Source: a virus
Lineage: Duplodnaviria > Caudoviricetes
IMG/VR virus record: IMGVR_UViG_3300028172_000069
Strand: one strand, 5' to 3'
Length of the DNA stretch: 64,000 bases
Part shown: positions 1 to 64,000 of the stretch, piece by piece
Layout of the letters: the number at the start of each line of letters is the position of its first letter
Numbering within the stretch: position 1 is the stretch's first letter
The notes under the pieces: model-generated
The model's database searches: none
Told to the model about the DNA's origin: nothing
What the model saw: the letters and a program-made list of their open reading frames with translations, nothing else
Position numbers and translations under genes: made by a program

Positions 1-3000
1 CGCAGGTAGTCGATGAACGAAGCTGTGGTCAACTGCTTGACGACCTTGTGCTTCGCAGTCTTCTGCCCTTTCAGCTTGTGGCTTTCGTCGATGATGACGT
101 AGTTGAACTTGAAGGCCTTGATGAACTCCAGGTTGGTGCCAACGTCGATCACGGCGTTACCGATAACCACCGACATCTTGTTGTTGCGCAGGAAGTTGAA
201 ACCTGCAACGCAGATGGTGTTCGGTGGCGCAGTCGCGATGATTTCCTGCAGGCGGTCAGCACCCCAACGGTTGAAGATCGCACCGTTGATCGGGATCATG
301 TTCCACGTGTCACCAGCGAACTGGCGCATGTCGTCACACCAGTTGAGGATCAGACCGTCTGGGCAGAGCACCAGTGGCTTGACCTTCTTGTTGATGGACT
401 GCAGGTCCTTGATGATACAGGCCATGTCGCCCAAACCAATCGAGGTCTTACCGCCACCAGGCGCAATGTCGAGCACAGCAAACTTCGGCGGCTCTTTCTT
501 ACGCAGGAAGCGGTGAGTGTCCAGCTGGTGTGGGAACACGGAGAACTTTTCGGTCGAGCCAGCGAAGTGAATGTCTTCCACACCGACGCTAGTGTCGCGC
601 TCAATCGACTTGATGCCTTCTTCGGCTTCTGCCTCGATGGCCTCGTAGTTCTGCGCGTACTTGCCGAAGACAATAGCAATCGGCTTGACCTTGTCGAGGA
701 TGGTGCCCGAGTTAGGACGTAGCGCAGTGCGCTTGACCATCTTCGGAGTTTGACCTTCCTCGGCAATGTTTTCTTCGGTCACCATCGACTTCTCACCAGA
801 GGTGAGTTGCTCAACGGTCAGCGAGTTGATGCCGTCCAGAATCTGCTTGAGGACGTTACCACCGATGAAGTTGAACAGGCGAGCGAAGTGATGCGCGGGG
901 CTACGATCTGGAACGAAGTAGTCTTCGTGATCCGCGATCTGTTCGTTCGTGGTGAAGTAGTCCATGTCGGCACCACCACTCTCACGCACGTCGTTGTATA
1001 CCCACGAACCAGACTTGCCACTACACGCGTCGGTGGTACGAGAAATCAGCTCTTGGAGAAGCTCGATATCCTTGTCCTGATTGCGGCCAGCGCCCTTGAT
1101 TTCACCCGCCTCGCTCAGCAGACCTTTGTAGATACGGTCTTGGCGACGTGGGGTTTCCTCGTCGAGCTTCTGAATGCCCAGGTCGTTGAACGCTCTGGTA
1201 ATCAGTTCCTGCAGGCCCGGCACTTCGTTCTTGTACGCGTGGAAGAAGTACGTCAGGAAAATGTCGTGGAACAGGCTATCCTTGATGAAACGGCCTGGTT
1301 CACCCGAGCTGCCGTAGTAGAAGCTCGGAGGGTTTTCCATACCCAGCGGATCGGCGTGGGTCATGAGAGCCAATGCGTCGGCGAACGACTTCTGCATCGG
1401 CGCTTCGCCTTCCTTGGCCATGTTGTAGCCGAGGTAGTCAGCGATGGTCAACGCATCAGGTTTCACTGCACCGATCTGCTGGCGGCAACGCACGATGCCA
1501 GGACGACCAGAAGCGTACACACGGAGACCGTAGTCCCAGTCGTAGCTCAGCAGGCTGTCTTCAAAGCCGATCAGCTTCTTCCAGTTCTCCTGCACTTCCT
1601 GATAGACGTTGTACGGGATACCGTAACGCGCCAACTTGTCGTACGGTTCGCTGAACAGGCTGGAGCTGATGCCGTACTGCGCAGCGATCTTGCCCACTTC
1701 GTTACCCAGGCGTTCGAACTCCTGGATGCCAGTAACCTTGGAGCGATCAGCGGCAGTCGGCAGGTAGGCCAGGGTACCATCAGGTGCAACGTACAGACCG
1801 TCTTCGTTCGCACGGGTCGACTCAACGGACATACCGCTGGCCTTACGAGCGTCGGTGACAGCAGCCATCTTCGACACTGGCAGGACGTAGCGCGGGATGT
1901 TGCGAATCTTCATCCGGCCGTCGGTCAGGGCGTTCTTGGCAGACGTGCCCTTCTTGCGCAGGTACTGGGAAGCCCAGATGCTGAACCAGTTGTCGAAGGT
2001 GGTGTAATTGAGCTGCTCCGACTTCTCGGTTTGCGTGATGAACGCGGCAGTCGGCTTGTCGAAGGTAAAGGTGATAGTCGAACCCACCTTACGGTTGAGC
2101 AGCGACGCCTCTTCGGTGACGTTGTCCTGCACACGCTTCTTGAGCAGGGTCTCCGAGTTGAGCAACTCTTCTGGCGGGTTGGTTGCCAGCAGGTCGCTGT
2201 ACTCTTTCGACAGTGCTTCACCAGCCATGCTCTCCGCATGCAACACCAGAGTCAGGCGGCAGAAGCGCTCGGCGAAGGTCTTGCCATCGCTACCGAAGGT
2301 GATGTTGTCGAAGAAGTTGACACCCAGATCAACACCCAGTTCCTTCTCAAGGATGGACTGGAGTTCGGTGAAGTCAAAGTACAGCGGCAGGTTGACGCGC
2401 TGCGGCTCGAACGATGCGTACTCTGCACTGGCGCCGAACAGGGTAGCCAAGATACCACGCGCGGCCTTGATGACAGCCAGCGAGGTGTTGGTGCTGTACG
2501 ACTGGAGCTTGTTCGAGTCGTAGCCCATCTGGGTACGGTTCGATTCCAGGTAGTCGCCATAGCCCAGGTCCGAGCACATCAGGATGGAGTCGTGCGTCGA
2601 GCGCAGCAGGTTGACGTCCACACCGCCAGCGTACGTGGTCGAAGGAGTCACCGAGTGCTTGTTGCCAGCCATCATCGCGCCAATGAGCGAGTACATCGAC
2701 GCGGTCAGTGGGCTGGAGCCGTCAGCTTCGGTCTGCAGGATTTCACGGAAGCGGATAGCGTCAGCCGCCATTTCCTGAATGCGTGCAGTCCACTGAGGCT
2801 TGTTGCTTTCCATGGCGAACAGCGTGCGGCCGTTCTCCAGCAGGCGACGCATGAACGTGAACAGGACGTTCAGGCTGTTGGTGACCTCGGAGAGTTCTTT
2901 GAACAACTCCAGGATCGACGCGCGGCTCTTCCGGAAGAAGAATGCGTTGAAAGCCGAGTACAGCTTCGGTTCGAGGCTGACTGGTTGCAGCGACTTGATA

Positions 3001-3188
3001 AGCTGCGTGGAACCGACGTTGGAAAGCGACACCATGTTCGCTTCAAAGTCGGAATCTGGGGTTGACGCCAGCACCTTGTACATCTCGGCCAGTTCACTAC
3101 GGAACTCACCTTCTCTCGCTTCGGCCTGCTGGGCATTCGCGAGGTCAATCGCCGCAGAAATGCGGTTCAATTCAAATGTGGAACCCAT
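1..3188 (-). CDS. Large SNF2/SWI2-family SF2 ATPase/helicase, >1060 aa, C-terminus runs off the window
   Basis: Manual translation from ATG 3188 (GAGG RBS) is open to base 1. Q-motif VFPHQ, Walker A LDIAPGGGKTS (~440-475), motif Ia LVLCPDGLILNWCDDM, Walker B IIDESHK. Not in the ORF track; plus ORFs 48-722 and 750-3065 are its antisense shadow. Confidence 0.92.
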   Translation of the reverse strand, partial: MGSTFELNRISAAIDLANAQQAEAREGEFRSELAEMYKVLASTPDSDFEANMVSLSNVGSTQLIKSLQPVSLEPKLYSAFNAFFFRKSRASILELFKELSEVTNSLNVLFTFMRRLLENGRTLFAMESNKPQWTARIQEMAADAIRFREILQTEADGSSPLTASMYSLIGAMMAGNKHSVTPSTTYAGGVDVNLLRSTHDSILMCSDLGYGDYLESNRTQMGYDSNKLQSYSTNTSLAVIKAARGILATLFGASAEYASFEPQRVNLPLYFDFTELQSILEKELGVDLGVNFFDNITFGSDGKTFAERFCRLTLVLHAESMAGEALSKEYSDLLATNPPEELLNSETLLKKRVQDNVTEEASLLNRKVGSTITFTFDKPTAAFITQTEKSEQLNYTTFDNWFSIWASQYLRKKGTSAKNALTDGRMKIRNIPRYVLPVSKMAAVTDARKASGMSVESTRANEDGLYVAPDGTLAYLPTAADRSKVTGIQEFERLGNEVGKIAAQYGISSSLFSEPYDKLARYGIPYNVYQEVQENWKKLIGFEDSLLSYDWDYGLRVYASGRPGIVRCRQQIGAVKPDALTIADYLGYNMAKEGEAPMQKSFADALALMTHADPLGMENPPSFYYGSSGEPGRFIKDSLFHDIFLTYFFHAYKNEVPGLQELITRAFNDLGIQKLDEETPRRQDRIYKGLLSEAGEIKGAGRNQDKDIELLQELISRTTDACSGKSGSWVYNDVRESGGADMDYFTTNEQIADHEDYFVPDRSPAHHFARLFNFIGGNVLKQILDGINSLTVEQLTSGEKSMVTEENIAEEGQTPKMVKRTALRPNSGTILDKVKPIAIVFGKYAQNYEAIEAEAEEGIKSIERDTSVGVEDIHFAGSTEKFSVFPHQLDTHRFLRKKEPPKFAVLDIAPGGGKTSIGLGDMACIIKDLQSINKKVKPLVLCPDGLILNWCDDMRQFAGDTWNMIPINGAIFNRWGADRLQEIIATAPPNTICVAGFNFLRNNKMSVVIGNAVIDVGTNLEFIKAFKFNYVIIDESHKLKGQKTAKHKVVKQLTTASFIDYL

Positions 3189-3195
3189 GATAACC

Positions 3196-3582
3196 TCACG
3201 CTTTATGCCCACGGGAGTCGAGGATGGCTTGCCAGTACGGCGGCACTGGTTGCGTCTGCTCGCCTGCAATCACGATCAGCACCTGCACGATGGACAGCCG
3301 AGTGATCGGCTTGAACTGCGCGAAGTATTTGCTATCGTAGGCGATGAACAGGTCAGTAACCCGCTCTTTGTGCAGCTGGTCGTACACCTGCTTCTTGAAC
3401 GCGGTGACTTCACCATCGCTCGGCAGATTGTCCTCGGAAGGCATGCGCTCGTACAGTAGGTCTTGCTGCGCCGTAGCCAGAGCCTTGCTCAGCGTGTCCA
3501 CGATCTTGATTGCGTCTGCGCTCTTGGCGTCGGCCGCCAAGTCCGTCAGAGCTTTCTGGACTTTATCAAGTGCTTCGCTCAT
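3196..3582 (-). CDS. Hypothetical protein
   Basis: ATGA overlap with the upstream gene; MSEALDKVQK start. Confidence 0.7.
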   Translation of the reverse strand: MSEALDKVQKALTDLAADAKSADAIKIVDTLSKALATAQQDLLYERMPSEDNLPSDGEVTAFKKQVYDQLHKERVTDLFIAYDSKYFAQFKPITRLSIVQVLIVIAGEQTQPVPPYWQAILDSRGHKA

Positions 3583-4262
3583 GCGAAAACTCCCATCATT
3601 GATTTTCGCCAAAGTCCTTTTAGAGCAACGTCTAGGCGTTGGTAAAGAGGCACAATGACACCAAACTTCGCTTCATACTTGATGATCAGGTCTTTCTCGG
3701 TGCGTGCCATGAGCACACGTAAGTCCGGCGACTCAAAGGCAATGAAGAAGTCGCGATCCTTCATCGTCTGGAGCTTAGGAAACTTGCGCTTGTCACCGTT
3801 GGGCATGGTAGCCATCAGTTGAATGGGCATGTCCTTGTACAGCAAACCTTGGGTACGCTGAATCAGGTACTTCAGGTCGAAACGCTGCGGCCGTAAAACG
3901 ACTGTACCCACAAACGTGGGTTCAAAAGCGGCGCAGATGCTTGCAGCTTCCGACAGCAAGATAGACTGCTGATGGGAGCGCACGCGCATGTGGTCAAGAA
4001 TGTTGGTCTTACGCAGGAAGCCACGCAACAAACCCGATGGCTTACGCACGTCCACGAAGTCGGTGACCTTGTTCGCGAGCCGTGTTCGTGCACCTGCCTG
4101 GTTGATGAGGATTCGGAAGCACTCTGGAACAGCCTTGTCCGAGTTAGAGTACACTCGAAGTTGGGAGACTGCCTTCATGTTCAAGAATGCGTCCCAAACA
4201 GGACGATAATCCTCAGTTACGTCCTTTGGAAACTCGACGTCTTTCACGATTTTTAGCTTCAT
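3579..4262 (-). CDS. Hypothetical protein
   Basis: Operonic ORF; probable start MKLKIVKD (track starts at 4307). Confidence 0.7.
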   Translation of the reverse strand: MKLKIVKDVEFPKDVTEDYRPVWDAFLNMKAVSQLRVYSNSDKAVPECFRILINQAGARTRLANKVTDFVDVRKPSGLLRGFLRKTNILDHMRVRSHQQSILLSEAASICAAFEPTFVGTVVLRPQRFDLKYLIQRTQGLLYKDMPIQLMATMPNGDKRKFPKLQTMKDRDFFIAFESPDLRVLMARTEKDLIIKYEAKFGVIVPLYQRLDVALKGLWRKSMMGVFA

Positions 4263-4587
4263 GGAGGATGAGGTTCTTGGCAGCTTTGTGGCTTGGACGT
4301 GCAGCATGGCAGTACGGACACAAGGCTCTCAAGTTGTAGAAGGCAGTCTGACCGCCTTTCGACACCTCGATGATGTGGTCAACCTGCAACCCGTACTCGG
4401 ACTCAGGCCGACTGCACTTCTGGCACTTGTGTCCGGCACGCCGTTTCACTTCTGCGCAGATAGCGGCCCAGGTCCAACGATCACCATATGACTGCTCCTT
4501 GGTGCGACGTATCTTCGCCACGGTGCTTGCTTTCTTCGGCCCCGAGGTGATACGCGCTTTCGATTTGTGGACCTTAGGCCGCTTCAT
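4213..4587 (-). CDS. HNH endonuclease
   Basis: CxxC...VDHII.VSKGG....NL.ALCPYCH HNH/zinc signature. Confidence 0.9.
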   Translation of the reverse strand: MKRPKVHKSKARITSGPKKASTVAKIRRTKEQSYGDRWTWAAICAEVKRRAGHKCQKCSRPESEYGLQVDHIIEVSKGGQTAFYNLRALCPYCHAARPSHKAAKNLILHEAKNRERRRVSKGRN

Positions 4588-5444
4588 GTGAGTACCGTCC
4601 GTACACGCTCAAGCATGGCTTGGTAGCCCAATTGAATCTTGTCTGACTCGTCTTTACAGAGTCCTTTGAGGCTGGCGATCAACTGCTCTTGCTGGTCACG
4701 GCTCTTAACTGTGGCCTTGATGTTGGTGTGCATCTGGTAGAACAGGTGAACGAACGATTGGCCGACGAGCGTCAGGAAGGAGCCGTATGCACGGTTCTCC
4801 AGTTCCAGAATCTGCTGGCTCACGTCTTTCGCACTACGGATGTCCGCAATCACCTCTCGCATCTGCGAATACAGCGTGCTGAGTGCGTACACGTCCCGAC
4901 CGTTAGGGTTGTCCAGCATCTTGTCCTCAAAGAGGCCGATGATGGTCTGCAGGTTCTCGAACATTTCACGGTACTGCGAGTCAAACTCATCCGTGTTCTT
5001 GTCGAGTGGAACCATTGCGAATTCTTTGTCCAGCTTCTCCTTGCGCTTCACCATCTTGGTGACTTGGCGCATGGTTGCGTCGCCATCGACAGCGCGGATT
5101 TTCTTCTCCCGTACCCGTTTCTTCTTGGGCTCCTTGGGAACAGCTTCACCGTCTGCCTTTTTCTTCTTGTGAGAACGCTTTGGCTTCTCCGCAATGGCGA
5201 GGTCAAGGTCATCCTCAGGCTTTTTCTTCTTGTGCGAACGTTTCTTCTTCGGAGCTTCTTCGGCATCAGCAACGAGCTTGGCTACGCGCTCCTTCTTGGC
5301 ATCAGCCGAGGTGCGTTTCTTCTTACCCGTCTTGGCGCCACGTCGAGCATCGTCTGGAACGTCGCGATTTACAAAGCGTCCACGTTCGTCCACGTCGCCA
5401 GAGACGTCAAATTTAGAGTCTTTCGATCTTTTTGGCATACGCAT
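4584..5444 (-). CDS. Hypothetical protein, basic N-terminus and helical C-terminus
   Basis: 286-aa ORF overlapping the HNH start; two KRSHKKKK repeats. Confidence 0.75.
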   Translation of the reverse strand: MRMPKRSKDSKFDVSGDVDERGRFVNRDVPDDARRGAKTGKKKRTSADAKKERVAKLVADAEEAPKKKRSHKKKKPEDDLDLAIAEKPKRSHKKKKADGEAVPKEPKKKRVREKKIRAVDGDATMRQVTKMVKRKEKLDKEFAMVPLDKNTDEFDSQYREMFENLQTIIGLFEDKMLDNPNGRDVYALSTLYSQMREVIADIRSAKDVSQQILELENRAYGSFLTLVGQSFVHLFYQMHTNIKATVKSRDQQEQLIASLKGLCKDESDKIQLGYQAMLERVRTVLT

Positions 5445-5449
5445 GACCT

Positions 5450-5476
5450 AAAAAGGGGAACCCGGAGGCTCCCCTT
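5450..5476 (-). terminator. Rho-independent terminator
   Basis: Minus strand AAGGGGAGCC-TCC-GGGTTCCCC-TTTT. Confidence 0.75.
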
Positions 5477-5496
5477 GACCGCTAGGAAGCCACTGA

Positions 5497-6360
5497 TTAA
5501 CGAACGTGGCTGGTGAAGCGAGCCCAGAACTTCTCGAAGTATTCCGGACGGCGAATGAACATCTTGCGGTAGTATTCGCGGATGCGCTCGATGCTCAGGC
5601 TACCAGCAGCCACGGCCTCGAACTCGGCAGTCTCGTCGGCTTCGATATCGGCAGCTTTGACGCAGGCAACGACCAAATTGCGGTCGATCTGCTCCATGTC
5701 GTTTTCACGGTCAACAACCAGCAGCACGCTGGCAGTCGATTCTTCGGTCTCGTACACAGAGGCCAGAGCGAAGCCCATGGTGACGCGGCCGTCGTGGTTG
5801 ACGTAGGTGATCAGGTCACCGCCTTCGACTTCGTTACGCGCGGTGCCGAGATTGGCAGTCGCCACGGAAGTTTCACGTTCCCAGGTGGTGGACGAGGCGA
5901 CGCACTGCATCAGACCCTTCATGACTTCCAGATCATCGCCGGCGTGCGACTTGATCAGGATTTCGCCAGCGTCGGTCTTCTTCGCGCTCCAGAGACGCTC
6001 CTCGGAATCGAGGTACATGTTGGATGCGATGGACTCGAACTGGTCACGGTTTTCGTCGGAGAGCACGATGCGCTCTTGCAGCAGACCAACAACACCTTCG
6101 ATGGTCTTGGTGGTGCCGTCAGACGCTACGGTGACGAAGGTGCCTTCGATCGGAGACAGCTTGCCGTTCAGCTTGCGTACGGCGGCTGCGATATCGGTAG
6201 CACTGGCAGTAGCCAGAATGGTGCCGGTGATGCGAGCGAACTTGTTACCAGCGCAGGCAGTAGCGCGACGCAGGTTGAGTTCAGGGCCGCCTTTGCGGAC
6301 AGTGCGAATTGCTGCGGTGACATTGTTGCGGGCGTGTTTATGTGCGGACATGGTGGACAT
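5497..6360 (-). CDS. Hypothetical protein (possibly virion)
   Basis: 287-aa ORF with GGAG RBS. Confidence 0.75.
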   Translation of the reverse strand: MSTMSAHKHARNNVTAAIRTVRKGGPELNLRRATACAGNKFARITGTILATASATDIAAAVRKLNGKLSPIEGTFVTVASDGTTKTIEGVVGLLQERIVLSDENRDQFESIASNMYLDSEERLWSAKKTDAGEILIKSHAGDDLEVMKGLMQCVASSTTWERETSVATANLGTARNEVEGGDLITYVNHDGRVTMGFALASVYETEESTASVLLVVDRENDMEQIDRNLVVACVKAADIEADETAEFEAVAAGSLSIERIREYYRKMFIRRPEYFEKFWARFTSHVR

Positions 6361-6372
6361 TGGCTGTCTCCG

Positions 6373-6822
6373 TTAGTCGAGGGTGTAGACCGTTTTATTG
6401 GCCGAGTTTTTCGTTGCACGCAGCTTCTGCCGACGTGGCTTCACGCCAGCATCAGCGAGGCCAACGTGTACCCAGCTACCGAACTCTTGAATGACCTGAT
6501 CGAATTCCAGATCAGAGTCGCGGATAGCCACGTACAACTGCTCAACGGTCATGCCCGGCACGCGGATATCAGCGGCCAGAGCTTTCGAGTGGCTGGAGGT
6601 ACTGACACCGCCAACCATACGATTCAGTGCATCACCGCGGTAACCCGAGGTGATATCAATGCGCTTCAACTGCATGGAATCGCGCAGCTTCTGCAGGAAC
6701 TCTGCGAGGCGTTGGATGTTCGGCAGCAGCGCCTTGGGCACGGTGTTGTCGAGCCCATGTTGAGTAGCGGTATCCGAACGCTCGAACTCAGCGAGCTTGA
6801 AGTTGGGAGTGAGTTGCGACAT
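6373..6822 (-). CDS. Peptidase M15A-family endolysin/peptidoglycan peptidase
   Basis: NFKLAEF, ITSGYR, SSHSKALAAD (SxHxxxxAxD) and WVHVG zinc motifs; AAGGAG RBS before ATG 6822. Confidence 0.9.
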   Translation of the reverse strand: MSQLTPNFKLAEFERSDTATQHGLDNTVPKALLPNIQRLAEFLQKLRDSMQLKRIDITSGYRGDALNRMVGGVSTSSHSKALAADIRVPGMTVEQLYVAIRDSDLEFDQVIQEFGSWVHVGLADAGVKPRRQKLRATKNSANKTVYTLD

Positions 6823-6841
6823 TGGCTGTCTCTCCTTGAAA

Positions 6842-8059
6842 TTACGTGACATTGCGCAGCCACGACGTGTTGCGACCATAGCCGAACTTCGTGGTAGGTG
6901 CGTTGATAACAGACAGGCGACCCAGTTGGCGGCTGCCGTCGATGAACTGTCCACCTTGCGAACCATCACCAGAGTTGACGCCAGCGCGGGCGAGCAGCTT
7001 CTTGGCAGGCTTCACATGGTTGTCGAGGGCAGATTCGATACGACCCAGAGCAGACTCAATCGCAGGCGTACGGTCCACGTTCAAGCTCACGGTCTGACCC
7101 GAGAAGTCGAACGCCATTGCACCTTCTGCTTGAAGCTGTGCGCCAAGCGCGTAGTAGGCGCTGCACTGCAACCAACCGTCGAAGATCAGGCCCTGCATGT
7201 TCGTGCCTGTGAAGGACGTCAATTGTGGCGGGAACGAGTTAAACAGGTTCAGGCCACGGGCGAGATACTCCAGCAGGTCGCTCTGCGTGTAGTCCAGCTC
7301 AGGGATCACGTTGCTCAGGCGCGCCTTGTTGATGTACTGCTCCAACGATGCGCAACCCACGAGAATCTGAGGTGTGATGACCCAGACCTTGAAGGTGTAC
7401 ATGGTCGGCGTGAACGCTTTGAGCGGCGTGTGTTCGACAGTCAGCAGCAACGGCTCCAGCTTCGGCAGACCAGCAGCGTTCGGCAAGCGTACCATCGTGC
7501 GATTGGAGAAGCACTCCATCGCTACGCCAGCGTTATCCCAAGGCAGGTTGACCATGAGTGGCTGGTTGTTGCGGTACAGGCTGAAGGTGAGCATATCACC
7601 AGCGACTGCAGGTTGTGCTGGCGTACCCTTGCGTGGGTTTGCTTCGACCTTCTTCTTACCCTTGTTGAATGCGAACGGGAGCGCCACGTTCAAGCTGGAA
7701 CCATCACCGTAGAGCACGACGATATCACCAGTGCGCTCTTCGGAATCGGGGCTGACCTGAATGCCATGAGTGATGCGGTACGACTCACCGTCGTTACCCT
7801 TCATGATCCAGACAGCTTTGAGCTCCACTACATCAGTGAGGCCCATCATCGGAATCGGAAGGTCTGCACGCCAAGCGCCAGGCTCACGCGCATCGACCGT
7901 CGCAATAACCTCTGCGATGATCGACTTGTCCGTGTCGTACAAGCGTACCAGAGGGCCCGCCGTATCGTTTGCTGGATGGACTGGCTGCTCAAACTCGTCG
8001 AGGATAACCTCGATAATCGGCAGCGTGACGCCCTCCATGCACTTATGGATGTTAGCCAT
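6842..8059 (-). CDS. Hypothetical protein, possible head-completion/neck protein
   Basis: ~405 aa; C-terminal ALGAQLQAEG..FDFSGQTVSLNVDR segment recalls myophage neck proteins (weak, from memory). Confidence 0.55.
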   Translation of the reverse strand: MANIHKCMEGVTLPIIEVILDEFEQPVHPANDTAGPLVRLYDTDKSIIAEVIATVDAREPGAWRADLPIPMMGLTDVVELKAVWIMKGNDGESYRITHGIQVSPDSEERTGDIVVLYGDGSSLNVALPFAFNKGKKKVEANPRKGTPAQPAVAGDMLTFSLYRNNQPLMVNLPWDNAGVAMECFSNRTMVRLPNAAGLPKLEPLLLTVEHTPLKAFTPTMYTFKVWVITPQILVGCASLEQYINKARLSNVIPELDYTQSDLLEYLARGLNLFNSFPPQLTSFTGTNMQGLIFDGWLQCSAYYALGAQLQAEGAMAFDFSGQTVSLNVDRTPAIESALGRIESALDNHVKPAKKLLARAGVNSGDGSQGGQFIDGSRQLGRLSVINAPTTKFGYGRNTSWLRNVT

Positions 8060-8981
8060 TGCCTTTACCTGTGCAAATGTCGAGAACGATGCGCTCAACG
8101 TTAACGGCTACACCAGCGTCAATGTCGTGGCGATCCATGGATGAAACGAAAGGCGCAACGAGACTACTCACCGAAGTGGGTTGTTTCTGCACCATGTCCA
8201 GTACACCAGAACGCACGATGTGCTGGACTTCTTCAAAGAAGGGCTTGACGTTGGGATCGTCGATCTTCTTGAAGAACTTCGTCTGATACGTCAGGAAGTA
8301 GCGCACGAATTCATCACTGGTGTCCAGCTCCAGAACATCAGGAGCCCTATCCCAGAACTCACGCGCATACTTCCAGTCTTCCCATGGGTAACGCCACATC
8401 ATCTGCGGGATGGTCTTGAAGTACAGGTTGTCGTGGATCAACTTCACGTCGTCGCTACGCAGGCTGAAACTGTTTCGATCCAGCGCAATCGCTTTGGTGA
8501 AGCCGCCACAAATCTTGTACAACCATTCCAGCTGACGGCGCAGGGTGTTGTTCAGCCTGCACTGCACGCACAAATCAATCGGCAAGTTGATCGTCAGGTA
8601 GTCGTGACCTTCTTGCAGGTTCGGACCCCAGAGAGCAGTCATACCTGTGTTCCAGATGATCTGGCGGGGCAGCGCGAACTCACGTTGACGGCGCGTCATG
8701 GCGAAGGTGAATGACACGGGTCCTCTGCGCACGCGCGCATGTGGCTTGAGCATCGGACCGTAGCTCATATCCGTGAACCCGCTGAACACGTTGACCAGAG
8801 TGAACGTGGTATCACGAACCTTCACCGTTGGGCTATTCTCCAACTCCTGTTTCAGGTAGTCGAGGATGGGCTTGAACAGGATGTTGTGGGCGCGGTAGTT
8901 GAACGTCCCTATGTAGGACGAACCACCCCACGGCCATGCTGACAGTCGAAACGACAGCGGGTCAGGGAAATGTTGGTACAT
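8052..8981 (-). CDS. Hypothetical protein
   Basis: 309-aa operonic ORF. Confidence 0.7.
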   Translation of the reverse strand: MYQHFPDPLSFRLSAWPWGGSSYIGTFNYRAHNILFKPILDYLKQELENSPTVKVRDTTFTLVNVFSGFTDMSYGPMLKPHARVRRGPVSFTFAMTRRQREFALPRQIIWNTGMTALWGPNLQEGHDYLTINLPIDLCVQCRLNNTLRRQLEWLYKICGGFTKAIALDRNSFSLRSDDVKLIHDNLYFKTIPQMMWRYPWEDWKYAREFWDRAPDVLELDTSDEFVRYFLTYQTKFFKKIDDPNVKPFFEEVQHIVRSGVLDMVQKQPTSVSSLVAPFVSSMDRHDIDAGVAVNVERIVLDICTGKGNG

Positions 8982-8983
8982 GA

Positions 8984-10036
8984 TTAGCCTCGCTGGGTAA
9001 TCACGAACTGCCAGTGCTTGTCTTCGGTCCAGGTGCTGTGCAAGCGATTGGAACGACCCAGCTTGCGACGAACTTCAACATCGGACGCGATGACGGCGAA
9101 GATTTCAGTCTCCTGCGCAGGTGTCTTCTTGTTGAACTTCACCCAAACGTTGATGGCAGTTTTGCTGATCTGCACATCCTTGACGAAGTCCAGTGCCTTG
9201 AGAGCTTTGGTGATGCGTGTTGCATCGACCTTGAACGCAAGAGCACCTGTGACGGCCACGACACCTTCGGACGCGAACAGGAAGCGCACGTCGTTCTTGA
9301 TATCCTTGACCGCATCGCCCACGTCATAGTTGAACGGTGCTTGGAACCGATCAAGGATGTTGACGTGTGTGGTCAGCACGTATTCGCGGCCGACGACAGC
9401 GAGCGAGCAGGTGACCACAATCCAGAGCTTGGACTCGGTGTACTCAGTCGCTTCGTGGTACTGGACGAAGTCGATGCGGTCGTCTTCACTACCAACGAGC
9501 ACCATTGGGTCGAGAGCAACCTTGGTGTCGGCGTACACGCTCAGGAAAGCGTTGACCGCGTCTTGTGCCTTCTGGAACTCTTCTGCCACTTCACTTGGGA
9601 TGTGCTTGTTGGCAAAGTTCTCCACGGCCTCGAGAGCGTTGTTGTACTCTTCGGTCATGGCGGCGTGCTGGGCAAAGATTGCCTTGGCAGCACGCGAGTT
9701 GTTCGGGTTGTCGGAGCGCGACAGCTTGGTGACGATGCGATCCAACTCGTCAATGTCGTCGCTGTCCTGCAGTGCGCCGATGTGAGCTTTCAGCTTGGTG
9801 AAGCTGGGTGCCTTGAACGAACTCAGACGCAGGCCACCACCAGTCTTGATGCCGTCACCTTCGGTCACGTCGATCTTGTAGTCACCAGCGGCCGTTGCAG
9901 TGTTGCGACGGAAGCCGAACAGGGACTTCATGAAGGAGCGCAGACGCGCGGTGATTAGCCGATACTTCGGCATCTTCTTGGTGGCATAGTCAATGAGCTG
10001 CTGGTCGCTCATGCCTTCAATATCAATGGCACTCAT
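8984..10036 (-). CDS. Hypothetical protein (possibly virion)
   Basis: 350-aa ORF, ATGA overlap. Confidence 0.75.
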   Translation of the reverse strand: MSAIDIEGMSDQQLIDYATKKMPKYRLITARLRSFMKSLFGFRRNTATAAGDYKIDVTEGDGIKTGGGLRLSSFKAPSFTKLKAHIGALQDSDDIDELDRIVTKLSRSDNPNNSRAAKAIFAQHAAMTEEYNNALEAVENFANKHIPSEVAEEFQKAQDAVNAFLSVYADTKVALDPMVLVGSEDDRIDFVQYHEATEYTESKLWIVVTCSLAVVGREYVLTTHVNILDRFQAPFNYDVGDAVKDIKNDVRFLFASEGVVAVTGALAFKVDATRITKALKALDFVKDVQISKTAINVWVKFNKKTPAQETEIFAVIASDVEVRRKLGRSNRLHSTWTEDKHWQFVITQRG

Positions 10037-11034
10037 GGCTTCTCCAGTATGGAATTCATTTGGGTTACTTGGGAGCGCGACAGTGCCAGCATCTTGGTCA
10101 AGCGATTGAGCGCACGTTGGTCAATCACTTTGCGCTTGGCGATGATGAACTGCAGGCGCTTACTGCCCGGCTCATTGTTGAAGCGGTGGAGAATCTCCAT
10201 GGGCTTCTGAGCCAAGGCAACCTTGATCAAGGGCAGGACCGCGCGCAGGATATTGCTGATATCGACTGGACGAACGGCCGAGTCTAACCACAGGTTCAGG
10301 GAATCCGTGATATCGACTTTGGTGACGCCTTCAATGCGCAGCAGTTTCTCTTCCTTGGGCTTGGGAGCCGCAGCAGACTGATAGTTCAGCGTGCCTTTGA
10401 GGAAGTAGTTGAGGTCTTTGGTCGACGACACTGGGATGTTGTCTGTCTCGACGAAAGGCGAATACGGGAGGGAGACATAGAACTGGCCGTCTTCTTCCTT
10501 GAGCTTGATGCAGACCTCAGGCGATACGAACCCGCTATTGGCGCGCACGTCACGGGCGACAAAAGCCACATAAGTGGCATCTTGGTCTGCCATGTGGATC
10601 GAATACAGCTTCTCGCACAGCGGGCGCAGGAAGTCGTGAATGACATTGGCTAGGTCATTCATGCGTTCGCCAATCAGCGGCCGTGAAGCCGAGTTGACTC
10701 TGGAGATTAGCGTCCGCTTGAGGTCAAGCAGATCAGCGTTGAGAATTCGGATAGCGGAGATACAGCGCTCGCGCTTGGCATCGTTCAGATGCTGCACCAT
10801 AGACATGGCGCATTGCAGTTCAGCTTGCGTCTGCAACACCCAACTGAGGCTTTCATACAGCTTCGACAGCGGGCCGAATTTGACTTTCGTCCGCTCGGTG
10901 CTGTTGAGAGTTTGCTGAGCACGCAAGGCAGTATTGATCCGACCAATGACAGTGATTAGCTCATTGGCATTTCGAGCCTTACGAATGTCCACGACATTCT
11001 GGCTGGTATCAATTGACTTTGGTTGTAGTTGCAT
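10033..11034 (-). CDS. Hypothetical protein (possibly virion)
   Basis: 333-aa ORF, preceded by CTAATTTATT motif at 11064-11073. Confidence 0.75.
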   Translation of the reverse strand: MQLQPKSIDTSQNVVDIRKARNANELITVIGRINTALRAQQTLNSTERTKVKFGPLSKLYESLSWVLQTQAELQCAMSMVQHLNDAKRERCISAIRILNADLLDLKRTLISRVNSASRPLIGERMNDLANVIHDFLRPLCEKLYSIHMADQDATYVAFVARDVRANSGFVSPEVCIKLKEEDGQFYVSLPYSPFVETDNIPVSSTKDLNYFLKGTLNYQSAAAPKPKEEKLLRIEGVTKVDITDSLNLWLDSAVRPVDISNILRAVLPLIKVALAQKPMEILHRFNNEPGSKRLQFIIAKRKVIDQRALNRLTKMLALSRSQVTQMNSILEKP

Positions 11035-11063
11035 CGGAATGCTCTGCCACGTTAGTTCGTGAC

Positions 11064-11073
11064 AATAAATTAG
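11064..11073 (-). promoter_or_regulatory. CTAATTTATT putative phage late-promoter motif (representative copy)
   Basis: Recurrent sense-oriented motif upstream of genes/RNAs; see findings. Confidence 0.45.
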
Positions 11074-11093
11074 CGATTTGGACCTCAGAAACG

Positions 11094-11131
11094 AAAATAC
11101 CCAGGCCTCTGTTAGGAGACCCGGGTATTTT
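11094..11131 (-). terminator. Rho-independent terminator after the H1-like gene
   Basis: AAAATACCCGGGTCTC-CTAACA-GAGGCCTGGGTATTTT hairpin with U-tract. Confidence 0.8.
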
Positions 11132-11155
11132 GGTGTAGCTTAGCCGGCGCGGGAA

Positions 11156-12160
11156 TTAACCGCGGGCGACTTTACGCGCGCGAGTCGAGGTCTTCGCGGC
11201 TGGTGCTTTTGCTGCGGTCTTGACGGCTTTCTTGGCCGGAGCTTTTACTGCCTTGGTGGCGGCCGCTTTGGTCGCTTTCTTGGCAGGAGCTTTAACGGCT
11301 TTGGTAGCCGCGGCTTTGGTAGCCTTCTTGGCCGGAGCCTTCACAGCTTTCTTGGCTTCGGTCTTGGCAGCAGGTTTAACTGCTTTCTTGACTTCGGCTT
11401 TGATTGCCTTCTTCACCGGAGCCGACTTAACGGCTTCTTTTACGGCTTTCTTGGCCGGAGCCTTGACTGCCTTGGTGGTCGCTGCCTTGGCCGGAGCCTT
11501 GGTGGCGCGAGTCTTTTTCGCTGGAGCAGCGGCAGCAGCAGGAGCAGCCTTCACCTTACGGTGCGGGTTGGCGCCTGGGTGCTTTTTCGCCAGCTTCGAC
11601 TTGATGCTCTCGATGGTCTTCTTGTGCGAAGCCGACAGCTTGGTACGCTTGGTAGCCAGCTTGGCTTTGGCCGCGGCGAACTTGGTGCGCAGGGCAGCAG
11701 CTTTCGCTTTGCGCTTGTCAGCCGGCAGGCCTTTCAGAGCAGCGCGAGCTTGCTTGTACTTCGCGGACAGTTGCTTGCCAGCGGCGGACAGAGCGGTGCG
11801 AGCGGACTTGGCCTTTTCGCGAGCCTTGCCAACGGCTTCTTTCGACTTCGACTTGGCAGCGCCGTGAGACTGCTGCTTTTTGAACCAGGCGCGGTACTCT
11901 TTGGCGGCAGCGCGCGGGTCGCGGCCTTCTTTCTGAGCGCGGCGGATGGCGCGTTTTTCACCGGCTTCCAGGCGCTCGGCCGGGGTGCGGGTTTTGCGCT
12001 CGGTACGAGCTTTGGCGTTGGTGGCGGCTTTGGTCGATTGGCGAGCTTGCTTGGCTTTCTTGGCCTTGGCTTTCGCTTCTGGACTGTTGTCCACTTTGAC
12101 CATCTTCGGCTTGGCGAACTTACCAGCCTTCGGGTCTTTTACGGCACGGGTCTTTGCCAT
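11156..12160 (-). CDS. Histone H1-like / AlgP-like Lys-Ala-Pro-rich DNA-binding protein
   Basis: Repeats KAVKAPAKKATKAAAT; GGAG RBS before ATG 12160. Confidence 0.85.
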   Translation of the reverse strand: MAKTRAVKDPKAGKFAKPKMVKVDNSPEAKAKAKKAKQARQSTKAATNAKARTERKTRTPAERLEAGEKRAIRRAQKEGRDPRAAAKEYRAWFKKQQSHGAAKSKSKEAVGKAREKAKSARTALSAAGKQLSAKYKQARAALKGLPADKRKAKAAALRTKFAAAKAKLATKRTKLSASHKKTIESIKSKLAKKHPGANPHRKVKAAPAAAAAPAKKTRATKAPAKAATTKAVKAPAKKAVKEAVKSAPVKKAIKAEVKKAVKPAAKTEAKKAVKAPAKKATKAAATKAVKAPAKKATKAAATKAVKAPAKKAVKTAAKAPAAKTSTRARKVARG

Positions 12161-12332
12161 TTTGGCAATCTCCATCTGGGTAAGGGTTGTATTTTGCATC
12201 GAGGACGCAGGACACAACCTTAGCGCCAAGGTATGCAAGTCTCTCGATGTAGAAAAAATTAGCATTATCTACAGCAAGAGACGAGCGCACAGAGAAAACC
12301 CAGGAATGTTTTTGGAATGTCCTAGGAATCTC

Positions 12333-13394
12333 CTAGGAGTCCGTTTGGATTCCCAAGGAGTTCATGGCATCCCGTACTAAATCCCGGGCATACTTGATTT
12401 CCTTCTTGTTGTGGCCGGCCGCCGCCAAGTAATCCTTCAGGCCGTGGGTAGGTTTCACCCGTGGACGAGCAACCACCTCACCAACGTGTTCCACAATCTC
12501 CCCATCGTCCGTCTTCTTGGCCTTGGTCTCGGCGTTGAAGAAGCCACCGGTGATGTTCGGGTAGTTGATTCGCAGGTCGGCCGGGATCAATACGTCAGGC
12601 GCAATGAGGAGCTTGTACCTGATGTTGTTGTCCTGCCGAAGCTTGGCAAAGTCGGCCGGCGATTCAATCAACACGGTCTCCAGTCGGAAGTTCGGCTGGT
12701 TGTCGATGAACCGATGGCGGAACTGCATTTCGTTCTTTTCGCACTTGGCCTTGAAGTGGATGAAGCCCTTCGGTAGGCTCTCACCGAAGTTCTTCTGGAA
12801 CGGGTTACCGTTGAACACAACACGTCGGGACTTGATGTGCTGGTACTGGTGGATGTGGCCACTGATCGTGAAGTCGCGCTTGTGGGCTGCGAACTCATGC
12901 TTGGTCTTCAAGGAGCGACCGTTGTCACCGATTGCTCCATTGTATTCGACGTGGGCGAAGTTCAACGCGCCTTCCTTCTCGGTCAGCGTCTCGTAACACG
13001 GCCATGCACAGAAGTTGACCAACTGTCCGTCGATCCGATCCTGATCAGGCTTCAGGAAGATACGGAACGATTTGAAGAACTTGTGCTCACACAACAACTG
13101 GAGCAGGTCGCAGGACGTCGTGGTGGAGTCACTGCGATCGTGGTTGCCGCCGATGTAGTAGCTGTTCAGAATCCCGTCGTACTTCTTCAAGAACAGGAGC
13201 AGCGACAGGTAGGTGGACTCCGGCATGTGCGGCGTGTCGGAGATATCACCTGGGATGAAGACGTGCTGAATGCCTTTGGACAGCGCGTACTTGTAGATTT
13301 TCTCCACCTCTCGGAGCTGTCGTTGGACAGCATCCAAGAAGTGCTTGTTCATCCCGTCAAGGTGCCAGTCGCTGGTTGAGAGAGCTTCGAGCAT
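12333..13394 (-). CDS. sbcD: Mre11/SbcD-like (T4 gp47-like) nuclease
   Basis: SDWH, GDISD, GNHD, HVEY, GHIH metallophosphoesterase motifs; Rad50 nearby. Confidence 0.9.
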   Translation of the reverse strand: MLEALSTSDWHLDGMNKHFLDAVQRQLREVEKIYKYALSKGIQHVFIPGDISDTPHMPESTYLSLLLFLKKYDGILNSYYIGGNHDRSDSTTTSCDLLQLLCEHKFFKSFRIFLKPDQDRIDGQLVNFCAWPCYETLTEKEGALNFAHVEYNGAIGDNGRSLKTKHEFAAHKRDFTISGHIHQYQHIKSRRVVFNGNPFQKNFGESLPKGFIHFKAKCEKNEMQFRHRFIDNQPNFRLETVLIESPADFAKLRQDNNIRYKLLIAPDVLIPADLRINYPNITGGFFNAETKAKKTDDGEIVEHVGEVVARPRVKPTHGLKDYLAAAGHNKKEIKYARDLVRDAMNSLGIQTDS

Positions 13395-14254
13395 TATGCG
13401 GTATCCGTGGAAATGTATGGGAGCTGGAAGTCCACATCACTCAGGAAGCCGGCCGCGTTCTCATGGCCAGAGCCAAAGAACTCCTCAGCAATGCGCTGAG
13501 CGACACCGTTCGTTTGTGGTGCAGATCGTACACTCCATTTACGCTTTCCATCGCCCCAGTCTTCGTAGGCAATCGCCACCATGTGAATCGGCAGTAGCGA
13601 GTCCAAGACCAAGGATTGCAGCACGCGGTTGCAGTTCACGACAGGGACCATGTAACCTTGCAGTGAAGCAAAGCGTGCCTTCGACGTGATCTGCGGGATT
13701 GCCGTGTTGCTGATGAAAGCGTGGACGGAACGCCCGGCAAGAACGAGGTTGTTCACTTCCTTGTTGTCGAGAATGAGCGAGGTCCAGTACGCAATGGTCT
13801 GTTCCTTGGTCATCACGCCGTAGAAGAAGTAGTCGTCCTCGATTGTCTTGTGAACGTGGAGGTCGTGATTGCGCACCAGCTCCACAACCTTCGGCATCGG
13901 GTTCTGCGTGTAGTGTTTCCACGTAGCCGACGCACCAGACTCATGGCTGTGATACGCCACTGTGATCTTGTCCTCGTTGGCCTTACACAGCGCTTCAAGA
14001 ATCGGCACCGCTTTCGCGTGGTGGTCGATCACCGTAAGGTGCTGGCAAGTGTCGAGGATATTGAGCATCATGCCCAGGTCGTCATGGCAGAAATCTACCA
14101 TGATTACCTCTGCACCGTTGGGAATCTCAGGCAGAGGTACCTTGTAGTTCACGGGATGATACGTGATGGTTGGATCACGTTCAAAGTAAGACACAACGGC
14201 GGCGGCCATGATGCCGTCATTGCATTCTGCGTGGTAAAGAACGACCTTGGGCAT
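13394..14254 (-). CDS. DHH-family phosphoesterase (NrnB-like)
   Basis: YHAECNDG, VDF, IDHH and GSGHENAAGF motifs. Confidence 0.88.
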   Translation of the reverse strand: MPKVVLYHAECNDGIMAAAVVSYFERDPTITYHPVNYKVPLPEIPNGAEVIMVDFCHDDLGMMLNILDTCQHLTVIDHHAKAVPILEALCKANEDKITVAYHSHESGASATWKHYTQNPMPKVVELVRNHDLHVHKTIEDDYFFYGVMTKEQTIAYWTSLILDNKEVNNLVLAGRSVHAFISNTAIPQITSKARFASLQGYMVPVVNCNRVLQSLVLDSLLPIHMVAIAYEDWGDGKRKWSVRSAPQTNGVAQRIAEEFFGSGHENAAGFLSDVDFQLPYISTDTA

Positions 14255-14262
14255 GATAGACC

Positions 14263-14991
14263 TCAACTCTTGGCTACGATGGCGCGCATGTAGTTTATCT
14301 CATACGCGCTGATGCCATAGCGACGGGCTAGGTCATTCGACTCCCCGCCTTCACGCATAGCCTCCTTGTAGATCAAGGCGGTCTCGGAAGACAGGATTTC
14401 GTTGAGCCGTGCGCGCTGCTTTGGCGTTAATGGACTTCCCTTCAACTTATCCAGGTTGTTGTTGAGTGTCACCAGTGTCCGAGTGGAGCACATCCAACCA
14501 CAGACGAGCTCCTTGATCGGAGTTTGGTGCGTAGCCCTGGGAAGCTGATAGATGAATGTCATCAGTTGGTTGAGCAGAGTCCGCAGCGTCTTCACTTCAT
14601 CCACCGACGCTTGAACGATATCGAACCCAGTGCGCGCAAGCGTAGTGGGCTCTACATCCAAATTGAGATTCAGAGGAGAGCACTCAAAGCCGTCGATGTG
14701 AATGTCACCGCCGATTTTGAAATCCATACGCGGGATGTTGAAAGCGCTAAGCGCAATTGGTGTATCGAACACTAGGAAGGTCACATCCTTGAAGGAAGCG
14801 TGACAAACCAGATTACGCCGTAGGTCCTTCAAAGAGAACGCGACGACGTACTGGACGCCGTCAGGTTTCTTTTTAGGCAGCTTTCCTTCGGGCTCGATCA
14901 TCAGAACGTGGCTTCTTTTTACGCCCTTTTCTCGATTCAGCCTCACCAGCACTTCGTCTGGCGCGTGGCACCCGAAGCTCACCATCTTCAT
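14263..14991 (-). CDS. Hypothetical protein with possible C-terminal HTH
   Basis: GGAG RBS before ATG 14991; DLARRYGISAYEI at C-terminus. Confidence 0.65.
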   Translation of the reverse strand: MKMVSFGCHAPDEVLVRLNREKGVKRSHVLMIEPEGKLPKKKPDGVQYVVAFSLKDLRRNLVCHASFKDVTFLVFDTPIALSAFNIPRMDFKIGGDIHIDGFECSPLNLNLDVEPTTLARTGFDIVQASVDEVKTLRTLLNQLMTFIYQLPRATHQTPIKELVCGWMCSTRTLVTLNNNLDKLKGSPLTPKQRARLNEILSSETALIYKEAMREGGESNDLARRYGISAYEINYMRAIVAKS

Positions 14992-17299
14992 TGTAGTTCT
15001 CCATGACCTGTGAAACGCCTTTGTGTTTGACAACCGTCAGGTACGCGCATTCGGTGTACAGGTGTTTATCCAGAGGAGTAATCAGGAACACATGCGGCAC
15101 CAGCGAACGCAGTGCTGGCAGGTAGCGCTCAACGAACAACGACCGAGTGGTCGGGTCCATGTGGCTATCTGGTTCATCCAGTACGGCGAAGTTTGTACGA
15201 CGATCATCTTCCACCATAATGAGCATTACAAAGAACCAGAGCAACCTGAAACAGTCACTCTCGGCACCAGAGAGCAAGCGGACGTCAGTCGGCTTCTTCC
15301 CGTTGCCACGGTCAACGATGCAATGCACACCATTCTCCTTTGCGAAGACGTTGAACTTGAACGGCTCGGCAAAGATCAGGTGGGAGTTGCGATTGAGTTG
15401 CTCCTCGATCTGGAAGAGAATCTCGTTCGCGGCGTTTACTTTCAAGCCCTTGGCGGAGTACGCCTTCTCCAGCGACTTAATGAGGTCGCGTTGAGCAATG
15501 ATGGGCTTCAGGTCTTCCAGCTTCACAAGGGCGTCGTTGCGCTCGCGCTTGAGCACCTTGAACTCACTGGCTTTGGAACCGTAGGAGCTTACAATGTCCT
15601 GCGCACGGCTGTACTTGCGCTCGACTTTTGCATACCGCTGCTTTGCCTCTGCTAGCTTATTAGACAACGAATCTACATCAATAGTTCCGTAATCTTCCAA
15701 TAAACTTTCAAGCACGGAGTCGATGCGTGCAATCTCCGAGTGATCTTCCAGCATGGCGCGTAGGTCCTTCCGAGTGTAGTTCGGAATCGCCTTAGGCTCC
15801 TTCGGCTGTTTCAGTTCACCCAGTCGATCTTTCAACTTCTGCGCTTGGCGGGCATCGTTCAGCTTCTCACGGAGCTCGTCAAGCTTGGCATCGCGCTTGC
15901 GATACTTCTCACGGCGCTCAACGAACTCTTCCTCGTTGAACTCCAGCTTGCGGCTTTTGGTACGCAGTTTGGCGAGCACCACGGCGGCGTCAGCGATCTT
16001 GATGGACCGCTTGGCTTCCTTGATCTTGCCTTTCGCCTGATCAATCTGCTTCCTGAACTTCTTGACGTTAACCGTCTGCTGGCAAGTTGGACACTCACCA
16101 TCTGCACAGTCATCGACAATCGAAGCCAGTTGCATCACAGGTTGGTATTGCAGGAGCACGCGCTCGAACTCGGCAGTGCCGAATGCGACAGCAACGTTCA
16201 CCTCTTTGAGCTTACCACCAACGGCCTTGTAGGCTTCTTCCGCCTCTTCCAAGTCTTTGGCGATCTGCTTGACCTGCTGGCGCTTGCTATGCGCTTCGGT
16301 CAACCACTCTTCTTCCTTCTCCAGCTCCTTCTCGATCTTGGCCATGTGCGCCTTTAGCACAGCAGGCGCGCTCACTTCACCGATTTCGGTAAGCTGGTTG
16401 GTGTATTGCTTAACCTGAGCGCGGAACGACTTCAGGTCGGACTCGTACTCGGCCAGGTCTTCGTGCAGTTGCAACTCGGCCTGTGCAGCTTTGCGTGACA
16501 GCTTGGGCTTGAGCTTCTTCCGTTGCTTCTTGAGCTTGGAGATTCGCTCGCTTGCGGCGATGGCACCCTTGAGCTTTTCGATCTTGGAGTGCAGCTTCTT
16601 GGATTCGTCACCCAGCGCCTTGATGACACCACGTGCTTCTTCCAGCTTCTCCGCCTTCTCCTTGTCCCAGTCGAGACGTTCGAGGATGCCGTTGATTTTC
16701 ACCAACTGCGCATTCACCACGTCAAACTCGACCTGCTTGTTCTTGATTTCGCCCAGCTTCTGGGTGAAGTGCCGCTTCAACCGATCGTACACGTCCAGTT
16801 GGAACAGCGAGGTGATGTACTGGAGACGCGCCGCTGGCTTGTCGCTTTGGAACGACAGCGGGCGTTGCGACTGCAGGTACACATACGAATAGAACTCATC
16901 CTCAGTCAGCGGGAAAATCCGCTCAATCTCCTTCTTCTGGAGAGGGATGGTTCTGACTTCTTTGTCGGTGCCGTCACATTCAATGATGAACTTGGAATTT
17001 GTTTGAGTGATCGAATAGGGCTTGCCGTCATTTCCGATAAGCCCAATTCGGATGCTCGACTTCGCCGTCTCAAGCATATCTTTCTTGCTTTTGGTGGTGG
17101 CGAGGGGAGCGGCTTCATAACGAAGGTTTGGCACAGAGGACAACAGCAGGGACTTGCCCGCACCGTTGCTGGTCTCTGTGGAAATGCGACTATCCTTATT
17201 ATGGCCAGTGATGACCGTAAAAGGATGTCGGGTAATGTCCAGTTTCACTTTTTTGAAGTTGACGACGTCGGTGAGTTCAACGTCAGTCAGCTTGAGCAT
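14873..17299 (-). CDS. sbcC: Rad50/SbcC-like (T4 gp46-like) ABC ATPase
   Basis: Walker A NGAGKS, coiled coil with CPTC zinc hook, signature LSGAE, Walker B/D-loop VLDEPDSH. Confidence 0.92.
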   Translation of the reverse strand: MLKLTDVELTDVVNFKKVKLDITRHPFTVITGHNKDSRISTETSNGAGKSLLLSSVPNLRYEAAPLATTKSKKDMLETAKSSIRIGLIGNDGKPYSITQTNSKFIIECDGTDKEVRTIPLQKKEIERIFPLTEDEFYSYVYLQSQRPLSFQSDKPAARLQYITSLFQLDVYDRLKRHFTQKLGEIKNKQVEFDVVNAQLVKINGILERLDWDKEKAEKLEEARGVIKALGDESKKLHSKIEKLKGAIAASERISKLKKQRKKLKPKLSRKAAQAELQLHEDLAEYESDLKSFRAQVKQYTNQLTEIGEVSAPAVLKAHMAKIEKELEKEEEWLTEAHSKRQQVKQIAKDLEEAEEAYKAVGGKLKEVNVAVAFGTAEFERVLLQYQPVMQLASIVDDCADGECPTCQQTVNVKKFRKQIDQAKGKIKEAKRSIKIADAAVVLAKLRTKSRKLEFNEEEFVERREKYRKRDAKLDELREKLNDARQAQKLKDRLGELKQPKEPKAIPNYTRKDLRAMLEDHSEIARIDSVLESLLEDYGTIDVDSLSNKLAEAKQRYAKVERKYSRAQDIVSSYGSKASEFKVLKRERNDALVKLEDLKPIIAQRDLIKSLEKAYSAKGLKVNAANEILFQIEEQLNRNSHLIFAEPFKFNVFAKENGVHCIVDRGNGKKPTDVRLLSGAESDCFRLLWFFVMLIMVEDDRRTNFAVLDEPDSHMDPTTRSLFVERYLPALRSLVPHVFLITPLDKHLYTECAYLTVVKHKGVSQVMENYNEDGELRVPRARRSAGEAESRKGRKKKPRSDDRARRKAA

Positions 17300-17305
17300 G
17301 TTCGA

Positions 17306-18442
17306 TTAGCCTTTGTTCTCGATCACGAAACGGCCGAGATAGGTTTGCAGGAGCACCGATTCGTCGATGCTGGTCGAGTTGAGTTGCAGCTCCAGTTCAA
17401 CGATGGTGTGCTGGAGCATCACCAGGCCCTTGAGCCCGTACTTGATATCCATTTTCTTTGCAAGCTGCTCGAAGATGCGCCCGGAGTACGGCAGGAACTT
17501 CGCCGTCTTGGTCTTTGCGCCAATCAGGTAGTCGAGCAGGGCGCGTGTCTTGTACACGATGCCGCGTGGGTTCTGCGCTTTACGGATGATGGCGATCAAC
17601 CCAGGCAGGTCGAGGTTCATCGTGGCCGCAACGACAGACGCTGCGGCCTTGTCGAGGTCTGCTGCCGACGATTCGACGTATGCCTTGAGTGCACCTTCTG
17701 CGTCGAGCTTCTTGCCGCCGAAGCCTGCGAACATCACAGCTTCAAGGTGGGCAATGGCGTTGCGCATACTGCCGTCGCACATGGCAGCGATCAGCTCCAG
17801 CGCCTTCTTACCTTCCTTGCCTTTAACGAAGTCCATCTTCTCTTGCTCGACGATGTACTGCAGGCGAGAGACGATGTGCTCTGGTTCGATGCGGTTCAGG
17901 TTGATCTTGGTGCAACGACCTGCGATGGTGTCGACCAGTTTCTCCGGGTTCGTCGTGCAGAGAATCCAGATGGTGTGGATGCTCGGCTCTTCGATAGGAA
18001 CCAGCAGCGCTTCTGCGGACGCACCGGTGAGCTTGTGAGCCTCGTCGATGATGAACACGCGGTAGTTGGTGTGCGGCGCAGCGTTGGCACCACGGACGAG
18101 AGAGCGAATGTCCTCGACCTTACCGTGAGTACCTGCGTTGACGATGGTGACGTCTGGATGCTTCTCGCCCAGCTTGTACGCCATGGACTCACGGACGTTC
18201 TTCGGATCGTCGGCGTTCATGTACGTCGCAAGGATACGCGCCAGTGTCGTCTTGCCAGTGCCTGTGACACCGCTAATCAGGATCGCGCCCGGGAAACGGT
18301 TGCGCTTAATCATACCCTTGATGATGGAAACGCTGTCGTCTTGACCAACAACGTCTTTGAGTGTGCGCGGTCGGTGAGTAACGGCGAGAGACTGAGTGGC
18401 TGATGCCGTCTCTTCAATCGCAGCCTTCTGCTTCTTCGCCAT
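17306..18442 (-). CDS. dnaX: DNA polymerase III gamma/tau-like clamp-loader subunit
   Basis: HRPRTLKDVVGQ, GVTGTGKTTLARI, IIDEAHKL, LCTT, GSMRNA. Confidence 0.92.
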   Translation of the reverse strand: MAKKQKAAIEETASATQSLAVTHRPRTLKDVVGQDDSVSIIKGMIKRNRFPGAILISGVTGTGKTTLARILATYMNADDPKNVRESMAYKLGEKHPDVTIVNAGTHGKVEDIRSLVRGANAAPHTNYRVFIIDEAHKLTGASAEALLVPIEEPSIHTIWILCTTNPEKLVDTIAGRCTKINLNRIEPEHIVSRLQYIVEQEKMDFVKGKEGKKALELIAAMCDGSMRNAIAHLEAVMFAGFGGKKLDAEGALKAYVESSAADLDKAAASVVAATMNLDLPGLIAIIRKAQNPRGIVYKTRALLDYLIGAKTKTAKFLPYSGRIFEQLAKKMDIKYGLKGLVMLQHTIVELELQLNSTSIDESVLLQTYLGRFVIENKG

Positions 18443-18446
18443 GCTA

Positions 18447-19013
18447 TTAGAGCTCCGTATCTTCGCGGAAGAAATGGTAGGCCATCGTGTACAGGATGTC
18501 CTCGAGTTGATGTATGCTGGTGTAATGATGGTTTACACTACCCAGCGCAATTCGCAGATCAATAACGCCCACTTCGTCGCTCAGGTAGTACGCGAGTCGC
18601 AGCTGGGTGAAGTACCGATTGAGTTCTTCGATCGGATAGTCCACGCCTCGCCACCGAGCCGTCACGAAACGAAACACCACTTTGTCGTCGGTCAGCATAG
18701 TCACGTAGTTGGTGACGTTGCGTTTGCGCAGCATATTTGCAGGCATAGCCAACGATAGGCTCTGCAGGTCCTCAGCTGTAGCAGTGCGATGCACCGTCTG
18801 AGTTCCAATGGGCGAGCGGATGTAGTCCATCCACTCCTCAACATCTTCGAAGGCGTCGTCGTTGATTGTCAGGACGATGCCGTTTTCCACAGAGCCATGC
18901 GCGCTGAGGCGTTCAAACTTGAAGCGGTTGAACGCAATGTCACGCGGGCGATTGCCGAGAGTAGCGATCGGCATAATGTTCGTAAGGGACTTCAAGGTAG
19001 CGAGGTCGTTCAT
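18447..19013 (-). CDS. Hypothetical protein
   Basis: 188-aa ORF, GGAG RBS. Confidence 0.7.
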   Translation of the reverse strand: MNDLATLKSLTNIMPIATLGNRPRDIAFNRFKFERLSAHGSVENGIVLTINDDAFEDVEEWMDYIRSPIGTQTVHRTATAEDLQSLSLAMPANMLRKRNVTNYVTMLTDDKVVFRFVTARWRGVDYPIEELNRYFTQLRLAYYLSDEVGVIDLRIALGSVNHHYTSIHQLEDILYTMAYHFFREDTEL

Positions 19014-19025
19014 CAGTGAACTCCT

Positions 19026-20051
19026 TTAGATGCTCTGGAGCGCCTTCAGGGTTTTCTCCATAGCCTTGGTAATGTCTTTAGGCATCGTCTTCCCAGTCAT
19101 GTGGAATGCGAATGCCTCTGCAAAGAACTCGTCCGGGCTCACCATGGAGTATTCGGACAGATCAGGACGCGACTCCACGATCGTTGTACGCTTCGGCCAC
19201 ATCGAGGCGAACTTCTCGCTGTCCTCAAGATAGAGGATTTCGAGGCTGCGGCCGTCGAGCTTGTGGTAGCGCTTGTAGTGGCTGAGCACTTCGCGGAACA
19301 CCAGAGAGTCTTGATCTTCAAGCTCTTTATAGAATTCCTTGAACGTGCCGCTGAACTCGATCAGTTCACCAAGCATCGACTCCAACCGATCTTTCAGGAT
19401 GCTGTTCAGCTCCAGACGCTTGTGGTAGAGCTTGATCCAGCGCGCCTTGTACGCACCAGGCACCATGCGGAACCAGACTGCGTGCGCGTACTCGTGGTAC
19501 AGGACATACTCGTTGTACGCACGGTCGGTGAACGTGTCTGGGTACAGGTCGATGCCGTCAGTGAACTCGCTCATGGAGCGCTTGATGTGGTAGCAGCCTG
19601 CGTACTTTCCACGCTTCGGGAACAGCTTGATGCTGCCAAGCGGGAAGATGTTCAGGTTGTTCTCCAGCATCGCATCGTAGGTACGACGCAGCGCAGACTT
19701 GAGCGCTTTCTTCTCCAGGTCTTCCAGCACACGGAAGAAGTGCATCGGTCCGTACTTGGAATCGACGCTGGTGATGTATGGGTTGATCTTCACGCCGAAC
19801 GCATTACCACCTGGCTTCGGGTTCAGACCGAGGTTGGCAACCAGTGTTTGGTCATCGTACTCAATGGTCTGGTGTTCTTCGTCAGCCAGAGTGCGGTCGA
19901 TCACTGCGCGATTGCGCTCAGGGTTGATCGCGAGGCACAGATGATGCTTGGTGCCAACACGCACGATGATGTAGCTGTCCTTCTGGATCGCCATCATCGC
20001 AGGAGACTTGGACTTCTTCTCCTTTTTCTTCTCTTTGTCTTTCTTGGCCAT
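19026..20051 (-). CDS. Putative zinc metallopeptidase (HExxH)
   Basis: VLYHEYAHAVW plus downstream SPDEFFAEAF (third-ligand Glu). Confidence 0.7.
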   Translation of the reverse strand: MAKKDKEKKKEKKSKSPAMMAIQKDSYIIVRVGTKHHLCLAINPERNRAVIDRTLADEEHQTIEYDDQTLVANLGLNPKPGGNAFGVKINPYITSVDSKYGPMHFFRVLEDLEKKALKSALRRTYDAMLENNLNIFPLGSIKLFPKRGKYAGCYHIKRSMSEFTDGIDLYPDTFTDRAYNEYVLYHEYAHAVWFRMVPGAYKARWIKLYHKRLELNSILKDRLESMLGELIEFSGTFKEFYKELEDQDSLVFREVLSHYKRYHKLDGRSLEILYLEDSEKFASMWPKRTTIVESRPDLSEYSMVSPDEFFAEAFAFHMTGKTMPKDITKAMEKTLKALQSI

Positions 20052-20060
20052 GGGAATTCC

Positions 20061-20663
20061 TTACGAGCTGATCCAGCCACGTGGGTTGTTGGCAGCGCGA
20101 ACGAGAATGTCCACACGCTCTTGCGGGGTTTGCCCGCGTGGATAGTAACCGCCACGTGGATCGTCACGGAAGTGCGCTTCACGGAACATGGCGATGCGGG
20201 CTTCGACAAACTCGTCGAGTGTCTTGATGCCGTACTGCGGCTCTGCAAGCGAGCGGCGGCTGTAACGCTCAACACTGCAATCGCTACTGTCCTGATCGTA
20301 CCACATCAGAAAGTAGCTGTTGTCGGTTTCGTACAGTACCAACCAGTCGTCGCCTTTGGCCTTGAAGTGGTGTTTCGCGGTTGCAGCATCTGCAAACGCT
20401 TGGTAGTTCTCGACAGTAGGTGCGATCCAGTTGGCATCGTTGTCTTCGTCATTGTCAACGCGCTCACCCTCTGGCTTTTCAAGACCGTAGCGCGCCAGCA
20501 GGAACGCGACGTGGTTCTTCCCGTAGTTTACCAGACCATCGAGAAACGAACTAGCAACGTAGTCGTAGCGGGTGTCGAAGGCGATACCTCCATCGCGCAT
20601 GATCTGCGCAGTTGGATAGTCGTATTCCTCCATTGGGAAATCTTTCAGCTTGTACTGAGACAT
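20061..20663 (-). CDS. Hypothetical protein
   Basis: 200-aa ORF, GAGG RBS. Confidence 0.7.
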   Translation of the reverse strand: MSQYKLKDFPMEEYDYPTAQIMRDGGIAFDTRYDYVASSFLDGLVNYGKNHVAFLLARYGLEKPEGERVDNDEDNDANWIAPTVENYQAFADAATAKHHFKAKGDDWLVLYETDNSYFLMWYDQDSSDCSVERYSRRSLAEPQYGIKTLDEFVEARIAMFREAHFRDDPRGGYYPRGQTPQERVDILVRAANNPRGWISS

Positions 20664-20665
20664 GG

Positions 20666-21301
20666 TCAGCCCTCGGAACGAGTCTTGCCAACGATGCCGT
20701 AGTAACCGCCGATCGCTGGGATGAAGATTTGATTGTCGAACTTCTTGTGGTGCTCAAGCGGATCGAGGCTGAACATCACTTCACCTTCCGACGTTGGAGC
20801 ACGCAGAGTACGCACGCCGTAGCGCTTGCAGTCGTCAGCCAAACGGATCACGATGAAACGGGGATCGACATGGGTCTGCTGGATTGCACGGCGAGCGATG
20901 TAGTCGTAGGCACCTTTGCCTAGGTCAACGAAGCGAGCGAACAGGTCGATCACATGCTTGTCTTCGCTGATGTGGTAGCCTTCTTTCGGGTCGAGGCCTT
21001 CGAACGCGAGGAAGGTGTACACGGCGGTCGCGCTTGGCGATGCCGAGTCGAAGTATTCTTCAACCAGCTTGGCCACACCTTCTGCGAACTCGATCTGGAG
21101 AGGCGTCAGTGCTGGACACTCAGCAGGACGCTCAAATTCTGGACGATCAACACCGCCGTCCATGATCTTGTCGTAGGCTGCGCGCAACTGTGCCTTGTTC
21201 GGATGATCGAACGTTGGGTACAACTCGGCGCAGGCTTGTTTGAAGTACAGCTCGGCCGTGTTCAGGTTGATCCGAGTGTACTTGGTCATCACGGTGCTCA
21301 T
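20666..21301 (-). CDS. Hypothetical protein
   Basis: ATGA overlap with the upstream amide-ligase gene. Confidence 0.7.
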   Translation of the reverse strand: MSTVMTKYTRINLNTAELYFKQACAELYPTFDHPNKAQLRAAYDKIMDGGVDRPEFERPAECPALTPLQIEFAEGVAKLVEEYFDSASPSATAVYTFLAFEGLDPKEGYHISEDKHVIDLFARFVDLGKGAYDYIARRAIQQTHVDPRFIVIRLADDCKRYGVRTLRAPTSEGEVMFSLDPLEHHKKFDNQIFIPAIGGYYGIVGKTRSEG

Positions 21302-22155
21302 TCGTCGTCCCACCCTGTATCTGGTTCGCTTACTGCTGGACCGTGAGTACGCACCAGCTCGTTGTAGATGCCGACTACAGACTTGTAGCCTTTGGTGTTC
21401 AGTGGGCTTTCGAGCAGATGCTCCTCGAAGCCAGCCTTGATGCCAGTGTCACCCAACTGAAACGGTTGGTGAACGTACACACGCACGCGCTCGAAATACT
21501 CCTCGAATGCCATGCGGCTGACTGCCTTCTGAATAGGCTTGTTCAGGTCAGCAGGGGTCGCACCCTGGAAGATTTTCAGAATCTTCGGTGTGAAGAAGAT
21601 CGGGCAGTACGCAAGGTCACCGCCGTTCTCTGCACACCACTTCTCGATCAAGCCCTTCTGGAAGGCTTTGTTGGACGAGAATGCGAGCGCACGGAATTCG
21701 TCTTCGCGCCCAGCGTAGTGCTGGCAGGCTTTGCGACTCAGGCAGTACAGGCTGTCTGCACCGTGACCAGTGAAGAACACGTCTTCCTTGATCTTGGGCA
21801 GCAGATGGTACATTGGCCAGAAGCACTCGAAGTCGGTCTTCGATCGGCAGCCAAACTCGGCGAGCTTCACGACGTCCTTCATCAAACGCTTCTGACCAGT
21901 GGGCAATGTGACTTTGGTAAACGGCAGTCCGAACTCTTTCGCAGTCAGTTGGGCGATGCGCACGTCGCGGCTCTCGACACCTTCGAGGTGGAAGCTGTAC
22001 ACATGCGGCTTCAACCCAGCCTCAAGGCAAGCGAACAGGGCGCAGTGACTGTCCACACCGCTGCTCATTGGCACGGCTACCTTCTTCACGCCGTACGACG
22101 CTGCCCGTTCAACAAGGGCTTTACGGAGCTTTCTGGCTCGCGTCTTCTGATCCAT
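21298..22155 (-). CDS. Asparagine-synthetase-C/PP-loop ATP-dependent amide ligase-like protein (CmoY-like)
   Basis: VAVPMSSGVDS PP-loop and FFTGHGADSL (AsnB TGEGADEL-like); no glutaminase domain; neighbours cmoA-like and C5-MTase-like genes. Confidence 0.75.
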   Translation of the reverse strand: MDQKTRARKLRKALVERAASYGVKKVAVPMSSGVDSHCALFACLEAGLKPHVYSFHLEGVESRDVRIAQLTAKEFGLPFTKVTLPTGQKRLMKDVVKLAEFGCRSKTDFECFWPMYHLLPKIKEDVFFTGHGADSLYCLSRKACQHYAGREDEFRALAFSSNKAFQKGLIEKWCAENGGDLAYCPIFFTPKILKIFQGATPADLNKPIQKAVSRMAFEEYFERVRVYVHQPFQLGDTGIKAGFEEHLLESPLNTKGYKSVVGIYNELVRTHGPAVSEPDTGWDDE

Positions 22156-22163
22156 GATCGCTC

Positions 22164-22616
22164 CTAGCGTTTCTTCTTGCCTTTGAATTTTACCCAGTGA
22201 TTACCCTGGAGTCCGCCTTCAAGTTTGTGCAGGCGAACAATGTCACCGTTGGACTTGATGCCCACGATGTAGTAACCCAGGTACTTGTCCTTCGTCACTT
22301 TAAGGAAGGCGGCTGGCGACGTGCGCAAAGGCATGCCGCTGATATCCTTCTTCTTGGTGATCGTGTACGCCACGTAATCGCTGTTGGTCCAATCGTCCAG
22401 CAACTTCATCATCACGTCTGGCATCACGAACTTCATATCGTTGCCGTTGACGGCATAGAAGAACGTGTTGGCATCGCCCTTACCAACGGTGTACATGATG
22501 CCTGCTTGGGTTGCAGACACTTGCCACTGATGAAGGCGACGCTCATTCGGGCTCAGGCCCTCTTCCATTTTCCACAGCGTTTTCACACGCTTGCGGAGCA
22601 ATTGGAGTTCGCGCAT
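22164..22616 (-). CDS. Hypothetical protein inside the modification cluster
   Basis: 150-aa ORF 3 nt after the cmoA-like stop. Confidence 0.7.
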   Translation of the reverse strand: MRELQLLRKRVKTLWKMEEGLSPNERRLHQWQVSATQAGIMYTVGKGDANTFFYAVNGNDMKFVMPDVMMKLLDDWTNSDYVAYTITKKKDISGMPLRTSPAAFLKVTKDKYLGYYIVGIKSNGDIVRLHKLEGGLQGNHWVKFKGKKKR

Positions 22617-22619
22617 TGC

Positions 22620-23405
22620 TTAGTCCTTGATGGCGATGTAGCCCACGAAGTTGAGGTTGCGGAAGAACGTCTCGACGCTACGGAAGCCAGCGGTGCGCAG
22701 CATTTCGATATTGTTCTCATGGGTCACTGGGACCTGAACACCTTCGAGGGCTGCACGCTTGCGCTCAATGTCTTCCCAGCTATAGCCGTTGTCGTGCTTG
22801 TACTCATGGTAGGCATCGACCAGCAGTTCTTGCATCACTGCCGTGTTGCCCAGCACCTTCTCTACCATGAAGAAGGCACCGCCAGATTCCAGACCATCGT
22901 ACACGCCCTTTAGGATGGACGGTCGGAAATTGATCGGCACGAAGATCATGGTAAGGATCGACAGCACGAGGTTAGTCGGCAGCGTCTGCACTTTGTGGAA
23001 TTCCACACTGCCACTCATGTGCGCACTCGGCCAGCGAATGGCGTCGGCAATCTCTTTGGCCTTCTTGCGCAGGTCGTAGCTGCACGGGTGTACGTTGAAC
23101 TGGTCGGCGAAGCGCCCACGCATTTCTTCAAGCATCGGGTCCGAGATTTCGCTCAGATAGAACTGGGCTTCTGGGAACGCACCAATGAACTTGGCACTCG
23201 CTTCACCGCGGCTTGCACCGAGGTCAATGACGTTGCACGGTGTCTTGACGAAGTTCTTGCCCAGTCGCCACACCAATTCACGCATCGAACCATAGCCGGG
23301 GATGCTGCGCTCCAGCATGTTGTCAAACTTCTTGGCGACGTCCTCGTTGAACTCCCACTTCTGGCCGGGTACGTGATCGTCGCGCAGGGTTTCGATTGGT
23401 TGCAT
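22620..23405 (-). CDS. cmoA: Carboxy-SAM synthase CmoA-like
   Basis: WEFNEDVAKKFDNMLERSIPGY, DLGAS, MVEK, ERKRAALEGV, AGF..VETFFRNLNF.GYIAIK parallel E. coli CmoA motifs; GGAG RBS before ATG 23405. Confidence 0.88.
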   Translation of the reverse strand: MQPIETLRDDHVPGQKWEFNEDVAKKFDNMLERSIPGYGSMRELVWRLGKNFVKTPCNVIDLGASRGEASAKFIGAFPEAQFYLSEISDPMLEEMRGRFADQFNVHPCSYDLRKKAKEIADAIRWPSAHMSGSVEFHKVQTLPTNLVLSILTMIFVPINFRPSILKGVYDGLESGGAFFMVEKVLGNTAVMQELLVDAYHEYKHDNGYSWEDIERKRAALEGVQVPVTHENNIEMLRTAGFRSVETFFRNLNFVGYIAIKD

Positions 23406-23448
23406 GTCCGTAACTCCATGTTTGATGCCCATGTGGGCTTACTGGTCA

Positions 23449-23455
23449 TTTACAG
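23449..23455 (-). promoter_or_regulatory. CTGTAAA putative phage promoter motif (representative copy)
   Basis: Directly after a terminator and 44 nt upstream of cmoA; recurrent motif, see findings. Confidence 0.5.
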
Positions 23456-23467
23456 TTTCAAGGCCAC

Positions 23468-23493
23468 AAAAAGGGAGCGCGATGGCTCCCTTT
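23468..23493 (-). terminator. Rho-independent terminator
   Basis: AAAGGGAGC-CATCGC-GCTCCCTTTTT. Confidence 0.75.
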
Positions 23494-23502
23494 GTGCGAG
23501 GC

Positions 23503-24516
23503 TTACAGCTTTTCGAGGATATTGCGGCGAAGCTCGCGGCAAACGTGGTACATCATGAGCGGTGGTACCGAGCGGCCGATGCGCTCAAACTGCTGCTTGT
23601 AGGTACCAGTGAAGATGAAGTCTTCGGGGAAGGTGAAGATGGTCTTCAACTCGTCGATGGTGTACTTACGGCGCTCACCGCTCAGCGTCTCGATGAATCC
23701 ACCTGAGGAGAATCCAGCAGTCTCGCTGTTGGTGCCATCCGAAGCCACGATTGTAGGTGACGGGATCGACGCAGGCACGTACTTCAGGTCACCCTTGTGC
23801 TTCGACTTCAGGTACGCCACGTGAGGTAGAACGTCATTCACGTTGATGGCATACTTGTGCGGCGTTGGGAATACAGGGTCGAAACCTTTCTTCACCAGAT
23901 CGTCACGCACGCCGACGAAGATCACACGCTCACGGGCTTGCGCCACACCAAGGTATGCAGCGTTGAGCACTTGCGCACGCACGCTGTAACCGATCGCCTT
24001 CAAGTCACGGAGAATTTCGACGAAGTAGCCTTTCGCGTCACCCTCGACCATGCCTTTGACATTCTCGCAAACAAATACCTTCGGCATGAAGGCTTCCAGC
24101 TTGCGCATTTCCTCGTAGAAGAGGTCGTCTGTGCGCTGGTAGACGTTCTCGCTGTACAGCTTCTCCTTGCCCCAGTCATCACTGCCAGTACCAGACGTGG
24201 AGAATGACTTGCACGGTGGGCTACCTTCCGAGAAGTCGAGCTGGCCACGTTTCAGGCCAAGCTCTTTGCGAATGGCTGCCCAGTCAACCTTGCGAATGTC
24301 TTCGCCGATGACCATGGTGCCTTTGTGGTTCTTCTGGTAGGTTTCGATGGCCGGCTTGATGAACTCGGTAGCCGCGAGCACTTGGATGCCCGCCATCTTC
24401 ACGCCAGTAGACGAGCCGCCACAGCCACTGAAAGAACTGATGCCTTTGAAGTGCTTGGGCAGCGCGTTGATCTTCTTCATCGAAGGGATCTTGGGAATGC
24501 GTTTCTCATTGGCCAT
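23503..24516 (-). CDS. DNA cytosine-C5 methyltransferase-fold enzyme, probably a carboxymethyltransferase (CmoX-like)
   Basis: Motifs I FSGCGG, IV SPPCKSFS, VI ENV, VIII QARERVIFVG; motif X is GRSVPP rather than GN(S/A)V. Confidence 0.88.
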   Translation of the reverse strand: MANEKRIPKIPSMKKINALPKHFKGISSFSGCGGSSTGVKMAGIQVLAATEFIKPAIETYQKNHKGTMVIGEDIRKVDWAAIRKELGLKRGQLDFSEGSPPCKSFSTSGTGSDDWGKEKLYSENVYQRTDDLFYEEMRKLEAFMPKVFVCENVKGMVEGDAKGYFVEILRDLKAIGYSVRAQVLNAAYLGVAQARERVIFVGVRDDLVKKGFDPVFPTPHKYAINVNDVLPHVAYLKSKHKGDLKYVPASIPSPTIVASDGTNSETAGFSSGGFIETLSGERRKYTIDELKTIFTFPEDFIFTGTYKQQFERIGRSVPPLMMYHVCRELRRNILEKL

Positions 24517-24526
24517 GGCTGCGTCC

Positions 24527-25333
24527 TTACTTCTTTTTCTTCGCTGGCATTTTCAGCTCTGTTTTCTTCGGAGCCGCGAGCTTGGATTTCTTGGGCTTGT
24601 CACCCTTGTCCTTACTCTTGACCTTCTCTTTGTCTTTCGACTTTTCCTTCTTGCCGTCTTTCTCTTTCAGCTTGAGCTTCGGAGCTTTCGGCTCAGCCTT
24701 GGCCGCAGGCTGCGACTTGGCACTGGTGTTGAACTGGAATTTGCACTTCGGGCAGCAATGCTCGAACTCGAAGCTGTCCTCGCCGAACTCTTGGAACGAC
24801 TCCTTGCCTTCGCCATCGTTGTCGATTTCGCGACCTTTGGAGTCGAGCGTTGGCATCTTTGGCATCAAGCCACGCAGGCTCAGTGGGTCGATACCCAGAA
24901 CGTTCACGTCGAACGACTTGCCGGCGTCGAGCTTCTCCAGCATAACGCCCAGCTTGGTACGGTCGAAGTCGCCACCGTGCGCGTTCGCTGCGATGTTGGC
25001 CGCCATCTCGGATTTCTTGTCGCTCCAGTCCACGATGCGTAGTGGGATACGGATTTCGCCGCTCGCAGTCTTCGCAACGATGTGACCTTCTGCAACGGTA
25101 CCGAAGGCGTCCTTCACAGGCTTTGTGACGATCTTGGTCTTGACGTCCTTACCGCGCAGACGCTTCAAGCGCTGGTGACCGGAAATCAGGTTCTGGGTCT
25201 TCTTGTTGAAGACGACGCCGGACAGGTCACCGTAGGTAGTCATGGACAGGTGCAGGTTGTCCAGTCGCTTTTCACTGATGACACGCGGGTTATACTTGGC
25301 CTCTTTGAGGTCCTTGATGGTCAATTCTGCCAT
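24527..25333 (-). CDS. ParB/Srx N-terminal-domain protein with CPKC zinc finger and basic tail
   Basis: YNPR...SMTTYG..VVFN...LISGHQRL; HCCPKC. Confidence 0.85.
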   Translation of the reverse strand: MAELTIKDLKEAKYNPRVISEKRLDNLHLSMTTYGDLSGVVFNKKTQNLISGHQRLKRLRGKDVKTKIVTKPVKDAFGTVAEGHIVAKTASGEIRIPLRIVDWSDKKSEMAANIAANAHGGDFDRTKLGVMLEKLDAGKSFDVNVLGIDPLSLRGLMPKMPTLDSKGREIDNDGEGKESFQEFGEDSFEFEHCCPKCKFQFNTSAKSQPAAKAEPKAPKLKLKEKDGKKEKSKDKEKVKSKDKGDKPKKSKLAAPKKTELKMPAKKKK

Positions 25334-25348
25334 TTGCTTAATAGCCTG

Positions 25349-25582
25349 TTAGTTCTTGGGAATTGGGTAGCAGTCGGTCGCGACACCGTCCGTGCCAGTT
25401 GCGATGAAACACTCGATGCCGGGCCGCGGCGAGTAAACTTGCTTTTGCACGGAAGTCGCTGCCATCCAACGACTCCATGCAGTGAACCCGTAGATCATCA
25501 ACATGATGAATACTACCACGCCCGCAACAGCCAGAAGGATGAGGGCGAACGTTTTACGGTCGTTTTGTGCTGAATGTGCCAT
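25349..25582 (-). CDS. Small membrane protein
   Basis: One long hydrophobic helix; GGAG RBS. Confidence 0.7.
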   Translation of the reverse strand: MAHSAQNDRKTFALILLAVAGVVVFIMLMIYGFTAWSRWMAATSVQKQVYSPRPGIECFIATGTDGVATDCYPIPKN

Positions 25583-25616
25583 AGCATTCTCCAGTGGTTT
25601 GTCTGGAGTTTACAGT

Positions 25617-26120
25617 TTAGATCACCACTCCGAGTTCCTCACGCATGATGCGCAGGCACTCATCCTTCTGCATGAACATCCAGCGCTTCGGTAACGGGAT
25701 GCGCTTACCAGAGCCCGTCATGAGCAGCACGCAGAACTTGAAGCCGCGCTCTTGGCATGCCTTGGCCTTAGCCTTGTTCATGCTCCAGCCGCGCTTCTTG
25801 TTGTTGATCAGGCCCATCGTTGCCTTCGACTTCACTTCCACGATGATGTTGTGGTTGCGAATGAAGATATCAGGCATGTAGGTACGCCAGCGCTTGCCGT
25901 ACTTGTAGCGAATGTTCAGGGCGTTACCCATTTCGCACTCGGTACGAATGTCGGCCGGGTCGAATCCGCCTTTCTCGACAAGGTACTCCAGCGCTTGTCG
26001 CTCGTAGCCTTGAACCAGCAGTTGCCGACCGTGGAACTCATAGTGGTACTGCTTGTACTTCTCGGAACGCTTCTGTCTGCGTTTCTTCATCGGTGCGTTG
26101 TTTCCAAACAGACCTTGCAT
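25617..26120 (-). CDS. PD-(D/E)xK endonuclease
   Basis: VQGYE..AL...TYMPDIFI..NIIVEVKS; GGAGG RBS. Confidence 0.8.
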   Translation of the reverse strand: MQGLFGNNAPMKKRRQKRSEKYKQYHYEFHGRQLLVQGYERQALEYLVEKGGFDPADIRTECEMGNALNIRYKYGKRWRTYMPDIFIRNHNIIVEVKSKATMGLINNKKRGWSMNKAKAKACQERGFKFCVLLMTGSGKRIPLPKRWMFMQKDECLRIMREELGVVI

Positions 26121-26178
26121 ACGGTAACCTCCCAGTCAATGCTGGAAAAATTACCAAGGGAAATGAAAACGGGAACCA

Positions 26179-26472
26179 CTAGGGCTCCCGTATTGCCATT
26201 GCGCGTATGGCACTGCGCAGTCTGACTGGATCATTGCTATGTACAGGGTTCTCGAAGAACTCGCGCAGTGGTTCCTTGTACGGTCCACGTGCGAAGAACA
26301 CCAGCACGGTATCTGTCACTTGGATGCGCACGTTGTCGTGCGGAGCCTTGCGCTTGAACGTAGTTGCTGACTGGTCGAACTCACCAATCACTGTACCCAT
26401 ATCGTCAGCCAGCGTGGTCAGTTTCGAGAACACCTCCGCTGCTCTCTCGGAGGAAGGAAACAAGTTCGTCAT
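26179..26472 (-). CDS. Hypothetical protein
   Basis: 97-aa ORF, AAGGA RBS. Confidence 0.6.
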   Translation of the reverse strand: MTNLFPSSERAAEVFSKLTTLADDMGTVIGEFDQSATTFKRKAPHDNVRIQVTDTVLVFFARGPYKEPLREFFENPVHSNDPVRLRSAIRAMAIREP

Positions 26473-26803
26473 ACGTGCGGTCCTTGTTGAATGGGTCGAA
26501 TATCAGGACGTCCGGATGTTGTCGCAGGACGTAGTCACAGAAGTCCAGATAGCCTTGCGCGTCCACGTCATGCGTGGATGCTGCAACGTGGAGAACATCG
26601 TGCCTGCGTATTTGGGAGCAGACAACTTCGGGGAATCTTGGCAGGGTAGCGTATACCTGAATGTCGAACTCAGGATAGGTGCGCTCGCTACTCGCCGCAG
26701 CATGGGTGATAAACAGGTCTAGACCAGGGACGTTCTCTTTCCAGAGTTCCTCCAGCAGGCGAGTGCGCGTTGCGCTGTCGTCCCACAGAATGTTCAGCTT
26801 CAT
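26405..26803 (-). CDS. Hypothetical protein
   Basis: Start MKLNILW after a terminator; AAGGA RBS. Confidence 0.6.
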   Translation of the reverse strand: MKLNILWDDSATRTRLLEELWKENVPGLDLFITHAAASSERTYPEFDIQVYATLPRFPEVVCSQIRRHDVLHVAASTHDVDAQGYLDFCDYVLRQHPDVLIFDPFNKDRTYDELVSFLRESSGGVLETDHAG

Positions 26804-26827
26804 GCACTCAGTCCTTTTACAGATACC

Positions 26828-26851
26828 AAAAAGGCGACCCGAAGGCCGCCT
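26828..26851 (-). terminator. Rho-independent terminator (UUCG loop)
   Basis: AGGCGGCC-TTCG-GGTCGCCT-TTTT. Confidence 0.85.
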
Positions 26852-26870
26852 CAGAGGATGTTGCGTTTGC

Positions 26871-27044
26871 TTACAAGCGTAAGCCACTCACCACTCCCAG
26901 CGCGCTCAGGAGGTAGATGATGGCAATGATGATGAAGATGACGATGACGACTTGCTTGATCCGCGGAGGCAGAGGAAGCAGGGTGAGCAGATAGTAAATC
27001 AGCACACCGACCAGCACCAACACCAAAAGGCCTACAAGAGACAT
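26871..27044 (-). CDS. 57-aa two-helix membrane protein (not in ORF track)
   Basis: AGGAGG RBS; MSLVGLLVLVLVGVLIYYLLTLLPLPPRIKQVVIVIFIIIAIIYLLSALGVVSGLRL. Confidence 0.8.
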   Translation of the reverse strand: MSLVGLLVLVLVGVLIYYLLTLLPLPPRIKQVVIVIFIIIAIIYLLSALGVVSGLRL

Positions 27045-27069
27045 AGCAACCTCCTATGCAGCCCGAGTG

Positions 27070-27765
27070 TTACTTCGGATTGCCGGTGACGATGCGTTGA
27101 TGGTAGCTGTTCAGCACGTCAGCTTCGTCGTCGCTGATCTTGCCATCATCAGGCTTTACCGCCAGGCGCTTTTGGCCGTGATGGTCTTCGGTCGCGAAGG
27201 TGGCCAGACGGTTGTCTTTGCGATACACCGCCGAGCTGGTAGCACCGCCGTACGACAGAGCTTCGAAGGCTTTGGCCGAGGCTTCCTGAATGTCCAGGTC
27301 TTCTTCACGCTGGCCGTTGATTTCGACAGCGTAGTCCTTCGGCAGCTTCTTCTCTTCGGCCTTGGCCGCGGCTTTCTGCTTGGAAGGTTGCAGGTCGCGA
27401 ATGTCTTCTTTCTCGACCTTGTCTTCCGCAGAAGCGTTTGGATCAGGCTTGATGATCGGCTGGTTACCAGCGTTGCCGGTCGATGCCACTTTGGATGCGC
27501 TGCTGCCTGCACCGGTCGCGTTCACACCCTCGGTGCCAACGGTGTGGCTGGCGTATGGGTATTCGCGCGATGGGTCCTTGTCAGCTTCCTTGGTGACGTC
27601 AACATGGACTTTGACTTCGCCGTCTTTCGGAGCAACGTTCTGGTTGTTGCCCTTCACGTCGCCAGCACTGGTAGTGTTGGGATCGTTGCTCTCACCGCCG
27701 TTGAGTTTGGCCTGAGCCTCGTCGTTGGCTTTTTGAGCTTCTTTCGGGTCTTTGTCGGTAGTCAT
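27070..27765 (-). CDS. Hypothetical low-complexity protein
   Basis: GAGG RBS before MTTDKDPK. Confidence 0.7.
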   Translation of the reverse strand: MTTDKDPKEAQKANDEAQAKLNGGESNDPNTTSAGDVKGNNQNVAPKDGEVKVHVDVTKEADKDPSREYPYASHTVGTEGVNATGAGSSASKVASTGNAGNQPIIKPDPNASAEDKVEKEDIRDLQPSKQKAAAKAEEKKLPKDYAVEINGQREEDLDIQEASAKAFEALSYGGATSSAVYRKDNRLATFATEDHHGQKRLAVKPDDGKISDDEADVLNSYHQRIVTGNPK

Positions 27766-27876
27766 GGCAGTATCCTCAGTGGTTGGACATTGCGAAGAAG
27801 ACATTCTGTCTCCTCCTATTAGATTAGACGACATACCCAGCAGAAAGTTCCGTGAAAGTTGACGAACGGTAAAAAT

Positions 27877-27902
27877 AAAAAGGGCCACCCGAAGGCAGCC
27901 CT
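27877..27902 (-). terminator. Rho-independent terminator (UUCG loop)
   Basis: AGGGCTGCC-TTCG-GGTGGCCCT-TTTT. Confidence 0.85.
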
Positions 27903-27908
27903 GAGAGG

Positions 27909-28346
27909 TCATGCGGCGATGCTAAACACTGGTACTTCGGTTGGCGAGGCAGTGTAGGCTTTGCGCCCGCCGATGCGCACACCAGCGTAGAACATCCAAG
28001 CACGCCAGCGAGCTACGCCTTCTGCCCGCAACGCACGGTACAGGACTTGGTCACACTCCTTACGGTTCGGGTAGTAGATCGACCCGTCCGCTTGGCGAAT
28101 GCCGTAGCCTGAGTACAACCAGTCGTGAATCGTGGCGGCCTTGTCACCGTAGTTGGCGAGCAGGGCGTAGAACACGAACAGCCAGATGTTGTGCAGCACG
28201 TCAATCGAGGCGTAGTTGGTCTGGAAGCCTTTATCTACCTCGATCTTGCCGAACACAGAGTCCTGATAGGTGAACACGGCGAGCATCTGATACAGCCGCC
28301 GTTGGAGCTCGCGTGTGTCAAAGTGGGAGAATACGCCTGATGCCAT
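27909..28346 (-). CDS. DUF1353-family protein
   Basis: GFQTNYASI, AATIHDWLY, RKECDQVL...G...WRAWMFYAGVRIGG. Confidence 0.8.
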   Translation of the reverse strand: MASGVFSHFDTRELQRRLYQMLAVFTYQDSVFGKIEVDKGFQTNYASIDVLHNIWLFVFYALLANYGDKAATIHDWLYSGYGIRQADGSIYYPNRKECDQVLYRALRAEGVARWRAWMFYAGVRIGGRKAYTASPTEVPVFSIAA

Positions 28347-28374
28347 GATATACCTTCGGTAGCGTGTGGAAATG

Positions 28375-28399
28375 AAAAAGGCGACCCGAAGGCCGCCTT
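28375..28399 (-). terminator. Rho-independent terminator (UUCG loop)
   Basis: AAGGCGGCC-TTCG-GGTCGCCTT-TTT. Confidence 0.85.
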
Positions 28400-28722
28400 A
28401 GTGTCCACTGTTTCCCGCACACCAGCACTGTCGCCCGAACAACACTGCGGTCTGCGGAGAGGCTGTAGACGTGCCTACTCAACGGGCCCTTCCCCCGTAC
28501 GCAACAACTGCCGAGCCGGAAAACCCTGGGCAGTTATCGGTAGTCTCCGCTTTCGCGGGCTCATGCTGGAGCTAGGCTCCGAATGGGTGCAGGCTCTTAC
28601 CCTGCTTGGTGTAGAGGCTCGGCGGCGCGGCGCTTGGGGAGGGCTGGCTTCAAGGAGCATGGCAGCTGGATGAGTGTCTACCAATGGTGCCTTACGGCTA
28701 CACGCATTACCTCTCACGAGGA
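28400..28722 (-). ncRNA. Putative structured ncRNA between tRNA and terminator
   Basis: Three GNRA hairpins on the minus strand, a 7-bp helix, no convincing ORF. Confidence 0.4.
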
Positions 28723-28729
28723 GAACAGT

Positions 28730-28803
28730 TGGGACGTCTGGGACTTGAACCCAGGACCACGCCGATTAACATTCCGGTGCTCTACCGACTGAGCTAACGT
28801 CCC
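28730..28803 (-). tRNA. Atypical tRNA-Asn(GTT) with tRNA-Lys-like body, no encoded CCA
   Basis: GGGACGT/ACGTCCC acceptor, D and T arms intact; anticodon arm CCGGA-ATGTTAA-TCGG is imperfect. Confidence 0.75.
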
Positions 28804-28804
28804 A

Positions 28805-29113
28805 TTAGTCTTTGAGTGCAACTCCGACACTCACTGCCAGACAGAACTTGCCATCGGGATTCGTGAAGAACGATCCGCCATAGGTGTAAGCCTGTCTGGT
28901 TTTGTTCTTGATCTTGCGCAAGTGATTCTTCATCAACTTGCGGATCGAGGAAAGAAGCAAGCGACGGTCGCTGGTGTCGTTGACCGCCAGCACTTCGTTG
29001 ACCGTGACATACTTGTCGCCGAGCTTCGGAACTTGACCCTGGTCCAAATGGACAATGTCCAATGAGCACGAGGTAAACAGCAGTTTGATTTCTTCCGCAG
29101 TCATCTGACTCAT
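28805..29113 (-). CDS. Hypothetical protein between tRNAs
   Basis: 102-aa ORF. Confidence 0.6.
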   Translation of the reverse strand: MSQMTAEEIKLLFTSCSLDIVHLDQGQVPKLGDKYVTVNEVLAVNDTSDRRLLLSSIRKLMKNHLRKIKNKTRQAYTYGGSFFTNPDGKFCLAVSVGVALKD

Positions 29114-29220
29114 GGATCAGTTTCCAAAGCAGCGTGTAGGCAGGGCCAGTAACCGGTAATACCGTCACTGCTCTGATGTACTAGCGAATAGCGTTCTATC
29201 AGAACTCTGGCCCACAAAAA

Positions 29221-29296
29221 TGGTAGGACGTCCGAGACTCGAACTCGGGACCCTCGGATTAAAAGTCCGGTGCTCTACCAACTGAGCTAACGTCCT
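29221..29296 (-). tRNA. tRNA-Lys(TTT)
   Basis: 76-nt cloverleaf, loop CTTTTAA, CCA encoded. Confidence 0.95.
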
Positions 29297-29478
29297 AGAA
29301 AACAATCCCGCTTGCACAGACGAGTGGGCTTCTGTACTTGTGAACAGAGTCAGGGCGGGTACCTGTGGTCATTGCCAATACAGCGCCGTCCACGAGTTTC
29401 AGGCCGCATCAACAATCTAACTCTGGTTCGCTACCTCGGGCACGGCCAGCTTTGCAGCGCCCACTGAGGTTTTGAATA

Positions 29479-29554
29479 TGGCTCCCGCTCCTGGACTCGA
29501 ACCAGGGACGCCACGGTTAACAGCCGTGTGCTCTACCGACTGAGCTAAGCGGGA
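29479..29554 (-). tRNA. tRNA-Asn(GTT)
   Basis: 76-nt canonical cloverleaf, CACGG-CTGTTAA-CCGTG, G73, CCA. Confidence 0.97.
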
Positions 29555-29728
29555 AGGGTAAAGTGTGCGGTTTCGTGCGCATCGCCAAGGATAAACGTGC
29601 AAATCGTATCTTGGCTAACAGGCACAGCTCGTTCAAATTGCGAAGCAGCCTCCGCGTACGGTCAGCGCTCTTTTACGTTTCCCAGTAATCCACCACAAGC
29701 TTGCTGGGTGTGCTCGCTTTGCAACGAA

Positions 29729-29944
29729 TCAGGCATTGCCGGTATACGCGACAAACACCTGCATGTTTTCTTTCACCTCGACAGGACTGCCTCGAGGTGT
29801 GAGGACACCACCGCCGTGACCTTTAACTGACCAGGTCACTGTGTACACCACGCTCGGGTCTCGACCGTCGAGTTTGACGGCTTCTTCGTAGCTGATGGTG
29901 CGGCAGACAAACTCATGCGGCTTTGCATTCACAAAAATTTGCAT
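29729..29944 (-). CDS. Stand-alone ubiquitin-like (multiubiquitin-type beta-grasp) protein
   Basis: IFVN.KPHE....ISYEE.VKL.....YTVTW....GGGVLTP.GS.VEVKENM.VFV matches the bacterial multi-Ubl pattern as recalled. Confidence 0.75.
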   Translation of the reverse strand: MQIFVNAKPHEFVCRTISYEEAVKLDGRDPSVVYTVTWSVKGHGGGVLTPRGSPVEVKENMQVFVAYTGNA

Positions 29945-29961
29945 GGCGGTGCTCTCGGATG

Positions 29962-30038
29962 TGGCGACTCCAACGGGACTCGAACCCGTGACCTCTGGCG
30001 TGACAGGCCAGCATTCTAACCGACTGAACTATGGAGCC
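29962..30038 (-). tRNA. tRNA-Asp(GTC) copy 2
   Basis: 77-nt cloverleaf, CTGTCAC loop, CCA. Confidence 0.97.
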
Positions 30039-30043
30039 GAAAG

Positions 30044-30120
30044 TGGCGACCCGGACGGGACTCGAACCCGTGACCTCTGGCGTGACAGGCCAGCATTCTA
30101 ACCGACTGAACTACCGGGTC
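30044..30120 (-). tRNA. tRNA-Asp(GTC) copy 1
   Basis: 77-nt cloverleaf, CTGTCAC loop, CCA. Confidence 0.97.
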
Positions 30121-30326
30121 TATGATCGTAGCTTGCTCAACAAATTAGCTATCTGCAATTTCGCGCTCGGCAGCATAAGGGCAATGCTGAGCCCGATAGG
30201 TGCGACGTGTGCGTACTTCACAAGTGTGTTGGTGAAATACAACGCAACACCGACTAGCACGTAGGCAGTCCAAACACACGCATCGTACCGCGTTTCGCAG
30301 AATGGCTTGAAGATTCGCTTGAGCAT
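30120..30326 (-). CDS. Small membrane protein
   Basis: 68 aa, two hydrophobic segments; stop codon overlaps the tRNA-Asp 5' G. Confidence 0.55.
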   Translation of the reverse strand: MLKRIFKPFCETRYDACVWTAYVLVGVALYFTNTLVKYAHVAPIGLSIALMLPSAKLQIANLLSKLRS

Positions 30327-30369
30327 GTGTATTACCAAAAGCAGAATTGTGTGGCTCTGCTTTACAGAA

Positions 30370-31161
30370 TTGGTGCCAGCAGGTAAACTTACCGCACGTA
30401 CTCGTTGCTGGGGCGGGCAACGTGGACCAGTGTGCGTACCAAGCAGCGTGGCATTACCTTATCGAACAGCTTGGGTGCCGTATTCCCAAACGCTCTATCT
30501 GACGTGCTGCATTTCATCGGCTCCGCGTAGGTACCAGACGAATGATTAGGTGCCTCAGACTCGTTACCGCGTCAGAACCAGAAGGAGATTAGAGTTCACC
30601 ATGTGCCAGGAGTTGAAATTGGGTAGCCCGGTCATTCGACCGTAGCATCTGTTCTCTATCCTGCGCGCAGCGGGCGATCCTGTAACGTCTCTTAAATTCT
30701 CAGTAAGAAGTCGAGCCTGAGGCGAAAAATGAAACCCACCTAGAAGATGGAAGGCTTATGCTAATGTCGCGGCGGAATTCCTGCTGTCACTACCCAAAGC
30801 TGAAGGGCTTGATCTGGCTGGCTCGAAGCTGCGTTGTGTTGGCTTTCTTTCCTTTACACTTCTAGGTGGGAGTGGTTGCGACTTCCGAAGAAGCCGAGCG
30901 AGCAACTGATTCCTGGGTTAGAGGCCCAACACCGCATCCAGTAATACAGAAGGCAACCGTGCGCTTGATAGGCGATCACTCTAGTCCCTTGTACGTTGCG
31001 CAGAGACAAACGCAACGGCACGCCAACGCAAGACTCACGCGGCCTATGCTCCGCAATTCATCCATTAACCACAGCAGGAAATTCCGTGGTGACGGTCCGG
31101 GAAATCGCCCCTTTGACCGCTGAACTCAGCCGCACAGCTTATCAGGCCGTTGGCTGTCGCA
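30370..31161 (-). ncRNA. Putative large structured ncRNA downstream of the hammerhead (3' boundary uncertain, 30370-30550)
   Basis: Long-range 15-bp and 12-bp helices, UUCG hairpin, no credible minus-strand ORF. Confidence 0.6.
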
Positions 31162-31223
31162 GACTCCGTAGAGTTTCGTGGGCCTTTCACCCATACACGG
31201 ACTTGAACCGTTCATCAGTGCGA
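31157..31223 (-). ncRNA. Type I hammerhead ribozyme with an inserted hairpin
   Basis: TCGCA-CTGATGA-[ACGG-TTCAAGT-CCGT]-G..stem II..C-GAAA-CTC-TACG-GAG-TC-TGCGA; full core plus stems I and III. Confidence 0.82.
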
Positions 31224-31239
31224 GTAATGAATTAGCATT

Positions 31240-31500
31240 TCGAGATTGGCCTGCACCGTACATCTGGCTTCGTGCAAGCCTCTCCTCGATTCAGCAACCG
31301 CAGCCAATGGCGGCGCCTTTGTGGTTTGTGCGGGATGGGATCGCTGGCCGGATCAGGTACCCATCCCTATCTACATCGCGCAGCCTGACTTCCGGCAGGC
31401 GATGGTTCTGTTTGTGGTTGCAGCGCTTCACCCGATTCCGGCGGGTGTTGCACTGTCTGGAGCCTGACGCTGCACAGGCTCAAAATGAAGATCAGCAAGG
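31240..31500 (-). ncRNA. Putative structured RNA (dense hairpin array)
   Basis: Four 6-8 bp GC-rich hairpins in 150 nt; non-coding. Confidence 0.45.
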
Positions 31501-31507
31501 TGTGTCC

Positions 31508-32008
31508 TTACGCAGGTTGTTCGACGTGCTCGGTGAGACGGCCGAATGCCAGTTTGTGAACAGCAAACAGTTCGGTACCGTCTGCACCGTTGAAGGCGCG
31601 CTTGACGCTGGCGTGCACCACGTTTGCCAGTTTGAGATACTTGACAGTTTCACCATCAGCTCCAAACTGACGCAGGATGATCGCGTCAAGCTTGGTGGTC
31701 TTGAAGGCTTCGATACCGTCGAGCACTTCCTGTTCGGCTGGAACGAAGTCGCTGAACGCAAACTCCGCAGCTTGCATCATTGCACCCGCAGCAGGATCAG
31801 ACGCAAAGACGAAATCTTGTTCGGTGATCTTCACAGTTCTCAGGTTCAGCTGGAGTGCCTGAATGGCATTCACCAGAACTGGCGCCACTTCCTGAGAACA
31901 GTCGATCCGCCACAGGTCAAAGTTGTCGTTCAATGCGATCTGTTTGATCGCGGTAACGTCATCCAAACTAACCTTGCCTGCAACGGTAAGCTGTACTGAA
32001 TCCGACAT
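31508..32008 (-). CDS. Hypothetical protein
   Basis: GGAG RBS before MSDSVQL; CTAATTCATT 20 nt upstream. Confidence 0.7.
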   Translation of the reverse strand: MSDSVQLTVAGKVSLDDVTAIKQIALNDNFDLWRIDCSQEVAPVLVNAIQALQLNLRTVKITEQDFVFASDPAAGAMMQAAEFAFSDFVPAEQEVLDGIEAFKTTKLDAIILRQFGADGETVKYLKLANVVHASVKRAFNGADGTELFAVHKLAFGRLTEHVEQPA

Positions 32009-32047
32009 AGCAATCTCCGTGCTTGTCAATGAATTAGCAATCGCGGT

Positions 32048-32713
32048 TTACACTTCCGCCTTGCGTGGAAGGATGATCCAGTCGTTGGCGGTCACGTCCG
32101 ACTGACTGGCAACCCAGGCAACGCAGTCACCCTGCGCCGTGTACATATCAATGTGGTCACGGTAGCTGATGACCTTGCCCTCTGGGAAGATGCTCGCCAA
32201 CGGCGCGCGGTTGACCGTGAAGGTCGACGCAGGCACGTAGTAGATGAACATATTCTTGCCGTTCCAGTTCTGGCGGCAGGCACGATAGCCAGCCTTGATC
32301 GCTTCGACAGCAGTGCCGAAAGACTGCGGCGCTTGGCTTTCAACCAGGGAATCGAAATCCTGAACTTCTGGGAAGCACGGGTGGTGATCGTCGGCGCGAC
32401 GGGCGAATGCGACCTTGAGCGTGATCGTGGTCTGCGGCACTGGCGGAACTTTGGTGAGCAACACCTGCGATACGTGACCTTCGAGGAAGTACACGGCAGT
32501 CGCATCACCCTTGAGTTCGCGCAGCTTGAGCTCCAGACGTGGAATCACCTCACGCACATCGTCAGTATCGACGGTGGCGGATACGTCGGTGTAGTCAACG
32601 ACGCGGGTGTTACCTGCGACGTCCATGTAGGTACCGTGATCGAGGCCGCGGATCACATGCAGACCCAGCGGCTTCAGGATGTTGAGCAACAAATCTTGTT
32701 CGAGCGGAATCAT
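32048..32713 (-). CDS. Two-domain protein with C-terminal Tad2-like (DUF2829) domain
   Basis: SFGTAVEAIKAG....R.NWNGKNMF...WVASQSDVTANDW. Confidence 0.82.
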   Translation of the reverse strand: MIPLEQDLLLNILKPLGLHVIRGLDHGTYMDVAGNTRVVDYTDVSATVDTDDVREVIPRLELKLRELKGDATAVYFLEGHVSQVLLTKVPPVPQTTITLKVAFARRADDHHPCFPEVQDFDSLVESQAPQSFGTAVEAIKAGYRACRQNWNGKNMFIYYVPASTFTVNRAPLASIFPEGKVISYRDHIDMYTAQGDCVAWVASQSDVTANDWIILPRKAEV

Positions 32714-32720
32714 GTTTGCC

Positions 32721-33374
32721 TCACAGTAGGTTGTCGAGTTCGTCACAGATGAAACGATCGCGGTGGAGCTCCATCGGGAAAGAGTCACGCACACACTTGA
32801 GTGCATACATTATCTTTTCCATGGTAGGTTCGGTAAGCAACTGAACCAGCATGACACGTGGCGCGAGCAGCGTCAGGTAGCTGCGCTTCCACGGCATTCT
32901 GCGCGCCATCACAACATCGCGGACGAGTTGTAGGTAGGAACCCCACTGCACCAGATCGTCATACAGTGCGCCAACGTTCAGAGCCTTCAACGTGCTCTGG
33001 TAGAGCTGGTAGCCACGATAGATGCGCCGCGCATTAGGATCGAGTCGATTCATCCGCAGGAACATCAGCGCCTCGGATGAATGCTCAGGCCTGAACAGCA
33101 TGAAGTGGCGGGCGTTGCAGACGTGCATGAACTGCCGGCGCTCAAAGAAGTCGCGGGTGTAGTCATGCGCCTCGATGAACAGGACTTCCGCGCTCGGGTC
33201 AACCCACGGGCTCAAGGCGTTTTCGAGATATGCCTCAGCGTTCCGACCTGCATCAGGCGGAGCACACGACACCGTCGCAGTTGATCGCAGGTAGTTGCCA
33301 AACTCCAGAGCGTTGAGTCCAACAACCATGAGCGGGCGATTGAGTTCTTCGACTCTGGCCAGTTGGAAGTTCAT
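32721..33374 (-). CDS. Hypothetical protein
   Basis: ATGA overlap; MNFQLARVEE. Confidence 0.65.
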   Translation of the reverse strand: MNFQLARVEELNRPLMVVGLNALEFGNYLRSTATVSCAPPDAGRNAEAYLENALSPWVDPSAEVLFIEAHDYTRDFFERRQFMHVCNARHFMLFRPEHSSEALMFLRMNRLDPNARRIYRGYQLYQSTLKALNVGALYDDLVQWGSYLQLVRDVVMARRMPWKRSYLTLLAPRVMLVQLLTEPTMEKIMYALKCVRDSFPMELHRDRFICDELDNLL

Positions 33375-33700
33375 ACGCCTTCCTCCGGCACCAACACCTG
33401 CATGTAATGCGTGCTGTGCTCCATGATGATCTGGCGAGCGTAGAAGTCGAACAGCCAAATGGCGTACCACCAAGTGACAGGCTCCTTGCTCAAGTCCATG
33501 AACTCGAGGTCGAAGAACTCACCGTTGGCAGGATCGAACGTACCGTCCTCGATCTGGTCGAACAGGACTTCGCACTTGGTTGCGTCAACAATGGCTTGCG
33601 CCACGTTCAGGTAAATCTCGTTGTACGCCTTCTGCCAGAGGTAGGCGAACAGGTAGTAGGCAACGAGCAGTCCACCGACAATCCAGATACTGTTCATCAT
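33371..33700 (-). CDS. Hypothetical protein with N-terminal membrane anchor
   Basis: 109 aa, hydrophobic N-terminus. Confidence 0.65.
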   Translation of the reverse strand: MMNSIWIVGGLLVAYYLFAYLWQKAYNEIYLNVAQAIVDATKCEVLFDQIEDGTFDPANGEFFDLEFMDLSKEPVTWWYAIWLFDFYARQIIMEHSTHYMQVLVPEEGV

Positions 33701-34515
33701 TCCACTCCATAGAATGCGTGGAGGATCCCCACCAGAGTCGTGAACACGTAGGTCAGTTCACGTTCCAGCAGGAGCTGTCGCAGATAGTGCTTCAGGTCAT
33801 CCGGCTCCGTGATCACGCGGTCCCAAATATCCGTCAGCAGGACATTGACGACGCTCGCTTCCACTTCAATGAACGGAGCCAGCGCGGCCTGTGAGCGTAG
33901 CACCAGCGAGTCGCTATCGCTGAACAGCAGGTTCTGGCGGATCAGTGCCGACTGCTTGATCGCTGCCCGGTACTCGGTGCGAGTGATAAACTCCACGCCA
34001 CCTGGCCGTTCATAGCACTGGGTCAACATCGACACGCCAGTAAGGGCAATGTAGATCACGTCCCGAATCACATGCACGCGAGCCTGCGACAGGTAGTCGA
34101 AGCCCAGCTCGTCGATCATCAGCTTGGACTTGATCTTCGGCCCCACAAGGTCCAGCGCGTAACGTGCGAGCTTCACGGAGGCGGCAAGCGCTTCCAAGTG
34201 CTCAGCGAGTTCGCGGCCTTCTTGAGTATCGACGACTGGCGTGTAGAGGTCATACTCTTGGCCGAAGCGCGGAATGTTGCGAGCCGCGAGCTTCATGCTT
34301 GGAGTTGAACAGCCTCCGTATTCCAGTAGCGCAACGGTGCTCCGCGTTGAAATCGGGAACAGCAAACCGACGGGCAAGCCGTTTGCATAGTGGACGCTGT
34401 GCGCTTGCGGGCATTTGTCCAACAGACTCCGCGGATCAGCGATTGCTTCCTCGCCTTGAGTGAGTTTCACCGCATCAACAATTGATTTCTCCGTGACACG
34501 TAGGTATAGTCCCAT
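33697..34515 (-). CDS. Hypothetical protein
   Basis: 272-aa ORF. Confidence 0.7.
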   Translation of the reverse strand: MGLYLRVTEKSIVDAVKLTQGEEAIADPRSLLDKCPQAHSVHYANGLPVGLLFPISTRSTVALLEYGGCSTPSMKLAARNIPRFGQEYDLYTPVVDTQEGRELAEHLEALAASVKLARYALDLVGPKIKSKLMIDELGFDYLSQARVHVIRDVIYIALTGVSMLTQCYERPGGVEFITRTEYRAAIKQSALIRQNLLFSDSDSLVLRSQAALAPFIEVEASVVNVLLTDIWDRVITEPDDLKHYLRQLLLERELTYVFTTLVGILHAFYGVE

Positions 34516-34639
34516 GTTCGAGTTATCCAGCTTTGTCGCATAGCGACGAGTTCTGATTTGTGCGAACTTTTCAGCCGCACGCCTTTTCGACCGCGGGCGA
34601 ATAGCTTCCTTGTTACCTCACCCTAGCGAGTAGGCTCCT

Positions 34640-35010
34640 GAAAGCCGAAGGCTAAAGAAAAGACCACGACCTCCGAGCGAAGCGAGAGGTCAAAGAAATC
34701 CCACCGACAGCTACCAGCTACCAGTTCTCTCAACCAATAGCTCTGGAACCTACGTTCCGACCTAAGCACTGAACAACTTTCAGAGGCGACCTGTTCACAA
34801 GGTGAATTCAGGAAGCAGACTTTGGCCTTTCGATTAACGCCGGAGCGTTACGTTAAAGCACTGGAGGCAGTGCCCTAACGTAAATCCCCGTTGGTGTGCG
34901 GTGCTCGAAAGAGCTGGTGTCTTTCGGTACACGCTTCCCTCACTTCGTTCGGTCTGTGCCTTCGGCACATGGACTTTTCTTTCTCTATCGCTTCGCTTCG
35001 CTCCGCTGGT
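34640..35010. repeat. Two opposite-strand clusters of GAA-triloop (GCGAAGC / GCCGAAGGC) elements
   Basis: See findings. Confidence 0.5.
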
Positions 35011-35418
35011 CCGTGCCTGAGTGTCACCCTGATGCGTCTTGGAAGACTTCCTGGGTAGGCGACGAATTACAGAGAAGCGCATTCTGAAAAGGCACCGTGT
35101 GTGCCGAAGGTGGAGAATGGAATGGTCAGATGAGGACGAACGGACGTGAGTGCGAAGATGCGAAGTAACTTCGTGAGTGTTGACAGTTCCTAAAACCAGC
35201 AAACTGAGGGGTCAGTGGTCATTTTTTGGACAATTTGGTTAAAAAATAACCGTCCGCTCTGGAAGCAGCGTGTGGACTGACTTCCAGCGTGGTCGAAGGC
35301 AAACAAAAACATGGTGAGAAACGACAGGTCCTCGTAGTCCTAGCGCAGCTACGCATACGCCTAGGAGGGTCACTTTGGAGCTTCAATGTTTTTCGTCCAA
35401 ACAACTGCACTTTTACAA

Positions 35419-35918
35419 CTGCAATCAGTAGTGCAGCCGCTTGGGTCGATTTGCTGTTTGGTCCATTCCTCGGCACCGCGGTTGCTCGGGGCGTGCACCA
35501 AATGCGAAAAGTTGGGTACTGCTGTAATCAGTAGTTTTGCTGTAATCAGTAGTGCAAACCGACGACTTTGCACGAGGCACTCATTTCCTGACGCTGGCGG
35601 TATGTCTGGCCTAGGCCTAGCGCGATTTCTCACTTTCCGAGGGGTCAAAAACGCTGTACAAAAATTGATCAAATCGCGAATTATATTTTCAAACGGGCGT
35701 TTGAACAGCCCTTCATACACACCAAAGCGAGGTCACTTTGCCAAGAAACGAACCTACACGCTAACCGCGGTCCTCTGTGGCATGGTACAGCGCGATTCCT
35801 CAGGACCGCACTTTTGAGGACGATCCTGAGAAACGCACGAAAGGTCGCGTGGAACTAGCGTATCCTGACGAAACAAGCACCGACGGGATTTTTCGATTTT
35901 AGCTGCAATCAGTCGTGC
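35419..35918 (+). repeat. Four copies of CTG(C/T)AATCAGT(A/C)GT in the 1.4-kb non-coding region
   Basis: Copies start at 35419, 35522, 35540, 35903. Confidence 0.8.
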
Positions 35919-35950
35919 AAATGCAGGTCCCGTGCGGCCAAAGCAGGTTT

Positions 35951-36277
35951 TCAGGAAATTTGAGCGACGTGGTTTTCACCGAGCTGGATCAGCGCGTCGG
36001 AGATTTCCTCTGCTCCGATTTCAGCACTATCGGCAGAAGCGTGCGCACGATTGCGATGCAGTGTCGCTGCAATCTCGGCGCGCACGTGGTTCCACACCTT
36101 CGTGAACTCGGTCGGGTTGTTGCCGATGATAGCGTCGGCAAGTTGGTCGCCGGTCTTCTGGCTCAAGAAAGGCATGACGGTGCGCAGCATGACGCTTCGC
36201 TTGTTCTTCCCTTTCTTCCCACCCTTGCGAGCGAGTGCCAGCATGTTGCCAACGATCTTCAGGTCACGGTTATTCAT
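35951..36277 (-). CDS. Hypothetical protein
   Basis: GGAG RBS before MNNRDLK. Confidence 0.65.
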   Translation of the reverse strand: MNNRDLKIVGNMLALARKGGKKGKNKRSVMLRTVMPFLSQKTGDQLADAIIGNNPTEFTKVWNHVRAEIAATLHRNRAHASADSAEIGAEEISDALIQLGENHVAQIS

Positions 36278-36572
36278 TGATAGGCTCCACTTCGAGGTAA
36301 ATGATTTCGGCACCCTTGTTGCGCAAGGTCATGGTGCCAATGTCGAATTGCTGAACGAGTTCTGGATGCAGCTGGTCGGGCTTCAAGCCGTGCAGAACGA
36401 CACGCCCGATTGTACGGCCACGCAGCTTCACGGCTTCACCGAGTTGGTTACGCACACCCATCAGGTTGGGAAAGTTGTAGCTCGACTCTGGATATGGTGC
36501 ACGGTCACCCGGCTTGCGCACGATCACTGTGGTCACGGTGAGTTGCGGGTTTTCTTGCAGGATGGCTTCCAT
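36270..36572 (-). CDS. Hypothetical protein
   Basis: 100-aa operonic ORF. Confidence 0.65.
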   Translation of the reverse strand: MEAILQENPQLTVTTVIVRKPGDRAPYPESSYNFPNLMGVRNQLGEAVKLRGRTIGRVVLHGLKPDQLHPELVQQFDIGTMTLRNKGAEIIYLEVEPINE

Positions 36573-36584
36573 CTAGGTTTCCTA

Positions 36585-37697
36585 TCAGTAGAGTTTGAAC
36601 CCGTACGCCAACAGGCGCAGGGCTTCGGTGGGTTGCAGCACTCGGGTTGAAACGCTCCACTCAAGGCGTCGCGTGCTCGCGGTGATCTTGCGCTCCTTGT
36701 CACGCACCTTGAGAGCGAGGTTCCGCTTCTTGATAATGATGACGTCACCCGGCTCCACTTCGGAAAGCGATGGCGGCAGAATGACGTTAATGTCGCTGAT
36801 GGTTGTCAGGCGCTCATAGTCCAGAGCCATTTGCTCGGCGCTGATGTTCGCGATGATCTTTGGCACCGACAGGTCGAACTCGATCACGACGTGGGTGAAC
36901 TGCGAAGCCTTAACGAGAAACTCCAACGCCCGACCAGCATGTGCTTTGAAATCGCGCAGGCCCAGCAGCGTACCATCGGTGTTGAACAGCTTACCTTGTG
37001 GCAGGTACTGGATGTTGTCGCGCACGCTGAACGTTACGCCAGCGAAATACTTCGGCACGATGGTCTTGAACTTCACCCAGCCTTGGCCGATGCTGTGCGC
37101 CTTGAACTTGTGCGGCTGCTCGGTGCTGTCAAGGAAGAACCCATCAATGTCAGCCACTTCGTAGTTCGTGAACAGGAAGCGCTGCTTGCCATACGCTTTG
37201 TACGGCGGCACCATGCCTGTGCGGTAGCAGATGCCACAGTTTACGCTGCCGCCACCGAGCGCAGTATCGTCGTATTGCTGCGGCCCGTCGTCGATTTCCT
37301 CGAAGTGCGTGTGGCGTTCGCCGGTGACGTCAATCACCTCGTCGGCCGCATCGTTGAACACCTTCTCGGCAATCGACTCACCAAACACGTCGTCGTCCTG
37401 GAACTTCAACTTGATGCCGGAGTTGTCGCTGTGCTTGTGCGGAATCACAGGCGCCACGCCGGTGTCGTAGTCGTGCGACCCCAACGGCAGGACAGCCGTC
37501 TTCTCGCAGGTGCACGGCACACCGACGCGCTGCTGAATGCTGTAGTAGTCGACCTCCACACCGTCAACGGCCAGCGAGTTCTCCACCTGACGGTTGAAAG
37601 GTGCAACGGTTTCATCCAGCCTGCGCTGGGCAATGTCTTGCGTGAAGTTCTTGGCATTCACGCGACTGATCGTGCGGGTACCACGTTTGATCGCCAT
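36585..37697 (-). CDS. Probable virion neck/head-closure-like protein
   Basis: GAGGAG RBS; PCTC...CGICYRTG cysteine pattern seen in myophage neck proteins (weak recall). Confidence 0.55.
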   Translation of the reverse strand: MAIKRGTRTISRVNAKNFTQDIAQRRLDETVAPFNRQVENSLAVDGVEVDYYSIQQRVGVPCTCEKTAVLPLGSHDYDTGVAPVIPHKHSDNSGIKLKFQDDDVFGESIAEKVFNDAADEVIDVTGERHTHFEEIDDGPQQYDDTALGGGSVNCGICYRTGMVPPYKAYGKQRFLFTNYEVADIDGFFLDSTEQPHKFKAHSIGQGWVKFKTIVPKYFAGVTFSVRDNIQYLPQGKLFNTDGTLLGLRDFKAHAGRALEFLVKASQFTHVVIEFDLSVPKIIANISAEQMALDYERLTTISDINVILPPSLSEVEPGDVIIIKKRNLALKVRDKERKITASTRRLEWSVSTRVLQPTEALRLLAYGFKLY

Positions 37698-37786
37698 AGT
37701 GACTCTCCTCTTTGGGTAGTAAATTACTCCGTATGGTCGAGGTGCGAAATACTTATTTTGCCTCAAAGACTGATGGAGCGTTACCA

Positions 37787-38452
37787 ATGACTGAGTTACG
37801 CATCCTTGCAATGGACCCAGGCACCAGCAACTTCGCAGTGTCGATCATGCGCGTGCGGTACGTTCAGGGAAAGTTTCAATTCAAGTGCGAAGGCACGGCG
37901 ATGCTGGACAAGGCGCGCCTGCTCAAGGACATGAAGACCATGCGAGCCTCGCTCAAGCAGTTCGAGGACTACGTGCGCCCTTTGTTCGAAGGCCAGTATG
38001 ACATTTTCGTGGCTGAGCGCTTCCAAGCCCGTGGCGGCAAAGGTCCAACCATCGAATCGGTGAACTGCATGCTCGGCCGTATGGCTGGCATGAGCGAGCA
38101 CATCGAGACAGCAGACTTCATCACCGCTGGCGTCTGGAAGAACGAGTTCAACCGCCATGCAGACCTGAAGGAAATGTATCTGGACCTTGCTGAACTGCGC
38201 AAGGAGAACCGGGCCAACAAGCTGCCAGTGCCTATCGCCATTCACCAGCTGGACTCCATGTTGCTGGGTATCTACGCCGCGTGCAAGAAGCTTGGCATCA
38301 AGCCATTCAACTTCGTTAACACCCGTGCGAAGGAGGAGAAGCTCCTGCGTCGCCTGGCGTGCGCTCCGGCTCTCACCTGCCTTGCCCCAGCGCTCAAGGT
38401 TCCACGTCGCACAAGTCGGCGCAAAACCAAAAGTGTAAGGAAGCGTGCCTAA
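37787..38452 (+). CDS. RuvC-like Holliday junction resolvase
   Basis: ILAMDPGTSNFAVS, FVAERFQ, HQLDSML. Confidence 0.82.
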   Translation: MTELRILAMDPGTSNFAVSIMRVRYVQGKFQFKCEGTAMLDKARLLKDMKTMRASLKQFEDYVRPLFEGQYDIFVAERFQARGGKGPTIESVNCMLGRMAGMSEHIETADFITAGVWKNEFNRHADLKEMYLDLAELRKENRANKLPVPIAIHQLDSMLLGIYAACKKLGIKPFNFVNTRAKEEKLLRRLACAPALTCLAPALKVPRRTSRRKTKSVRKRA

Positions 38453-38502
38453 GGAACTGTAAAGGGAGACCAAGGAACGCTCAGGCGTTTAGGAGGTTTC
38501 CC

Positions 38503-39081
38503 ATGTTCAAATGTCCGCTCGACGAAGAGTACCGATTTCGGACTCAGTGTCGCATTACCACCTGCAAGATGTACAACGAGAAGACCAAGTGCAATTGCCT
38601 GAGCTTGGACACCAACTTCGCTGCTCACGATAAATCCATCAGTGACTCCGAGCTGGTCCTCTACAAGTTTCCAGACAAAACTCCGCGTGAGGTCTCCTCG
38701 ATACGCAAGCGCGCAGTCAGCCGAGTGCAGGCTGTCGTTGCGTTGCACACCCTCACCACAAAAATCCGTGCGAAGGAGCGACCTGAGGCGGGACTCAACA
38801 CCAAGCTGATGAAGCTGCTCTCTGGAGAAGCCAGAAGGTTGTTGAAGAAGTCCTTCCGCAGCAAGCTCTTCCGTATCAAACATCTGGACTTTGAAGTCTG
38901 GATGATCCCATTCGTGCTCGACAAAGAGTACGCAAACGAAGTCGTGCCTGATTTCGACCGCTTCGCCATCCATTTGCTTTTCCGATGGACTGCGAAGGAG
39001 CTTGAGATTGTTGCAGACTCCCTTAATGAAGCGAGGAACCATCGTGGCCAAAGTAAAATTCACTCCCAGAACCATTCGTGA
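38503..39081 (+). CDS. Hypothetical protein with Cys-rich N-terminus
   Basis: AGGAGG RBS; CP..C....C....CNC. Confidence 0.7.
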   Translation: MFKCPLDEEYRFRTQCRITTCKMYNEKTKCNCLSLDTNFAAHDKSISDSELVLYKFPDKTPREVSSIRKRAVSRVQAVVALHTLTTKIRAKERPEAGLNTKLMKLLSGEARRLLKKSFRSKLFRIKHLDFEVWMIPFVLDKEYANEVVPDFDRFAIHLLFRWTAKELEIVADSLNEARNHRGQSKIHSQNHS

Positions 39082-39649
39082 AGCTGAACGCGATACCGAC
39101 GACAGCCGCCTGTTCGTACTGAACCGCAGCAATCCTGCCGGTAACATCAACTTCAACGTCACCGACAGCGCTGGCGAGCGTATCGTGGTCAGCCTGCCGT
39201 TGACCTCGGCTCCTGTCGACCTGTCGAACTTCGTCGAGAAGGTGAGCATCCTGCGTAACCCGGACTTCCGTCGCATGGTCTCCAAGACCGCGATCGTCCT
39301 GATCGACAACGACGAAGCCGAGAAGTTCATCACCACCGACGAGCGCGGCATCGCCGAAACCAAGCGTATCTACCAGGTCATCGAAGGTGACGAAGACCTC
39401 GAAGCTGGCATGGCTCAGATCGCGCAAGACCTGAAGCTGAAAGCCAGCCTGGGCGTCGAGTCCGAAAACCCTTTCATCGAGTCCATCGTTCTGCGCTCGA
39501 AGAAAGACGAAGAAGACGTTGCCGACCTGATCAGCGAAGTGGACAGCAAGAAGCACACCCTGACCAAGGAAGACTTCGAGTACCTGGCCGCACACGCCGG
39601 TCACAGCGACCTGAAGGAATACGCCAGCTCCGAGCTGGAAGACCTGTAA
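39044..39649 (+). CDS. Hypothetical protein
   Basis: GAGG RBS, GTG start, strong codon bias. Confidence 0.75.
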   Translation: MAKVKFTPRTIREAERDTDDSRLFVLNRSNPAGNINFNVTDSAGERIVVSLPLTSAPVDLSNFVEKVSILRNPDFRRMVSKTAIVLIDNDEAEKFITTDERGIAETKRIYQVIEGDEDLEAGMAQIAQDLKLKASLGVESENPFIESIVLRSKKDEEDVADLISEVDSKKHTLTKEDFEYLAAHAGHSDLKEYASSELEDL

Positions 39650-39668
39650 CGTCGGCGTTCGCGCAAAG

Positions 39669-39698
39669 AAAAGGGAGACCATGTGGTCTCCCTTTTTT
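39669..39698. terminator. Bidirectional terminator between convergent genes
   Basis: AAAAGGGAGACC-ATGT-GGTCTCCCTTTTTT. Confidence 0.9.
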
Positions 39699-39768
39699 AG
39701 GTCTCCGATTGGAGAAAAGTTTGTAGATTGGACGCCAAAAAATAGGGAGGCCAAACGAATGGTCCTCC

Positions 39769-40038
39769 CTATAATGGATACAGCAACATATCGAGCCAAC
39801 CACTTCGCACCTTGAACATGATGCCAAACGTTCTGCCCACTATGCGGTGGTAATTGAACTCAAGGTAATCAACCCTCCTTCGTATTTCGTCCTCCTCATG
39901 TTTCGTGACTTGCACATTCCGATATTCTCGAAACAGCGTGGTCATATCTTCCAGCAGGCACCGATGATAGTCCCTGCTGATCTGCGAATCACTCAAACTT
40001 CCGATGTTCAGCCTGTCCGCGTTTGTTAGCTCAATCAC
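39769..40038 (-). CDS. Hypothetical protein
   Basis: Probable GTG start overlapping the primase stop (track starts at 40113). Confidence 0.55.
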   Translation of the reverse strand: MIELTNADRLNIGSLSDSQISRDYHRCLLEDMTTLFREYRNVQVTKHEEDEIRRRVDYLEFNYHRIVGRTFGIMFKVRSGWLDMLLYPL

Positions 40039-41050
40039 GATAGACGATCTTTTTGACTTGGTCGATGATCTTTTGCGAGGCGTTGTCTGGGTCGAGCTTA
40101 ATGAGTTCACCATTCTTGTCAGTCTTCCTTGGGAGCTTCAGGTACTCGCAAGGAATGCCCGCTTCCTCCGCAAACTCTTTCACCAGCTTCGCCATCTTGC
40201 GACCCGCGTTGTCATTATCCGGCATGACGAACAGGCGCTTGATACCAAGTGACACGATCAACTGCATTTTCTTCTTGTCCATCATGTTCGCACCCAAAAT
40301 ACCCAGAGCAGGAATCTTGTTGCGCATCATGCGAAGCCAGTCACGTGGACCTTCGACAAGTACCAGCGAGTCGCAGCCCCAGAGCTTCTTCTTGTCGATG
40401 TAGTCGTAGCCTAGCAGCCCGTAAGACTTTACCCAGTCACCTGTGGTTGTCAGGTAGGACAGCCCGTTCTTTTGCTTCTCGAAGAACGCCCGAACACCGC
40501 CGCGATACCGTCCGTTAGTGTAAACAGGAAAGACCAACATCAGTTCCCCGCCGTCCATCTTGGTACGACGTTCTTCGTTGTAGCAGTAGCCGCCAATGCG
40601 ATGCACCAGCTTGCCTGGGTACGAACGCCACTCGCGCTCTTTGGGCCATGGGATTACGGCGTTACCTACTTCGTCAAACAGTCGCTGGATCGACAGGTTG
40701 TTGGCACCCATCATTTCCATCTTGCGCTTCTCGAAGCGTTTCTTACCGCCTTCCGTATTCCCCTCGAAGTGCTGCCACTTCTTAACCGAAGTCAGTCCAG
40801 CCTTCTCAGCAAACTTGTTCCACCCACCGTACTCGCCACAGCCGAAGCAGTAGAACGAACCTATTGGAACGTCCGCTTCGTTGCTCAGGTTGATCGAACA
40901 GGAGGGTGTATTCTCGTCGTGGAAAGGACACAGCACATGGACGTTATTGCCCATCTCTTTGGTACGACCGCCGTACGTCTCCAGCTCACCAGTAACGTGA
41001 GTCAGGGCGTCTACGATCTGGTCAACCACCTTCTCAGTCTTCTTAGCCAT
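40031..41050 (-). CDS. dnaG: DNA primase (CHC2 zinc finger + TOPRIM)
   Basis: CPFHDENTPS...FYCFGCG; LVEGPRD; MPDNDNAG. Confidence 0.93.
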   Translation of the reverse strand: MAKKTEKVVDQIVDALTHVTGELETYGGRTKEMGNNVHVLCPFHDENTPSCSINLSNEADVPIGSFYCFGCGEYGGWNKFAEKAGLTSVKKWQHFEGNTEGGKKRFEKRKMEMMGANNLSIQRLFDEVGNAVIPWPKEREWRSYPGKLVHRIGGYCYNEERRTKMDGGELMLVFPVYTNGRYRGGVRAFFEKQKNGLSYLTTTGDWVKSYGLLGYDYIDKKKLWGCDSLVLVEGPRDWLRMMRNKIPALGILGANMMDKKKMQLIVSLGIKRLFVMPDNDNAGRKMAKLVKEFAEEAGIPCEYLKLPRKTDKNGELIKLDPDNASQKIIDQVKKIVYRD

Positions 41051-41109
41051 AGTAGCCACAAATCGTCTAATTTCTCTCTGTTTACAGAAAAACACGCATA
41101 AGGATAGCT

Positions 41110-42147
41110 ATGTTTTCCTCAATCAGCCCCAAGACTCTCTGGAGCGGGATAGCTAGACCCAGTGTCGTGAAGGCCTCACTGTTCGGTGAAATGTACGAGA
41201 AGACCATGGATACGGAGATTGTGACCGACTACGGTCGCGGTCCAGAGTATCGGCCATCGTCGTTTCCAGGCTGCCCAATTCATCACTTGATGCGCTTTGC
41301 CGCAGGTGCTCACCTCGGATTCTTTCGCGGTCGCATGACTGCATCCGGTGGTTACTTCACCTCTGTCGGTACAGCAGCGCACGAGAACATCCAGTATTAC
41401 ATCGGCCAGACTGGTAAGGTCTGGGGTGACTGGAAGTGCAAAAACCCAACCTGCCAGAAGCGCCACGACGCACAGGACTTGTTTGACGAAAAAGGCAAGT
41501 GCTGGCGCAAGGGTATTCTGACCCGCAAGAACACCACGAACAACAAGTGCCCCAAGTGCAAGCACCCAATGGAGTACGTTGAGAAGTGCATCAACTACAA
41601 CGGCCTCAAAGGCCACATCGACGCCATCGTCAAACTCGCTGGTGGCGGTTGGTGGGTTGCTGACTACAAGACCTGCACCAAGAACAAGCTCAAGAAGAAA
41701 TCGGAGCTGCCGCACAAGGCTCACTTGAAGCAGATTCCCACGTATTGCTACGTGCTGGAGAAGAAGTACAAAATGCCCATCAAGGGGTTCAGCGTCCTCT
41801 ACCTGAGTCGTGACAACCCCTTCGAGTTCCATGAACACGCTGAGTTCTGGAATGATCGCTGGCGCGAGCGTGTGCGCAAGGTCATCAGCACCGAGAAGCG
41901 GAAGTTTCAGGCGGGCGTCGCAGCATTCAAGAACCGTGATCCGAAGATCGCCATCAAGTCCAAGCCATGCAGTTGTCAGGCGGAGTACGAGCGGGAGATT
42001 GACTTCTACGACCCGTGCCCGTACCTCGACATATGCTTCAAGCCCGGACTGGAGAAACACCTGAAGCTCATGCTCAAAGAGTTCCCGTATACTGACAAGG
42101 CACGGGATCGAATAATTGCACGCCTACCAATTGAGGTAACCTCATGA
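41110..42147 (+). CDS. Cas4-like PD-(D/E)xK exonuclease
   Basis: RPSSFPGC, GTAAHE, GHIDA...ADYKT, QIPTY, C-terminal C.C......CPY..IC. Confidence 0.82.
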   Translation: MFSSISPKTLWSGIARPSVVKASLFGEMYEKTMDTEIVTDYGRGPEYRPSSFPGCPIHHLMRFAAGAHLGFFRGRMTASGGYFTSVGTAAHENIQYYIGQTGKVWGDWKCKNPTCQKRHDAQDLFDEKGKCWRKGILTRKNTTNNKCPKCKHPMEYVEKCINYNGLKGHIDAIVKLAGGGWWVADYKTCTKNKLKKKSELPHKAHLKQIPTYCYVLEKKYKMPIKGFSVLYLSRDNPFEFHEHAEFWNDRWRERVRKVISTEKRKFQAGVAAFKNRDPKIAIKSKPCSCQAEYEREIDFYDPCPYLDICFKPGLEKHLKLMLKEFPYTDKARDRIIARLPIEVTS

Positions 42148-42614
42148 AGCTCACCTTCCCACTTGCTGCCGAAGCAAACTCCAATATGTACGCCACCGTC
42201 GATCAACGGGCTGGGCGCGCACAGCAACTCCTGCCCAGCGACGAGGAGCTTGCTGAAATCGAGAAGCGCCGCGCTGAGGAAGAGGCGGAGAACAAGCGCA
42301 AGGCAGTGAAGAAGAAACCTGCCGGCACCACCGACAAGGAAGACGAAGGCGACGATGAATCCGCCGACGACGACAAAGACGTTGGTGATGACGACGAAGA
42401 TTCTGACGATGATGCCAGCGATGAAGACGACGCTGGTGATGACGACGAAGGCGAAGAAGGTGATGAAGACGACGAGGAAGAAACCGAAGAGGCCGAAGCA
42501 TCTGCACAACCTCGCAAGGTCGCTCGTGGTCAGACTCCCCACTTCGTCCACATGGATACTGCGGGCTTCCTGCCCAAGGATCAAAAACCACGTCGCGTAA
42601 ATCGCGGCGAATAA
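42144..42614 (+). CDS. Acidic low-complexity protein
   Basis: D/E-rich central tract. Confidence 0.7.
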   Translation: MKLTFPLAAEANSNMYATVDQRAGRAQQLLPSDEELAEIEKRRAEEEAENKRKAVKKKPAGTTDKEDEGDDESADDDKDVGDDDEDSDDDASDEDDAGDDDEGEEGDEDDEEETEEAEASAQPRKVARGQTPHFVHMDTAGFLPKDQKPRRVNRGE

Positions 42615-42629
42615 CAGAGGGTCACCCGA

Positions 42630-43121
42630 ATGAAGATCAGTGTTCCAATGAACGTCGAAGTGAACGCAGCAGGCGGTCGCCACGAAGCTCTCGCAGCCGT
42701 TGGCAGCAATATCGTCTCTGGCTTCCCCGGCATTGGCAAGTCGACCGTGTTCCGGGATGAACGCCTGCGCGTTGCGGACAGTGACTCGTCCACCTTCGAC
42801 AAGACGCACTTTCCTGCAAACTACATCGAGCACATCCAGAAGACGGCGCCCACCGTCGACTACATCCTGGTCTCCAGCCACGATGTGGTGCGCGCTGCGC
42901 TGGTTGAGCAGAACATGCCCTTCGTTCTGGTGTACCCGTCGCGTGACCAGAAGACCGACTACCTGAAGCGCTACGTTGAGCGCGGCTCTCCGGCGGCGTT
43001 CATCAAGCTCATGGACGAGAAGTGGGACGACTTCCTTGCCCAGTGCGAAAAGCAGACTGGTTGCGTCCACCTCGTACTGCAACCCGGCCAATATCTGGCT
43101 GACGTTATTTACGCCCAGTGA
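42630..43121 (+). CDS. Small P-loop NTPase/kinase-like protein
   Basis: IVSGFPGIGKST Walker A. Confidence 0.75.
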   Translation: MKISVPMNVEVNAAGGRHEALAAVGSNIVSGFPGIGKSTVFRDERLRVADSDSSTFDKTHFPANYIEHIQKTAPTVDYILVSSHDVVRAALVEQNMPFVLVYPSRDQKTDYLKRYVERGSPAAFIKLMDEKWDDFLAQCEKQTGCVHLVLQPGQYLADVIYAQ

Positions 43122-43129
43122 TCGAAGAC

Positions 43130-43153
43130 AAGCCCAGCCTCGTGCTGGGTTTT
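43130..43153 (+). terminator. Rho-independent terminator
   Basis: AAGCCCAGC-CTCGT-GCTGGGTTTT. Confidence 0.75.
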
Positions 43154-43213
43154 GTCATTTTCACGGTTACTGTAAACCACTTGAAAGCACCCATCATCAA
43201 CCGAGCATCGAAC

Positions 43214-45229
43214 ATGGCAAAAGACAAGGTCAAGAAGCGTAAGTCCGCTTCGCAGGACGGCTTCATCATTGCCGAAGGCCTGAACGGCATCCGGCTGAAC
43301 CCAACAATGTACCTCGGTAACCTTGGCCACGACATGGCCTACCGAGTCATCAAAGAAGAAGTGGACAACGCCTACGACGAAGCAGTCGCTGGTCGCAACA
43401 AGTTGATCGAGGTGATCCTCGACTACGACGCCGACTTCCACATCGTGGCTGACGCCGCCGGTGGTATCCCCACCGACTACAAGAAGCTGGAAGACGGCAG
43501 CAAAGAGACCATCATGACGGCAGCGTTCACTCGCGCCCATGCTGGTGGCAAGTTCAACAGCGATGCGTACAAGACCTCGGCGGGTACTCACGGTGTTGGT
43601 GTTGCAGCCGTGAACGCCGTGTGCGAGTCCCTGCGTGTCTGGTCGATGTACAAGGGCAAGTGCGCGTTCCAGTCGTACTCGAAAGGCAAGATCACCACCG
43701 AAGGCAAAGACCCAGTCAAGGTCAAAGGTGTTGACAAGGACGTCGCGTCCCGCCTTTCGATGAAAGCTGCGAAGTACGGCACCATCATCGCCGGCCAGCT
43801 TGACCAGACCGTGGTGAGCGAGTCTGCACGTCGCGGCAAAGCCCTGCCTAAGGACTATGTCCATGCCCGTCCGCAAGCGAAAGCCGTTGCGCACTGGTTG
43901 AAGAACATGGCCAACTTGAACCCAGGTCTGGAGATTCGCTTCTCCGTGATCAAGGGCAAGCAGCGCAAGGACTTCAAGTTCATCAACAAGAAGGACCTGG
44001 CCTGGGTCCCGAAAGCCATGTGTGACGAGCGCGAACTCAACACCATCGGCAAGCCGTTGACGTTCAAGTCCGACAACATCAGTTGCACCGTCGTCTGGGC
44101 AGATCATCCAGACAGCGACAACTTCCTGACGTTCGTAAACACCTCGCCGACTGTCGATGGTGGCTGGCACGTCACTGGCTTCACCGCTGCACTCATGGCT
44201 GCAATCAAGCCTTACCTGCCAGCGCCGAAGAAGACCAAGAAGGGTTCGAGCAACGGCTTCTCCAGCAGCGACTTGCTTATCGGTCTGGTCGGTATGTTTG
44301 ACTGGCGGATGCACGGCGCCATGTACACCTCGCAGGTGAAAGACAAGCTGGCATCGAAGGTGGACAAAGAAGTTCAGACCGTCATGTTCCCAGTGTTCGA
44401 GAAATACTTCGAGCAGAACAAGAAGGTCGCTACCACGATCATCAAGCGCGCCCAGGCAATGAACAAGGGCCGTGAAGAACTCGCCGCCGTTGTCAAGTCG
44501 ATGGCTGATGTGAAGAAAGGTGCCAAGGGTGCCAGCCTTCCGTCCGTGCTTGCAATGGCAGACAAGGCGAAGCCTGAACACCGCGAACTCTTCCTCGTAG
44601 AAGGTGACTCGGCAGCAGGTACCGCGATCAATGCCCGCAACTCCGACTATCAGGAAGTGCTAGGTGCTGGCGGTAAGCCACTGAACGCCCTCAAGGCTGC
44701 GCTCGCGAAAGTTCTCGGTCACGAAGAAGTCCAGAACATGCTGATTGCCATGGGTGCCGATATCAAGACCCTGGACCCTAAAGCAGAAGCGCCGGTCATC
44801 AGTACCGACAACCTGCGTACGGCCAACTTGATCTTCCTCGTCGACCCGGACCCGGACGGCGGCCACATCGCTGTGCTGTTCCTCGCTGCGATCTACCGCT
44901 TGATGCCGAACCTGTTCCGTGAAGGTCGCGTCTGGTGCGTGTTCGCTCCGCTGTATGCCTGCCTGCATGACGGCAAACTCTACGGCGGCATGACCTTCCA
45001 AGAGTGTCGCGCTGCGGCTCCGAAGGCTGTAAAAGACAAAGACATTACCCGTATCAAGGGCTGGGGTGAGGTTGACGAAACCTACCTCGAACCGATTGCA
45101 TTCAACCCGAAGACGCGCAAACTCATCCGCATCAACCCGTTCCAAGACCACGAGCAAGAGTTGTGGTTCCGCGGTGTTGTTGCTGAGGACGCTGTGTATC
45201 GTCGTCGCCTGCTGGGGCTGGAAGACTGA
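43214..45229 (+). CDS. gyrB: Type IIA topoisomerase B subunit (GyrB/ParE-like)
   Basis: IRLNPTMYLG, EEVDNAYDE, HAGGKF, GTHGVG, LVEGDSAAG, DPDPDGGH, IKGWGE. Confidence 0.95.
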   Translation: MAKDKVKKRKSASQDGFIIAEGLNGIRLNPTMYLGNLGHDMAYRVIKEEVDNAYDEAVAGRNKLIEVILDYDADFHIVADAAGGIPTDYKKLEDGSKETIMTAAFTRAHAGGKFNSDAYKTSAGTHGVGVAAVNAVCESLRVWSMYKGKCAFQSYSKGKITTEGKDPVKVKGVDKDVASRLSMKAAKYGTIIAGQLDQTVVSESARRGKALPKDYVHARPQAKAVAHWLKNMANLNPGLEIRFSVIKGKQRKDFKFINKKDLAWVPKAMCDERELNTIGKPLTFKSDNISCTVVWADHPDSDNFLTFVNTSPTVDGGWHVTGFTAALMAAIKPYLPAPKKTKKGSSNGFSSSDLLIGLVGMFDWRMHGAMYTSQVKDKLASKVDKEVQTVMFPVFEKYFEQNKKVATTIIKRAQAMNKGREELAAVVKSMADVKKGAKGASLPSVLAMADKAKPEHRELFLVEGDSAAGTAINARNSDYQEVLGAGGKPLNALKAALAKVLGHEEVQNMLIAMGADIKTLDPKAEAPVISTDNLRTANLIFLVDPDPDGGHIAVLFLAAIYRLMPNLFREGRVWCVFAPLYACLHDGKLYGGMTFQECRAAAPKAVKDKDITRIKGWGEVDETYLEPIAFNPKTRKLIRINPFQDHEQELWFRGVVAEDAVYRRRLLGLED

Positions 45230-46851
45230 TGGCCAAGAAAACGAAGAAAGCGGCGATTGCCGAAACACCTGAGAAAGTGAAGAAGACCAAGAAGCCGAAG
45301 AAGGGTGAGAGCGTCAGCCACGACAGCCTACCCATGACCGGCTACTCGCGCTTCCCAATGCTGGGTCATGAAGGCACCGAAATCAGCGACCAGACGCTCA
45401 AGCAGTTCACCGCCGAAGCGATGTTCACCTACGGCTCGTATGTCGTGGAAGAGCGTGCAGTCCCTGACTTCCGTGACGGGCTCAAGCCTGTGCATCGTTC
45501 GCTGCTCTGGTCGCTCGCTGGCTTGAACCTGCGTCCGTCCAACGGCTACAAGAAGTCGGCGCGTACCGTCGGTGACACCATTGGTAAGTATCACCCGCAC
45601 GGTGACGCCGCAGCATACGGCGCGATGGTGACTATCGCAAACACCATGCCACCTGCTGTCGATGGTCAAGGTAACTGGGGCTCGCCGATCAACCCAGCTG
45701 CGGCCCAGCGATACACCGAAGCGCGTATGTCGAAGTTTGCGCACCGCTTCCTGCTGGACTCGAAGTATCTGGAAGTCGTGCCGAAGGTGCCGAACTTCTC
45801 CGGTGACGACGTGATCCCGCTGTATCTGCCCGCGCTGCTCCCGTACGTGCTGTTCAACGGCAACGTGCCAGCGCCAGCGTATGGTGTTCGTGCTGGCAAC
45901 CCGAGCTTCTCCGTGAAGTCCGTGGCGAAGATCGTCATTGCCATGCTCAGAGGCAAAGAGTTCAACGCCAAGAAGCTGGCGCAAGTGCTGGAGATTCAGC
46001 ACGCCTACGGTTGCGAAGACGTGACCGAGGAAGCAGCCTACCTCGAAATGCTCGCCACCGGTAAGGGTAACATCACCTACGCGCCGCTGATGGACTCCGA
46101 GTTCAAGACTCGCACCATCCAGATTCGCTCGTTCGTGCCTGCCGGCCTGTCGTCGATCAAGACCATCGACAAGACGCTCGAAGCTCTCGCCAAGATCAAC
46201 GGCGTGAAGCGTGCGTTCAACAAGCAGGGCAAGAAGACCAAGAACGCCGGCCCGTATGGTGCCATGTTCATCGTCGAGTGCGGCAAGAACGTCGGCGAAG
46301 ACCGCTTCATGGACATCGTCGAGGAAATCGAGCGCAAGGTCACCAGTAGTGTGAACTACCGACTCGGCATCACGATCCGTCGTGAGAATGCCGCCAACAA
46401 GTTCAAGTACATGAACTACCCAGACTTCTTCGCCGCATGGGTCAAGTACCGCATCGGCCTTGAAGTCAAGATGATCCATCACCTGATCGCCAAGGCAGAG
46501 CGCGACCTGTACGTCAACAAGGTCTACCTGTTCGCTGTCGAGAATATGGAGCAGTTGCTCAAGCTGCTGCCGAAGGTGTTGAAGTCTGACGATCCCGAGA
46601 AGACGCTGGCGAAGTCGATGAAGATTCCGCTGGAAGACGCCCAGATCATTCTCGATCGGAAGGTTCGCCAGCTGGCTGCGATGGAAGCCGCGGCGCTGAA
46701 AGCGAAGATCAAGGACATTGAGGCCGAGTTGAAAGTGCTCAACAAAGACCTCAAGCAACCTGGCGAACGCGCAGCTGCCGATACGCTGGATCGGGTGAAG
46801 GCTTATCTCAAGAACCCAGACAAGAACAAGTCTGGCCTCATCTTCGAGTAA
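45229..46851 (+). CDS. gyrA: Type IIA topoisomerase A subunit (GyrA/ParC-like), no C-terminal pinwheel
   Basis: RAVPDFRDGLKPVHR, KKSARTVG, YHPHGD, AAQRYTEAR (catalytic Tyr). Confidence 0.95.
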   Translation: MAKKTKKAAIAETPEKVKKTKKPKKGESVSHDSLPMTGYSRFPMLGHEGTEISDQTLKQFTAEAMFTYGSYVVEERAVPDFRDGLKPVHRSLLWSLAGLNLRPSNGYKKSARTVGDTIGKYHPHGDAAAYGAMVTIANTMPPAVDGQGNWGSPINPAAAQRYTEARMSKFAHRFLLDSKYLEVVPKVPNFSGDDVIPLYLPALLPYVLFNGNVPAPAYGVRAGNPSFSVKSVAKIVIAMLRGKEFNAKKLAQVLEIQHAYGCEDVTEEAAYLEMLATGKGNITYAPLMDSEFKTRTIQIRSFVPAGLSSIKTIDKTLEALAKINGVKRAFNKQGKKTKNAGPYGAMFIVECGKNVGEDRFMDIVEEIERKVTSSVNYRLGITIRRENAANKFKYMNYPDFFAAWVKYRIGLEVKMIHHLIAKAERDLYVNKVYLFAVENMEQLLKLLPKVLKSDDPEKTLAKSMKIPLEDAQIILDRKVRQLAAMEAAALKAKIKDIEAELKVLNKDLKQPGERAAADTLDRVKAYLKNPDKNKSGLIFE

Positions 46852-46859
46852 CCACGAGG

Positions 46860-46881
46860 CCCGGTGTGAGAGCACCGGGTT
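46860..46881 (+). terminator. Probable terminator hairpin after gyrA
   Basis: CCCGGTG-TGAGAG-CACCGGG-TT; short U-tract. Confidence 0.5.
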
Positions 46882-46943
46882 GCCCAATGCCATTCTCTTT
46901 GAATCCTGATTGCTTCAACAAGTTCCGCGCTCGGATGGACCTA

Positions 46944-47462
46944 ATGAGTTTTGAACACCTGCCCCTATCCAGCACCGTGATCGGTGGCGCCAACTTCGTG
47001 ATCCTCGCGAAGTCGCGCAAGGCTGTACGCATCGCCGACCTGTTCGTGATGAAACCAGCTAGTCACGAACACCTGCTCCTGACACCTGAGGGTGAGCGCC
47101 TCGTAAGGATTCAGATCGGAGGGTTTGTCGAAGGCATCGAAGTGATGCGCTTCTCCGATCCAGATGGTAACCAGCACAGCTACCTGACTTCTGCACCCGG
47201 TATTCGATTGTCTGCGACCGACCACTTCCGGTATCCACCGGGCGTGCTTGCTGGCATGCGCCTGCTTCCCAACAAGGAACAGGAGCTCGTCCACATGCAC
47301 TTCAACAAGCGCACGCGAGCAAACATCGAGGCCTATGAGTATACCGTCACGCCAGGTCCTCTGTACATCGGCGCCGGTAAGACACCCACCTTCTTCCCCA
47401 TTGAGGTACTGAAAAATGACGGAAGTGTTTGTGTTCCCGAGCAACAACCCTCAGAACCTTGA
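46944..47462 (+). CDS. Hypothetical protein
   Basis: Start uncertain (46887, 46935 or 46944). Confidence 0.6.
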   Translation: MSFEHLPLSSTVIGGANFVILAKSRKAVRIADLFVMKPASHEHLLLTPEGERLVRIQIGGFVEGIEVMRFSDPDGNQHSYLTSAPGIRLSATDHFRYPPGVLAGMRLLPNKEQELVHMHFNKRTRANIEAYEYTVTPGPLYIGAGKTPTFFPIEVLKNDGSVCVPEQQPSEP

Positions 47463-47943
47463 GTACAACGGCTACATCTACGCATTCCTGCGTCCGTGGT
47501 ATTGCCCTGAGTTGTCCAACCACACGTTCAACGGTGACACCTGGTTCAAAGTCCCGGCGATTGTGCGCGAGACCAAAGACACCATCAGCTACACGGCGCT
47601 GAACAACAAGATCGAAATGAGCGCGCTGATGCTCGTTAGCGACAACGGCCGCCTGATGAAGACCTATCGGACTGCGACTGACCAGAAGGTCCCGCAGTTC
47701 CAGATGCAGGAAATCGAACGCACCTGCTTCGATATTTCCGGCTGGGAGAAGGTCAATCAGGAAGCGTTCCCGTACGCCTTGATGTTCGAAGGTGCGAAGA
47801 TGCAGACGCGGTACAAAGCCCTCAACGGCGCCGCATCCGAAGCGTTCTTCTCGGTGAGCAGCGACAACAAAACCTACCAGGAGATTCGCAAGACGGCGTC
47901 TCCTAAACCGTGCAACTGTGGCAAGAAATACGTGGTGCAATAA
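47416..47943 (+). CDS. Hypothetical protein
   Basis: 175 aa, C-terminal CNCG. Confidence 0.7.
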   Translation: MTEVFVFPSNNPQNLEYNGYIYAFLRPWYCPELSNHTFNGDTWFKVPAIVRETKDTISYTALNNKIEMSALMLVSDNGRLMKTYRTATDQKVPQFQMQEIERTCFDISGWEKVNQEAFPYALMFEGAKMQTRYKALNGAASEAFFSVSSDNKTYQEIRKTASPKPCNCGKKYVVQ

Positions 47944-47995
47944 GGCCTCTGTAAAGCACTGTCACAGTCGAGCATGACTGACTAACGGGAGAGGG

Positions 47996-48649
47996 ATGAT
48001 GCTCAAGACAATCAAACGGTGGCTCGGCCATCACGGCAACCGCCAGATCGGCACTTACATTGATCGCTGGTACATCGTGCCACCTCAGTGGAAGCTGCCT
48101 GTGTGCGTGCGCCTGCAACACATCAAGCGCGCAGACAATGAGCGCATCCCTCATAACCACCCGTACGCCTTCAAGTCGATCGTGGTGAAGGGCTGGTACG
48201 ACGAACAACAGGTCGTCGATCACTACCCAGGGGAGAGCGGCCACATCTTCCGCAACACGCATGTGCGACACGGTCGCTTCAAGCTGTTCACCATCGCGAA
48301 AGAGCGCTTTCACCGCATTGTCCGCGTGTCGAAGGGCGGCGTCTGGACTTTGATCTGGCACCCACGCAACGTCACGCAAGAAGGTTGGGGTTACCTGAAC
48401 ACCGACGGTTCGTACATCACGCACGACGACTACGTCCGTCCACCGGGATACGATCTGCCATACAAGAAAGGCGTCAATCGCGACGGGCCAACTGGCAACA
48501 TTGGCCCAGGCGGCCCAACCGGTGCTCTCGACTTCTCCGACACCCACGAACTGCTCGGCCAGATCAAAGACGCTGCCCAACGAGGTGCTGCTGCGCCTCA
48601 CGTGGCTATCGTCAATCCGAATGCTGTCCGAAAAGGTACGCGCATTTGA
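47996..48649 (+). CDS. Cupin-like protein
   Basis: HNHPY.FKSIVVKGWYDE...FHRI metal-binding cupin pattern. Confidence 0.6.
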   Translation: MMLKTIKRWLGHHGNRQIGTYIDRWYIVPPQWKLPVCVRLQHIKRADNERIPHNHPYAFKSIVVKGWYDEQQVVDHYPGESGHIFRNTHVRHGRFKLFTIAKERFHRIVRVSKGGVWTLIWHPRNVTQEGWGYLNTDGSYITHDDYVRPPGYDLPYKKGVNRDGPTGNIGPGGPTGALDFSDTHELLGQIKDAAQRGAAAPHVAIVNPNAVRKGTRI

Positions 48650-48709
48650 AAACATCTACCTACCAACTCGACTTCCGATTGCGATTATGCAACCAATCGG
48701 AGAGTCACT

Positions 48710-48880
48710 ATGTCCCGCACGAAGAAAGGCAGTAAAGGTCCCGGCTACGAATACTGGAGCCGTCGCCCGTACAACAAAGGCCCGAGTCAGAACAGCGGCA
48801 AGATCGCCAAGCGTATCTGCCACCAGATGGAGCGTGCCATCGCGAAGCGCGAGATTCTGCGCGAACTCCGCGACCAGTAA
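48710..48880 (+). CDS. 56-aa basic protein (not in ORF track)
   Basis: GGAG RBS; MSRTKKGSKGPGYEYWSRRPYNKG...; followed by a terminator. Confidence 0.75.
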   Translation: MSRTKKGSKGPGYEYWSRRPYNKGPSQNSGKIAKRICHQMERAIAKREILRELRDQ

Positions 48881-48885
48881 CAGTC

Positions 48886-48910
48886 AAAGCCCGGCCTCGT
48901 GTCGGGCTTT
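48886..48910 (+). terminator. Rho-independent terminator
   Basis: AAAGCCCGGC-CTCGT-GTCGGGCTTT. Confidence 0.75.
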
Positions 48911-48950
48911 GTCGTCTCTGTGCTCCACACGCGATACCTTGACTATCAGC

Positions 48951-48996
48951 GTAACCGTTAAAGCCCTTGCACTACTGATTTCAGTTATGCTATAAT
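48951..48996 (+). promoter_or_regulatory. Sigma70-like early promoter with upstream GTAACCGTTAA box
   Basis: TTGCAC(48967)-18 nt-TGcTATAAT(48991). Confidence 0.75.
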
Positions 48997-49059
48997 GGTG
49001 ATGCAGAGACGCACCGAGCGTACTGCTTATTGGTTATGACAATAGATGAGGTTACGAAC

Positions 49060-49761
49060 ATGAGTGAAAAGTTTGCACAGGCCATCGCGAGCATCGCCAC
49101 GCCTGAAGACCTGCTTTCCGCCTTGGGTTACCGCGCAGAAGTTGATGGCACCGCACCTGCCGATGGTGACGACGCCGAAGAGTATCCGCGACCCAACACC
49201 GAATACTACCGCAATTCCAACGTGACGATCAAAGCGCACGAACGCGCCTTGTTCAACTGGACCAAGAAGATTGTCTGGAGCGACTGGGTCATCAAGGCCG
49301 ACGGTGAGTGGTCTCACCTGTTTGTCACAGGCGCTGGCGCCAAGCGCCGCATACTCTGCGAAGCCGAGGCTATTGTTCGCGCAGAGCCATTCCCAGCACC
49401 TGTTGACCTTGACGAACTTGACGACGGCATCATGGCCGAAATCGAGTACGGGTGTGAGACGATGCTCGGTGGTCCCGATGCTTGGGTGATGATTGAGTTT
49501 GAGTACGACAAGGGGATCAAGCACATCGCATCCGGCACTTTCAACGAAGCGTTCACGGCCTTCGTCGACCCGAACTTTGACAGCGCCAACACCTCGATCG
49601 CGGAGTTTGTCGCCAAGCTGACACCTGAAGACAGGGCGTTCCGTCTTGGGGTCACGGCTACCAAGTACAAGCGGGATGTGGCACAGCAGATGAAGGTACA
49701 TGCCAAGAAGCTCGCCAAACTCGAAACTCGCCACAAGCGCGTGACTGGCTACTTCAACTAA
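49060..49761 (+). CDS. Hypothetical protein, paralog 1 of tandem family
   Basis: GAGG RBS; shared GTFNEAF motif. Confidence 0.75.
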   Translation: MSEKFAQAIASIATPEDLLSALGYRAEVDGTAPADGDDAEEYPRPNTEYYRNSNVTIKAHERALFNWTKKIVWSDWVIKADGEWSHLFVTGAGAKRRILCEAEAIVRAEPFPAPVDLDELDDGIMAEIEYGCETMLGGPDAWVMIEFEYDKGIKHIASGTFNEAFTAFVDPNFDSANTSIAEFVAKLTPEDRAFRLGVTATKYKRDVAQQMKVHAKKLAKLETRHKRVTGYFN

Positions 49762-49809
49762 CCGCAACACGGTGGGTGTTCACGCACCCACCAACCTGGG
49801 GATTCAAAC

Positions 49810-50703
49810 ATGACCAAGAAAGCTGACAACCTCATCGCCGAACTTTCCACGCCAGAAGCCTTCGTCAAGTTCATGGGTTACAGTCAAGACGTGCATGGTG
49901 AGTGGGGTCGCATCTATCCGTCGCAGCGCGCCAAGATGCCAGAGCAAACTGCGTTCGGCCTCAAAGACTCCATCTACATGTGGAACAAGGTGGTCAACGT
50001 CAAGCGCAAGCCTGTGCTGATGTTCACCTACAGCCTGTCGGGCAAGGCTGTCTCACCACGCTCGCGCACCCTGCGCACCCTGGTGCCGCTGAACACACCC
50101 ATTCGTGATGCGGTGTTTGTGACCGACCTGAACACCTCGGTTGTGCGCCCATCGGAGCACCGTTGTGACTTCGTGATGCAAGGCCCTGCCAACCACTGGA
50201 TGGTGTTTGAGGAAAATCGAGGCGTCGTACTTGGCCTGTTCATCGGTGACTGGACACAGGCGCTCAAAGCCTACCTTGAAGACTCGTCCGAAGCACTGAG
50301 TCAAAGCTACTTGGAGTACCTCGCCAATCTCGGCGTGGGAAAGCTCCGCGAGACGGCTCGCTTCCTGCAGAGCGCCAGAGCAGACGAGTTGTCCTTGATT
50401 CAAACCCAGGCCGACGAAAAAGCTGAGGCGGCAGTCAGCCAGTATGTTGCGGCCATGGTCAAGATCATTCATGCCGACGAGTTGATCGCCAGTCGTAGCG
50501 GCGTCGAAGTGCGCTACCAGTTGCGTGACATTGGTGCCGTAGCTGGTGCTGGCTGGACGTTGAATGTTCATGCGCTGATGAACCGTGTGCTGCACAGCCT
50601 AGGTTCGCGTGCTCGTCCGAAGATCATCTGGCGCAAGCTGGGTGACGTCACCGAACCGTACCTGTACAGCAACACCACACTCAATGAATGGGAGTTTGTA
50701 TGA
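49810..50703 (+). CDS. Hypothetical protein, paralog 2
   Basis: Shared FIGDWTQALKAY motif. Confidence 0.75.
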   Translation: MTKKADNLIAELSTPEAFVKFMGYSQDVHGEWGRIYPSQRAKMPEQTAFGLKDSIYMWNKVVNVKRKPVLMFTYSLSGKAVSPRSRTLRTLVPLNTPIRDAVFVTDLNTSVVRPSEHRCDFVMQGPANHWMVFEENRGVVLGLFIGDWTQALKAYLEDSSEALSQSYLEYLANLGVGKLRETARFLQSARADELSLIQTQADEKAEAAVSQYVAAMVKIIHADELIASRSGVEVRYQLRDIGAVAGAGWTLNVHALMNRVLHSLGSRARPKIIWRKLGDVTEPYLYSNTTLNEWEFV

Positions 50704-51590
50704 GCAAGCCAGTTTTCACCCACCAGAACGAACTGCGTGACTTCTTCGGCTTCACCCGTGATACTCGTGGTAACTGGAAGTCGACCCCGCGTACCGAAAC
50801 TGCCGAGAACGAAATGGGTCTAGATGGTGCCGAACTGGTAATCATGTGGGCCCCAACGCTGTACAAGGCCGATGCCCAGAAGAACATGATGTTCCAGTAC
50901 GCGCACGTCCAAAGCACTCGCGCACGTCGCGCCCGCTATCGTGTTCTGGCACCTGCGAGCACGCCGTTCGACAACTTACCGTTCGCGCTCGATTCGTCCC
51001 ACATGGAAATGCTCTCTGCCAATCCGCCGTTTCATCTTGGGCTGAGCGACACCACGTGGTTGACGATGGACGTGATCGACGGTGAGGTCAACGGTCTGGC
51101 TGTCGGCGATTTCGAGCAGGCGTCCAGACTGTTCTTTGATGCCAGCACTTCGACCCTGTACAGCCACATGATTTCGTACCTGCAGGCACAAAGCGACGAC
51201 GAACTCGGCAAGGGTAAACAGTTCCTGCAGCGCCACCACAAGCGCGAGTTTGACGAACTCTGGAAGGAGTTTGCCAAGACCCGCATGGCTCTGGCTGAAC
51301 GGTACGAAGCGCCGATGCGCAACATCCTGATGGCACAGACTGCAAACATTCTGCGTGACCTGCCGGACGCCGACATTCAGTACACGCTGACCAAGGCATT
51401 CAGCAAGCGCCTCTTGAGCCAAGGTACCGACTTCTGGGCGCTCGCAGAGAAACACCGCCAAAAAGATGGCTCGACGTCAGCATGGATCAAGCGATCTGTA
51501 AATGGTAGTCAACCTGAACTGATTGCCAAGTTCGACTCTCAAACACAATTCTGGCATCTGGTAGATCAAGAACATGACCAAGACGAATAA
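50700..51590 (+). CDS. Hypothetical protein, paralog 3
   Basis: ATGA overlap; AVGDFEQASRLF motif. Confidence 0.75.
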   Translation: MSKPVFTHQNELRDFFGFTRDTRGNWKSTPRTETAENEMGLDGAELVIMWAPTLYKADAQKNMMFQYAHVQSTRARRARYRVLAPASTPFDNLPFALDSSHMEMLSANPPFHLGLSDTTWLTMDVIDGEVNGLAVGDFEQASRLFFDASTSTLYSHMISYLQAQSDDELGKGKQFLQRHHKREFDELWKEFAKTRMALAERYEAPMRNILMAQTANILRDLPDADIQYTLTKAFSKRLLSQGTDFWALAEKHRQKDGSTSAWIKRSVNGSQPELIAKFDSQTQFWHLVDQEHDQDE

Positions 51591-52338
51591 GGGTGGTAGC
51601 GATATCGGTATGATGCTGGGTGCCAAGACACCTAAGCAACTCGCCAACATCATCTGCGAGGTGTTTAGCGTCCTCAACCGTGACGTTGAAGTATCAGACT
51701 CCACGCAGCCGCTGTACTTCACGCGGTACCTCGGGCAGGAGTGGCAGTTCGCTCGCGCCGATGCGCTCAAGTTGATTGTCCCGATCGCCAAGCCAAAGTC
51801 GGTGTACGCCGTCGCGATCATCGACCCTGAACACGGTCAGTTCCAGAACGCACTGTTCATCGGCACCTTCCGCGAAGCGCTTGAAGCCTTCGTCAGCCTC
51901 GACACCAAGATGCTGACTAGCTGGTACTCGGACTATCTGCTCCGCATGACGCCAGACCAGTTGCATGACCTGCGGCAGAACCTGTACAACGCCATGCGTG
52001 AGGAGCTCAAGCAGGAAGACCTTCACCATGAACAACAGGTGCAGTCGATCAACGGGCGCTACCGCAACCAGCTCAACTTCTTCACCTCGATGCACGACCA
52101 AGCACTGGCGAAGCAAGACCTGGAGAACGACGTGTCCTACACGTTTGAAATCGACGGGTACCCAGTGAGCAAGCCGTATGCAACCTACAAGGAAGCACGA
52201 CGCACGCACTCCAAGCGCAACGTGCCGCACCTTGGCTGCATCATTCGCCGTCACGTACCTGCAACCAAGAAGACCAAGGCGTCGGGTAACATCTTCGCCG
52301 CGTGGTCACTCACTCACCGTACCTGGGAACTTGTTTGA
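51574..52338 (+). CDS. Hypothetical protein, paralog 4
   Basis: FIGTFREALEAF motif. Confidence 0.75.
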   Translation: MTKTNKGGSDIGMMLGAKTPKQLANIICEVFSVLNRDVEVSDSTQPLYFTRYLGQEWQFARADALKLIVPIAKPKSVYAVAIIDPEHGQFQNALFIGTFREALEAFVSLDTKMLTSWYSDYLLRMTPDQLHDLRQNLYNAMREELKQEDLHHEQQVQSINGRYRNQLNFFTSMHDQALAKQDLENDVSYTFEIDGYPVSKPYATYKEARRTHSKRNVPHLGCIIRRHVPATKKTKASGNIFAAWSLTHRTWELV

Positions 52339-52610
52339 TGCACCACGTTGGCGAATTTCACAACAACCGTTGGATCACCAACGCCGAGCTGGTCACCGAG
52401 CACCAAGCTTGCATCAACCAAGTGTCACGGTTCTATATTGCGATGCAGTTCCTGATCTTCTTCATCGCATGTAACCTGAACGGTCCGTACAATCCGCTGT
52501 ACGTGACCATTGGCCACGGTATCGCCATTGTGGTCACGCTTGCTGCAAACCGTTACGCGATCAAACTCACCTACCAACAAGCAATACACAACCTCACTAA
52601 GGAAGACTGA
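52338..52610 (+). CDS. Small membrane protein
   Basis: TGATG overlap; two hydrophobic segments. Confidence 0.6.
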   Translation: MHHVGEFHNNRWITNAELVTEHQACINQVSRFYIAMQFLIFFIACNLNGPYNPLYVTIGHGIAIVVTLAANRYAIKLTYQQAIHNLTKED

Positions 52611-53077
52611 TGAACAAGGTTCTGCTCGCTGCACTGATGCTGGCTTCTGCAGGCGCTCACGCAAACATGGGCGTTCGCCCTGTGCCAAGCGTGATCCCGC
52701 ATGAGTTCACTGACCGCGGTACGCCAGAAGCCATCGTCTGCCACAAATCTGATGACGCCTACAGCCTCGTCAAGTTTGCGGGTGACAATGACACGGAAGG
52801 TTTCAAGAAGCATGTGGGCGCGACGTTCAAGTCGAAAGCCTGCTCGTTCCTGAATACCGATGCACAGGTCATCATCAAGGAACACGCCGTCGTCATGACG
52901 GGCAACGGTCCCCTGTGGATCGTGCGCTTCACCTGGAAGAACGTCACCGGCAAGTTTGAAGAACGTTGGGCCTCGGCCAACTACTTTCCTGTCGCGTATC
53001 CGAAGACCCAGTCTTGGGACCTCGAACTGTTCGGTGAGGAGCCTGATGAAATCAAGACTCCGGACAACCCTCAGTGA
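52610..53077 (+). CDS. Exported protein (signal peptide)
   Basis: MNKVLLAALMLASAGAHA signal; two Cys. Confidence 0.75.
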   Translation: MNKVLLAALMLASAGAHANMGVRPVPSVIPHEFTDRGTPEAIVCHKSDDAYSLVKFAGDNDTEGFKKHVGATFKSKACSFLNTDAQVIIKEHAVVMTGNGPLWIVRFTWKNVTGKFEERWASANYFPVAYPKTQSWDLELFGEEPDEIKTPDNPQ

Positions 53078-53364
53078 GATACGTCTGGGTAGTGCTGCTG
53101 TGCCTGTTGGTCTATCAAGCACCGCAGCCAACCCTAATGGCGAAGCCCGGCTTCGGCTGCCGCACTCAAGATGATTGGGTGCGGTACAATGACGCCATCG
53201 GCAAGTCAGACTCCAAGACCATTCGCAACATCCGGCTCGCGCAGCGTTGTGTTGATGTGCCGAGCGGTCCCGTTGAGGTGATCGCACGGTCGCCAGGGTT
53301 TCTCCTGATCAAGGCACACGCTGGGCGCAAACTCTACATACCAAAGGTCTACGTCCTTGAGTAA
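53074..53364 (+). CDS. Exported/membrane-anchored small protein
   Basis: Hydrophobic N-terminus; two Cys. Confidence 0.65.
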   Translation: MRYVWVVLLCLLVYQAPQPTLMAKPGFGCRTQDDWVRYNDAIGKSDSKTIRNIRLAQRCVDVPSGPVEVIARSPGFLLIKAHAGRKLYIPKVYVLE

Positions 53365-54238
53365 GCTCCTGATCTTCGACGGCAGCAACGTGTTCATGCG
53401 TGGCTTCTTCGCCGTCCCGGAAATGACAACCTCGAAAGGGTTCCACACGAACGCTATTAAGGGCACCATCAACATCGTCACCAGTGTTATCAAGGCTCGC
53501 AAGCCAACGCATGTGGCGTTTGTGTTTGACCGTCCGCATCCGACGCATCGCCACAAGATTTACCCAGAGTACAAAGGCACGCGAGAGAAGGACCCAGAGC
53601 AACAAGCTCGGCTCCGACCGCAGCGCAAGCCTGTGTACGATCTGCTGCGCGCCATGGGTATCAAGGTGGTGCACAAGAAAGGCACCGAGGCCGACGACAT
53701 TATCGGCACGCTCGCCCGCCTTGCGCACGACTACGACGAGGACATGGAGGTCGAAGTTGTCAGCAACGACAAAGACTTCGCCCAGCTCCTTCGCAAGCGC
53801 CTCCGGATTTTGAAGTACGACTACCAGGTCAAAGACTACCACGAGATTACCCATCGCAACTGCGCGAAGCATTACCTCGTGGAGCCAAGCCGCGTGCCGT
53901 GCATGTTGATGATGCAAGGCGACAAGGTTGATAACATCCCAGGTGTTGACGGCATCGGCCCAGTCGCGCTCGCCAAGCTTGTCGCATCCGCGGATCGCAT
54001 TGAAGACGCCGATATCCGCGTGCTCAATAAGACGCAGGCCGCAAACTTCGAGGCCGCACGCAAGCAATTCAGACTGACGCGCCGACTGGTGACCATCCAC
54101 CAGAAGATCATCGACTACGACATTGCGAAGTTGGCAATCGGCGAGCCGGACTTGAACGCGGTGCACATCATCTGTAAAGCATTAGAAGCACGACAGATTG
54201 AGAACACCATAGGCCAGTACGCTCGATTCCTGAACTAA
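53357..54238 (+). CDS. 5'-3' exonuclease / flap endonuclease (PolI N-terminal, T4 RNase H/T5 D15-like)
   Basis: IFDGSN, EADDIIGTL, SNDKDFAQL, GDKVDNIPGVDGIG. Confidence 0.93.
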   Translation: MSKLLIFDGSNVFMRGFFAVPEMTTSKGFHTNAIKGTINIVTSVIKARKPTHVAFVFDRPHPTHRHKIYPEYKGTREKDPEQQARLRPQRKPVYDLLRAMGIKVVHKKGTEADDIIGTLARLAHDYDEDMEVEVVSNDKDFAQLLRKRLRILKYDYQVKDYHEITHRNCAKHYLVEPSRVPCMLMMQGDKVDNIPGVDGIGPVALAKLVASADRIEDADIRVLNKTQAANFEAARKQFRLTRRLVTIHQKIIDYDIAKLAIGEPDLNAVHIICKALEARQIENTIGQYARFLN

Positions 54239-54242
54239 GAGC

Positions 54243-54287
54243 GTAACCGTTAACGGCCTAGTAACCGCTTTCTGAGTGTGCTATAAT
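54243..54287 (+). promoter_or_regulatory. Extended -10 early promoter with upstream GTAACCGTTAA box
   Basis: TGcTATAAT at 54282; same layout as 48951. Confidence 0.7.
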
Positions 54288-54349
54288 GGACGCACGAAGC
54301 AAGACGATGCTTCGAGCATATTGGTTACGGACTTAGTTGAGGTTAGTGG

Positions 54350-54562
54350 ATGTCAAAAGTTAACACGACAATGGACAGTCAATCGGGCGTGGTGCGTTGC
54401 TCATTCGGCGCACTCACTGCCACGTATATGTTTGCGCATCTGGTGACACTCGCGGAAATGAAGGCACAGCCAACGGCGTATGAAACCCGTGACCTGTTGA
54501 TTGTCCGCGCTCGGGAGAAGTTCATCGCCCAGCTACGCTCCGCCGCTGAAACCATCGCCTAA
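54350..54562 (+). CDS. Hypothetical protein
   Basis: 70 aa, GAGG RBS. Confidence 0.6.
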   Translation: MSKVNTTMDSQSGVVRCSFGALTATYMFAHLVTLAEMKAQPTAYETRDLLIVRAREKFIAQLRSAAETIA

Positions 54563-54584
54563 TCACACTCAAGAGAATACGAAC

Positions 54585-54797
54585 ATGACCACTCATTCCG
54601 CTTTCAACCTGAACAACATCCACCTGTCGCTCAACCACAAGACCGACACGCTGACCGCCAAGTACGGCGACACCGTGCGTGAGTACAAGCTGGCGGAGTT
54701 TGCAGACGACTACGACGCGCCGCTGGCCGACGTATCGCTGGTAAGCCTCGCGTTCTCTGCACGGGTGAAGTTTGCAACCGCGGCACTGGTCGCCTGA
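54585..54797 (+). CDS. Hypothetical protein
   Basis: Start MTTHSAF. Confidence 0.6.
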   Translation: MTTHSAFNLNNIHLSLNHKTDTLTAKYGDTVREYKLAEFADDYDAPLADVSLVSLAFSARVKFATAALVA

Positions 54798-54882
54798 TTG
54801 TTCAAACTCAAGGGCTTCGCGCAGGAGCCCTTCGGTGTGTGCAATCCGTACACGTATCCAAATCAAACAGGAACTACCGAAC

Positions 54883-55356
54883 ATGACCGCAAAAATCGTC
54901 GCCGCCCAAGCTCAGGCCAAACAAGCTCGCACCGAACTGACCGCCGCCAGCCGTGGCGTTACCAAGGCCTCGAAGACCGTCGTTACCCTTGAAGCCAAGC
55001 TGACTGCTGCTCTGGCTGAACTGAACACCGCAAGCGAGAAAGCCGAAGCTGCCCTCAAGAAGGCCGCCGCCGCGACCAACGCTCTGAACTCCGCTACCGC
55101 AGCGACCAAGAAAGTGCCGGCCGTCAAAGCACCGACCAACGCTCGTGGCACCAAGACCGAGAGCAAGCCAGTCGCCAAGAAGCCTACCCGTGCCGAACAG
55201 CGCGCTGCCGCCAAGCTGGCCAAGCCTGCTACCAAGCCAGCAGCCAAAGCTCCGGCCAAAGCCGCCAAGCCAGCGGCCAAGCCTGCCGTGAAAGCCCCAG
55301 TCAAGGCCAAGGCTGATAACGCCAAGAAGCCAGCAACCAAGGCCAAAGCCGCGTAA
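54883..55356 (+). CDS. Lys/Ala/Pro-rich histone H1-like protein with N-terminal coiled coil
   Basis: KPAAKAPAKAAKPAAK repeats. Confidence 0.8.
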   Translation: MTAKIVAAQAQAKQARTELTAASRGVTKASKTVVTLEAKLTAALAELNTASEKAEAALKKAAAATNALNSATAATKKVPAVKAPTNARGTKTESKPVAKKPTRAEQRAAAKLAKPATKPAAKAPAKAAKPAAKPAVKAPVKAKADNAKKPATKAKAA

Positions 55357-55381
55357 CTGACCGTCACCTGGGGATTCAAAC

Positions 55382-55606
55382 ATGAAAGACGTGGACCTCG
55401 TTGAAGATACGGAGACAAACGAACTGGCGCATCAAATCATGCTGCTGGAGCGGTCCCTTCGACAGAGCACGGGCCAGGTACCTCAAGGTGCCGTGCCGAA
55501 AGTGCGTAAGATCACGCACGCCAAGCCCGAGCCACGTCGCACCCTCAGTATTTCGCTGAGCGACGATCCTGGTATGGCCAAGCTGAATCGCACTCGCGGT
55601 CGGTAA
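55382..55606 (+). CDS. Hypothetical protein
   Basis: 74 aa, followed by a hairpin. Confidence 0.65.
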   Translation: MKDVDLVEDTETNELAHQIMLLERSLRQSTGQVPQGAVPKVRKITHAKPEPRRTLSISLSDDPGMAKLNRTRGR

Positions 55607-55626
55607 TTGCCAAACAAAACGTCAAA

Positions 55627-55650
55627 CTAACGGACCTTCGGGTCCGTTAG
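55627..55650 (+). terminator. UUCG hairpin, probable terminator
   Basis: CTAACGGACC-TTCG-GGTCCGTTAG. Confidence 0.65.
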
Positions 55651-55670
55651 CCATTTCAAGGAACTGAATT

Positions 55671-55991
55671 GTGCGCAACCTCATTATTGCATTAGCCGTT
55701 GTAGCCACGCCGGTCATGGCTGACTCTTACCTGATTTCCATCGACAGCGCCGACATGGCGAGGTTGACGCTCGAACAAAACCTGCCGCTCCCGAAGAACT
55801 CTTCGGTCGAGGGCAACCTGACATGGGGCACCATCGCAGTTGATGGGAAGCACACGCCCAAGTACCTAGACAAGGCGCAAACAATCGTCGTCCTGAGCAA
55901 GGACACCGAGCGCCGTTACCGCGCCAAGTGCGGTCGAGCCATCGCTCCCGCCTGCGTACAAACCATTCTGGCAGAAGAAGGTCATGACTAA
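55671..55991 (+). CDS. Exported protein (signal peptide)
   Basis: MRNLIIALAVVATPVMA signal; AAGGA RBS. Confidence 0.65.
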   Translation: MRNLIIALAVVATPVMADSYLISIDSADMARLTLEQNLPLPKNSSVEGNLTWGTIAVDGKHTPKYLDKAQTIVVLSKDTERRYRAKCGRAIAPACVQTILAEEGHD

Positions 55992-56361
55992 GCAACGCCT
56001 GACGAAAAAGCAGCAAGTGGAAAAGCGACGTAAAGCCCTAGAGGAGCAAGCTGCCGTAAGCAAACTCCTCAAAGGTCGTGGGAAATCGGATAAGCGTAAG
56101 TTAGCAGTCAACGCCCTTCCGACATTGCAATACGAAGACACTACAGGCTTTCGGACCCTACCCTCTGCGAGTACAGCCGGCGCGCAGAAGGCCAACAAGC
56201 CCGTAGACTATTCGGAGAACCCTGAAATGGCTGCCAGAGAAGCGGCTGCTCAGGAGGAGAAAGACAGGAAGCGGAAGCGGCTGGCCCCTGCATACAACAA
56301 GGGCCCTGTAATGTACATAACTGACGATACCAATCCGGCCGAACTCGGTCGTAAACTGTGA
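55984..56361 (+). CDS. Basic hypothetical protein
   Basis: 125 aa. Confidence 0.65.
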   Translation: MTKQRLTKKQQVEKRRKALEEQAAVSKLLKGRGKSDKRKLAVNALPTLQYEDTTGFRTLPSASTAGAQKANKPVDYSENPEMAAREAAAQEEKDRKRKRLAPAYNKGPVMYITDDTNPAELGRKL

Positions 56362-56371
56362 GACTTCAAAC

Positions 56372-57229
56372 ATGAACGTTCAACGTGCTAGCCAAACCGA
56401 AAGCACTACCAATGCCCTTCAATATGCCAACAAGCAGATCGACCAGTTCGTCGCTCGCGGCCGACTGACATTCAGCGAGCTGGCGCTGATCGTCGAAGCC
56501 CTATACGCCATGAGCCGCCTCAGCGGCAGCACGGTGTTTGCGTATGCTCTGCTGTCCCGCGCCAAGGTGCTGCTGCTGGACGATCGTGGGTTCTTCACCA
56601 TCAACGATCACGGTGATGCGGTCGATCACCAGATTCCGCAGTTCCTGCGTGACCTGCCGTTCTACCTGAACCACATGGTGAAGGGTGAGCACGCTGGCGA
56701 ATTCGTTCCACTGTTCGCGCTCGACCTCGACGCCAACACCGTGGTTCTCAAGAACACCATCTGGGTGCGCAGTCAGGAGAAGAAAATCTACCTGCCTGTT
56801 GCCCTTGGTGCAAACGCCGTCGATGCCTTTCAGGTCGACGACAACAAGCACTGCGCCGTAGCAATGCCTGTGCTCCACATGCAACACAACAAGCCACGCT
56901 GCGCAATCATTCAGGTACCTGCTGGCGTCTTCGACGAGGTGCGCGAAATGGTTGATGCAGGCCACAAGACGATCAAGCTGCGCAAGAGCTTCGGTAGCCA
57001 GAAGCCCGGTGTCGAGGCCAGATCGGAACGTGCGATCCTTCCGCACATCACTGACTGGCGCGCTTTCCGTGCCGAGGAGTTTGGCGACTTCTGGAAAGGC
57101 TTCACTGCCTACGCTGGACAAGCCACCAAGCAGAATGCTGGAATGCCGAAGAACGTGGTTGATGCGATCACCCATACGCTGATCGCCATCCAGAAACCGT
57201 TGCCCGAGCTGTCTGCAACGATGTTCTAA
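56372..57229 (+). CDS. Hypothetical protein
   Basis: 285 aa. Confidence 0.75.
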   Translation: MNVQRASQTESTTNALQYANKQIDQFVARGRLTFSELALIVEALYAMSRLSGSTVFAYALLSRAKVLLLDDRGFFTINDHGDAVDHQIPQFLRDLPFYLNHMVKGEHAGEFVPLFALDLDANTVVLKNTIWVRSQEKKIYLPVALGANAVDAFQVDDNKHCAVAMPVLHMQHNKPRCAIIQVPAGVFDEVREMVDAGHKTIKLRKSFGSQKPGVEARSERAILPHITDWRAFRAEEFGDFWKGFTAYAGQATKQNAGMPKNVVDAITHTLIAIQKPLPELSATMF

Positions 57230-57335
57230 GGCGCCTTGCGCAAACACTGTAAACCGTTTAAACTGGCTGCGTGTGCAGCATGTAGCTCACAAGACATTGG
57301 TTACCAACTTAGGTTAGGTTAGAGAGGACTCAAAC

Positions 57336-58787
57336 ATGGCAATCACCAAAGACGATCTGAAAGGCATGGAAGGTAAGCGCATCACCATCGACGGCGTGCG
57401 CCACCGTGTCGCCAAGGTTGCGTTGAAGGCTGGTACCGTGCTGACCGAAGAAGGCGCAGAAGCGCACATGGATGGCATCTACAAACGCGGTCCTGGCTTC
57501 TTCTACGACACTCCAAAGAAAGGCAAGAAGAAAGCGGACAAGGCCGAAGCGAAGCCTGCCAGCACTCGCGCCCGTAGCCGCAACAAGAAGGACGAGGACG
57601 ACGACACTCCGACCGAGTCGCCACGTCAACGCCGTCGCCGTGAACGTCGTGAACGTGAAGCGGCCGAGAATGGCGGCAAGCCAACGTCCACCCGTGCGCG
57701 CAATCGCAACAAGAAGGACGACGATGACGAGCCGGCCACAAACAAACGCGCTCGCAAGGTGAGCCGTGACGAAGACGATGCAGGCTCTCCGGCCAAGGCC
57801 AAGAAAAAGAAAATGTTTACGAGCTTCGAGCAGGCCATCGCCGAGCGCCTGGCTCAGGAGATTCTCGAATACGTAGGCCCTGCACTCGCCACGCACGGTA
57901 CCTACAACGTCGTGCCCGTTGCCGTAGGTGCACGCTTCAACGACGACAGCGCCACCATCAATCTGACCTTCATGTCGGCTGCGAAGTCGGCGAAAGAAAT
58001 CAAGGCGTACATCCGCGATCACCGCGAATCCACCGACGTTGCTCCTGATGACGAGGATGACGACCAGCTGGATGACGACGACCTGGACGACGATGATGCA
58101 GATGACCAGGCCGTGACTGACGAACTTCTCGGCGAGCTGGATGTTGCTGACGCCAAGAAGATTGCACGTAAGCTCGGCCTCACCACCAAGAAGTCGATGG
58201 ACCTCGATGCTGTTATCGCCCTCATCCGTGAAGACGACGACAACGACGACGATACCATCCGTGAAGCTGCCGAGAAGGCGGGCGTTGAACTTCCCGAGGA
58301 AGACGACGACTCGGATGATGATTCGGACGACGATGACGACACCGATGACGATGACGACTCGGACGATGACATTGACGACGACGAGGCGGACGATGATACC
58401 GATACCGACCTTGACGACGATGACGACGACTCGGACGATGACGATGATTCGGATGACACCGATGACGATGATGGTGACGTGTCCGTTGACGACATGGTCG
58501 AAGCCATCACCGAAATCGCGCCGAAGCTCAACGCCGACAAGGTGCGCGGGTTTGTTGAAGCCTACCTGGCCAGCGACGAAATCGAAGAAAAGTTCGGCGA
58601 CGACATGGTCCCAGGTCAAACTCGCCTGACCGCCAAGGGTGACGACACCGAGTTCCTGCTGGTCGGTTACGACGAGGAAGAAGAAGAGGTCAAGCTGCTC
58701 AACCTCAGCAACAACAAGTTCCGCAGCAAGTCCATTGCCGATGCTGCGCGCATGGAAATCGTTGAAGACGACGACTCCGACGACTAA
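57336..58787 (+). CDS. Protein with basic N-terminus and long poly-Asp tracts
   Basis: 483 aa; GAGG RBS. Confidence 0.8.
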   Translation: MAITKDDLKGMEGKRITIDGVRHRVAKVALKAGTVLTEEGAEAHMDGIYKRGPGFFYDTPKKGKKKADKAEAKPASTRARSRNKKDEDDDTPTESPRQRRRRERREREAAENGGKPTSTRARNRNKKDDDDEPATNKRARKVSRDEDDAGSPAKAKKKKMFTSFEQAIAERLAQEILEYVGPALATHGTYNVVPVAVGARFNDDSATINLTFMSAAKSAKEIKAYIRDHRESTDVAPDDEDDDQLDDDDLDDDDADDQAVTDELLGELDVADAKKIARKLGLTTKKSMDLDAVIALIREDDDNDDDTIREAAEKAGVELPEEDDDSDDDSDDDDDTDDDDDSDDDIDDDEADDDTDTDLDDDDDDSDDDDDSDDTDDDDGDVSVDDMVEAITEIAPKLNADKVRGFVEAYLASDEIEEKFGDDMVPGQTRLTAKGDDTEFLLVGYDEEEEEVKLLNLSNNKFRSKSIADAARMEIVEDDDSDD

Positions 58788-58833
58788 CACCACCGGGGTC
58801 TTCGGGCCCCAACCACTAACATGAAGGTGCCGT

Positions 58834-59277
58834 ATGCTGTCTGCCATCAAAATGCTGTTTGAACTGTCCGTCGTTCCTGAGCTGGGTGTGAAGGTTCACC
58901 AAGAGTTCAACTCCGGCCTTGTAGAGCTGGTGCGTTCGATTGGTATTCACGTACGGCACACGCCTGTTGAGTTTGTTGCCTACCGCCCTACCGGTTTGAA
59001 GGAAGATCACTATCTGGTGATTATCCACACCAAGCAAGGTGCAGCGGTCGTGTACCACAATGACGAACCTGTTGGGGATCGCGACAGTGAGGCACTGCGT
59101 CGTATCCTCTTCATGGTTGAGCGTCACCTGCAAATCACGCTCTCCGAGTTGAATACCCAACTGCGCCATCACGCCGTAAACGCGATGGTGCGAACAAACG
59201 CGATCCGTCCGACGGAGCAAACGCTCACCGACATTATTGCCCAGTCGTGGAACGACGAACTCACTGGCAAAGCCTAA
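58834..59277 (+). CDS. Hypothetical protein
   Basis: 147 aa. Confidence 0.65.
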   Translation: MLSAIKMLFELSVVPELGVKVHQEFNSGLVELVRSIGIHVRHTPVEFVAYRPTGLKEDHYLVIIHTKQGAAVVYHNDEPVGDRDSEALRRILFMVERHLQITLSELNTQLRHHAVNAMVRTNAIRPTEQTLTDIIAQSWNDELTGKA

Positions 59278-59295
59278 CTCACTGAGTACAAGAAC

Positions 59296-59694
59296 ATGAT
59301 TAAGCACCTCCGAATGATTATGGCGGACTCCGAAACACCGTTCGCCGTGATGCCGTATGAAATGCTCAACCTCGATCCGGCCATGGACGACCTCGATGCC
59401 ACAGACGATGCGGTGATCGACAAGTTTGCGGAACTGAACGCGGTGATTGGCGTACACTCGCTGGTTGCCATTCCGGCCGTGACGTCCGGCGTTAACGGTG
59501 TGCTGGTCGTCCAATACGGCGATGATGTAGAGCACGACGACAACGCCCAGACGGTGGTTGAGATTTTCTGTGAACCGTTTGTCGATGCGCACGCCGAGAT
59601 GGTTGCCGCCGGTAAGGTGGCTGCTGACGCACCGGACCTGCTGGACCGTATGGGCGCTGCAAAGCTCAAAGGCTTGTTCGGCGAGAAAGTGTGA
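59296..59694 (+). CDS. Acidic hypothetical protein
   Basis: 132 aa. Confidence 0.7.
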   Translation: MIKHLRMIMADSETPFAVMPYEMLNLDPAMDDLDATDDAVIDKFAELNAVIGVHSLVAIPAVTSGVNGVLVVQYGDDVEHDDNAQTVVEIFCEPFVDAHAEMVAAGKVAADAPDLLDRMGAAKLKGLFGEKV

Positions 59695-59717
59695 ACTGTG
59701 CTCAGGAGGTACGAAGT

Positions 59718-61082
59718 ATGAACGCAGATGCACTCAACGCTGTCCTCAACAACCTGTACGGCCGCTCACTGCTGACCGTTGCAACAAACCGTGGCACGAT
59801 GGACCACATGAGGTTCACGTATCACGGCCGCATGGGCGATTCGGAGATTGACATTGTGCCTGCGCTACACACCACAGCGCTGCGGCAAATAGTTCTCGGT
59901 GCCATCAACGGCAACTTGCCGGACATGAACACCGTGGGTATGATGTACGCATCAGGCTTCGGTCTGAGCCAATCCCTGATCAAGGCGGAGGCTTGGGCCT
60001 GCTTCGCCATGATGCAGCCTGCGCCGAGCACGACTTACGCCGCAGCCATTGCTGCTCTAAAGCTTGACTACGAAGCCGCCAAGTCGACGGCCCGTAAAGA
60101 CTTCGTGTGGCCGAACGCCGTCGAGAAGACGATTGACGAGGTCATGCGCAAGTGCAACACGCAACAGAAATACACCGACCAACCGTTGCCGAGTGGTTGC
60201 ATCATCACTCCGCGCCTTGCAGGTGTTCGCATCAACCTGGTGTATCGTGCGTACAAGGTCGGTGATTCGTTCCACGCTTTTCTGTATGGTGGGTTCCTCC
60301 ATCTGGGTGAACGGATCATCTACACCATCGACGAACTAAACCAGCTGGGAGTGCCGCTTGAGCTGGGCATGCACGGCTCGCGCAAGATCATCACGAACTA
60401 TGCGCCGTTCGGCGAGTCCGCCAAGTTGTATGTGGTTCAAGGTACCCTGGTCATCCCGAAGCAGAAGCGCGATTTGCTGCGCGAACACTTCCCTGACTGC
60501 AACACCGTCAGTGCGCTGATGCACAGGTATCTGGAGAGTGTAAAGGATCCTCGCAGCACCGACTTCGATCATGTGGTCATTGAACTGCGGGAGAAGTTGA
60601 ATGAGGTCCTTAAAAAGCTCGTCAAGTATGAGGCCAACCCGAAGCGTTATGCGTCGGAACTGGCCAAGTACCAAAAGCGTAAACAAAAGCTAGAGCAACG
60701 CATCGAGAACAGCGCCGCCGAGATTGCAGCCGAACAGGAAGCATACTCCCGGCGGTTCCCCGAGCACTACTTGCGATTCGTGGCTTCCGGCATCTTTGTT
60801 TACCAGAATGGCAAGCTCATGGCACCACAGCTTCTGGTGAAAGAAAAGGTTCACCTCCAGTCGTTGGGCTTCCGTACACTGCACCATCCTGTAGTCGATT
60901 TCCTGGGTGTGGAATACACTGAGGACAAAGCTCTTTCTGGACTTGATAATATCATTGCTCAGTTCGAGCGGGCATTCGACGATCAGTACACGGTGACTGG
61001 GTTGAACATTCGACCAAGTCCCAAAAGTGTGAACATCAAGCGTTGCTTCTCTTATTCGAAGGTTAAAGGAGTCAAATCGTGA
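59718..61082 (+). CDS. Degenerate NAD+-dependent DNA ligase adenylation-domain-like protein
   Basis: AGGAGG RBS; ITPRLAGVRINLVY, VVQGTLVIP, LRFVASG, LQSLGF, YTVTGLNIR in LigA motif order with catalytic residues changed. Confidence 0.55.
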   Translation: MNADALNAVLNNLYGRSLLTVATNRGTMDHMRFTYHGRMGDSEIDIVPALHTTALRQIVLGAINGNLPDMNTVGMMYASGFGLSQSLIKAEAWACFAMMQPAPSTTYAAAIAALKLDYEAAKSTARKDFVWPNAVEKTIDEVMRKCNTQQKYTDQPLPSGCIITPRLAGVRINLVYRAYKVGDSFHAFLYGGFLHLGERIIYTIDELNQLGVPLELGMHGSRKIITNYAPFGESAKLYVVQGTLVIPKQKRDLLREHFPDCNTVSALMHRYLESVKDPRSTDFDHVVIELREKLNEVLKKLVKYEANPKRYASELAKYQKRKQKLEQRIENSAAEIAAEQEAYSRRFPEHYLRFVASGIFVYQNGKLMAPQLLVKEKVHLQSLGFRTLHHPVVDFLGVEYTEDKALSGLDNIIAQFERAFDDQYTVTGLNIRPSPKSVNIKRCFSYSKVKGVKS

Positions 61083-62146
61083 ACGACATTATCGGTGACG
61101 GCGAACGTCAACAGCAACAACTCGCATCCAGCGCCAAGCCAGTAGACGAAGGCAACACTGCCGGCCTGCCAGTTGATCGCGCCGCACAAACCGTTGGCGA
61201 GACCAACCTGGCTGCAAACGTCGATGACGGCGTCGATCTGGAAGAAGAGTTTGCACCTCGCAGCTTCGAGCAACTCCTGCGCGAAAGCGCTGGCATCGAA
61301 GGCCTGGTGCGCCTGACCGTGAAGCCCGAGCTGAACTTCGTGGTCAACCTGTTCAACGACGAAGTCCACAAGAAGCTGATCGAGCTGAACAGCTACGAGC
61401 TGGACGACCAGAAGTTCAACGTGATCCAGCCGCTGTCGAGCCTGAACGAACGCAGCCACCGCATCGGCGTACTGCGCAAGCCTCTGGCCGAGTTCGTCAA
61501 GGTCCTGGGTCAACTGCTCAACGGCGAAGAGCGCATCGTGGTCAGCGCCGACGGCGGTGGCACCATCCTGAACACCCTGGTGGCCGAGTACATCAAGGTC
61601 GCCGAGAACACCCTGTTCGCAAACTTCCCGGTCTACGAAGGCACTCCGGTGCTGGAGCTGGCGCCTGAAGAAGGCGAAGAAGAAGGCGAACTGCTCGACG
61701 CTCGCAACTACGTTCGCGTCCGTGCTCTGGTCCAACCGCAGCTGGATGACGATGATGCCGACGCGGCGGTGCGCAACGTTACGGTAACTGTGAAGTTCAT
61801 CGTACACCTGCGCATCCCGCTGCTGATCCGCGAGGAAAGCAACAAGTTCGAGCAGGTCATCAAGAAACACATGAAGTACCTGGAGAACGCTGGTATCAAG
61901 GCCGGCATGCCGACCACGATCTACGCGGGCTTCAACTCGCAGGACCTGATCGACGAGCCAGTGGCCGCCTGCTTCAACTGGATTCGCGAAACCGATCCAG
62001 AAGCCAGCGTCCTCAGCTTCCGCAACGTCGCAGAAGGCGGCGACTTCTTCGGCATCCAAGGCTTCGATGCTGACGAGTACGCAGACAACCTGTTCAACGG
62101 TGGCGATTTCCTCGTTGCCTTCAACCTCGAAAAAGATGGTGAGTAA
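61079..62146 (+). CDS. Acidic hypothetical protein
   Basis: 355 aa, GTG start, strong codon bias. Confidence 0.75.
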   Translation: MNDIIGDGERQQQQLASSAKPVDEGNTAGLPVDRAAQTVGETNLAANVDDGVDLEEEFAPRSFEQLLRESAGIEGLVRLTVKPELNFVVNLFNDEVHKKLIELNSYELDDQKFNVIQPLSSLNERSHRIGVLRKPLAEFVKVLGQLLNGEERIVVSADGGGTILNTLVAEYIKVAENTLFANFPVYEGTPVLELAPEEGEEEGELLDARNYVRVRALVQPQLDDDDADAAVRNVTVTVKFIVHLRIPLLIREESNKFEQVIKKHMKYLENAGIKAGMPTTIYAGFNSQDLIDEPVAACFNWIRETDPEASVLSFRNVAEGGDFFGIQGFDADEYADNLFNGGDFLVAFNLEKDGE

Positions 62147-62152
62147 TCAAAC

Positions 62153-62761
62153 ATGGCAAAGAAAGAGAAGAAAGAGAAGAAGGCGCGCAACACCGCGAAC
62201 CGTCTGACCCGTAGCGACAAGATCGCCAAGCGCCTGAAGAACATCAGCGCCAAGACCAGCTTCAAGGTCAAAAGCGCGATGTTCACCTTCACCGTCCTCG
62301 CCAAGCAAGCCGTTGAAATCGGCGGCTTCCTGGTGCAAGACAGCGGTGACACCGTCGTCCTGCGTCACAAGCGTACCAGCGCTTCGCAACGCATGGTCGT
62401 CAGCCGCTTCCACCGCAGCGAAGTGATCGAAGTCTTCGGTGCCGTCGGTGAAGTCTCTTCCGTCACCGTGATCCGCGAAGTGCCGATCCGCGAAGTTGTC
62501 GGTAAGCTGACCGACGACAGCAAGGGCGTCATGACCATCCAGACCGCTGGTGGTGAAACTGTGAAGCTGTATCAACATGACGGTGTTCGCATTACCGTCG
62601 TGGCCGAAGACGAAGCCGGTGCCGAGAAAGGCGAAGGCAAGAAGTCCAAGAAGGACAAGAAAGCCGACAAGGCTGAGAAGTCCGGCAAGAAGTCCAAGAA
62701 GTCGAAGAAAGCCAAAGACGAGGATGATGACCTCGACGATGACGACGACCTGGACGACTAA
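62153..62761 (+). CDS. Hypothetical protein with Lys-rich then Asp-rich tail
   Basis: 202 aa. Confidence 0.8.
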   Translation: MAKKEKKEKKARNTANRLTRSDKIAKRLKNISAKTSFKVKSAMFTFTVLAKQAVEIGGFLVQDSGDTVVLRHKRTSASQRMVVSRFHRSEVIEVFGAVGEVSSVTVIREVPIREVVGKLTDDSKGVMTIQTAGGETVKLYQHDGVRITVVAEDEAGAEKGEGKKSKKDKKADKAEKSGKKSKKSKKAKDEDDDLDDDDDLDD

Positions 62762-62876
62762 GCCCAGCTGATCGGCCGTAAGGCAAATCTGTAAAGTGTC
62801 GTTGTGAAAGCAGCGACACTGCTGCAAACTGTAAAATCTCATTGCATCAAACCTGACAAACAATCTGGAGTCAAAC

Positions 62877-63365
62877 ATGGCTAAGAAATCGAAGTCGAAG
62901 AAAGCGAAAGCCCCAGCGTTCTCCGCAGAAATGCTGACCGCTGGCCTGGCTGTCGCACTGCTGGCTCTCCTGCAGGAAATGAAGGAAGCCGGCGTCGAAA
63001 GCATCGACGATGCCATCGCAGTGGTGGGTTCGACCGTTCCGGAAGATTCGGACGACGATGACGACGATTCGGACGACGATGACGACGACTCGGAAGACGA
63101 CGACTCCGACGACGACGACGATGACGACGACGATTCCGATGATGATGATTCGGATGACGACGACGATGACGACGACGATTCGGACGATGACGACGACGAC
63201 TCGGACGACGACGATGATGATGACGACGACGATTCGGATGATGATGACGATGATTCGGACGACGATGACGACGACGATGACTCGGACGACGACGACGACG
63301 ATGACGACGACTCCGACGATGACGACGACGATGACGACGATGACGACGAAGAAGACTTCGACTGA
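62877..63365 (+). CDS. Poly-Asp protein (about two thirds SDn repeats)
   Basis: GGAG RBS; short folded N-terminus then DSDDDDDD repeats. Confidence 0.8.
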   Translation: MAKKSKSKKAKAPAFSAEMLTAGLAVALLALLQEMKEAGVESIDDAIAVVGSTVPEDSDDDDDDSDDDDDDSEDDDSDDDDDDDDDSDDDDSDDDDDDDDDSDDDDDDSDDDDDDDDDDSDDDDDDSDDDDDDDDSDDDDDDDDDSDDDDDDDDDDDEEDFD

Positions 63366-63559
63366 TTCGGCCTCACCATCGGCGCGCGGCCTAGCCTGCC
63401 TAGCTGCATAAGCGAGCGGCCGCACCGTTTCAAGCGAGGGTGAGTAATCGCCCTCGTGCGTCACAAGTTTGCGCATACTAATTCATTGTATGCTGAAAAC
63501 GCAATTCGACCCCGATAAGAATTCGCGGTCTAATCCCCATTCGAACAGGAATTACTGGC

Positions 63560-64000
63560 ATGGCCAAGAACGACGTCTCCATCAACAAGAAGCAGGAAGT
63601 CTCCCGCCTGCGTAAAGAAGAACGTGCTGCCAAGGGCACCGTTGCTTCGCTCGAAAAAGCCCTGAAGCAAGCTCAGGAAGGTCTGAAAGCCACCCAGGCT
63701 CAGATCAAGGTCGTCGAGAAGCTGGAAGGCGGCGAAGCTGCTCCGGCGAAGTCGAAGTCCGAGAAGGGCGGCAAGAAAGCCAAAGCCGAAAAAGGCGAAG
63801 GCAAGAAAGCCAAGAAAGAAAAGGGCGAGAAAGCCGAAAAGGGCGCCAAGTCCAAGAAAGCCGACAAGGCTGAAAAGGGCGACAAGAAGTCCAAGTCGAA
63901 AGACAAGGGCGAGAAAGCCGAAAAGGGCGCCAAGTCCAAGAAAGCCGACAAGGCTGAAAAGGGCGGCAAGAAAGTGAAGGCTGACAAAGCCGAGAAAGAA
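63560..64000 (+). CDS. Lys-rich repeat protein, partial (not in ORF track)
   Basis: AGGA RBS; MAKNDVSINKKQEV...; 61-nt direct repeat at 63821 and 63905 (KGEKAEKGAKSKKADKAEKG). Confidence 0.8.
   Translation, partial: MAKNDVSINKKQEVSRLRKEERAAKGTVASLEKALKQAQEGLKATQAQIKVVEKLEGGEAAPAKSKSEKGGKKAKAEKGEGKKAKKEKGEKAEKGAKSKKADKAEKGDKKSKSKDKGEKAEKGAKSKKADKAEKGGKKVKADKAEKE

Follow-up and report, generated by a model that had tools for sequence, protein, structure and literature searches.

The carboxymethylation of cytosine in phage DNA was first described in December 2025, and the one amide product known is the glycine adduct (Yang et al., Nat Commun 2025; PMC12783734). In Synechococcus phage S-B43, the ligase CmoY amidates 5-carboxymethylcytosine (5cxmC) with glycine, and this enzyme is active alone in vitro (PMC12783734). 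Other clusters of the ligase were already proposed to accept other amines (PMC12783734), so the idea of non-glycine amides is not new. CmoX was recorded there on roughly 5,600 contigs. Relatives of two further kinds are considered below: the synthetase domain of E. coli AsnB (1CT9) and beta-lactam synthetase (1JGT), with which the ligase shares fold and motifs, and a cultured Pseudomonas phage, PaBG, which carries direct orthologues.

A probable carboxymethylcytosine module in a soil giant phage

The window analysed here is a stretch of 64,000 nucleotides from an IMG/VR virus record (IMGVR_UViG_3300028172_000069) and belongs to a soil giant phage related to phage PaBG. All genes of its module are on the minus strand and are tightly packed. 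They code for a ParB/Srx-like protein, which carries a CPxC motif at the C-terminus as well as a Lys-rich tail (24527..25333; PHROG 620, ParB-like, E 6e-33), a candidate CmoX-type DNA cytosine C5-carboxymethyltransferase of 337 aa (23503..24516), a homologue of the carboxy-SAM synthase CmoA of 270 aa (22620..23432), an uncharacterised protein of 150 aa, here called f150 (22164..22616), and a PP-loop protein of 285 aa (21298..22155). A sequence-only reading of the window had placed the latter two genes downstream of cmoA, and both their coordinates and the motifs of the PP-loop protein (SSGVDS at residues 31–36 and TGHGAD at residues 129–134) proved to be as described.

The same reading had taken these genes to be co-transcribed. 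The cmoA stop and the f150 start are 3 nt apart, the f150 stop and the ligase start 8 nt, and the sequence of the intergenic gaps holds no convincing promoter or terminator between the module genes. This arrangement fits co-transcription, although spacing alone does not prove it. The stretch is also present in 14 soil libraries filed as metatranscriptomes; as it is found there in contigs of 28–59 kb with even depth, for which carry-over of DNA is possible, these libraries do not establish transcription.

The three enzymes known from S-B43 are all encoded in the module. The CmoA homologue matches the NCBIfam model for CmoA (TIGR00740, E 1e-37, under the equivalog cut-off) and PHROG 4752 (E 9e-71), and has 30% sequence identity to SpCmoA (E 5e-31). 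The CmoX candidate matches Pfam DNA_methylase (E 1.5e-49) and is 36% identical to SpCmoX (E 1e-67), a carboxymethyltransferase with C5-methyltransferase fold and an SPPC plus Arg signature. It retains SPPC as well as both arginines of ER(I/V)GR(S/M)VPP (here ERIGRSVPP). Three differences from S-B43 stand against this likeness: the gene order is not the same, the ParB-like gene and f150 are both absent from the S-B43 genome, and the ligase belongs to another clade, with other residues at the site facing the nucleophile.

By homology to the tested S-B43 system, we infer a pathway of three steps. CmoA would supply carboxy-SAM, with which the CmoX homologue would carboxymethylate C5 of cytosine in the phage DNA. 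The ligase, an AMP-forming member of the CmoY family, would then adenylate the carboxylate of 5cxmC, using the PP-loop (S31–S36), D134, and K210, and condensation of the activated base with a free amine would yield an amide-hypermodified cytosine. An action of the module on cmo5U of tRNA rather than on DNA is very improbable in view of the signature found in CmoX and of the precedent tested in S-B43.

A closely related module is that of the cultured phage PaBG, where gp306 (annotated as "asparagine synthase", 82% identity) and gp307 (a hypothetical protein, 54% identity) are the direct orthologues of the ligase and f150, respectively. The gene order ParB–CmoX–CmoA–f150–ligase is the same; the window differs by an additional downstream ORF. 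We found no report on DNA modification in PaBG in the literature, and the paper describing this phage mentions none. As PaBG itself is in culture, with P. aeruginosa PAO1 as its host, the chemistry proposed for this lineage is directly testable. A ParB-like gene directly upstream of CmoX is also found in phages of Erwinia and Yersinia.

The ligase and its amine

According to the sequence-only reading, the 285-aa protein is an amide ligase of the asparagine synthetase type that lacks an Ntn glutaminase domain. This assignment holds. The only Pfam match is Asn_synthase (PF00733; E 8e-7, profile positions 18–153 of 354), and the family profile aligns the protein to residues 206–441 of AsnB and thus to nothing but its synthetase domain; neither the Pfam search nor this alignment revealed an Ntn glutaminase domain. 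The profile matches AsnB with E 2.5e-9 and beta-lactam synthetase with E 2.1e-6, and the PP-loop SxGxDS and the SG-x-G-x-D motif are shared with both. Within the motif formed by G130, H131, and D134, the aspartate pairs with D351 of AsnB, and H131 pairs with E348. For enzymes of this fold, acyl-adenylate chemistry is expected. The PP-loop and the aspartate of SGxGxD are kept in all 119 ligases compared, and the window ligase is part of one continuous family in IMG/VR (PHROG 26038, E 4e-117).

The proposed action on 5cxmC had likewise been part of that reading, and the operon context with CmoA and CmoX together with the homology to the characterised 5cxmC amide ligase CmoY (SpCmoY, 33% identity over 243 residues, E 7e-35) agrees with it. 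We thus regard the 285-aa protein, as judged from its sequence, as a member of the known CmoY family. It is not a glutamine-dependent AsnB (TIGR01536): its score of 30.1 bits falls short of the cut-off (267.1), the N-terminal glutaminase domain is missing, and E348 is replaced by His. The presumed substrate also differs, being a carboxylate on DNA and not aspartate. Nor is f150 a detached glutaminase, because it has no match in Pfam or NCBIfam and none to a named PHROG.

The amine is most likely an alpha-amino acid, and glycine or another amino acid are both compatible with the residues of the ligase. This is favoured because the ligase keeps all polar residues that are conserved family-wide (K106, E110, H146, R155, N205, Q209, K210, H229, Q233, and N253), including R155, which is lost only in some clades. 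R155 and N205 are replaced in several other ligases (L012, L040/L041, L019/L037, and L021), of which that of L012 adjoins a spermidine-synthase-like gene. The conservation pattern suggests R155 as the putative binder of the carboxylate of the amine substrate.

The window ligase could be a plain orthologue of SpCmoY that attaches glycine, in which case the product would be the known 5-glycylcarboxymethylcytosine and nothing would be chemically new. We consider this a serious possibility, although on balance we lean against it. All family-wide polar residues that are common to SpCmoY are present, and the residues that bind the glycine carboxylate are retained in the largest ligase cluster as well as in several of the smaller clusters (PMC12783734). 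The module also lacks a gene for amine biosynthesis, so that the amine is probably a common metabolite. On the other hand, the window ligase is placed in a separate, deep clade of the tree, distant from that of SpCmoY. At the site of AsnB E348, it has His131 where SpCmoY has Ile118, in a column where the family as a whole shows I, M, W, L, H, F, Y, Q, T, D, S, A, or N. In addition, R246 and R248 of SpCmoY, which are conserved in its clade and the sister clade, correspond to Tyr and Ser in the window ligase, and several other clade-specific changes are present.

Use of free ammonia, which would yield 5-carbamoylmethylcytosine with His131 as the general base in place of Glu348 of AsnB, is improbable in our view. 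The fold is that of the ammonia-transferring asparagine synthetases with the glutaminase domain absent, and only the clade of the window ligase and its sister clade have His or Gln at the E348 site. Within the former, the ligase of one contig (L014) adjoins a gene for a PLP enzyme (D-cysteine desulfhydrase/ACC deaminase family, E 1e-40), and enzymes of this type release ammonia; this is, however, one neighbouring gene on one contig. The retention of R155 and N205 suggests a carboxylate-bearing substrate and thus argues against ammonia, which was moreover assigned to a different cluster, one with a glutaminase domain of its own (PMC12783734).

Conserved and exchanged parts of the module

The comparison of modules from closely related giant phages indicates two exchanges of the ligase during which f150 was retained, as far as can be told from sequence identities. 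Phages Y3 and Alexandra are 82% identical in f150 and 88% in CmoA but only 32% in the ligase. Similarly, the window and locus L017 correspond well in ParB (74%), CmoX (85%), CmoA (66%), and f150 (55%), whereas their ligases are 37% identical. The L017 ligase instead shows 75% sequence identity to that of Y3, and in both cases the ligase gene is followed by one for a 2OG-Fe(II) oxygenase, the two oxygenases being 50% identical.

The exchanged ligases are accompanied by a 2OG-Fe(II) oxygenase, DUF1611, a PLP enzyme, a spermidine-synthase-like protein, or a glycosyltransferase. In one class of modules, the ParB-like protein, CmoX, CmoA, and f150 would thus form a constant scaffold, around which cassettes of a ligase plus a tailoring enzyme would be exchanged. 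Such conservation of the scaffold combined with ligase exchange is what one would expect of an arms race over the final adduct, and it suggests several DNA bases that are as yet undescribed.

f150, a small basic protein of phages

The f150 ORF is a real gene, since its family comprises 79 cluster representatives at 50% identity among 1.8 billion proteins and since its AlphaFold2 model is highly confident (pLDDT 95.5). It matches PHROG 23597, of unknown function, with E 3e-47 and shows the traits of the family: a length of about 150 aa, QWQ, a VGKGGxNT hairpin, YP, and a C-terminal Trp. Its conserved residues are E18, W31, the hairpin G45-K46-x-x-x-N50-T51, P66, and W141. The protein is basic (pI 9.9) with a Lys-rich C-terminal tail, and the family has a median pI of 9.5 with basic tails at either end.

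No match to the family was found in Pfam (54 members searched), NCBIfam, or a language-model atlas. Structure searches with models of pLDDT 82 and 95.5 against the PDB (by Foldseek/VIA), the ESM Atlas, and BFVD matched only the PaBG orthologue, the remaining hits being at noise level; the searches were informative chiefly for the N-terminal half and barely for residues 79–150. The best fold match, Pur-alpha (3k44; Z 6.4, rmsd 3.2, 76 residues aligned), concerns residues 1–79 only and is below the noise level of Z 7–8, as is the YkuJ fold (Z 6.1–6.2). These searches also revealed no recognisable DNA-binding fold, PUR/Whirly-like folds having been considered. The JGI label "antitoxin YwqK" on one homologue has no Pfam support and was discarded. 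We conclude that f150 represents a small, basic, undescribed family restricted to phages, and that its model, although confident, resembles no known fold.

The sequence-only reading had suggested that the co-occurrence of this family with cmoA be checked. In one direction the association is nearly complete: cmoA and the ligase are near f150 in 29 of 30 IMG/VR viral loci and in every metagenome contig long enough to judge, and in a tally by genus the same 53 phage records hold both the ligase and f150. In the other direction it does not hold, as the ligase often occurs without f150, which is absent from 14 complete CmoA–CmoX–CmoY loci whose flanks span 5 kb or more. Among loci containing cmoX, 24 have both f150 and the ParB-like gene, 47 have neither, none has the ParB-like gene alone, and one, on a truncated contig, has f150 alone; these counts are not phylogenetically independent, most carriers being related giant phages, and the co-occurrence of the two genes may reflect only this kinship. 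A complex prediction for f150 with residues 1–205 of the ParB-like protein (score 0.02 against a mark of 0.32) counts neither way.

A different context is seen in L156, where f150 and a ParB-like gene are located between two genes for TET-associated glycosyltransferases (TAGT) and a gene for a sugar epimerase/dehydratase. Neither a ligase gene nor a Cmo gene is near f150 in this locus, and its 147-kb contig (56% complete) carries no ligase. The pair is thereby shared with TAGT modules for phage cytosine hypermodification, although the window has no TAGT and the chemistries differ (glycosylation vs. amidation). This single locus on an incomplete contig suggests that the pair of f150 and ParB-like protein serves on-DNA hypermodification in general.

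The high pI, the Lys/Arg tails, and a natural fusion of a MarR-like winged helix to f150 (P0082, encoded between CmoA-like and Asn_synthase genes) suggest that f150 might bind DNA and help the enzymes that modify it there. As f150 is linked almost exclusively to these modules, it is a concrete candidate for a factor that directs such enzymes to phage DNA. Taking the evidence together, we favour, with some reservation, a pathway of the CmoA–CmoX–CmoY type that uses an alpha-amino acid as the amine and has f150 as a member of the scaffold rather than as a specificity subunit. A bolder version is offered tentatively, as we doubt it more than we believe it: f150 and the ParB-like protein would be a portable, DNA-directed pair for different post-replicative cytosine hypermodifications (carboxymethyl-amide and TAGT glycosylation), with ligase-plus-tailoring cassettes exchanged, and the His-type ligase would install a non-glycine amide, resulting in an undescribed base.

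Two other roles for f150 appear unlikely. It might be an enzyme acting on the modified DNA or on a metabolite of the module, with an active site formed by E18, K46, N50, and T51. In the family alignment, where the mean column identity is only 26%, T51 and W141 do not vary at all and E18, K46, and N50 hardly do, which would agree with this, as would the confident yet unmatched fold; there is, however, no similarity to any catalytic family, and the basic tails and the winged-helix fusion point to binding, not catalysis.

The sequence-only reading had considered f150 an accessory or reader subunit. In this view, the protein would be a subunit of the ligase and determine or present the amine, or else it would recognise the finished base. 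In the window and in eight other loci (L019, L021, L037, L042, L040, L041, L006, and L125), the f150 gene is directly contiguous with the ligase gene or overlaps it, and f150 is almost never found without a ligase nearby. This role is nevertheless weakened to the point of being distinctly unlikely. CmoY of S-B43 needs no partner in vitro (PMC12783734), the 14 complete Cmo loci mentioned above do without f150, as does a ligase of the window's own clade (L048), f150 was kept through both ligase exchanges, and in L156 it is found in a glycosyltransferase module. We thus consider that f150 is probably not a specificity subunit of the ligase, in line with its assignment to the scaffold.

One further gene borders the module. 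An ORF of 215 aa (20666..21313, minus strand) overlaps the end of the ligase gene by 16 nt. It has no family match in Pfam, PHROG, or NCBIfam and belongs to a narrow family with three close relatives only. In PaBG and L017/L018, homologues are next to the ligase or f150 gene, and in L078 a homologue is at a distance of about 1 kb from a ligase gene; the ORF may represent a further member of the module.

The gene module and its relation to the CmoA-CmoX-CmoY system

The window is a fragment of a giant phage related to Pseudomonas phage PaBG; the two modules are about 76% identical at the nucleotide level and have their genes in identical order. All module genes are on the minus strand. In transcription order, a gene for a ParB-like protein (24527-25333) is followed by a C5-methyltransferase-fold gene homologous to cmoX (23503-24516), a cmoA homologue (22620-23432), the 150-aa ORF (22164-22616; with its homologues referred to as f150), the 285-aa PP-loop ORF (21298-22155; the ligase) and a 215-aa ORF (20666-21313), which overlaps the end of the ligase gene by 16 nt. 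f150 is flanked by gaps of 3 and 8 nt, and in a pattern scan neither promoters nor terminators could be placed convincingly between the module genes. The SSGVDS and TGHGAD motifs of the 285-aa protein were both found, and a glutaminase domain is absent from this protein and also from beside its ORF, as the sequence-only reading had described.

The corresponding pathway has been demonstrated in Synechococcus phage S-B43 (Yang et al., Nat Commun, December 2025, PMC12783734). There, CmoA produces carboxy-SAM, CmoX transfers the carboxymethyl group onto C5 of cytosine at GC sites, and CmoY, a glutaminase-less Asn-synthetase homologue which is active alone in vitro, ligates glycine to the carboxymethyl group in an ATP-dependent reaction. 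Neighbours with a ParBc domain have already been reported, as have several ligase clusters which differ in pocket residues and perhaps use other amines (PMC12783734). The window proteins show 30% (CmoA), 36% (CmoX) and 33% (ligase) sequence identity to their S-B43 counterparts, and both CmoX proteins share the SPPC motif and both Arg residues of ER(V/I)GR(M/S)VPP. As judged from the position of SPPC, the CmoX numbering in PMC12783734 equals that of the GenBank ORF translation plus 4, so that R350 of that paper is the first Arg of the latter motif. Unlike the window, the S-B43 genome lacks f150.

The ligase is thus a new member of the family described in 2025. The proposal that it amidates 5-carboxymethylcytosine with an amine which may not be glycine is an outlook already published (PMC12783734), extended here to one more family member.

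The ligase sequence and the substrate amine

A profile built from 40 ligase homologues matched E. coli AsnB (1CT9) with an E-value of 2.5e-9 and with the PP-loop in register, aligning S346-G347-E348-G349-S350-D351 of AsnB to T129-G130-H131-G132-A133-D134 of the window ligase. From work on AsnB and beta-lactam synthetase, we take residue 348 to be next to the acyl-adenylate at the site of attack by the nitrogen nucleophile. Among 83 distinct CmoY-family ligases, the column of this residue proved hypervariable, with Ile in CmoY of S-B43 and Met, Trp, Leu, Phe, Tyr, Gln, Thr, Asp, Ser, Ala or Asn elsewhere; His occurs in the window, PaBG, a Yersinia phage and the compared loci L008, L014, L042, L048 and L068. 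In a maximum-likelihood tree, the deepest split parts the clade of the window ligase from that of S-B43 CmoY. Among the clade-specific differences, R246 and R248 of S-B43 CmoY are replaced by Tyr and Ser, respectively, in the window ligase.

The polar residues conserved family-wide (K106, E110, H146, R155, N205, Q209, K210, H229, Q233, N253) are all kept in the window ligase, which would argue against a new amine. R155 and N205 are substituted in few clades only, among them that of L012, a locus where the ligase adjoins a gene for a weakly spermidine-synthase-like protein (L012:1200-1964); the loss of the Arg would fit a cationic amine in that case. From this conservation pattern, we infer that R155 contributes to alpha-carboxylate binding and that the substrate is probably an alpha-amino acid. 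Glycine is a tentative assignment and another amino acid only slightly less likely; ammonia is improbable, and something else takes the remaining probability.

Distribution and possible role of f150

The more original element of the module is f150, a previously undescribed basic protein. A profile run against 1.84 billion representatives returned 79 matches, nearly all of 135-180 aa, so that the family is small; no match to Pfam, NCBIfam or a named PHROG was obtained. Family members are basic throughout (median pI 9.5), many with a Lys/Arg-rich tail at either end, and E18, W31, G45-K46, N50-T51, P66 and W141 are conserved in the family alignment. The AlphaFold2 model, computed from a 54-sequence alignment (pLDDT 95.5), has a long N-terminal helix leading to a four-stranded sheet, a helix and a second beta unit. 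No structure in any library searched matched above noise, the top matches within it (Pur-alpha, Z 6.4; YkuJ, Z 6.2) covering residues 1-79 only. In P0082 (L125:1181-1972, L126:380-1171), a MarR-like winged helix is naturally fused to an f150 domain; its gene occupies the position of f150 in the window, flanked by genes for a 379-aa CmoA-like methyltransferase and an Asn_synthase protein. f150 is probably DNA-associated.

Co-occurrence with the Cmo genes is strong when viewed from f150: 29 of 30 IMG/VR f150 loci carry cmoA and the ligase gene within 10 kb, as do all metagenome contigs of judgeable length (L006, L008, L011/L012, L014, L125) in the vicinity of f150, and by genus tally ligase and f150 occur in the same 53 GenBank phage records (PaBG, Erwinia giant phages, Dickeya AD1, Yersinia fHe-Yen9-02). 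It is weak in the reverse direction, many Cmo loci being devoid of f150. Among 65 distinct ligases from the best 80 IMG/VR loci, f150 is nearby for 15 and absent for 17 whose contigs extend 5 kb or more on each side (cmoA and cmoX being adjacent in 14 of these), while 33 are on contigs too short to judge.

What f150 is tied to is the class of modules which also has the ParB-like gene. Across cmoX-containing loci, which are not phylogenetically independent, 24 have both f150 and a window-type ParB-like gene, 47 lack both, no locus has only the ParB-like gene and one has only f150; this last locus begins inside cmoX, so that the ParB-like gene would fall off the contig. In phages of Erwinia and Yersinia, the ParB-like gene directly precedes cmoX and is separated by about 13-17 kb from cmoA, the ligase gene and f150. 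The ParB-like family is far wider than the module, and most of its occurrences are not accompanied by Cmo genes. The only f150 locus lacking Cmo genes is on IMGVR_UViG_3300006086_000006, where 8042-13017 encodes, in this order, a sugar epimerase/dehydratase, a TET-associated glycosyltransferase (TAGT), a ParB-like protein, a second TAGT, full-length f150 and a sigma factor. Searches of this 147-kb contig, an estimated 56% complete, turned up neither a ligase nor CmoA, a C5-methylase or TET. In this single case, the pair of f150 and ParB-like genes accompanies another chemistry of DNA hypermodification.

Modules that are otherwise conserved have exchanged the ligase gene at least twice. Erwinia phages Y3 and Alexandra share 82% (f150) and 88% (CmoA) sequence identity but only 32% in the ligase, which belongs to different clades. 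L017, a PaBG-like contig, is 74% (ParB), 85% (CmoX), 66% (CmoA) and 55% (f150) identical to the window but only 37% in the ligase; its ligase is 75% identical to that of Y3, and in both a 2OG-Fe(II) oxygenase (50% identity) follows. A DUF1611 protein precedes the ligase in Alexandra, and the Cmo modules of L014 and L006 encode a PLP enzyme of the D-cysteine desulfhydrase/ACC deaminase family (L014:6142-7269) and a GT1-like glycosyltransferase (L006:2680-3936). These two proteins and the spermidine-synthase-like protein may serve to synthesize the amine or to modify it further. The picture is that of a scaffold which stays constant while ligase-plus-tailoring cassettes are swapped; f150 is not tied to any particular ligase.

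We tentatively favor a role of f150 on the DNA itself: jointly with the ParB-like protein or in parallel to it, f150 would aid modification enzymes that work on DNA. Alternatively, f150 could be a passenger of the lineages that carry it, which retains the probability left by the other readings, or an enzyme in its own right, which is unlikely. A ligase subunit or a reader, along the lines of the sequence-only reading, is less likely still: f150 stays in place where the ligase is swapped (Y3/Alexandra, L017/window), and L048 has a ligase from the window's clade without f150.

Neighboring genes and related contigs

The 215-aa ORF (20666-21313, minus strand) shows translational coupling to the ligase gene. 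In PaBG and L017/L018, weak homologues adjoin the ligase gene or f150; L078, where cmoA and cmoX are both missing from the vicinity, has another about 1 kb from a ligase gene. The gene immediately upstream of the module (25617-26120, minus strand) codes for a 167-aa protein that combines DUF7487 with a TnsA-like endonuclease N-terminal domain; its PaBG homologue is annotated as a Vsr/MutH/HJR-family endonuclease. Some cmoX genes are interrupted: L011:1-1257 encodes a C5-methylase with intein-splicing and LAGLIDADG domains, and the Erwinia and Yersinia phage homologues are ORFs of 695-742 aa with methylase halves about 350 aa apart.

The whole region 20000-25600 is present, on contigs of 28-59 kb with even depth, in 14 soil libraries filed as metatranscriptomes, where it may stem from DNA carry-over. 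Four soil libraries contain a second contig (about 21.5-21.7 kb) of similar depth. Because this contig matches the window only at 21159-21179 and 24582-24602, two 21-nt flanks which are 4.3 kb apart there versus 3.4 kb in the window, a co-occurring relative appears to have a longer module of divergent sequence between the conserved flanks.

Follow-up and report, generated by a model that had tools for sequence, protein, structure and literature searches.

A pathway that places a carboxymethyl group on cytosine in phage DNA was published in December 2025 for Synechococcus phage S-B43, where it consists of CmoA, CmoX, and CmoY (Yang et al., Nat Commun 2025, PMC12783734). The CmoX of this phage (SpCmoX) accepts only carboxy-SAM (Cx-SAM) and the R350 position is responsible. 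R350, equivalent to Asn304 of M.HhaI, binds the Cx-SAM carboxylate according to a crystal structure and an R350N mutant (PMC12783734). When placed in E. coli, SpCmoX modifies plasmid and genomic DNA indiscriminately, and in S-B43 virion DNA ~75% of GC sites are modified (PMC12783734). Only an amide of the modified base was detected in the virion DNA, with glycine as the amine and no 5cxmdC (PMC12783734). Candidate CmoX proteins number 5,615 in UniProtKB, IMG/VR, and MGnify, and a neighbor with a ParBc domain is associated with CmoX in many contigs (PMC12783734). As cited in that paper (Wang and Kohli, ref. 21 of PMC12783734), the M.MpeI N374K variant also accepts Cx-SAM and forms 5-carboxymethylcytosine (5cxmC). 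In E. coli CmoA (EcCmoA), Arg199 forms a salt bridge with the carboxymethyl carboxylate (PMC3663124).

The window examined here is a 64,000-nucleotide stretch of IMG/VR virus record IMGVR_UViG_3300028172_000069 (Duplodnaviria; Caudoviricetes). It had been predicted from its letters to encode a C5-methyltransferase-fold enzyme beside a CmoA homolog, and its phage to carboxymethylate cytosine in its DNA. That prediction drew on three points: CmoA makes Cx-SAM, M.MpeI N374K takes Cx-SAM, and a natural CmoA/CmoX/CmoY pathway using an Arg exists in a cyanophage, which is S-B43. All three agree with the literature (PMC12783734).

Results

The source phage and a five-gene operon

The source phage, an uncultivated jumbo phage from soil, is a relative of Pseudomonas phage PaBG. 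Near-identical proteins are found on contigs of 156-202 kb and the window itself is PaBG-like, so the label of jumbo phage in the original prediction was apt. A tRNA cluster is present in the phage. The contigs holding near relatives are all Illumina assemblies from soil, either metagenome or "metatranscriptome". As the "metatranscriptome" RNA libraries assemble phage contigs of 174-234 kb at uniform depth, they do not demonstrate transcription.

The two genes first noticed are the middle part of a five-gene operon on the minus strand (21298-25333) with the order ParB-like, cmoX, cmoA, p150, and cmoY. All five genes lie on this single strand and the gaps between successive genes are 10, 97, 3, and 8 nt. 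The first gene of the cassette (24527-25333, minus strand) codes for a ParB-like protein of 268 amino acids and ends 10 nt before cmoX. This protein matches phrog_620 (ParB-like partition protein, E 5.7e-33), has no Pfam match at E≤0.01, and shows a CxxC segment in its C-terminal part and a tail rich in Lys. In five related loci (L005, L006, L007, L008, and L012) its homolog is encoded directly upstream of CmoX.

Within the 97 nt separating cmoX from cmoA lies a terminator-like hairpin, read from the sequence, at 23468-23490 on the minus strand (GGGAGC, a 6-nt loop, GCTCCC, then TTTTT). It is absent from the list returned by a consensus scan and could serve either as a partial terminator or to stabilize mRNA.

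The predicted cytosine C5-carboxymethyltransferase

The cmoX gene (23503-24516, minus strand) codes for a predicted DNA cytosine C5-carboxymethyltransferase of 337 amino acids. Residues 23-329 match PF00145 (DNA_methylase, E 1.5e-49) and the protein also matches TIGR00675 (dcm). Its best match in the PDB is 8YF3, the SpCmoX of S-B43 (E 1e-57), with which it shares 41% identity by MAFFT and 36% by tblastn. The C5-methyltransferase motifs named originally are all found: FSGCGGSS (I), SPPC at 99-102 (IV), ENV at 151-153 (VI), and QARER at 193-197 (VIII). Motif X reads G314-R315-S-V, where ordinary C5-methyltransferases have Asn at the second position, and the Arg315 codon falls at 23572-23574 on the minus strand (24516-3*314 = 23574), exactly where it had been placed. 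In HMMER alignments, Arg315 pairs with Arg350 of SpCmoX (8YF3, erVGRmVPPLMM) and with the Asn of M.HaeIII (IGNAVP); the pairing with R350 is also found with MAFFT. The motif X Arg is invariant in seven out of seven aligned family members at 41-89% identity, and is therefore not a chance substitution.

Every residue named by Yang et al. (PMC12783734) for Cx-SAM binding and catalysis is kept. S99-P100-P101-C102 pairs with S95-C98 of SpCmoX, and F29, E51, F52, and D73 correspond to the residues contacting the adenine and ribose of the cofactor (SpCmoX F25, E47, F48, and D69). These four, like the cytosine-contacting E151 of ENV and R195/R197 of RxR, are invariant alignment columns. Judged by sequence, the window protein is a genuine homolog of CmoX. 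Its target-recognition region, conserved inside the PaBG-like clade, differs from that of SpCmoX by a 29-residue deletion and a 12-residue insertion. Because of this difference, the GC specificity of SpCmoX is not transferable to the window enzyme. No enzyme of known specificity is close to it among the PDB profile matches or in the family alignment.

The predicted carboxy-SAM synthase

Downstream, cmoA (22620-23405, minus strand) codes for a predicted carboxy-SAM synthase of 261 amino acids. The start at 23405 used originally is the better one, as it has a Shine-Dalgarno-like GGAG 8 nt upstream and the database gene call is also 261 amino acids; an in-frame ATG upstream at 23432 would give 270 amino acids. 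The open reading frame (22620-23432) matches TIGR00740 (E 1e-37, 130.1 bits) below the equivalog cut-off of 193.3, and PRK15451 (E 1.1e-26, 93.9 bits) below the cut-off of 285. The CmoA models are by far its top matches with BioC next (E 1e-3), and it matches the CmoA structures 1IM8 (E 2.7e-27) and 4GEK (E 3.6e-25). It is 30-32% identical to the biochemically validated CmoA of S-B43 (SpCmoA). The active SpCmoA is similarly remote from EcCmoA (27.9% identity).

The KR..LE.V segment reported for the homolog is kept, with KRAALEGV aligned to KRSMLENV of E. coli. R226 aligns with residue 213 of the 4GEK chain, which is R199 in native EcCmoA numbering. Y47, D70, G72, S74, A78, E95, and F164 correspond to EcCmoA Y39, D62, G64, S66, A70, D89, and F137. 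D120-L121 is probably the equivalent of EcCmoA D117-I118, being invariant in family alignments, though HMMER aligns the region otherwise. EcCmoA N90 and N132 are replaced by I96 and I159, and the window protein has an insert of about 30 residues. One phage relative (P0146) is fused to a chorismate mutase domain (PF01817, E 1.6e-16), which indirectly favors the predicted synthesis of Cx-SAM from SAM and prephenate.

We looked for CmoB and for other C5-methyltransferases in the complete PaBG record and in a 114-kb IMG/VR contig near-identical to the window. CmoB-family genes are absent from the complete PaBG genome, whose one PF00145 gene is that of CmoX. CmoX is thus the only evident consumer of Cx-SAM encoded by the phage.

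The predicted amide ligase and the probable final base

The last gene, cmoY (21298-22155, minus strand), codes for a 285-residue Asn-synthetase-like protein, a PP-loop ATP-dependent amide ligase by its homology. It matches profile positions 18-153 of PF00733 (Asn_synthase, E 8.4e-07) and phrog_26038 (E 3.6e-117). With the biochemically characterized CmoY of S-B43 (SpCmoY), it shares 33% identity over 84% of the length (E 2e-26). The PP-loop is intact (S31-S-G-V-D-S36) and there is no glutaminase domain. As the operon also encodes this ligase, two genes downstream, 5cxmC without an amide is probably an intermediate rather than the end product. The final base is more likely an amide of 5cxmC, as the predicted ligase suggests. 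One related cassette (L012) encodes the ParB-like protein, CmoX, CmoA, and p150 while lacking CmoY, so the family does not always need amidation.

The conserved protein p150

Between cmoA and cmoY lies a gene for a conserved protein of 150 amino acids, p150 (22164-22616, minus strand), with gaps of 3 nt to the stop of cmoA and 8 nt to cmoY. The protein matches phrog_23597 (E 2.9e-47) and has 61 representative relatives. In 28 of 30 IMG/VR loci p150 is linked to CmoA and CmoY, and six metagenomic cassettes have linkage of the CmoA/CmoY type as well. This tight linkage appears to be new, and p150 is not described in the published system.

The AF2 model of p150 has a pLDDT of 95.7. No match to p150 was found in Pfam or PADLOC, nor in the PDB by profile search, and a language-model feature search of the protein Atlas gave nothing informative. 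Foldseek searches of the PDB, AFDB clusters, and BFVD recovered only the PaBG ortholog, and fold matches in the ESM Atlas had TM values <0.4. The fold of p150 is thus modeled with confidence, and these searches gave no convincing relative among known proteins; we make no claim of a new fold. Nor do we claim a PUR/Whirly-like fold, as the best VIA-align Z of 6.2 (to Pur-alpha, residues 1-79) is below the background of 7-8. Matches to long Ig-repeat proteins (P0023 and P0029) look compositional. A predicted complex of CmoA and p150 had a score of 0.00, which is evidence neither way.

We also considered that p150 might be a non-homologous chorismate mutase supplying prephenate. This reading is weakened because one related locus (L014) holds a fusion of chorismate mutase (CM_2) with CmoA together with a p150 homolog. 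Tentatively, and with the odds somewhat against it, p150 may play a functional part, so far undescribed, in the Cx-SAM-dependent hypermodification of DNA by jumbo phages that infect Pseudomonas, Erwinia, Dickeya, and Yersinia. It might bind Cx-SAM or 5cxmC, or it might be an enzyme for further processing. Should p150 play such a part, PaBG-like virions would carry a cytosine adduct other than the 5cxmC-glycine amide found in S-B43.

Discussion

The results above establish homology, residue conservation, and linkage of the genes; the chemistry below is inferred, as is any role of p150 and the ParB-like protein. A pathway of the S-B43 type using Cx-SAM probably makes a 5cxmC amide in the DNA of this PaBG-related phage. 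CmoA would use SAM and host prephenate to form carboxy-SAM. CmoX would flip the target cytosine out, with Cys102 attacking C6, and move the carboxymethyl group of Cx-SAM onto C5 while Arg315 held the cofactor carboxylate in place of the usual Asn. The product in phage DNA would be 5cxmC. CmoY would then adenylate the 5cxmC carboxylate and join it to an amine, which is glycine in S-B43. Virion DNA with the 5cxmC amide may be shielded from host nucleases. Of the original prediction, cytosine carboxymethylation is supported, with a CmoX homolog beside CmoA; bare 5cxmC as the end product is unlikely, given that CmoY is encoded in the operon.

The end product in virion DNA might still be bare 5cxmC if the Asn-synthetase-like protein were inactive or acted elsewhere. 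The cassette without CmoY indicates that 5cxmC evidently can be the final state. However, in the window cmoY belongs to the same operon, 8 nt past p150, its product retains the PP-loop and is 82% identical in PaBG, and in S-B43 virion DNA the amide was seen without 5cxmdC (PMC12783734). We therefore regard bare 5cxmC as unlikely. A different use of Cx-SAM would be in tRNA, with CmoA boosting Cx-SAM for cmo5U34 formation on host or phage tRNAs and the adjoining C5 enzyme being an ordinary SAM-dependent 5mC methyltransferase. The tRNA cluster of the phage, and the annotation of CmoA in databases as a tRNA methyltransferase, would fit this use. In Gram-negatives tRNA-Ala(UGC) carries cmo5U, and PaBG encodes a tRNA-Ala(UGC). 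Yet the complete PaBG genome is without a CmoB homolog, the invariant motif X Arg is the residue that makes SpCmoX accept Cx-SAM only (PMC12783734), and the linkage of CmoA, CmoX, and CmoY recurs in many phages, making the tRNA explanation very improbable.

It is also conceivable that the enzymes modify host DNA, or RNA, in a takeover or toxic function rather than in self-protection, as the indiscriminate action of SpCmoX on plasmid and genomic DNA in E. coli might suggest (PMC12783734). The virion DNA of S-B43 is itself modified, at ~75% of its GC sites (PMC12783734), and the PF00145 fold, like the ParB-like partner, suggests double-stranded DNA; we consider action on host DNA or RNA extremely improbable. 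The 5cxmC amide in the phage's own DNA remains our preferred reading.

The prediction is not new, as the pathway and its wide spread among phages were already published in December 2025 (PMC12783734). As a discovery, the locus is another example of a published system with thousands of candidate homologs, drawn from databases that hold relatives of this phage. The main text of that paper mentions neither PaBG, Pseudomonas, nor jumbo phages. A 2021 survey of jumbo phages by Iyer et al. (PMC7824862) mentions neither CmoA nor the ParB-CmoX-CmoA-p150-CmoY cassette, and our literature search found no paper on DNA modification of PaBG. With this locus, the newly described pathway to carboxymethylcytosine is extended to Pseudomonas jumbo phages of the PaBG group. 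PaBG can be grown on P. aeruginosa PAO1, which makes the predicted base, its target motif, and any influence on restriction or CRISPR directly testable. Related cassettes also hold the chorismate mutase-CmoA fusion, a PLP-dependent enzyme, and a DUF1611 protein. Together with p150, these suggest that the carboxymethyl handle supports a wider range of chemistry than the one glycine amide shown so far.

Comparison with known systems

PaBG carries an orthologous five-gene cassette, PaBG_00176 to 00180 (KF147891), with identical gene order and 53-89% protein identity. The ParB-like protein is 71% identical to PaBG_00176, CmoX 89% to PaBG_00177, and CmoY 82% to PaBG_00180. In order, the five are annotated as a ParB-like nuclease, DNA cytosine methylase, tRNA (cmo5U34)-methyltransferase, hypothetical protein, and asparagine synthase. 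Nucleotide identity between the window and PaBG is only 76%, and the window has extra or diverged open reading frames 3' of cmoY (20061-21313). Metagenomic phage contigs also encode the cassette, at 45-58% protein identity.

The window locus and S-B43 share the same three enzyme families, SPPC, the motif X Arg, and a PP-loop ligase without a glutaminase domain. In both, the genes are encoded together without CmoB; the window has a ParB-like neighbor, and a ParBc-domain neighbor is reported for many contigs. The proteins of the two phages are only 30-41% identical, however, and the gene order is ParB-X-A-p150-Y in the window and A-Y-X in S-B43. The window CmoX has a shorter, dissimilar target-recognition region, the S-B43 locus lacks p150, and S-B43 is a cyanomyovirus while the window comes from a Pseudomonas-type jumbo phage.

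As in the engineered M.MpeI N374K, a basic residue takes the motif X Asn position, which in that enzyme, as cited in the S-B43 paper, leads to Cx-SAM use and 5cxmC. M.MpeI N374K is a laboratory mutant with Lys that, by the same account, prefers CpG, whereas the window CmoX is natural and uses Arg; its cofactor supply is its own, and a ligase is encoded downstream. Like the bacterial CmoA enzymes (E. coli 4GEK/4IWN and H. influenzae YecO 1IM8), the window CmoA keeps the fold and the Arg199 equivalent, and probably most of the residues that bind the cofactor. Unlike in the bacterial CmoA/CmoB pathway for tRNA cmo5U34, it scores below the family cut-offs, has no CmoB partner, and would supply Cx-SAM to a DNA C5 transferase.

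Gene Organization of the Cassette

Five closely spaced ORFs lie on the minus strand of the window between 21298 and 25333. They code for a ParB-like protein (24527-25333, 268 aa), CmoX (23503-24516, 337 aa), CmoA (22620-23432, 270 aa, or 261 aa from an ATG at 23405), p150 (22164-22616, 150 aa), and CmoY (21298-22155, 285 aa). The ORFs are separated by 10, 97 (to 23405), 3, and 8 nt, with a terminator-like hairpin (23490-23468) in the cmoX-cmoA gap. The original prediction covered only the second and third of them, cmoX and cmoA.

The corresponding enzymes of Synechococcus phage S-B43 have been characterized (Yang et al., Nat Commun 2025, PMC12783734). SpCmoA forms carboxy-SAM (Cx-SAM) from SAM and prephenate. 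With Cx-SAM as its only cofactor, SpCmoX produces 5-carboxymethylcytosine (5cxmC) at GC sites; its Arg350, at the position of Asn304 in M.HhaI, contacts the carboxymethyl group, and the R350N enzyme is inactive. SpCmoY, which is homologous to Asn synthetase but has no glutaminase domain, uses ATP to couple glycine to the carboxylate, and the virion DNA of S-B43 carries the glycine amide instead of bare 5cxmC. That study also draws the parallel to the engineered M.MpeI N374K, and collected 5,615 CmoX candidates (defined by SPPC and the Arg) from UniProtKB, IMG/VR v4, and MGnify, along with 4,257 CmoA proteins, 2,251 ligases, and 1,660 ParBc-domain neighbours. What the original prediction stated about Cx-SAM synthesis by CmoA, the M.MpeI change, and a cyanophage CmoA/CmoX/CmoY pathway using an Arg is accurate according to this publication. 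The ParB-like protein (phrog_620, E 6e-33) is consistent with the ParBc association reported there.

CmoX Retains the Carboxylate-Binding Arginine

The 337-aa protein has a full-length C5-cytosine methyltransferase fold (PF00145, E 1.5e-49; TIGR00675). Motif I, SPPC (99-102), ENV (151-153), and QARER (193-197) were all found as predicted, and motif X indeed reads G314-R315-S-V, residue 315 mapping exactly to codon 23572-23574. Among all PDB sequences, the crystal structure of SpCmoX, the S-B43 DNA cytosine C5-carboxymethyltransferase (8YF3), was the first match by far (E 1e-57), followed by M.HaeIII (6e-23). The window IGRSVPPLMM aligns opposite VGRMVPPLMM in SpCmoX and IGNAVP in M.HaeIII.

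When aligned with the S-B43 and PaBG loci, the window CmoX shares 41% of its residues with SpCmoX and 89% with PaBG_00177. All CmoX residues named in PMC12783734 fall in invariant columns of this alignment: F29, E51, F52, and D73 at positions contacting the cofactor adenine and ribose, the nucleophile motif S99-P-P-C102, E151 and R195/R197 at cytosine-contact positions, and R315 at the carboxylate position. R315 is kept in all seven sequences after addition of four metagenomic homologues (47-57% identity). The target-recognition domain, between motifs VIII and IX, is well conserved across the PaBG-like clade. Relative to SpCmoX it has a 29-residue deletion and a 12-residue insertion, so GC specificity cannot be assumed for the window enzyme.

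Yersinia phage fHe-Yen9-02 (OR620964, locus L005:15004-17082) encodes a 692-aa CmoX-like protein beside a ParB-like gene. Regions matching window residues 3-102 and 102-334 flank an insert of ~350 residues at the catalytic PPC motif. This segment has sub-threshold Hint/intein matches (Intein_splicing, E 5e-06; Hint_2, E 8e-05) and is probably an intein. About 48 Erwinia/Dickeya jumbo phage records have the same two-piece match pattern.

CmoA

CmoA-specific models rank first for the CmoA ORF (TIGR00740, E 1e-37; PRK15451, E 1e-26), with scores short of the strict equivalog cut-offs of both. It also matches the CmoA structures 1IM8 and 4GEK, and its identity to the validated SpCmoA is 30-32%. 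The start originally placed at 23405 has a GGAG upstream at a suitable distance and corresponds to the database gene call of 261 aa, both in favour of the original coordinates. Residues were mapped by counting along the 4GEK alignment (chain number = native + 14). R226 is equivalent to E. coli R199, which salt-bridges the cofactor carboxylate (PMC3663124). Equivalents of Y39, D62, G64, S66, A70, and F137 are retained, D89 is replaced by Glu, and those of N90 and N132 are missing; ~30 residues are inserted after the D120-L121 motif.

In a MAFFT alignment of CmoA proteins, SpCmoA has a Glu opposite window R226/E. coli R199 and an Arg opposite window Glu 230 (window IERKRAALEGV, SpCmoA IMDKEKELRDM; residues 226 and 230 in 270-aa numbering). 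In SpCmoA the two charges seem to have changed places over one turn of the helix.

In one metagenomic cassette, the CmoA homologue (P0146, L014:6001-7050) carries a fused chorismate mutase type II domain at its N terminus (PF01817, E 1.6e-16). The fusion gene sits between CmoX and CmoY, followed by a p150 homologue. It suggests that some phages boost the prephenate supply for Cx-SAM synthesis.

CmoY and the Predicted End Product

The 285-aa protein is an Asn synthetase-type PP-loop enzyme (PF00733, E 8e-07; SSGVDS) in which a Pfam search found no glutaminase domain. With 33% identity to the S-B43 cmoY gene across 84% of the length (E 2e-26), it is assigned as a CmoY. Because CmoY is present and intact, the end product is likely an amide of 5cxmC rather than 5cxmC itself. 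Thus, of the 5-carboxymethylcytosine DNA originally predicted, the carboxymethylation pathway is supported and the bare base is probably an intermediate.

One related metagenomic cassette (L012:3524-6474) encodes ParB, CmoX, CmoA, and p150 and lacks CmoY, while being otherwise syntenic with the CmoY-bearing L008. Its end state may be bare 5cxmC. Two others encode an extra enzyme beside CmoY, a DUF1611 P-loop protein (L006:3429-4457) and a PLP-dependent PALP enzyme (L007:4142-5269). These enzymes may synthesize or modify the amine donor, hinting at differing final adducts.

p150

The product of the gene flanked by cmoA and cmoY is a member of phrog_23597, a PHROG with no assigned function. It occurs in 53 GenBank phage records, from PaBG and Erwinia, Dickeya, and Yersinia jumbo phages, which also carry close CmoA and CmoY homologues. 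An exhaustive HMMER search gave 61 representative relatives, of which almost all are roughly 150 aa long. CmoA and CmoY lie within 8 kb of a p150 homologue in 28 of 30 IMG/VR loci, 12 of the 28 additionally having ParB and CmoX. In six metagenomic contexts (p150 identity 25-40%), p150 directly follows CmoA or CmoY in ParB-CmoX-...-CmoA cassettes. Given its presence in the CmoY-less L012, p150 is not ligase-dependent. The co-occurrence of p150 with the chorismate mutase-CmoA fusion in L014 makes it less likely that p150 is an enzyme of prephenate supply.

The AlphaFold2 model of p150 is confident (pLDDT 95.7), and searches of structure libraries gave no convincing relative. Among relatives, K46, T51, P66, and W141 are invariant and E18, W31, G45, and N50 nearly so, with a GKGxxNT loop, suggesting a putative ligand- or nucleic-acid-binding site.

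Neighbouring Genes and Source Phage

Immediately upstream of the ParB-like gene, 25617-26120 (minus strand) codes for a 167-aa protein with a TnsA/Vsr-like endonuclease fold (DUF7487, E 1.8e-15; Tn7_TnsA-like_N, E 1.4e-05), found at the same place in PaBG (76%) and L006 (67%). It may be a homing nuclease or act on unmodified DNA. Downstream of cmoY (20061-21313, minus strand) are ORFs of 215 and 200 aa without matches in Pfam, PHROG, or PADLOC. The former matches PaBG_00181 only over its C-terminal 88 residues (42%), and no PaBG counterpart of the latter was found. On the other side of the cassette, at 28728-30120 (minus strand), are five clustered tRNA genes, two for Asn, one for Lys, and two for Asp, as in PaBG.

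Near-identical proteins were found on contigs of 156-202 kb. The stretch occurs in assemblies of soil metagenomes and metatranscriptomes, and contigs with 98% identity are found in IMG/VR. Judged by sequence, the source is an uncultivated PaBG-like jumbo phage. Since relatives sit in the databases mined for PMC12783734, it in all likelihood belongs among the published CmoX candidates. In three soil libraries labelled metatranscriptomic (X10, X16, X19), 20000-26500 is on contigs of 28 kb to 234 kb at depths of about 200-3000, which are no measure of transcription; the phage is highly abundant in these samples.

Comparison with PaBG and S-B43

PaBG (KF147891), a cultivable relative, encodes orthologues of all five genes in the same order, annotated as ParB-like nuclease, DNA cytosine methylase, tRNA (cmo5U34)-methyltransferase, hypothetical protein, and asparagine synthase. 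DNA identity with the window is 76% over the cassette, and neighbouring genes are syntenic. In the complete 258-kb PaBG genome, searches gave no CmoB-family match and a single PF00145 gene, that of the cassette CmoX, so no other phage consumer of Cx-SAM is evident.

The sequence-level tests run for membership in an S-B43-type system placed the locus within it, with these exceptions: CmoA scored below the strict equivalog cut-offs and lacks the N90 and N132 equivalents, and the ParB-like protein did not reach the Pfam threshold. The locus differs from S-B43 in gene order, recognition domain, and host lineage, and has p150 in addition, which is neither found in the S-B43 locus nor mentioned in PMC12783734. 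Like the S-B43 CmoA/CmoX/CmoY system, the locus is predicted to carboxymethylate cytosine in DNA, and the cassette is a further case of this already published system, not a new pathway.

What the first reader, a model, noticed from the sequence alone, without database searches (positions are those of the whole stretch)
31157..31223. Hammerhead ribozyme with a tRNA T-loop hairpin inserted in the catalytic core
Seen on the minus strand: stem I TCGCA/TGCGA, core CTGATGA (31218-31212), GAAA, stem III ACTC-TACG-GAGT with a C(UACG)G tetraloop, and a GTC site (predicted cut between 31162 and 31161). Between A9 and the G10.1-C11.1 pair of stem II sits an extra hairpin ACGG-TTCAAGT-CCGT, the canonical TpsiC loop. 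A CTAATTCATT motif lies 2 nt upstream (31226-31235), so a transcript could start at the ribozyme and self-trim to give a 5'-OH RNA. Hammerheads in phage intergenic regions are known; whether this insertion has been described I cannot check.
Basis: partly seen in the sequence, partly recalled or inferred. Interest (0 to 1): 0.85.

Follow-up and report, generated by a model that had tools for sequence, protein, structure and literature searches.

The report
Hammerhead ribozyme with twin T-loop hairpins
A small RNA in giant phages keeps every catalytic base of the self-cutting hammerhead ribozyme but replaces its usual second helix with two small tRNA-style hairpins, an apparently undescribed variant that can be tested in cultured phages such as Pseudomonas phage PaBG.

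Summary
The motif is in the sequence exactly as described (minus strand, 31223..31157). On its own it is weak evidence: about 0.01 such matches are expected per window, and Rfam gives no hammerhead hit.

Comparison makes it strong. I found nine distinct relatives, nearly all in phages of 170-310 kb. They include Pseudomonas phage PaBG, Ralstonia phage RSF1 and Burkholderia phage SURPRISE13.
- All nine keep CUGANGA and C-GAAA. Only N7 varies (U, C or A).
- In four compact members, including the window and PaBG, stems I and III covary fully. A15.1-U16.1 is invariant and position 17 is C or A.
- Instead of one stem II, all nine carry two 4-bp hairpins with 7-nt loops. One is a T-loop hairpin directly after A9. 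The other has loop UGAAAGG and is followed by an invariant C before GAAA. Both hairpins covary.

The second loop also fits the T-loop consensus.

Best reading, at about 0.7: a self-cleaving hammerhead variant whose domain II is a three-way junction, cutting transcripts in phage tRNA regions. Cleavage itself is untested. Five longer members have unresolved or only provisional outer stems.

The scan had noted canonical hammerheads in phage tRNA arrays before, but not this variant. I class it as a new variant of a known kind.

The parts
31226..31235 (-). CTAATTCATT motif, a candidate phage promoter element 2 nt upstream of stem I
   Evidence: Three exact copies in the window (31226, 32028 minus; 63478 plus) against about 0.06-0.1 expected. 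A one-mismatch copy lies at 11064. All are intergenic, and those at 32028 and 11064 lie 20-30 nt upstream of a start codon. Extended consensus is AT-GCTAATTCATTG. Function is inferred, not shown.
31219..31223 (-). Stem I, 5' strand (UCGCA)
   Evidence: Pairs with 31157-31161. All five pairs are replaced by other pairs in PaBG (GCGGA/UCCGC) and L124 (CAUUA/UAAUG).
31212..31218 (-). Hammerhead core C3-U4-G5-A6-U7-G8-A9 (CUGAUGA)
   Evidence: Invariant in 9 of 9 family members except N7, which is U, C or A. N7 is the one non-conserved core position of hammerheads.
31197..31211 (-). Hairpin 1: 4-bp stem ACGG/CCGU with T-loop UUCAAGU closed by G-C, directly after A9
   Evidence: Present in 9 of 9. 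Stem pairs covary (first pair A-U, G-C, C-G, U-A). Loop is U-K-C-R-A-G-K. The closing G-C is invariant.
31194..31196 (-). Variable linker (GUA). In relatives it is 3-46 nt and often holds an extra hairpin.
   Evidence: Linker lengths are 3, 5, 5, 13, 14, 37, 41, 42 and 46 nt. PaBG has a GGC-GAAA-GCC hairpin here.
31179..31193 (-). Hairpin 2: U-GGG / CCC-A stem with 7-nt loop UGAAAGG
   Evidence: Present in 9 of 9. The outer pair is U-A or C-G, with one mismatch. The next pair is G-C or A-U, and it differs between the sister phages SURPRISE13 and RSF1. The loop is invariant except UGAAAAG in RSF1.
31178..31178 (-). Invariant C immediately 5' of G12 (position of C11.1) with no conserved Watson-Crick partner
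Evidence: C in 9 of 9.
31174..31177 (-). G12-A13-A14-A15.1 (GAAA)
   Evidence: Invariant in 9 of 9.
31163..31174 (-). Stem III ACUC/GAGU with UACG loop. A15.1 (31174) pairs with U16.1 (31163).
   Evidence: Covaries in compact members: ACUC/GAGU, AUCAC/GUGAU, ACCAC/GUGGU. A15.1-U16.1 is invariant.
31161..31162 (-). Predicted scissile bond: after C17 (31162), before U1.1 (31161)
   Evidence: This position follows U16.1 in all four compact members and is C, A, C, C, never G. Cleavage is inferred from hammerhead chemistry, not observed.
31157..31161 (-). Stem I, 3' strand (UGCGA)
   Evidence: See stem I 5' strand.

Best explanation
The 67-nt element (31223..31157, minus strand) is a type I hammerhead-like self-cleaving ribozyme of a small, previously unannotated family carried mostly by jumbo phages.

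Shown by sequence comparison:
- It has the full hammerhead catalytic core.
- In the compact members it has covarying stems I and III.
- In place of the single stem II it has a three-way junction. Hairpin 1 is a 4-bp stem with a tRNA-type T-loop that starts directly after A9. A variable linker follows, which can hold a further hairpin. Hairpin 2 is a 4-bp stem with loop UGAAAGG, followed by an invariant C and then G12.

Inferred:
- The RNA cuts itself after C17 (between 31162 and 31161). This would leave a 2',3'-cyclic phosphate on a short 5' piece that holds the ribozyme, and a 5'-OH on the downstream RNA. That RNA is about 1 kb without an ORF, followed by the tRNA array.
- The two equal-sized hairpins, whose loops both fit the T-loop consensus U-N-N-R-A, pack against each other. 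This would resemble the T- and D-loops of tRNA or the paired T-loops of the L1 stalk. It would supply the tertiary bracing that loop I-loop II contacts give ordinary hammerheads.
- In the window, a recurring intergenic motif just upstream may be a promoter. If so, the ribozyme trims the 5' end of a primary transcript. In relatives such as L063 it sits between two same-strand genes and would split a polycistronic RNA.
For: - Nine distinct members were found by pattern and covariance-model searches. The table shows CUGANGA, C and GAAA invariant, with variation only at N7.
- Four compact members (window, PaBG/L003, L124, L063): 95.6% of cells paired, 11 of 17 pairs with compensatory changes, 0 of 500 shuffles as good, and slid controls 29-47%. 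RNAalifold returns the same structure.
- In those four, A15.1-U16.1 is invariant and position 17 is C, A, C, C.
- Both inner hairpins across nine members: 97.2% paired, 18 double-change cells, 0 of 500 shuffles.
- Flanking sequence is not homologous between phages, so the element is conserved as a unit.
- There is one copy per phage genome.
- In all five IMG/VR genomes examined it lies on the same strand as tRNA genes and 0.5-8 kb from them. In PaBG it lies inside the tRNA cluster in an unannotated 1.5-kb gap.
- In L063 it fills a short gap between two same-strand ORFs.
- Small core insertions and weak or mismatched stem II are tolerated in active natural hammerheads (PMC3088659).
Against: - No cleavage data exist. 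The metatranscriptome contigs span the site and cannot show RNA ends.
- No Rfam hammerhead model matches.
- A canonical stem II flanked directly by both A9 and G12 is absent, and the invariant C has no conserved partner.
- The window's own first pair after A9 is A-U rather than G-C. This alters the classical A9/G10.1 metal site.
- In four long members (L005, L015, SURPRISE13, RSF1) I could not assign convincing stems I and III. The CM does offer a weak GUU-A solution for L015. L059 has only a provisional solution.
- The window's minimum-free-energy fold pairs part of the core differently.
- If transcription starts a few bases downstream of the CTAATTCATT motif, stem I could be incomplete.
Confidence: 0.7

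Rival explanations
1. A conserved structured RNA that does not cleave itself. The hammerhead-like junction and the two T-loop hairpins would form a binding platform, for example for a tRNA elbow, a tRNA-processing or modifying enzyme, or a phage protein. Alternatively it is a decayed hammerhead kept for another role.
For: - Domain II departs from every described hammerhead, and no Rfam hit was found.
- Four to five long members lack clear stems I and III but keep the core and both hairpins. This suggests that selection acts on the central module.
- The loops are nearly invariant, as expected for a specific tertiary or protein contact.
- The element lies near tRNA genes.
Against: - The pattern of conservation is exactly that of a catalytic hammerhead. 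All 11 core bases are fixed, only N7 and position 17 vary, position 17 is never G, and A15.1-U16.1 is fixed.
- Stems I and III are kept by compensatory change in four independent phages.
Confidence: 0.2
2. This is a canonical hammerhead whose stem II is the GGGUGAAAGGCCC hairpin closed by G10.1-C11.1 and U-A, with the T-loop hairpin as a foreign insertion between A9 and G10.1.
For: - In the window the pairs G31196-C31178 and U31195-A31179 (or U31193-A31179) can be drawn.
- A 3-bp stem GUG/CAC directly abutting G12 is compatible with all nine sequences, through G-U wobbles.
Against: - The outer G is missing in PaBG, L063, L124 and others.
- Changes on the 3' side (A to G, C to U) are matched by changes on the 5' side (U to C, G to A). 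This supports the N-RGG/CCY-N' hairpin instead, and leaves C unpaired. The change also distinguishes the sister phages SURPRISE13 and RSF1.
- The base after A9 is G in 5 of 9 members and pairs within hairpin 1.
Confidence: 0.1
3. A chance hammerhead look-alike, or a remnant of a tRNA gene (variable loop plus T arm) next to the tRNA array.
For: - The chance rate is 0.01 per window.
- Real phage tRNAs exist in which CUGAUGA plus a T arm is simply the end of the anticodon stem, the variable loop and the T arm (L006, L008, L011).
- Rfam gives no hammerhead hit.
Against: - Eight other diverged copies exist with compensatory changes in unrelated flanks.
- ARAGORN and the Rfam tRNA model find no tRNA here.
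- No acceptor or anticodon arm is present.
Confidence: 0.02

Closest known systems
Type I hammerhead ribozymes of phages and prophages (Rfam RF00163, clan CL00010; Perreault et al. 2011, PMC3088659)
   Same: - Same 11 core nucleotides, with free variation only at N7 and at position 17, which is never G.
- A15.1-U16.1 closes stem III.
- Stem I is open-ended.
- The location is intergenic in phage genomes, between same-strand genes or in tRNA regions.
   Different: - Stem II is not a single helix flanked by A9 and G12. It is replaced by two 4-bp hairpins with 7-nt loops, a variable linker and an unpaired invariant C.
- No Rfam hammerhead model scores it.
- Core insertions described so far are 1-2 nt (A6a, U13a, G2a/C2b), not a hairpin.
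tRNA T arm (T-loop motif G53-T54-Psi55-C56-R57-A58-N-N-C61)
   Same: Hairpin 1 has a 7-nt loop UUCRAGU closed by G-C. Its sequence is identical to the T-loops of tRNAs in the same window, for example GGGUUCAAGUCCC at 28730-28803.
   Different: - The stem has 4 bp rather than 5.
- There is no acceptor, D or anticodon arm, and no tRNA model hit.
- RSF1 has UGCAAGU. This fits the general T-loop consensus but not the tRNA TPsiC sequence.
Interdigitated double T-loop module of the 23S rRNA L1 stalk, RNase P and T-box stem I (PMC4810234)
   Same: - Two pentanucleotides fit U-N-N-R-A (UUCAA and UGAAA) in neighbouring elements of one junction.
- The L1 stalk also uses two hairpin loops of a three-way junction (recalled from memory for the helix numbering).
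   Different: Only sequence-level resemblance was tested. Interdigitation, base triples and any tRNA-elbow docking are not shown. The context, a ribozyme domain II, is new.
Theta (HDV-like) ribozymes beside phage tRNA genes (PMC10879173)
   Same: They are small self-cleaving ribozymes embedded in phage tRNA regions and are presumed to process tRNA-containing transcripts.
   Different: - They belong to a different ribozyme class (HDV-like).
- They sit directly adjacent to tRNAs. The element here is 0.5-8 kb from the nearest tRNA, and in some members lies between protein genes.

Membership tests
Hammerhead ribozyme | Core strand C3-U4-G5-A6-N7-G8-A9 | tested here: met
   CUGANGA in 9 of 9 members. 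N7 is U (5), C (2) or A (2).
Hammerhead ribozyme | Core strand G12-A13-A14 followed by A15.1 | tested here: met
   GAAA is invariant in 9 of 9 and is preceded by an invariant C.
Hammerhead ribozyme | A15.1-U16.1 pair closing stem III, then H17 (not G) at the cleavage site, then stem I | tested here: met
   Met in the window, PaBG, L124 and L063, where H17 is C, A, C, C. Provisional in L059. Not assignable with confidence in L005, L015, SURPRISE13 and RSF1.
Hammerhead ribozyme | Stems I and III supported by covariation | tested here: met
   Stem I: 4 of 5 pairs have compensatory change. Stem III: 3 of 4. Overall 95.6% paired, 0 of 500 shuffles.
Hammerhead ribozyme | A single stem II whose first pair (10.1-11.1) is flanked directly by A9 and G12 | tested here: not met
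   Between A9 and G12 lie two separate covarying hairpins, a 3-46 nt linker and an unpaired C.
Hammerhead ribozyme | Match to curated hammerhead covariance models (RF00163, RF00008, RF02275-7) | tested here: not met
   No hit at E<=10 on the window region, none at E<=1 on L002, L003 and L005, and none at gathering score on four phage regions.
Hammerhead ribozyme | Site-specific self-cleavage by internal transesterification | not testable with these tools
   RNA-library data were available only as contigs that span the site.
T-loop motif | Pentanucleotide U-N-N-R-A with U1 and A5, here in a 7-nt loop closed by G-C | tested here: met
   Loop 1 is UUCAA, UUCGA or UGCAA. Loop 2 is UGAAA. Both are closed by G-C in 9 of 9. 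The consensus is from memory and from PMC4810234. The 3D fold was not tested.
Interdigitated double T-loop (tRNA-elbow docking module) | Reciprocal intercalation of residue 5 of each T-loop into the other, giving flat stacking faces | not testable with these tools
   Only the presence of two candidate T-loops of equal geometry was shown. One possibly correlated change occurs in RSF1 (loop 1 U2 to G, loop 2 G6 to A).
tRNA / tRNA-like gene | Cloverleaf detectable by ARAGORN or Rfam RF00005 | tested here: not met
   No tRNA call at 31157-31235.

The most novel reading that the evidence does not exclude
The two T-loop hairpins form an elbow-like or interdigitated double-T-loop module that docks the elbow of a tRNA or pre-tRNA, or is itself read as a tRNA elbow by RNase P or tRNA-modifying enzymes. 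Hammerhead cleavage in phage tRNA regions would then be switched by tRNA. That would make this a natural tRNA-sensing self-cleaving ribozyme.
Probability: 0.07. Interest if true: 0.92.

Novelty: new variant of a known kind. Interest (0 to 1): 0.66.

Why it matters
The hammerhead is the best-studied small ribozyme. Its three-helix junction has been treated as fixed, and natural core variants described so far are single-base changes or 1-2 nt insertions. A natural family in which domain II is a three-way junction of two T-loop-type hairpins would matter in several ways.
- It would show that the helix II side of the catalytic core tolerates branching.
- It would show that a T-loop module can take over the tertiary bracing role.
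- It explains why such copies escape Rfam-based annotation, so hammerheads in phage genomes are probably under-counted.

Members sit in cultured phages with laboratory hosts: PaBG on P. aeruginosa PAO1, RSF1 on Ralstonia and SURPRISE13 on Burkholderia glumae. Activity, in vivo processing and the role of ribozymes in jumbo-phage tRNA regions are therefore directly testable.

Tried and rejected
- Rfam scans at gathering and permissive thresholds gave no hammerhead or other family at the site.
- Single-sequence folding does not give the hammerhead fold (z = -0.79).
- blastn of the 1.5-kb region against GenBank phages found no match.
- A pattern scan of 185,579 prokaryote genomes found only the Paraburkholderia sp. 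BCC1886 provirus copy, which equals L015. The other 33 hits were chance matches.
- A CM search of 150 further genomes of that bacterial family found nothing.
- Many pattern hits were rejected as chance or as real tRNAs: L004, L007, L009-L014, L016-L022, L178, L163 and most of L057-L066.
- MAFFT alignment of all members misaligned the insertions, so CM-based alignments were used instead.
- RNA evidence: 14 soil metatranscriptome runs hold the region, but only as contigs that cover the whole phage continuously. There is no information on ends.
- Kissing-loop idea (UUCA pairing with UGAA between the two loops): possible in eight members, but the RSF1 change (UGCA) is not compensated. It is kept only as a minor alternative.
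- Type III (permuted) reading of the long members: upstream hairpins exist but are 9-16 nt or more from C3, so it was rejected.
- An energy-guided search for stems I and III in the long members failed. The constraint was not enforced, and no consistent solution emerged.
- Homology of the RNA downstream of the ribozyme between phages: none found.

Full report
**What is in the window**

On the minus strand, bases 31223 to 31157 read as follows:
- stem I 5' strand UCGCA
- CUGAUGA
- hairpin ACGG-UUCAAGU-CCGU
- GUA
- hairpin U-GGG-UGAAAGG-CCC-A
- C
- GAAA
- CUC-UACG-GAG
- U, then C
- stem I 3' strand UGCGA

A hammerhead descriptor finds this as the only such site in the window.

**Is the single site more than chance?**

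Not convincingly on its own.
- In 400 Markov-simulated windows, the descriptor (core, GAAA, stem III of at least 4 bp closed by A-U, non-G, stem I of at least 5 bp, nothing asked of stem II) hit 0.01 times per window.
- Rfam 15 reports only the five tRNAs of the window at gathering score.
- It reports no hammerhead at E<=10 on 30100-32000.
- The minimum-free-energy fold is a different structure with z = -0.79.
- ARAGORN sees no tRNA here.

**Relatives**

Pattern scans of IMG/VR, JGI metagenomes and GTDB genomes, followed by covariance-model searches, gave nine distinct sequences.

| Member | Source | Note |
|---|---|---|
| Window | this window | also near-identical L001 and L002 |
| L003 | Pseudomonas phage PaBG, NC_022096.1, 121,562-121,644 | |
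| L124 | 310-kb phage with terminal repeats | |
| L063 | metagenome contig | |
| L059 | metagenome contig | |
| L005 | 219-kb phage | |
| L015 | 172-kb provirus | identical to a contig of Paraburkholderia sp. BCC1886 (L042) |
| L193 | Burkholderia phage vB_BgluM-SURPRISE13 | |
| L194 | Ralstonia phage RSF1 | |

Other points about the family:
- Each phage genome searched has one copy.
- Flanking sequence is not homologous between phages. Only the element and the tRNAs match.
- The family is rare. There is one hit in 185,579 prokaryote genomes and none in 150 other genomes of that bacterial family.

**Conservation pattern (table)**

- CUGANGA, the C before GAAA, and GAAA are invariant in all nine.
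- The only variable core base is N7 (U, C or A). This is the one position that hammerheads leave free.
- Hairpin 1 always follows A9 directly. It always has 4 bp (3 in L063) and a 7-nt loop closed by G-C. Its loop is UUCAAGU in six members, and UUCGAGU, UUCGAGG or UGCAAGU in one each.
- Hairpin 2 always has 4 bp and the loop UGAAAGG, except UGAAAAG in RSF1.
- The linker between the two hairpins is 3 to 46 nt and often holds its own hairpin, for example GGC-GAAA-GCC in PaBG.

**Covariation**

For the four compact members (window, PaBG, L124, L063), the CM alignment A4 gives these results:
- 95.6% of cells are paired.
- 11 of 17 pairs have compensatory changes.
- No shuffle out of 500 does as well.
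- Controls with the partner slid by 1-3 columns give 29-47% pairing.
- Stem I is UCGCA/UGCGA, GCGGA/UCCGC, CAUUA/UAAUG, and CACC/GGUG with a C-A mismatch next to the core.
- Stem III is ACUC/GAGU twice, then AUCAC/GUGAU and ACCAC/GUGGU.
- A15.1-U16.1 never varies, and position 17 is C, A, C, C.

RNAalifold predicts the same structure.

For the two inner hairpins across all nine members (alignment A6), 97.2% of cells pair, 18 cells show change on both sides, and no shuffle out of 500 does as well.

**What domain II is**

The relatives do not keep the outer G. PaBG has AU, L063 has AUUAUA and L124 has AUCAA at that place.

The 3' changes A to G and C to U are matched by 5' changes U to C and G to A. 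This defines the hairpin N-RGG/CCY-N'. The G-C to A-U swap distinguishes even the closely related SURPRISE13 and RSF1 copies, so it is an independent event. That leaves the invariant C unpaired.

A 3-bp alternative, GUG/CAC abutting G12, remains formally compatible through wobbles. It does not explain the 5' changes.

The base after A9 pairs within hairpin 1. Observed pairs are A-U, G-C four times, C-G, U-A twice and G-A once. It is G in five of nine members. Hairpin 1 may therefore be the true counterpart of stem II, with G10.1-C11.1 in four members, and hairpin 2 plus the C may be the extra element.

On either view the secondary structure is a three-way junction in place of stem II, or a four-way junction where the linker folds. 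Which helix stacks on the G-A pairs cannot be decided here.

**A second T-loop**

Loop 2, G-UGAAAGG-C, has the same size and closing pair as loop 1. It fits the general T-loop pentanucleotide U-N-N-R-A, as does the RSF1 variant of loop 1 (UGCAA).

Two T-loops that fill each other's stacking gap form the module used by the L1 stalk, RNase P and T-box leaders to dock the tRNA elbow (PMC4810234). Alternatively, the GG of loop 2 could play the part of D-loop G18-G19 against loop 1. The equal stem lengths, kept in all nine members, fit a side-by-side packing.

This is inference from sequence only. A simple 4-bp kissing interaction (UUCA with UGAA) is also possible, but the RSF1 change is not compensated.

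**The long members**

L005, L015, SURPRISE13 and RSF1 have 37-46 nt linkers, a hairpin upstream of the core, and a conserved GUA followed by a hairpin and ACCCGC downstream.
- I could not assign convincing stems I and III in these four. The CM does offer a weak GUU-A solution for L015.
- L059 has a hammerhead-compatible solution, GUU-U with GCUC/GAGC and a long stem III. A competing pairing also exists.
- These members may be organised differently or may not cleave.
- They are the main reason for the 0.2 given to a non-cleaving role.

**Context and function**

- In the window the element lies in a stretch of about 1.4 kb without a convincing ORF. It is 285 nt downstream of the last gene and 1,040 nt upstream of the tRNA array Asp-Asp-Asn-Lys-Asn on the same strand.
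- In PaBG it sits in an unannotated 1.5-kb gap between tRNA-Thr and tRNA-Ala/Lys/Asp/Lys.
- In the other three IMG/VR genomes, same-strand tRNAs lie 0.5, 1.6 and 7.9 kb away.
- In L063, SURPRISE13 and RSF1 it lies between same-strand protein genes.
- The simplest function is cis-cleavage of a polycistronic or tRNA-precursor transcript.

CTAATTCATT occurs three times exactly in the window, against about 0.06-0.1 expected. Together with a one-mismatch copy, these sites are all intergenic. The copies at 32028 and 11064 lie 20-30 nt upstream of a start codon, and the copy at 63478 heads a divergent region. It may be a phage promoter. PaBG-group phages encode their own sigma-70-like factor (PMC7412058), although kinship of the window's phage to that group was not tested. 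No sigma-70 consensus promoter is seen at the site. If the motif is a promoter, the ribozyme would trim the 5' end of a new transcript. That would leave a 5'-OH on the long downstream RNA.

**Expression**

Fourteen soil metatranscriptome runs hold the region. They are available only as contigs that cover the phage continuously at high depth, including across the site. They say nothing about cleavage and may include DNA.

**Literature**

- Perreault et al. 2011 (PMC3088659) list natural hammerhead variants: A6C, an insertion after A6, U13a, two-base insertions near C3, a U10.1-U11.1 mismatch, and stem II of 1-2 bp. They describe no hairpin or junction in domain II.
- Full-text searches for hammerhead with T-loop, four-way junction, T-arm, tRNA-like or jumbo phage found no description of this architecture.
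- The PaBG genome paper does not mention a ribozyme.
- Theta ribozymes are a different class with a similar neighbourhood (PMC10879173).
- The search covers open-access papers only.

**Earlier notes of this scan**

- Canonical, Rfam-detectable hammerheads in phage tRNA arrays were reported on other DNA.
- A sequence look-up found look-alikes of this element only in the same genome.
- Other first-reader notes on this genome describe the RNA upstream (31238-31483) and downstream (30370-31161) of the ribozyme. I did not verify them.

**Verdict**

- It is a new variant of a known kind.
- Confidence in self-cleavage is about 0.7.
- Interest is 0.66.

Noticed in passing
window 30130-31161 (minus strand): About 1 kb without a convincing ORF lies between the ribozyme cut site and the first tRNA-Asp. 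It is not conserved in sequence in the other phages that carry the ribozyme. PaBG has a comparable unannotated 1.5-kb gap in its tRNA cluster. Other first-reader notes call it a large ornate RNA. I only folded it, and no shuffle statistics were given at that length.
   Followed up: partly
window 31226-31235, 32028-32037 (minus), 63478-63487 (plus), 11064-11073 (minus, 1 mismatch): A recurring intergenic motif with extended consensus AT-GCTAATTCATTG. The copies at 32028 and 11064 lie 20-30 nt upstream of start codons. It is a candidate phage-specific promoter.
   Followed up: partly
L003 3510-3575 (PaBG about 121,651-121,716): Directly downstream of the PaBG ribozyme lies a second element closed by GCUCC/GGAGC. 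It holds UGGAUGAG, a T-loop-like GGGUUCAAGUAC and a 6-bp hairpin with a 7-nt loop. No tRNA or Rfam call.
   Followed up: no
window 28728-30120; L001 and L002: The tRNA array has spacers of about 400 nt between some tRNAs. It differs in gene order and number between near-identical phage variants, for example one or two tRNA-Asp, and Lys directly after Asn. Metatranscriptome contigs show alternative joins 30074 to 29269 and 29547 to 30044. The array is being rearranged within the population.
   Followed up: no
L006, L008, L011 (IMG/VR contigs): In real phage tRNAs, CUGAUGA followed by a T arm is simply the end of the anticodon stem, the variable loop and the T arm. This is a caution that the 5' half of this motif alone is not evidence of a hammerhead.
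   Followed up: yes
L005, L015, L059, L193, L194 downstream of GAAA: The long members share GUA, then a hairpin (UAGGA...UCCUA type), then ACCCGC. Each also has a hairpin upstream of the core. They may belong to a larger conserved RNA in which the hammerhead-like core is embedded.
   Followed up: partly
L187 10696-10789 (PaBG 122,295-122,388): The PaBG tRNA-Ala(UGC) is 94 nt long, which is unusual for this isoacceptor. It could hold an insertion or intron.
   Followed up: no
window 28500-33000 in runs X14, X17, X18, X20: Soil libraries labelled as metatranscriptomes contain contigs of up to 190-230 kb. They cover this phage at word depths of hundreds to thousands. Either the phage was extremely active or DNA is present in these libraries.
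   Followed up: no
window 32048-32806 (minus): The ORF has a C-terminal Tad2-like (Thoeris anti-defence 2) domain, E = 1.6e-21, two genes upstream of the ribozyme region.
   Followed up: no
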